Source of the DNA: a virus
Virus record (IMG/VR): IMGVR_UViG_3300017748_002932
Direction: 5' to 3' (one strand)
DNA length: 5,907 nt
The notes under the pieces are model-generated. The model had not been told where the DNA came from, did not search any database, and saw nothing but the letters and a program-made list of their open reading frames with translations. Position 1 is the stretch's first letter. Each line of letters starts with the position of its first letter. Of this stretch, positions 1 through 5,907 are shown piece after piece. Both the position numbers and the translations under genes were made by a program.

Positions 1-77
1 ATTACTACTTCTACTTGATTACCTTCGTATCTTATATATCTTACTGTCCCTTTATTTGTTTTTTCTCCTATCTTCAT
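1..77 (-). CDS. Duplicate 5' fragment of the 52-aa hypothetical ORF (full copy at 5703..5861), truncated by the window start
   Basis: The minus-strand ATG at 77..75 lies inside the terminal repeat and corresponds to 5861..5859. It reads MKIGEKTNKGTVRYIRYEGNQVEVV before running off the window. This is the same gene seen twice because of the circular overlap, not a separate gene. Confidence 0.5.
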   Translation of the reverse strand, partial: MKIGEKTNKGTVRYIRYEGNQVEVV

Positions 78-96
78 AATTTCTTAAACATCAAGC

Positions 97-108
97 GCGA
101 TTTATCGC
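97..108. promoter_or_regulatory. Short GC-rich palindrome gcgat-tt-atcgc (small hairpin) in the intergenic region after VP4
   Basis: gcgat (97..101) is the reverse complement of atcgc (104..108). It sits in a local GC-rich island within an AT-rich genome. The terminal repeat duplicates it at 5881..5892. Confidence 0.4.
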
Positions 109-118
109 AAGGATTGTA

Positions 119-147
119 GCCACGCGCAGCGTATATTCAGCGTTGGC
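119..147. promoter_or_regulatory. Imperfect GC-rich hairpin immediately downstream of the VP4 stop codon (candidate terminator or ssDNA structural element)
   Basis: gccacgc (119..125) pairs with gcgttggc (140..147), with one bulged t at 143. This gives a 7-bp interrupted stem and a 14-nt loop. On the minus strand it starts right after the VP4 TAA (150..148). No clear U-tract follows, so the terminator call is weak. Confidence 0.4.
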
Positions 148-1110
148 TTATCCATATATCTTTTTTACTCTTTCCATTCTCTTTAAGTTTCTTCTCTGTT
201 GTTCATATTCTTTTCTATTCCAATCTATTTCATTATTTCCATAGCCTAATCTTCTATTTTTTATTCTTGCATTCTTTAGTGCTATATAGTATTCTTTATC
301 ATTTTCTTTTATATTTATTTTTATTCCATCTACCCATCTTTCTTTCTTATCTAATTTTTCTATCCATAATTTTTCTCTTTCTTCTTCGTTATATATATAA
401 TTTCTATAGTATACTGGTAGTGCTAATCTTAATCCGTTTATTGTTCTGTATGTTTCGTCTGTTTCTTCGTTTTCTTTATATTTGTTTCTCTTTATATCAG
501 ATCCTTTTAGATATTTATTTCCTATTCCTTGACTTACAAACATTTTTGGTATATATTCTTTATGTATTTTATCTGCTTTATTTAAATATTTAACTATATA
601 ATTTATTGTCTTTTCATTCACATATTCTCCTATATATACTCCGCCGTATTTCCATATTCTTGATATATCTTCTTTGTTTTTGCACCATAATATACCATGT
701 ATGTGTAATCGTTCTGTCTTATTGGTACCTAGCTCTGTCACTAGCCAATGTCTTACTGTCTTTTTATATTTTTTTCTCCATCTTTCTGTGAATCTTCTTA
801 TACTTAATCTTGCTATTTCATTATCTCTATTATATCCTTTTAATTCTTTATTTATTTCATCATCTAGTTTTTGTATTTCTTGATCACTATATGTCATTGT
901 TACAAACCATGCTGGTATTTTATTTTTCTTTATCTCTTCATGTAATCTTACTTGCCATTCTCTTTTTTTCTGTTTTCTACATTCCATACATTTCCCACAT
1001 CCTATCGGCACTAGTTTAGTTCTCATATCTTTAACGGGAGGAATATTCCCCCCGTTTTTTTTATTTGACATGTATTTTCTATTTTTTATTAATTTTGGAT
1101 ATAAGCACAT
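148..1110 (-). CDS. VP4: Replication initiation protein VP4 (HUH rolling-circle endonuclease, phiX174 gpA-like)
   Basis: 320-aa ORF starting at an ATG. The N-terminus MCLYP...IGCGKCMECRKQKKREW is typical of non-phiX microvirus Rep proteins. RCR motif 1 is FVTMTY and motif 2 (HUH) is RLHIHGILW. Motif 3 is NYIVKYLNK, with two Tyr spaced Y-x-x-x-Y as in phiX174 gpA (YVAKY). Confidence 0.9.
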   Translation of the reverse strand: MCLYPKLIKNRKYMSNKKNGGNIPPVKDMRTKLVPIGCGKCMECRKQKKREWQVRLHEEIKKNKIPAWFVTMTYSDQEIQKLDDEINKELKGYNRDNEIARLSIRRFTERWRKKYKKTVRHWLVTELGTNKTERLHIHGILWCKNKEDISRIWKYGGVYIGEYVNEKTINYIVKYLNKADKIHKEYIPKMFVSQGIGNKYLKGSDIKRNKYKENEETDETYRTINGLRLALPVYYRNYIYNEEEREKLWIEKLDKKERWVDGIKINIKENDKEYYIALKNARIKNRRLGYGNNEIDWNRKEYEQQRRNLKRMERVKKIYG

Positions 1111-1127
1111 TATCTATAGCTTTTCTA

Positions 1128-2108
1128 TTATTTATTATTATCTATCCCTATATATCCATTGTTACCATGGTAGTTTTTTGCATTTCTTTCTGTATTTTTT
1201 CCTTTTAATTTATTTCTTATATCTTTAACCCATTCCGGATTTTTTCCTACCTCATTTCCTATTGCACCTGCTGTTCCTATTCCTATTATAGCTGCAGCTT
1301 TTCCACTTCTTTTTGTTGCCTCTTTTGCAAATCCTTTAATTGCTTTTGGTCTCATTAACCCCTTTAATATTGCTGGATTTCTTAACGGTAATAATCCCAA
1401 GAATAACATTGCTGCTCCTATATATGTTGATGTATCCAAGTCTCCACTAAGTGTTTTCTCTGCATTTACCCAAAAGTTTTTTCCAAAGTTATCAGAGTAA
1501 TCCATTTCTATTTCTTTTAATATCTTACTTGTATTTGCATTTGCTTGTTCTATTTGTGCTTTATCTACTTTTATTTTACTTGCTGCTGCTTTTGTTTCTT
1601 GTTCGTTTAATGCTGTCCTACTTTTTGTTTCTGCTGTATCTACTCCATCCCTTTTATCTTTTTGGCTTTCTAAATCATCAATTTGTGCCTCCATCATTTT
1701 AGCTTGTAACCCATATAGTTCAAATTCAGGTCTTTTTGGTGCTTGTGGTACTGTTGGACTACCTTTTGCCGCACTTCCTCCTGTTTGACTTCCTGTACTA
1801 CCTCCTTGTCCCGCTCCTTTCCCATACATTAACGCTGGATTTAATCCCGCTTTTTTCATATGTTCCATTTGCGCTCCATAATTTGTTTTATTCCATAGAT
1901 CGAATTGTAAGTCATTACCTTGTTGGTTTAATGCCATTTGATTCCCCATTTGTTGATTCATTAATTGCATTTCGTTTTGCATTCCTATTTCCATCAATTC
2001 TTGTTGGTTTGCCATTTGTTGTCCTTGTGTGAATTGGTCATAAGCCATACCTCCAACTTGCCATAGTCCCTCACTATTGTTATCTATGAAATCTCCTACT
2101 TTACTCAT
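1128..2108 (-). CDS. VP2: DNA pilot / minor capsid protein VP2 (phiX174 gpH functional analogue)
   Basis: 326-aa ORF. It has a Q/N/M-rich N-terminal region followed by the VP2 signature ...MEHMKKAGLNPALMYGKG..., then a G/S/T-rich linker. A charged, heptad-like helical segment follows (AKMMEAQIDDLESQ...KIKVDKAQIEQANANTSKILKEIE). The C-terminus has hydrophobic, glycine-rich segments (YIGAAMLFLGLLPL, AAAIIGIGTAGAIG). Its position directly upstream of VP4 also fits. Confidence 0.85.
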   Translation of the reverse strand: MSKVGDFIDNNSEGLWQVGGMAYDQFTQGQQMANQQELMEIGMQNEMQLMNQQMGNQMALNQQGNDLQFDLWNKTNYGAQMEHMKKAGLNPALMYGKGAGQGGSTGSQTGGSAAKGSPTVPQAPKRPEFELYGLQAKMMEAQIDDLESQKDKRDGVDTAETKSRTALNEQETKAAASKIKVDKAQIEQANANTSKILKEIEMDYSDNFGKNFWVNAEKTLSGDLDTSTYIGAAMLFLGLLPLRNPAILKGLMRPKAIKGFAKEATKRSGKAAAIIGIGTAGAIGNEVGKNPEWVKDIRNKLKGKNTERNAKNYHGNNGYIGIDNNK

Positions 2109-2109
2109 T

Positions 2110-2292
2110 TTATTTTATTTTTTTGTTAAACGTTTCAATTTTATCTAATGCTTTTAGTATTCTATATCTTGCATAGTCATCTACTAAGTCATGTTGCATA
2201 TGTACTATGTCTCTTATTAGTTCTGTACTATCTTCTATTGTTTTTTTAATTTTACTGTTGTCTATTGTATGATATTCATCTACTATTTTCAT
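2110..2292 (-). CDS. Hypothetical 60-aa acidic, helical protein, tightly coupled to VP2
   Basis: ATG start at 2292..2290. The TAA stop at 2112..2110 is one nucleotide from the VP2 ATG (2108). It is on the same strand as all real genes, where the A-rich composition makes chance open frames short. I recognise no motif. Confidence 0.55.
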   Translation of the reverse strand: MKIVDEYHTIDNSKIKKTIEDSTELIRDIVHMQHDLVDDYARYRILKALDKIETFNKKIK

Positions 2293-2306
2293 AATTTCTG
2301 TTTTCG

Positions 2307-2322
2307 CGCTTTTTTAAAAGCG
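2307..2322. promoter_or_regulatory. Palindrome cgcttttttaaaagcg (hairpin) just upstream of the 60-aa ORF
   Basis: cgctttt and aaaagcg are reverse complements, giving a 6-7 bp stem with a minimal loop. It lies 15 nt upstream (minus sense) of the ATG at 2292, inside the 138-nt non-coding gap. Confidence 0.4.
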
Positions 2323-2374
2323 TTATTATTACTTGATATATAAGAACAAATGCGTACCACTTATTCAAAATTTA

Positions 2375-2424
2375 GGGGGTTTTGATACTTAGACTAAGGC
2401 TCACTCGTCTTTTCTCTCCCCCCC
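2375..2424. promoter_or_regulatory. G5 run (2375..2379) and C7 run (2418..2424) bracketing a cttag-a-ctaag palindrome (2388..2398); possible long-range stem
   Basis: These are homopolymer G and C runs in a visibly AT-rich genome. They are mutually complementary and lie 38 nt apart, immediately downstream (minus sense) of the 119-aa ORF stop at 2433..2431. On the minus strand the C5 arm is followed by TAAATTTTG. Confidence 0.3.
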
Positions 2425-2430
2425 TTTATT

Positions 2431-2790
2431 CTACTTTGAATCGCTCGTGCCGTTTGTTGACTCTGCTCCGCTGATATCCTCCTTTCTTGGCTCTAATTTC
2501 ACTATTTTAGCCTCTTTTTCAGATTTCAATTTCTCTGCTTTAGCTTCTGCTCTTGCAATACTTTGTTTCTCTATTAAATTTTTACCATCTACTGCAATTT
2601 CAAACCTATCCGTTTTTATATTAAACTCTGGTCTTACTCCATCTGCTTTTTCAGTATATATTACCCCTGTTTCATCAATTACAGGTTCATTATTATTTAA
2701 TATTCTTTCAATTCGGTGTTCTATTGGTTCTCCCTCGAATTTATCTACATTTTTTATACAAGAATTCTTGTATGGTCTTGGTTTATACAT
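2431..2790 (-). CDS. Hypothetical 119-aa protein directly downstream of VP1; candidate internal scaffolding (VP3-like) protein
   Basis: The ATG at 2790 lies 11 nt after the VP1 stop. The protein has a structured N-terminal part (FEGEPIEHRIERILNNNEPVIDETGVIYTEKADGVRPEFNIKTDRFEIAVDG) and a highly charged K/E/A-rich C-terminal tail. The scaffolding role is inferred only from size, position and charge. There is no similarity to the gokushovirus VP3 sequences I can recall. Confidence 0.6.
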   Translation of the reverse strand: MYKPRPYKNSCIKNVDKFEGEPIEHRIERILNNNEPVIDETGVIYTEKADGVRPEFNIKTDRFEIAVDGKNLIEKQSIARAEAKAEKLKSEKEAKIVKLEPRKEDISGAESTNGTSDSK

Positions 2791-2801
2791 TTTATTTTAT
2801 T

Positions 2802-4901
2802 TTATAGGTTAGGCATTAATTTAGCTGACATTTTTCTTCTAGCGTTATTTTTTACACTTATCTGACACCAAAAGTTCATACTATCCAATGATTTTTGTGC
2901 GAATATATTGTTGTATTTTGACGGATCTATATAAGTACTTAAATCTCCTATACCTTTATCTCCATCGTGGTCATATCTTCTGTTTAATGTCATAAACATT
3001 TCTTTGTTTTCATCTGCGAAGTTTCCTTTACACTTATTCACATTACTCATATAATTTACCCATGCTGGTTGTTTTCCTGCCGATGAATATTCATTATACC
3101 ATTCTCCTGTCTGTGTATCTATTTTACATACTGTATCAAACCATGCTAGTGTATCTGTTACTTTATCTTCAAATGCTATTTGACTTAGTTCAGGTTTATG
3201 AAAGTCATTCATTGTTTTATGATTCATGAAGAATTCATTTCCTTGTGAAAAGTCTAATCTTGGCGTTAGAGATACGATCCCAATTATATATGACGGCTCA
3301 TGTGTTTTTATCTTTATTCTTCCGCCTTTATGCTTCCCTGTTAATCTTCCTCTCCCTGCTAATGTTCCTAATGGCTGTTCTACTTGACTTTCTACATTTA
3401 ATGTATCAGTTGTTGATACTACCTCTTGAAATGCTAGTTCTTTAATTAAACTTCCATGGTATACAGGCGTTTCACATCCTTTTGCTCTTTCGTGTGTGTA
3501 TACTGCATCTAGCCAATCATCGTATGTTCCTCCACTTACTGCAATTCTATTTAGCATGTTATATATCTTTTGAGATAGATTTAATGCATCCATTTTAATC
3601 ACATCCTGTCCTTGACTATTTACATCCACTAATACTGCTGATACATCTGCTACACCTCCATCTCCTGTAATCCATTCTGTATCTAACCAATTATTATTTA
3701 GCCCTGATTGATAGCATTTTATTCCTAGTCCCTCTTGTGCTGCTTTACAGAACGCATCTTCATAGTCATCTGCTGGTACTCCGTTTACTGTATCTAACCC
3801 TAAATTGTATGGTTTTCTACTTTGATAATCCACTTCAAATGCGTTTGGACTTGCTACTGCTTCTAATATATCCTGTCGCATTAAGTCTATATCCTCCAAA
3901 TTAAATCTTTCTAATTCCGGCTCTCCCTCTCCTTGTGCAACTGTATTTTCTATTAAATTCTGTGGCGAGCTAAACACTAACGCACCTCCTGTTGGCATTC
4001 CACTAGACACTCCCGCAAATGTATATTGCTTAAAGTTTGCTGGTGATCCTGTTGGTGTTGTATCGGTTATTTGTGTAAATAATGTACTTGCTTGATATTC
4101 TGTTCCATCTATTTCTATTACTATGTCACTTGTATCTACATCTCCATATGGTGTTGTCGTTTGTGAGTTCCATGTTAATCCTATAGTTAACGCCATTGTT
4201 CCTCCTGTCAATATCGATGTATTATTTGTTGTTACATTATTTGCATGTATATTTCCTAAATCATTTCCATTTAAATACAAATCATTATAACTTACATTCC
4301 ATTTATTCCCAAATGAAGACTGGTGTATTACATATCCTACCGCTTTTCCATTCACTGATTCTTGTAAATTTGCGTAATACTGTCTATATATTGACCAATA
4401 TCCTAATAATGGCACCGCATTGAATAGCCTTTCTACATTACTTTTATTACTCTTTCCTCTCCCCAATCCATGAATTCCTAGATATGAGTATATAGAACTT
4501 GTATTTACTTGTGCATTTGCAGTTTTATCATTTTCATCCCAATATCCTACCATTCTCATTTGTGGTAGTTTAATTTTACTCATGTCCATCCCTACATTAA
4601 TCATATTCATATGTAGTTTTCCTTGAAATAATCGAATTGGTACTTCAAATACGTCTAATTGTACTTTATATGATCCAAATAGCGGTCCCAATGTTGGCAA
4701 TGTTTTAATATCACAATCTAAGTTTATGTCAAACGTATCCCCCGGCAATGCTAATTGATTCATGAACGGTACTAATGTCCCTGCTGCCATTGTTGTTCTC
4801 CATGTGTATGATAGATCGTGTGTACTTCTTGAGTAATTCTTTGCAGTTACTTCCATTTTTGAGCCCGAGCCGAGTCGTTCTCCTCCTAGTGTTGTCTTCA
4901 T
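2802..4901 (-). CDS. VP1: Major capsid protein VP1 (Microviridae F-protein family jelly-roll)
   Basis: 699-aa ORF starting at an ATG. N-terminal motifs are GGERLGSGSKM...RSTHDLS...TTMAAGTLVPF...LPGDTF. Further motifs are LLGYWSIYRQYYANLQE and KIYNMLNRIAVSGGTYDDWLDAVY, which are typical of microvirus VP1. The large size matches the Alpavirinae-type capsids. Confidence 0.92.
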   Translation of the reverse strand: MKTTLGGERLGSGSKMEVTAKNYSRSTHDLSYTWRTTMAAGTLVPFMNQLALPGDTFDINLDCDIKTLPTLGPLFGSYKVQLDVFEVPIRLFQGKLHMNMINVGMDMSKIKLPQMRMVGYWDENDKTANAQVNTSSIYSYLGIHGLGRGKSNKSNVERLFNAVPLLGYWSIYRQYYANLQESVNGKAVGYVIHQSSFGNKWNVSYNDLYLNGNDLGNIHANNVTTNNTSILTGGTMALTIGLTWNSQTTTPYGDVDTSDIVIEIDGTEYQASTLFTQITDTTPTGSPANFKQYTFAGVSSGMPTGGALVFSSPQNLIENTVAQGEGEPELERFNLEDIDLMRQDILEAVASPNAFEVDYQSRKPYNLGLDTVNGVPADDYEDAFCKAAQEGLGIKCYQSGLNNNWLDTEWITGDGGVADVSAVLVDVNSQGQDVIKMDALNLSQKIYNMLNRIAVSGGTYDDWLDAVYTHERAKGCETPVYHGSLIKELAFQEVVSTTDTLNVESQVEQPLGTLAGRGRLTGKHKGGRIKIKTHEPSYIIGIVSLTPRLDFSQGNEFFMNHKTMNDFHKPELSQIAFEDKVTDTLAWFDTVCKIDTQTGEWYNEYSSAGKQPAWVNYMSNVNKCKGNFADENKEMFMTLNRRYDHDGDKGIGDLSTYIDPSKYNNIFAQKSLDSMNFWCQISVKNNARRKMSAKLMPNL

Positions 4902-5230
4902 TAGTTTTTATTTTTTTTTGTTTTTAATGTTTCATTTATTTCTTCTGCAAATTTTTTATCCTTTGCGCTTATTTCATTTAATACCATTAATACTTGAATT
5001 ATTCTGTTCCATGTTATTGTCTTTAATTCATCTTCGCATTCTCCTCTATTATCATAATCTTCTGTCATTTTATACTCCCCCATCACTCCGAAGTGCTTAT
5101 TTTCTATTGTTATTACTGTGAATGGGCTATTTTCCACAGGATATCTCTCTATAATTTCGCTATTTAAAGAGCCGTTGTTGTTTGCTTTCTCTACATTCAT
5201 AGTGGTAGATTCTTTTGTTAATGTTTCCAT
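4901..5230 (-). CDS. Hypothetical 109-aa protein immediately upstream of VP1
   Basis: The ORF track starts this frame at 5239, but plus-strand bases 5237..5239 are caa, which is a TTG codon. The first ATG is at 5230..5228 (METLTKESTTMNVEK...), and I prefer it. The TAA stop (4903..4901) overlaps the VP1 ATG (4901..4899) as TAATG. Function is unknown. Confidence 0.6.
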   Translation of the reverse strand: METLTKESTTMNVEKANNNGSLNSEIIERYPVENSPFTVITIENKHFGVMGEYKMTEDYDNRGECEDELKTITWNRIIQVLMVLNEISAKDKKFAEEINETLKTKKNKN

Positions 5231-5372
5231 CTTTTTCAAAGTATTTATTTGTTTTGATTAATATATAGCGTCCACTCTGAACACTATTTTTCTTTATGAC
5301 CTCTGAAGTTTCTAGGTCTACGTATATGCTTTCTGTTCTCCATTGCTTTGTGTTTCTCAAATCTTTCTCCAT
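5160..5372 (-). CDS. Hypothetical 70-aa ORF overlapping both neighbouring ORFs in a different frame
   Basis: ATG start at 5372..5370. The sequence is non-repetitive and reads as beta-strand-like (WRTESIYVDLETSEVIKKNSVQSGRYILIKTNKYFEKDG). It overlaps the 87-aa ORF by 89 nt and the 109-aa ORF by 71 nt. Stop codons are frequent on the A-rich coding strand, so 70 open codons argue against chance. Coding status is still unproven. Confidence 0.45.
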   Translation of the reverse strand: MEKDLRNTKQWRTESIYVDLETSEVIKKNSVQSGRYILIKTNKYFEKDGNINKRIYHYECRESKQQRLFK

Positions 5373-5547
5373 CTTCTTCTCTATCCATTAAGTATTGTGT
5401 GAATTCACTTCTTTTTTTGGGTTTTCCGAATATTCCTGTTTCATCATCTTTCTTAAAGTCCTCCATTATTAACTTGAAGTCTATATATTTACTTATCCTC
5501 ATAACTATTTTTATAATTTTGAGAACGTATTTTACCACCTTTTTCAT
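5284..5547 (-). CDS. Hypothetical 87-aa protein with an amphipathic K-rich N-terminus and a strongly basic C-terminus
   Basis: ATG at 5547..5545 after an A-rich leader. The N-terminus is MKKVVKYVLKIIKIVMRISKYI and the C-terminus is RKHIRRPRNFRGHKEK. It is the first ORF after the 155-nt intergenic region. The basic tail recalls the small DNA-binding and packaging proteins of microviruses (phiX174 gpJ class), but only by composition. Confidence 0.55.
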   Translation of the reverse strand: MKKVVKYVLKIIKIVMRISKYIDFKLIMEDFKKDDETGIFGKPKKRSEFTQYLMDREEDGERFEKHKAMENRKHIRRPRNFRGHKEK

Positions 5548-5597
5548 TGTTTTTTTGTTTTTTTTGAGGGGTAGGGGAGTTGTCTTTTTGTCAGTCG

Positions 5598-5616
5598 TAG
5601 CCTGCTATTTTGGCTA
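5598..5616. promoter_or_regulatory. Hairpin tagcc-N9-ggcta abutting the dif-like site
   Basis: tagcc (5598..5602) is the reverse complement of ggcta (5612..5616), giving a 5-bp stem and a 9-nt loop. It is directly adjacent to the 28-mer at 5616..5643. Confidence 0.35.
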
Positions 5617-5643
5617 GTTTACATACTATATATTATAGGACAA
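5616..5643 (-). other. dif-like 28-nt XerC/XerD-type recombination site (candidate attP)
   Basis: The minus strand reads TTGTCCTATAA TATATA GTATGTAAACT, laid out as 11-nt arm, 6-nt spacer, 11-nt arm. Against the Bacillus subtilis dif as I recall it (ACTTCCTAGAA TATATA TTATGTAAACT) it matches 7/11 + 6/6 + 10/11 = 23/28. Against E. coli dif (GGTGCGCATAA TGTATA TTATGTTAAAT) it matches 18/28. The site is intergenic. Confidence 0.5.
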
Positions 5644-5678
5644 TTTTTAACTCCTTGATTCTCAGTTTGTTATTATTT

Positions 5679-5689
5679 ATTTTACATAA
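5679..5689 (-). other. Second XerD-arm-like half-site TTATGTAAAAT, a direct repeat of the TATGTAAA core of the dif-like site
   Basis: The minus strand reads TTATGTAAAAT. This is 10/11 to the XerD-side arm of both E. coli (TTATGTTAAAT) and B. subtilis (TTATGTAAACT) dif. The flanking sequence gives no convincing XerC arm. It has the same orientation as the 5616..5643 site and lies 35 nt upstream in minus sense. Confidence 0.3.
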
Positions 5690-5702
5690 TATTGCCGCTA
5701 AT

Positions 5703-5861
5703 CTACAATATTAATTTTAATTGTTTATCTATTTTATCTTTTTTTTCTATTACTTGTATCCAATTTCCTCCTTTATATGGTTCTATTACTACTTCTACTT
5801 GATTACCTTCGTATCTTATATATCTTACTGTCCCTTTATTTGTTTTTTCTCCTATCTTCAT
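5703..5861 (-). CDS. Hypothetical 52-aa ORF absent from the ORF track (below its length cut-off), interrupted by the linearisation point
   Basis: Manual translation from the ATG (5861..5859) to TAG (5705..5703) gives MKIGEKTNKGTVRYIRYEGNQVEVVIEPYKGGNWIQVIEKKDKIDKQLKLIL. It is on the same strand as all other genes and fills an otherwise empty stretch between the VP4 end and the 155-nt intergenic region. The composition is protein-like. Codons 1-26 lie in the terminal repeat. Confidence 0.5.
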   Translation of the reverse strand: MKIGEKTNKGTVRYIRYEGNQVEVVIEPYKGGNWIQVIEKKDKIDKQLKLIL

Positions 5862-5907
5862 AATTTCTTAAACATCAAGCGCGATTTATCGCAAGGATTG
5901 TAGCCAC
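5785..5907. repeat. Right copy of the exact 123-nt terminal direct repeat
   Basis: Identical to 1..123. It runs to the last base of the window. Confidence 0.95.

Follow-up and report, generated by a model that had tools for sequence, protein, structure and literature searches.

Three small overlapping reading frames tiled upstream of the capsid gene of an uncultured microvirus

Do three small open reading frames (ORFs) that follow each other in three different frames directly ahead of a viral capsid gene represent three genuine genes, or are they the remnants of one gene, the parts of a recoded fusion protein, or the product of chance? To the best of our knowledge, textbook gene overlap in microviruses is limited to the phiX174-like phages, and the small overlapping genes of the uncultured diversity are mostly unannotated. 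The window, i.e., the whole stretch of 5,907 nt analyzed here, represents a closed circle of 5784 nt with a terminal repeat of 123 nt (bases 1-123 = 5785-5907) and derives from an uncultured, single-stranded-DNA microvirus with a genome of 5.8 kb. According to the ORF listing, all genes of the window are carried on the minus strand; in reading direction, their order is a 52-aa ORF, A, B, C, the capsid gene, a 119-aa ORF, a 60-aa ORF, the pilot gene and the Rep gene. The three ORFs under study (A, B, and C) are thus located just upstream of the capsid gene and are read from the same strand as the capsid (Phage_F), pilot and Rep genes. Their arrangement is as follows.

5284..5547, minus strand: ORF-A, 87 aa, ATG start; the first gene past the non-coding region.
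5284..5372, minus strand: A/B overlap, 89 nt; codes for the basic tail of A (residues 59-87) and for the N-terminal part of B with its first beta strand (residues 1-29); B is in the +1 frame of A.
5160..5372, minus strand: ORF-B, 70 aa, ATG start; predicted compact three-strand beta sheet with a short helix.
5231..5283, minus strand: the sole single-coding stretch of B, 53 nt; also serves as a leader for the C start codon, rich in A and poor in G.
5160..5230, minus strand: B/C overlap, 71 nt; codes for the third strand of B along with its conserved C-terminal motif (residues 48-70) and for the N-terminus of C, which is predicted to be disordered (residues 1-24); C is in the +1 frame of B.
4901..5230, minus strand: ORF-C, 109 aa if translated from the conserved ATG at 5230, or 112 aa (4901..5239) if a TTG at 5239 is taken as the start.
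2802..4901, minus strand: major capsid protein gene, 699 aa; Pfam Phage_F, phrog_514; directly downstream of C.

The start coordinates of A, B, and C modulo 3 are 0, 2, and 1, so that all three frames are in use, and the stop codon of C overlaps the capsid ATG by 1 nt. A first-pass annotation of the window had described three small ORFs in three frames with overlaps of 89 nt and 71 nt (80 nt with the TTG at 5239 as the start of C), a description that matches the ORF listing exactly; the TTG itself is not conserved. Overall, 160 of the 213 nt of B (about 75%) are shared with either A or C.

For a comparative analysis, we collected from IMG/VR about 55 distinct contigs of related microviruses, fetched with the capsid protein as the anchor and then with profiles of C and B; additional relatives were taken from ENA, Logan, and GenBank. 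HMMs made from the first four genomes matched C in 55 loci, B in 47 of about 55, and A in about 18. A relative with 94% identity, an 11-kb contig (L062), was left out of the fine comparison since its capsid and Rep genes are fragmented. These data demonstrate that both the layout and the start codons are conserved, and the substitution patterns described below reveal purifying selection and a choice of codons that obeys two frames. Among the 45 genomes in which B and C both possess an ATG, the C start codon lies inside B in 44, always in the +1 frame of B and with 65-107 nt shared; in the sole exception (L003), B and C are set apart, with an extra small ORF between them. In 18 genomes, A and B share a long overlap of 74-104 nt, and B is read in the +1 frame relative to A. 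Genomes without A carry an unrelated gene upstream of B that shares 4-32 nt with B or none; the B proteins of these genomes often possess a charged N-terminal extension. On a tree built from B and C, the A-bearing genomes are not one clade, which forces at least two changes; they form a deeper grade, and the long A/B overlap has therefore persisted over a large divergence. The first-pass annotation had proposed to follow the openness of the 70-aa frame in relatives, and we found that it is never interrupted. A B/C overlap of the same length, 71 nt, occurs in a GenBank entry (MG883728, Microviridae sp.), in which B is unannotated, and a 71-nt B/C overlap is present in three further contigs. A blastn search with the region against 50,697 phage records yielded no match. 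Scanning 185,579 prokaryote genomes with the C profile revealed no prophage, and this search consequently provided no clue to the host.

B possesses its own ATG, at most 18 codons from the upstream in-frame stop, in all 45 genomes, and its conserved blocks are an N-terminal WxTESxYVDxETGE and a C-terminal ECKRSxQxRLF. When we compared the B profile with 1.84 billion cluster representatives, 418 clusters were recovered at E <= 0.001. Nearly all of their members are 56-98 aa in length, cover the full profile and end directly after the C-terminal motif; lengths expected for B-C fusions were not seen among the 418 clusters. AlphaFold2 modeling with 37 sequences predicts strands at residues 10-19, 36-48, and 51-62 together with a short helix (pLDDT 87.3). 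The structure prediction that the first-pass annotation had called for thus returns a confident fold for B, and the positions of the strands imply that the region shared with A and the region shared with C are both folded. Judged from this family of sequences, B is very probably a real and widespread protein that databases have mostly overlooked; an annotation of B was absent from the GenBank relatives examined. A search of Pfam and PHROGs with A, B, and C gave no match with a named function, Foldseek detected no match of B in the PDB at E <= 0.001, and hhalign revealed no similarity of B to the gokushovirus VP5. The best matches of B in a wide VIA-align search were MucBP domains, with Z scores of only 4.8 and 4.5; a match between the B profile and a MucBP_2 adhesin is confined to B residues 8-31 and to the repeat motif of the adhesin, and the MucBP models matched none of the 37 B members. 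We treat kinship of B with MucBP or beta-grasp-like domains as a lead only.

The conserved core of C combines a small beta sheet bearing a DSPF motif with an FGxMGxYR block and with ITWNR, a motif that precedes a long C-terminal helix. AlphaFold2 models C with an overall pLDDT of 73.8, while residues 1-24 stay below 50, and these low-scoring residues are exactly the part that is read from B bases. Since no alternative start codon is present between the stop codon of B and the conserved C core, C would have to initiate inside B. Its ATG is made from positions 2-3-1 of a "NAT G.." codon pair of B (Asp/Asn-Gly/Glu or Tyr-Glu/Gly) in 44 of 44 genomes. Databases contain 42 homologs of C, all of them unnamed, and an ESM Atlas search with C returned only unnamed Phixviricota clusters; Foldseek found no match of C in the PDB at E <= 0.001. 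The "putative VP3" of MG883728 is a homolog of C (41% identity over 72% of the length). It is encoded at the same place upstream of the capsid gene and next to the same unannotated B homolog, yet the label VP3 is not backed by similarity. We rejected the gokushovirus VP3 internal scaffold as an identity for C, since hhalign against the VP3 protein of Chlamydia phage 2 gave a probability of 0.05% and Pfam (Chlamy_scaf) gave no match at E <= 0.1; an hhalign comparison of C with the VP5 protein of Chp2 likewise showed no similarity. As a working guess, B and C might serve as accessory proteins of assembly or replication.

A consists of an N-terminal amphipathic helix rich in Lys and Ile, a YIDFK-type motif, a variable middle part, and an Arg/Lys-rich C-terminal tail. 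The hydrophobic moment of the helix is 0.57-0.90 at a mean hydrophobicity of about 0.1-0.4 in 16 of 18 genomes; only L003 and L043 among the 18 possess a hydrophobic, lipobox-like N-terminus. The net charge of A ranges from +6 to +15 across genomes and is +11 in the window. The part of A that is not shared with B shows a pN/pS of 0.45 in eight independent pairs, which indicates purifying selection. Several relatives carry other small helix-bearing ORFs at the position upstream of B, sometimes beside peptidase-like genes. Because of these neighbors and of the amphipathic helix, a lysis-related or membrane-active role of A would be a reasonable guess; an alternative guess is a DNA-condensing or nucleic-acid-binding role resembling that of the phiX174 J protein. 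J is a very small, strongly basic protein with a hydrophobic end that binds the capsid, and its gene lies near the capsid gene. A of the window joins a basic tail to an amphipathic helix at a net charge of +11; with its 87 aa it is far longer than J, and the parts are in reverse order.

We assessed selection in 15 independent sister pairs, with the single-coding part of C as the baseline. The capsid gene was discarded as a neutral baseline: sisters that are about 97% identical in B and C are only about 70-86% identical at synonymous codons of the capsid gene, which points to mosaic histories. In single-coding C, pN/pS was 0.28 in the gene's own frame and 0.95 and 2.05 in the two alternative frames. 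Likewise, B columns 30-48 of genomes without A gave values of 0.19 in the B frame and 2.84 in the -1 frame, so that non-coding alternative frames overall range from 0.95 to 2.8. The corresponding values for the B/C overlap were 0.59 (B frame), 0.68 (C frame), and 0.54 (third frame), and those for the A/B overlap 0.25 in the B frame and 0.65 in the A frame. The synonymous rate (pS) within the B/C overlap was about halved (0.21 in the B frame and 0.18 in the C frame, compared to 0.385 in single-coding C). Neither pooled pN/pS nor position-wise identity separates the frames of the B/C overlap, in which all three lie between 0.54 and 0.68, and site-specific codon choice is therefore needed to tell them apart.

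We consequently examined the excess of identical codons with a Cochran-Mantel-Haenszel test in which the pairs and the classes of codon degeneracy formed the strata, again with single-coding C as the baseline. While the single-coding control was flat (z = 0.18), the B/C overlap gave z = 5.2 in the B frame and z = 4.4 in the C frame; for the A/B overlap, the values were z = 2.8 in the A frame and z = 1.4, which is not significant, in the B frame. The synonymous-site constraint that the first-pass annotation had proposed to look for is hence borne out for the B/C overlap, and it falls short in the global B-frame test of the A/B overlap, where it can be seen at specific sites only. Individual codons illustrate the constraint. 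Leu68 of B is encoded by CTC in 17 of 20 genomes, a codon used for 0.7% of the Leu residues in single-coding genes of these phages, and its wobble base is the middle base of a conserved Ser codon of C. Asn50 of B is encoded by AAC in 20 of 22 genomes, compared to 30% elsewhere, and this choice yields Thr3 of C. Taken together, these patterns clearly point to dual coding of the B/C overlap.

The single-coding center of B (53 nt) also shows an excess of synonymous conservation (z = 5.1) comparable to that of the overlaps. Across 44 genomes, adenine accounts for 52-76% of the 25 nt that precede the C ATG and guanine for no more than 12%, and Lys codons within this leader are AAA in 68 of 70 cases, compared to 83% elsewhere. 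The simplest reading of these data would be that wobble positions of B build the leader of C. In the window, the starts of B and C share the context AAGATGGA, and in both instances the ATG spans an xAT Gxx codon pair of the upstream gene. Upstream of both starts, the sequence is rich in A and poor in G and contains no Shine-Dalgarno motif, so that ribosomes would most likely load directly onto these leaders.

The A/B overlap requires a more differentiated view, since it is present in some relatives and missing in others. At the wobble positions of B codons Ser15, Tyr17, and Asp19, the ratio of C to T is 35:4 in genomes with A and 12:35 in those without it (pooled Fisher 1e-9; kinship ignored). 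The Fisher and binomial P values are descriptive only, as the genomes are related and independence is overstated. Genomes with A use AGC, TAC, and GAC, which place His, Arg, and Pro/Gln/His into A, whereas genomes without A use AGT, TAT, and GAT. T was observed in 1 of 150 cases at wobble sites where it could create a stop codon in the A frame, compared to 29 of 179 cases in the same columns of genomes without A. At the remaining wobble positions of these genomes, by contrast, turnover is free. B dominates the A/B overlap, with an A tail that is held open, constrained at a few residues and, since the global B-frame test was not significant, only weakly constrained overall. The basic character of this tail is largely an automatic outcome of the conserved acidic codons of B.

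These observations bear on the question of whether the A tail matters at all. Even if A, B, and C are real genes, the 29-residue tail of A could be a read-through that is tolerated but serves no separate function, and the A/B overlap the by-product of a lost stop codon. Pairwise identity at positions 1, 2, and 3 of the B codons (0.75, 0.72, and 0.55) indeed follows the pattern of a single gene, in line with the modest outcome of the stratified B-frame test, and Arg and Gly interchange freely in the tail, with a ratio of Arg-type to Gly-type wobble bases that is the same as in genomes without A. Yet the A frame stays open for about 25-33 codons in 18 divergent genomes in which 1.1-2 stops per genome are expected, and it does so across a set of genomes that is not monophyletic. 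Furthermore, its pN/pS of 0.65 contrasts with 2.0-2.8 in the same frame of single-coding sequence. The switches from T to C occur at three wobble sites where T would not introduce a stop into A (as is the case at Ser15 and Tyr17); instead, Tyr or Cys would take the place of His or Arg. We therefore consider a functionless tail unlikely. Concerns about the frames themselves weigh far less. Adenine accounts for 46% of the coding strand, and 8.1% of its trinucleotides are stops; the probability of 70 open codons computed from this frequency is 0.0027 per start, well in keeping with the initial rough estimate of less than 1%. The longest ATG-initiated ORF in alternative frames of the capsid, pilot, and Rep genes spans 43 codons (69 ORFs), and when the 647-nt region was shuffled 5000 times, 0.7% of the shuffles gave an ORF of at least 70 aa, with all three frames at once never recovered. 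Assembly or sequencing indels might in principle have broken one longer gene into three frames, since the region is A-rich with short homopolymers, and the near-identical ENA contig L062 is visibly full of indels. However, independent assemblies from many samples show the same three-frame layout, a fused frame was found in none of the relatives, and B is predicted to fold at a pLDDT of 87. An artefact or a fortuitously open 70-aa frame is thus so improbable that it can practically be dismissed; the tiled three-frame layout is neither chance nor assembly error.

There is also the possibility that the frames are connected during expression. Programmed +1 (or -2) ribosomal frameshifting or transcriptional slippage would join A to B or B to C, and the products would include a fusion, e.g., the A helix attached to the B domain. 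The first-pass annotation had speculated about such an A-B fusion, generated by a +1 slip at the AAA-TAG that ends the 87-aa frame. AAA precedes the stop codon in 9 of 18 A genes, and a run of seven A residues is positioned just upstream of the B ATG in five genomes (L001, L008, L009, L010, and L052). Moreover, four distant B homologs (P0163, P0193, P0196, and P0094; one of them corresponds to GenBank MH616715) carry an in-frame N-terminal segment of hydrophobic, amphipathic or lipobox type, so that the architecture of such a segment plus B does exist as a single ORF. Against this stands that the 18 genomes have neither a slippery motif nor a stop context in common and that the longest homopolymer in the overlaps of the window is A5. 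The last codons of A and the position of its stop vary, with CCT, GAT, CTA or CAA ahead of the stop in the other genomes, whereas the ATGs of B (45/45) and C (44/44) are conserved. In almost all of the 418 clusters B stands alone, none has the length of a B-C fusion, and the long forms of B all keep a Met at the usual B start. Finally, a slip at AAA-TAG would remove the best-conserved and confidently folded first strand of B. The proposed slip consequently finds no support in these data, and recoding anywhere in the array appears quite improbable. Its most specific version, in which the A/B junction is a recoding site that provides free A and free B and additionally, through a +1 shift near the B start, attaches the membrane-seeking A helix to B, strikes us as similarly improbable. 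If true, it would mimic in two frames the distant single-ORF proteins that combine a signal or helix with a B domain, and out of 390 nt the phage would obtain one small domain in both a soluble and a membrane-tethered version.

We consider it likely that A, B, and C belong to one late operon as three protein-coding genes with separate initiation, each beginning within its predecessor and in the +1 frame relative to it, with B, a small folded beta-sheet protein, as the older and dominant gene that has been overwritten at both ends. Independent initiation of A, B, and C is suggested by their individual start codons, and we infer the greater age of the B frame from its ATG in all 45 genomes, its large family of stand-alone proteins and its confident fold. 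According to this scenario of three tiled genes, the A frame would have extended 29 codons past the B start and thereby placed an Arg/Lys-rich tail over the 5' end of B, and the C start, positioned 24 codons ahead of the B stop, would have placed a disordered N-terminal arm over the 3' end of B. The initial suggestion that these are genuine overprinted genes in the manner of phiX174 is corroborated by the retention of the ORFs and of their +1/+1 tiling in relatives and by codon choice that tracks the other frame. Hence, the locus represents a new, well-supported instance of a known microvirus gene-overlap strategy.

phiX174 (Bullavirinae), with B and K within A/C and E within D, belongs to the same virus order and likewise possesses same-strand overlaps in other frames. 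Common to both systems is a newer frame placed on top of an older one; moreover, the overprinted portions, which are small, basic or disordered, escape gene callers. However, the overprinted genes of phiX174 are fully embedded in much larger ones, whereas here small genes of similar size are tiled and 75% of the middle gene is dual-coding; our searches revealed no sequence or fold similarity to a phiX174 protein, and the starts studied here lack Shine-Dalgarno motifs. The Rz/Rz1 spanin genes of tailed phages are overlapped or embedded +1-frame pairs of small genes, in which Rz1 is the lipoprotein partner. They resemble the locus studied here in the +1-frame overlap of small phage genes and in the lipobox signal of some B relatives, but B of the window has no signal peptide, A has no true transmembrane segment, and there is no sequence similarity. 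Conserved long overlaps missed by Prodigal and PHANOTATE have been recognized through conservation and selection statistics in the smallest microviruses (roodoodoovirus OG6/OG11 and reekeekeevirus OG55/OG63; PMC9865509). These are uncultured microviruses as well, but they belong to another lineage and their proteins are unrelated; furthermore, that study relied on the microdiversity of reads, whereas ours is comparative and makes use of codon choice and of natural controls with and without the overlap.

The locus thus offers a natural experiment: the same B codons can be inspected with and without an overlapping A, and the wobble bases recruited by the second frame become visible. It also presents start signals without a Shine-Dalgarno motif that appear to be built from wobble positions of the upstream gene. 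B is missing from the annotation of the GenBank relatives examined despite belonging to a family of more than 400 clusters. With our findings, the annotation of this lineage would gain two or three real genes, and these genes, A in particular, are candidates for lysis or DNA-packaging factors of such phages.

Only at positions 5231-5283 is ORF-B (70 aa, minus strand) single-coding; its synonymous sites there are strongly conserved (z = 5.1), and its codons in this segment end almost without exception in A. An A-rich leader for the start of ORF-C (109 aa), devoid of a Shine-Dalgarno motif, fits the constraint imposed onto this stretch of ORF-B, while a promoter or an RNA structure may be an alternative source of it. 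Both internal start codons, that of ORF-B at 5372 and that of ORF-C at 5230 (minus strand), have the octamer AAGATGGA in common; at each site, it arises from a GAT GGA (Asp-Gly) codon pair in the upstream gene. Opposite the B/C overlap, a 47-aa hydrophobic antisense ORF is present (window 5118-5261, plus strand), and similar antisense ORFs are found in the related microviruses L001 and L002. Since long T-rich antisense ORFs occur throughout the A-rich genome of the window, we regard this ORF as most likely a by-product.

Among the relatives, the B/C overlap is absent only from L003 (1671-2234). Here, 99 nt separate the two genes, both of which lie in one frame, and the N-terminus of the ORF-C protein is about 15 residues shorter. 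The ORFs listed below are an additional one in L003 and those found upstream of ORF-B or of the B/C block in four other relatives.

L003 1802-1945: additional 47-aa ORF, overlapping the end of ORF-B
L040 2457-2892 and L042 2417-2880 (region including the next ORF): candidate peptidase-like ORF, roughly 100-118 aa, HxH...D-type motif, directly upstream of ORF-B
L040 2457-2892 and L042 2417-2880: hydrophobic 30-aa ORF following the peptidase-like ORF, 4-nt overlap with the ATG of ORF-B
L031 2308-2827 and L065 (MH572526) 4489-4985: 118-163-aa ORF, conserved His/Gly-Cys motif, upstream of the B/C block
L031 2308-2827 and L065 (MH572526) 4489-4985: 42-47-aa ORF with an amphipathic helix and, at its end, a DxDGDG-like motif, after the 118-163-aa ORF and just upstream of the B/C block

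The peptidase-like and hydrophobic ORFs of L040 and L042, which lie where ORF-A (87 aa) is located in the window, may form a lysis cassette.

In three homologs of ORF-B (L069, GenBank MH616715, 1501-1872, and the protein matches P0193 and P0163), an N-terminal lipoprotein-type signal with an LTAC or LTGC lipobox precedes the usual start methionine in frame, so that some phages may export the B domain or anchor it in a membrane. The repeats of P0051, a 2471-aa Gram-positive MucBP_2/Muc_B2 adhesin, match the YVDxETGExI strand-turn motif of ORF-B eight times (summed E = 6e-19), which reflects either a common short structural motif or remote kinship with mucin-binding domains.

A near-identical relative, the 11,240-nt ENA contig L062, encodes an ORF-C protein with 94% identity. 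At about twice the genome length and with its capsid and Rep genes in pieces, this contig probably represents a concatemeric assembly rich in indels. Sister pairs of relatives (L032/L033, L034/L037, L059/L060, and others) possess 94-97% identity across the B+C region, whereas their capsid-gene codons at conserved residues are only about 62-86% identical. This difference suggests that the capsid gene and the block of small genes have been separated by recombination, or that the two evolve at different rates.

Follow-up and report, generated by a model that had tools for sequence, protein, structure and literature searches.

The window, meaning the whole 5907-nt stretch of DNA analysed here, carries a 123-nt terminal direct repeat (positions 1-123 are identical to 5785-5907) and therefore represents a complete circular microvirus genome of 5784 nt, with a G+C content of 32%. 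All plausible genes are on the minus strand (Table 1); in addition to Rep/VP4, the DNA pilot protein and the major capsid protein VP1, these include several small ORFs, and every unassigned ORF is at most 119 aa long. Nucleotide and protein searches returned uncultured Microviridae only, and the best VP1 identity among GenBank phage records was 59%. Pfam and PHROGs scans of all nine minus-strand ORFs matched only Rep, pilot and capsid proteins and revealed no recombinase or integrase domain, in agreement with the first-pass annotation, which had described the genome as lacking such a gene.

The same annotation had placed a dif-like site in the longest non-coding region, and the ORF map bears this out: the site is contained in a 155-nt gap that is flanked by small minus-strand ORFs and is the longest non-coding stretch of the genome. 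The gap also houses a KOPS-like octamer and a second half-site. The half-site has the same letters as the XerD arm in the dif of Flavobacterium johnsoniae and in that of Gramella, and its 12-mer ATTATGTAAAAT was present in eight of 10 genomes of the window's clade.

Table 1. Genes, non-coding region and Xer-related features of the window, with the two repeats that bound the provirus on the Paludibacteraceae contig L001.
Feature	Position	Strand	Remarks
Rep/VP4	1110->148	minus	PF23343, phrog_942
DNA pilot protein	2108->1128	minus	
Major capsid protein VP1	4901->2802	minus	699 aa; PF02305, phrog_514
Non-coding region holding the module	5548..5702	.	155 nt; ORF map; conserved blocks in alignment
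KOPS-like octamer GGGTAGGG	5569..5576	+	39 nt beyond the XerD arm, pointing toward the arm
dif-like 28-mer, candidate attP	5616..5643	minus	TTGTCCTATAA-TATATA-GTATGTAAACT; 3 mismatches from the closest published dif
XerD-type arm GTATGTAAACT	5616..5626	minus	first position (site position 18) G, canonical T
6-nt central region TATATA	5627..5632	minus	same letters as the spacer in B. subtilis, S. aureus and Chlorobium chlorochromatii dif
XerC-type arm TTGTCCTATAA	5633..5643	minus	11/11 match to the dif XerC arms from Robiginitalea biformata and Syntrophus
Second canonical XerD-arm-like half-site TTATGTAAAAT	5679..5689	minus	direct orientation, 35 nt upstream of the XerC arm, without a XerC arm of its own
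L001 distal repeat ACATTCTCTAA-TTGCAA-GTATGTCAAAT	14842->14815	minus	G at the first XerD-arm position, as in the window
L001 lon-side repeat TTATATCCTAA-TTGCAA-TTATGTAAAAT	8548->8521	minus	87 nt upstream of lon

The dif-like 28-mer and its arms

Read on the minus strand from 5643 to 5616, the 28-mer is TTGTCCTATAATATATAGTATGTAAACT, which occurs once in the window and has the 11-6-11 architecture exactly as claimed at the first pass. The dif sequences used there were accurate, since those of Bacillus subtilis (ACTTCCTAGAATATATATTATGTAAACT) and Escherichia coli/Shigella (GGTGCGCATAATGTATATTATGTTAAAT) are found verbatim in Kono et al. 2011 (PMC3025954), and recomputation gave the same identities as before: 23/28 to B. 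subtilis dif, with 6/6 in the spacer and 10/11 in the XerD arm, and 18/28 to E. coli dif. Identity was 24/28 to the Staphylococcus aureus site, 24/28 to that of R. biformata (XerC arm 11/11), 25/28 to that of Syntrophus and 25/28 to that of C. chlorochromatii (hand count); the values of 23-25/28 refer to the published sites of these bacteria.

The minimum Hamming distance between the window and a panel of 30 published dif sites was 3. When the 5784-nt genome was shuffled 2000 times with its dinucleotides preserved and both strands were scanned, the closest approach to the panel was 5 mismatches, seen in 15 shuffles; no shuffle came within 4, nor did any of 1000 sequences generated by a Markov chain trained on non-coding stretches (31% G+C). 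The resemblance of the 28-mer to dif is real and far beyond chance. The right-arm 10-mer alone, put forward earlier on a rough estimate as unlikely by chance, is a weak statistic: with at most one mismatch allowed, three matches were found against 0.92 expected.

The arms of the phage sites differ in how closely they follow the host pattern. Among 31 distinct phage sites, positions 3 and 8-11 of the XerC arm were invariant and position 7 was T or G, giving a host-like and nearly invariant [T/G]ATAA at positions 7-11; the host-like, almost invariant stretch extends over site positions 7-17. The spacers were TTTATA, TATATA or TTAATA, with TTTATA or TTAATA in the sister subclades. In contrast, the inner XerD arm read TTATG in only three of the 31 phage sites versus all 15 host dif sites used for comparison (non-Bacteroidia Bacteroidetes and Chlorobi from Kono's list), and the non-canonical forms were CTATG (12 sites), GTATG (7), TTAAG (6) and others. 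The T-to-G change at site position 18 of the window was also found in the provirus site of L001 and in the Cellulophaga phages phi12:2 and phi18:4.

The window thus has a closely dif-like 28-bp site of 11-6-11 architecture, in which the XerC arm and central region are conserved with hosts and the XerD arm diverges, as is characteristic of IMEXs (integrative mobile elements exploiting Xer). The same asymmetry between arms has been reported for TLCphi and the gonococcal island GGI (PMC5357621) and for the phage dif of enterogokushoviruses (PMC7062461), and an enterogokushovirus-like genome that we checked carries the site GGTGCGCATAATGTATATTTTGTTAATA, with a host-like XerC side and a divergent XerD side. 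The recurrent change of the inner XerD arm is a hallmark of IMEXs; its near-universal occurrence here as a single-base alteration is new.

Conservation, orientation and a host clue among relatives

Conservation of the 28-mer among related genomes, proposed at the first pass as a check on the site, was observed at several levels of divergence. Two IMG/VR relatives with VP1 proteins 73% and 63% identical to that of the window (L002 and L003) carry the sites TTGTCCGATAATATATAGTATGTAAAAT and TTGTCCGATAATATATATTAAGTAAAAC, with two and five mismatches, respectively. A pattern scan for the site recovered nine contigs, all of microvirus size (5.5-6.05 kb). For an unbiased test, the metagenomes were scanned by VP1 alignment, which yielded 80 mostly marine contigs picked without reference to the site. 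A dif-like 28-mer was present in roughly half of the 80, many of which are partial, and in roughly 34 of the approximately 42 that are near-complete. Its usual distance upstream of VP1 was 510-650 or about 1000 nt, and it occupies the equivalent gap between genes throughout a large marine clade whose VP1 proteins are 47-73% identical. Core scores were bimodal, at 16-19 of 19 positions in contigs with the site versus 12-15 in those without it.

Some complete relatives lack the site, implying that it is dispensable for lytic growth and that its distribution is patchy. A similarly patchy distribution of the dif motif is known among gokushoviruses (Kirchberger & Ochman, PMC7062461).

Orientation of the site relative to the genes varied between subclades. 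In the subclade of the window it reads from XerC to XerD on the gene strand, whereas most sister subclades have it on the other strand at the corresponding genomic location; over 96 non-redundant site-bearing genomes, 22 had the site on the same strand as the genes and 74 on the opposite strand. The genes of microviruses and their packaged strand share one polarity. The difference in strand between subclades argues for a site in double-stranded DNA, and against a promoter or a single-stranded DNA origin. This pattern suggests that the site would act on the double-stranded replicative form, since a promoter or strand-specific ssDNA origin could not tolerate inversion.

A scan for the commonest core of the site led to a cultured phage, Cellulophaga phage phi12:2 (L166), which is 100% identical to KC821606. 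The phage, an ssDNA isolate that infects Cellulophaga baltica (Flavobacteriaceae), has a Rep (PF02486) and structural genes unrelated to those of the window. It shares with phi18:4 the intergenic site TTGTACTATAATTTATAGTATGTAAATT, which matches the dif of Gramella forsetii (Flavobacteriaceae) at 26/28 positions (hand count) and includes the T18G change; Omtje_3 has TTGTCCTATAATTTATATTATATACAAC in the same place. A 2025 study of phi18:4 (PMC11946311), in which Xer is not mentioned, reported 'no identifiable lysogeny genes' and a plaque halo that was turbid and 'temperate phage-like'.

The presence of this site in Cellulophaga phages, together with the marine origin of the window's relatives, points to Flavobacteriia or other Bacteroidota as hosts. 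The resemblance to dif of candidate hosts that the first-pass annotation had called for is apparent at this level, the 28-mer being close to dif sites of Bacteroidota and Chlorobi. The TATATA spacer of the window differs from TTTATA, which is the form found in those Flavobacteria that Kono et al. 2011 (PMC3025954) include in their list. The likely host is a member of the Bacteroidota, probably of the Flavobacteriia.

A KOPS-like octamer oriented toward the site

The octamer beyond the XerD arm is the only one in the window that fits G[GA]GNAGGG, the union of the E. coli KOPS (GGGNAGGG) and the B. subtilis SRS (GAGNAGGG). [quoted passage not shown] The G-rich form of the octamer is on the + strand, where G is rare and composition predicts an estimated 0.006 occurrences per genome. 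A conserved block, CTCCCCTACCCCTC (minus strand, 5579 to 5566), spans the octamer and was kept in all 10 sequences of the window's clade, one of them with a single substitution. In the alignment of the non-coding region this is the second invariant block besides the 28-mer, with the form ACA(A/C)CTCCCCTAC(C/T)C; it starts to be seen about 38 nt past the XerD arm, and G[GA]GTAGGG is part of its complement.

When the a-priori pattern G[GA]GNAGGG was searched within 300 nt of the site in the 96 non-redundant site-bearing genomes, an octamer pointing toward the site was found in 50 genomes and one pointing away in none, so that about half of the site-bearing genomes carry the motif. In 45 of these 50 genomes it was located on the XerD side, at +16 to +174, and in five on the XerC side, at about -236. 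All 51 octamers within this distance were directed toward the site (GGGTAGGG 22, GAGTAGGG 19 and GGGGAGGG 10), and the remaining 425 kb of the same genomes contained only 20 octamers. A narrower motif, CTCCCCTA, was considered as the unit and set aside; the KOPS/SRS consensus is the better description because two registers, GRGTAGGG and GGGGAGGG, both fit it.

The ratio of 50 to 0 is inflated by shared ancestry, and the genomes represent about ten spacing classes and three arrangements: origin-like motif, site and octamer; origin-like motif, octamer and inverted site; and octamer, origin-like motif and inverted site. The orientation of the octamer relative to the site was retained in at least these three arrangements, and its polarity toward the site holds in both orientations of the module relative to the genes.

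The octamer was absent from the L001 provirus and from phi12:2, and the enterogokushovirus-like genome contained no G[GA]GNAGGG at all; the motif is therefore not a general feature of microvirus IMEXs. Around the dif of Paludibacteraceae, which do not belong to the order of the presumed host, 22 G[GA]GNAGGG octamers pointed toward the site and four away, and GRGTAGGG was directed toward it in 16 cases and away in none (hand count); these counts are suggestive only, because they derive from contigs that total about 73 kb and are partly homologous. No such polarity (14 octamers toward, 19 away) was seen around canonical dif cores in a mixed set of 29 IMG/VR contigs, which is uninformative given that this set mixes taxa and prophage interiors.

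At chromosomal dif, FtsK is loaded and reaches XerD by way of a G-rich strand that reads 5' to 3' toward the XerD side (PMC5357621), and the geometry of the phage octamer is the same. The occurrence of a KOPS-like octamer aimed at the dif-like site of a phage is new. No description of KOPS on an IMEX was found in the literature searched, there is no mention of FtsK or KOPS in Kirchberger & Ochman (PMC7062461), and a literature search on KOPS in Bacteroidota gave nothing usable. These patterns suggest that FtsK may make use of the octamer. Our broader and tentative proposal, which we regard as somewhat less probable than its negation, is that the marine microvirus clade and at least two more distant microvirus groups carry a compact module of two parts, a dif mimic and one octamer (GRGTAGGG or GGGGAGGG) that orients FtsK and is directed at the mimic. 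If this is true, these phages recruit a third host machine beyond XerC and XerD, the septal DNA pump FtsK, which would set the timing of, or drive, their integration, their excision or the resolution of their replicative form, and the two-part module would indicate that KOPS of the GGGNAGGG type operate in Bacteroidota.

Integration of a distant relative at dif, rival explanations and known systems

A search of the genome collection with peptide words specific to the window, a method of low sensitivity, returned a single match: L001, a 104-kb contig of a Paludibacteraceae MAG that encodes a VP1 36% identical to that of the window, a pilot-like protein and a Rep. This distant relative provides the dif-flanked provirus that the first-pass annotation had proposed to look for, as its 6.3-kb provirus lies between two dif-like sites that form direct repeats with a spacing of 6294 nt. 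Three relatives that lack the provirus (lon 88-90% identical) carry just one site in the corresponding place, ATAAATGCTAA-TTGCAA-TTATGTAAAAT or TCAAATCCTAA-TTGCAA-TTATGTAAAAT. Nucleotide homology between L001 and these genomes begins 2 nt before the lon-side site and extends for 5.3 kb; the other flank of L001 is not syntenic, and the empty-site comparison is thus valid on one side only. Canonical dif cores also occurred at Alpavirinae-like loci that are more remote, including one on an 83.8-kb contig; these loci and L001 agree with the observations of Krupovic & Forterre 2011 (PMC3091885).

Integration between two dif-like sites at the host dif was accordingly seen in the distant relative L001 and in no member of the window's own clade. 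Among more than 150 related contigs, of which about 10 long ones were examined, no phage-host junction was detected, because each of the long ones examined proved to be a concatemer or tandem. Seven candidates for integrated relatives (P0001/L093, P0081/L094, P0112/L095, P0026/L241, P0029/L243, L077 and L102) were rejected as concatemers, palindromic chimeras or tandems made up of related genomes.

Xer-dependent lysogeny of microviruses was proposed in 2011 (Krupovic & Forterre, PMC3091885) and demonstrated in 2020 (Kirchberger & Ochman, PMC7062461). The former study did propose this route for integrase-less microvirus proviruses of Bacteroidetes, as the first-pass annotation had stated; in the latter, integration of the enterogokushovirus EC6098 required xerC, xerD and both arms of the phage site, which gives the mechanism an experimental precedent in another microvirus group. 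We consider that the 28-mer is probably a phage attachment site for XerC/XerD, the recombinases by which the host resolves chromosome dimers (probability of about 0.65). The lysogeny proposed at the first pass is supported by the match to dif, by the lack of a recombinase domain, by conservation of the site and its presence on either strand, by the arm asymmetry, by the Cellulophaga phage site, by the polarity of the octamer and by the integrated relative L001, and from these we infer that the site depends on Xer and that phages of the window's clade integrate.

Under this reading, the infecting single strand would be converted to the double-stranded replicative form, and XerC and XerD would bind the phage site through its perfect XerC arm, host-type spacer and XerD arm altered at one inner position. 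The complex would then synapse with the chromosomal dif, exchange strands and insert the 5.8-kb genome beside dif, resulting in a prophage flanked by one host-like and one phage-like dif site. The inner XerD-arm change would be expected to favour one direction of the reaction, for instance if it made excision less frequent whenever the cell divides. Next to the site, the GRGTAGGG octamer would load FtsK, which would travel toward the XerD side of the site; this arrangement would reproduce the geometry in which FtsK activates XerD at chromosomal dif. A weakened XerD arm fits oddly with a motif that would deliver FtsK to XerD.

The main rival to integration is that the Xer site serves an episomal replicative form, through multimer resolution or a carrier (pseudolysogenic) state as for cer and psi, and never mediates integration. 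Many of the related contigs are indeed concatemers or tandems and no integrated member of the clade was found, enterogokushovirus DNA can persist as unintegrated circles (PMC7062461), and an FtsK-loading octamer beside a dif-like site would be useful for FtsK-dependent resolution of a small circle. However, amplification or assembly may have produced the concatemers artificially, integration at dif is seen in distant relatives (L001; PMC3091885), no accessory region like that of cer or psi was noted, and the systematically altered XerD arm is the pattern of an integrative element; we judge the episomal role to be improbable.

Less probable still, to the point of being a minor concern, is that the module is a piece of host dif-region DNA, comprising dif and its nearest polar motif, that was captured in an ancestral imprecise excision and is now a functionless passenger. 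Such an origin would account for a XerC arm and spacer identical to those of real host dif sites, for an octamer that shares sequence and polarity with those around a Bacteroidales dif, and for the movement or inversion of the module as one unit. It is difficult to reconcile with the fact that, over about 50% divergence in VP1, no non-coding blocks are better conserved than the 28-mer and octamer, although the intervening DNA varies in sequence and in length (16 to 174 nt), or with a change in the XerD arm that is non-random and unlike decay.

That the 28-mer is instead a promoter, operator or replication-origin element, dif-like only through AT-richness, is very unlikely: although the region must also house phage origins and promoters, has other conserved blocks around the site, and includes a loosely sigma-70-like TTGTCC-N16-TAAACT 68 nt upstream of an ORF start, the promoter scan made no call (8/12 positions matched), the 16-nt 'spacer' is conserved as well as the hexamers, the site lies opposite all genes in 74 of the 96 genomes, the ssDNA folding of 5548-5702 is no better than that of shuffled sequences (z = -1.55), and AT-rich null sequences never came near the observed match. 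A compensatory-looking hairpin just after the site was also discarded, as RNAalifold found no consensus pairs in 12 sequences.

Microviruses are among the most abundant ssDNA phages of the sea and the gut and are usually considered strictly lytic. That a large marine clade has conserved a dif mimic implies that its members may commonly enter lysogeny or persist in a Xer-dependent manner, and the mimic itself offers a sequence-based clue to hosts among the Bacteroidota, probably the Flavobacteriia. The single-base change in the XerD arm and the octamer could amount to simple design rules by which a recombinase-less genome of 5.8 kb controls a host recombination machine. Culturable Cellulophaga phages that have the same site and form turbid plaques (PMC11946311) provide a ready experimental system.

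The closest parallel to the attachment site proposed above is found in the enterogokushoviruses, which are likewise integrase-less microviruses with one 28-bp dif-like site in a short non-coding region, a host-like XerC side, and a spacer and XerD arm that diverge from host dif. These belong to another lineage, with genomes of 4.3-4.7 kb and Enterobacteriaceae hosts, whereas the clade described here is marine, has 5.8-kb genomes and a 699-aa VP1, and is known from sequence. The BMV1-7 or 'Alpavirinae' proviruses (PMC3091885), to which kind the L001 provirus belongs, are also recombinase-less microviruses of Bacteroidota bounded by dif-like direct repeats, and BMV4-6 have an extra dif-like sequence near one end. 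All known examples of these are integrated, in Bacteroidales from the gut and the mouth, unlike the window, a free circular genome from a marine clade, and the window's VP1 is only 36% identical to that of L001 and about 25% identical to those of the HMP (human microbiome) loci. For the probable Xer attachment site of an integrase-less microvirus, the lineage reported here, a large marine clade, is new.

The Vibrio IMEXs CTXphi, VGJphi and TLCphi and the island GGI similarly exploit host XerCD at dif, and differ in being filamentous phages or, for GGI, a 57-kb island. The attP of CTXphi is a folded ssDNA hairpin formed from two inverted sites; an attP of this type was rejected for the window, which has one full site, no inverted partner and no significant ssDNA fold, and whose site occurs on either strand among relatives. 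TLCphi supplies its own XerD activator, XafT, whereas here the candidate route to activation is a KOPS-like DNA motif. In their conserved XerC arm and centre and divergent XerD arm, the attP sites of TLCphi and GGI resemble that of the window (PMC5357621).

Like the phage site, cer and psi are XerCD core sites on small circular replicons. They rely on about 180 bp of XerC-side accessory sequences that bind PepA with ArgR or ArcA, and are independent of FtsK. Their accessory sequences are thus on the XerC side, whereas the conserved flanking motif of the marine microviruses is on the XerD side. In the dif activity zone of the chromosome, where KOPS converge on dif, there is, as in the phage module, a 28-bp XerCD site and G[GA]GNAGGG octamers oriented toward it, an arrangement also seen at the Paludibacteraceae dif. 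By comparison, the phage module is a miniature, usually with a single octamer that is 16-174 nt away and mostly on the XerD side only, beside a site with a non-canonical XerD arm on a circle of 5-6 kb.

Probable chromosomal dif of Paludibacteraceae and its converging octamers

The dif-like sites at the lon locus (see the table) include two on L001, the Paludibacteraceae contig with a distant integrated microvirus, one beside lon and one at the far end of the provirus. The chromosomal dif of Paludibacteraceae appears from these sequences to be xxAAATxCTAA-TTGCAA-TTATGTAAAAT, located directly upstream of lon. GRGTAGGG octamers converge on this dif, with 16 pointing toward it and 0 away (our own count, over about 73 kb), and this convergence suggests a KOPS of the GGGNAGGG type, with N = T, for Bacteroidales.

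Coordinates of dif-like sites and neighboring elements
Feature	Sequence	Positions	Strand	Remarks
dif-like sites near lon (first) and at the far end of the provirus (second)	L001	8521-8548; 14815-14842
dif-like site near lon	L246	9892-9919
dif-like site near lon	L248	9890-9917
Canonical XerD-type arm TTATGTAAAAT, no XerC arm	window	5679-5689	-	same orientation as the full site and 35 nt upstream of it
A-run, then (G/A)TGTAtATTAG(C/T)	window	5697-5707	-	window form TGTAGATTAGC; conserved, also in L018, L019, L022, L050 and others
Short TGACA / TGTCAG / CTGA..TCA elements	window	5585-5597; 5648-5657	-	repeated on either side of the full site
dif-like site, phi12:2	L166	5139-5166	-	intergenic gap
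dif-like site, phi18:4	L176	5166-5193	-	intergenic gap
dif-like site, Omtje_3	L177	1121-1148	-	intergenic gap
dif-like site, Robinz microvirus RP_37 (4.3 kb, bird faeces)	L250	2555-2582	-	25/28 to E. coli dif

Conserved elements around the full site

The lone XerD-type arm near the full site has exactly the sequence of the XerD arm in the dif of Flavobacterium johnsoniae and of Gramella, and the 12-mer ATTATGTAAAAT was found in eight of the ten window-clade genomes. This arm could be the leftover of an excision event or an additional XerD-binding site. The A-run motif lies on the gene strand in every case, regardless of which way the dif-like module (28-mer plus octamer) faces, and resembles the phiX174 origin core TGATATTAAT; this motif may serve as an origin or as the site nicked by Rep. 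The TGACA / TGTCAG / CTGA..TCA elements flank the site in the window clade, with four copies in the close relative L002 (2800-2920), and could be where an accessory factor binds. No consensus secondary structure was found.

Genome ends and contigs with more than one genome

Positions 1-123 of the window are repeated directly at 5785-5907, which makes the window a complete circular genome, 5784 nt long. Comparable repeats of 121-123 nt at the termini of contigs L004, L007 and L010 suggest assembly overlap.

Three contigs (L095, 1-8918; L077, 1-9558; L102, 1-8288) each carry two diverged clade genomes, 52-95% identical, in tandem. L095 has dif-like sites at 3884 and 8835, and its switch from one genome to the other fits a 53-nt identical block that holds the dif-like site. 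These contigs are either genuine cointegrates or arrays made by Xer recombination, or chimeras that assembly created by joining genomes at their best-conserved k-mers. The 11.2-kb contig L093 (1-11240; ENA ERZ26869290 ctg308216) includes the window's own genome, with VP1 100% identical over 653 aa; it is in part an inverted duplication and also contains frame-broken gene copies. Its appearance is that of a chimera from long reads or amplification rather than of an integrated copy.

dif-like sites in other viruses

Nine IMG/VR contigs (L179, L184, L187, L200, L204, L207, L215, L218 and L227), including four proviruses from isolate genomes, have in common an arrangement in which a canonical site, such as ACTACCTATAATTTATATTATGTTAAAT, is followed by a conserved TGTAAGGGGTTGTTCATTTCTAGAATAATGATG. 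The site lies about 150-710 nt from the end of the stretch in most of the nine and is interior in L227. The set may represent a further family of elements located at dif. Many records of large dsDNA phages, including Escherichia phages Av-05, FV3 and Murica and many labeled 'Campylobacter phage', match the E. coli dif region at 27-29 of 29-31 positions, and most of these matches fall in DNA without annotation.

The isolated Cellulophaga ssDNA phages phi12:2, phi18:4 and Omtje_3, with Rep and capsid proteins unrelated to those of the window, carry a dif-like site matching Gramella forsetii dif at 26/28 positions (hand count), with G replacing the canonical T at position 18, the first of the XerD arm. 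The paper on phi18:4 (PMC11946311) describes plaques with turbid halos, reports no lysogeny genes and makes no mention of Xer. In RP_37, the dif-like site falls at the very start of the annotated Rep gene, a placement that agrees with the enterogokushovirus arrangement of Kirchberger and Ochman (PMC7062461).
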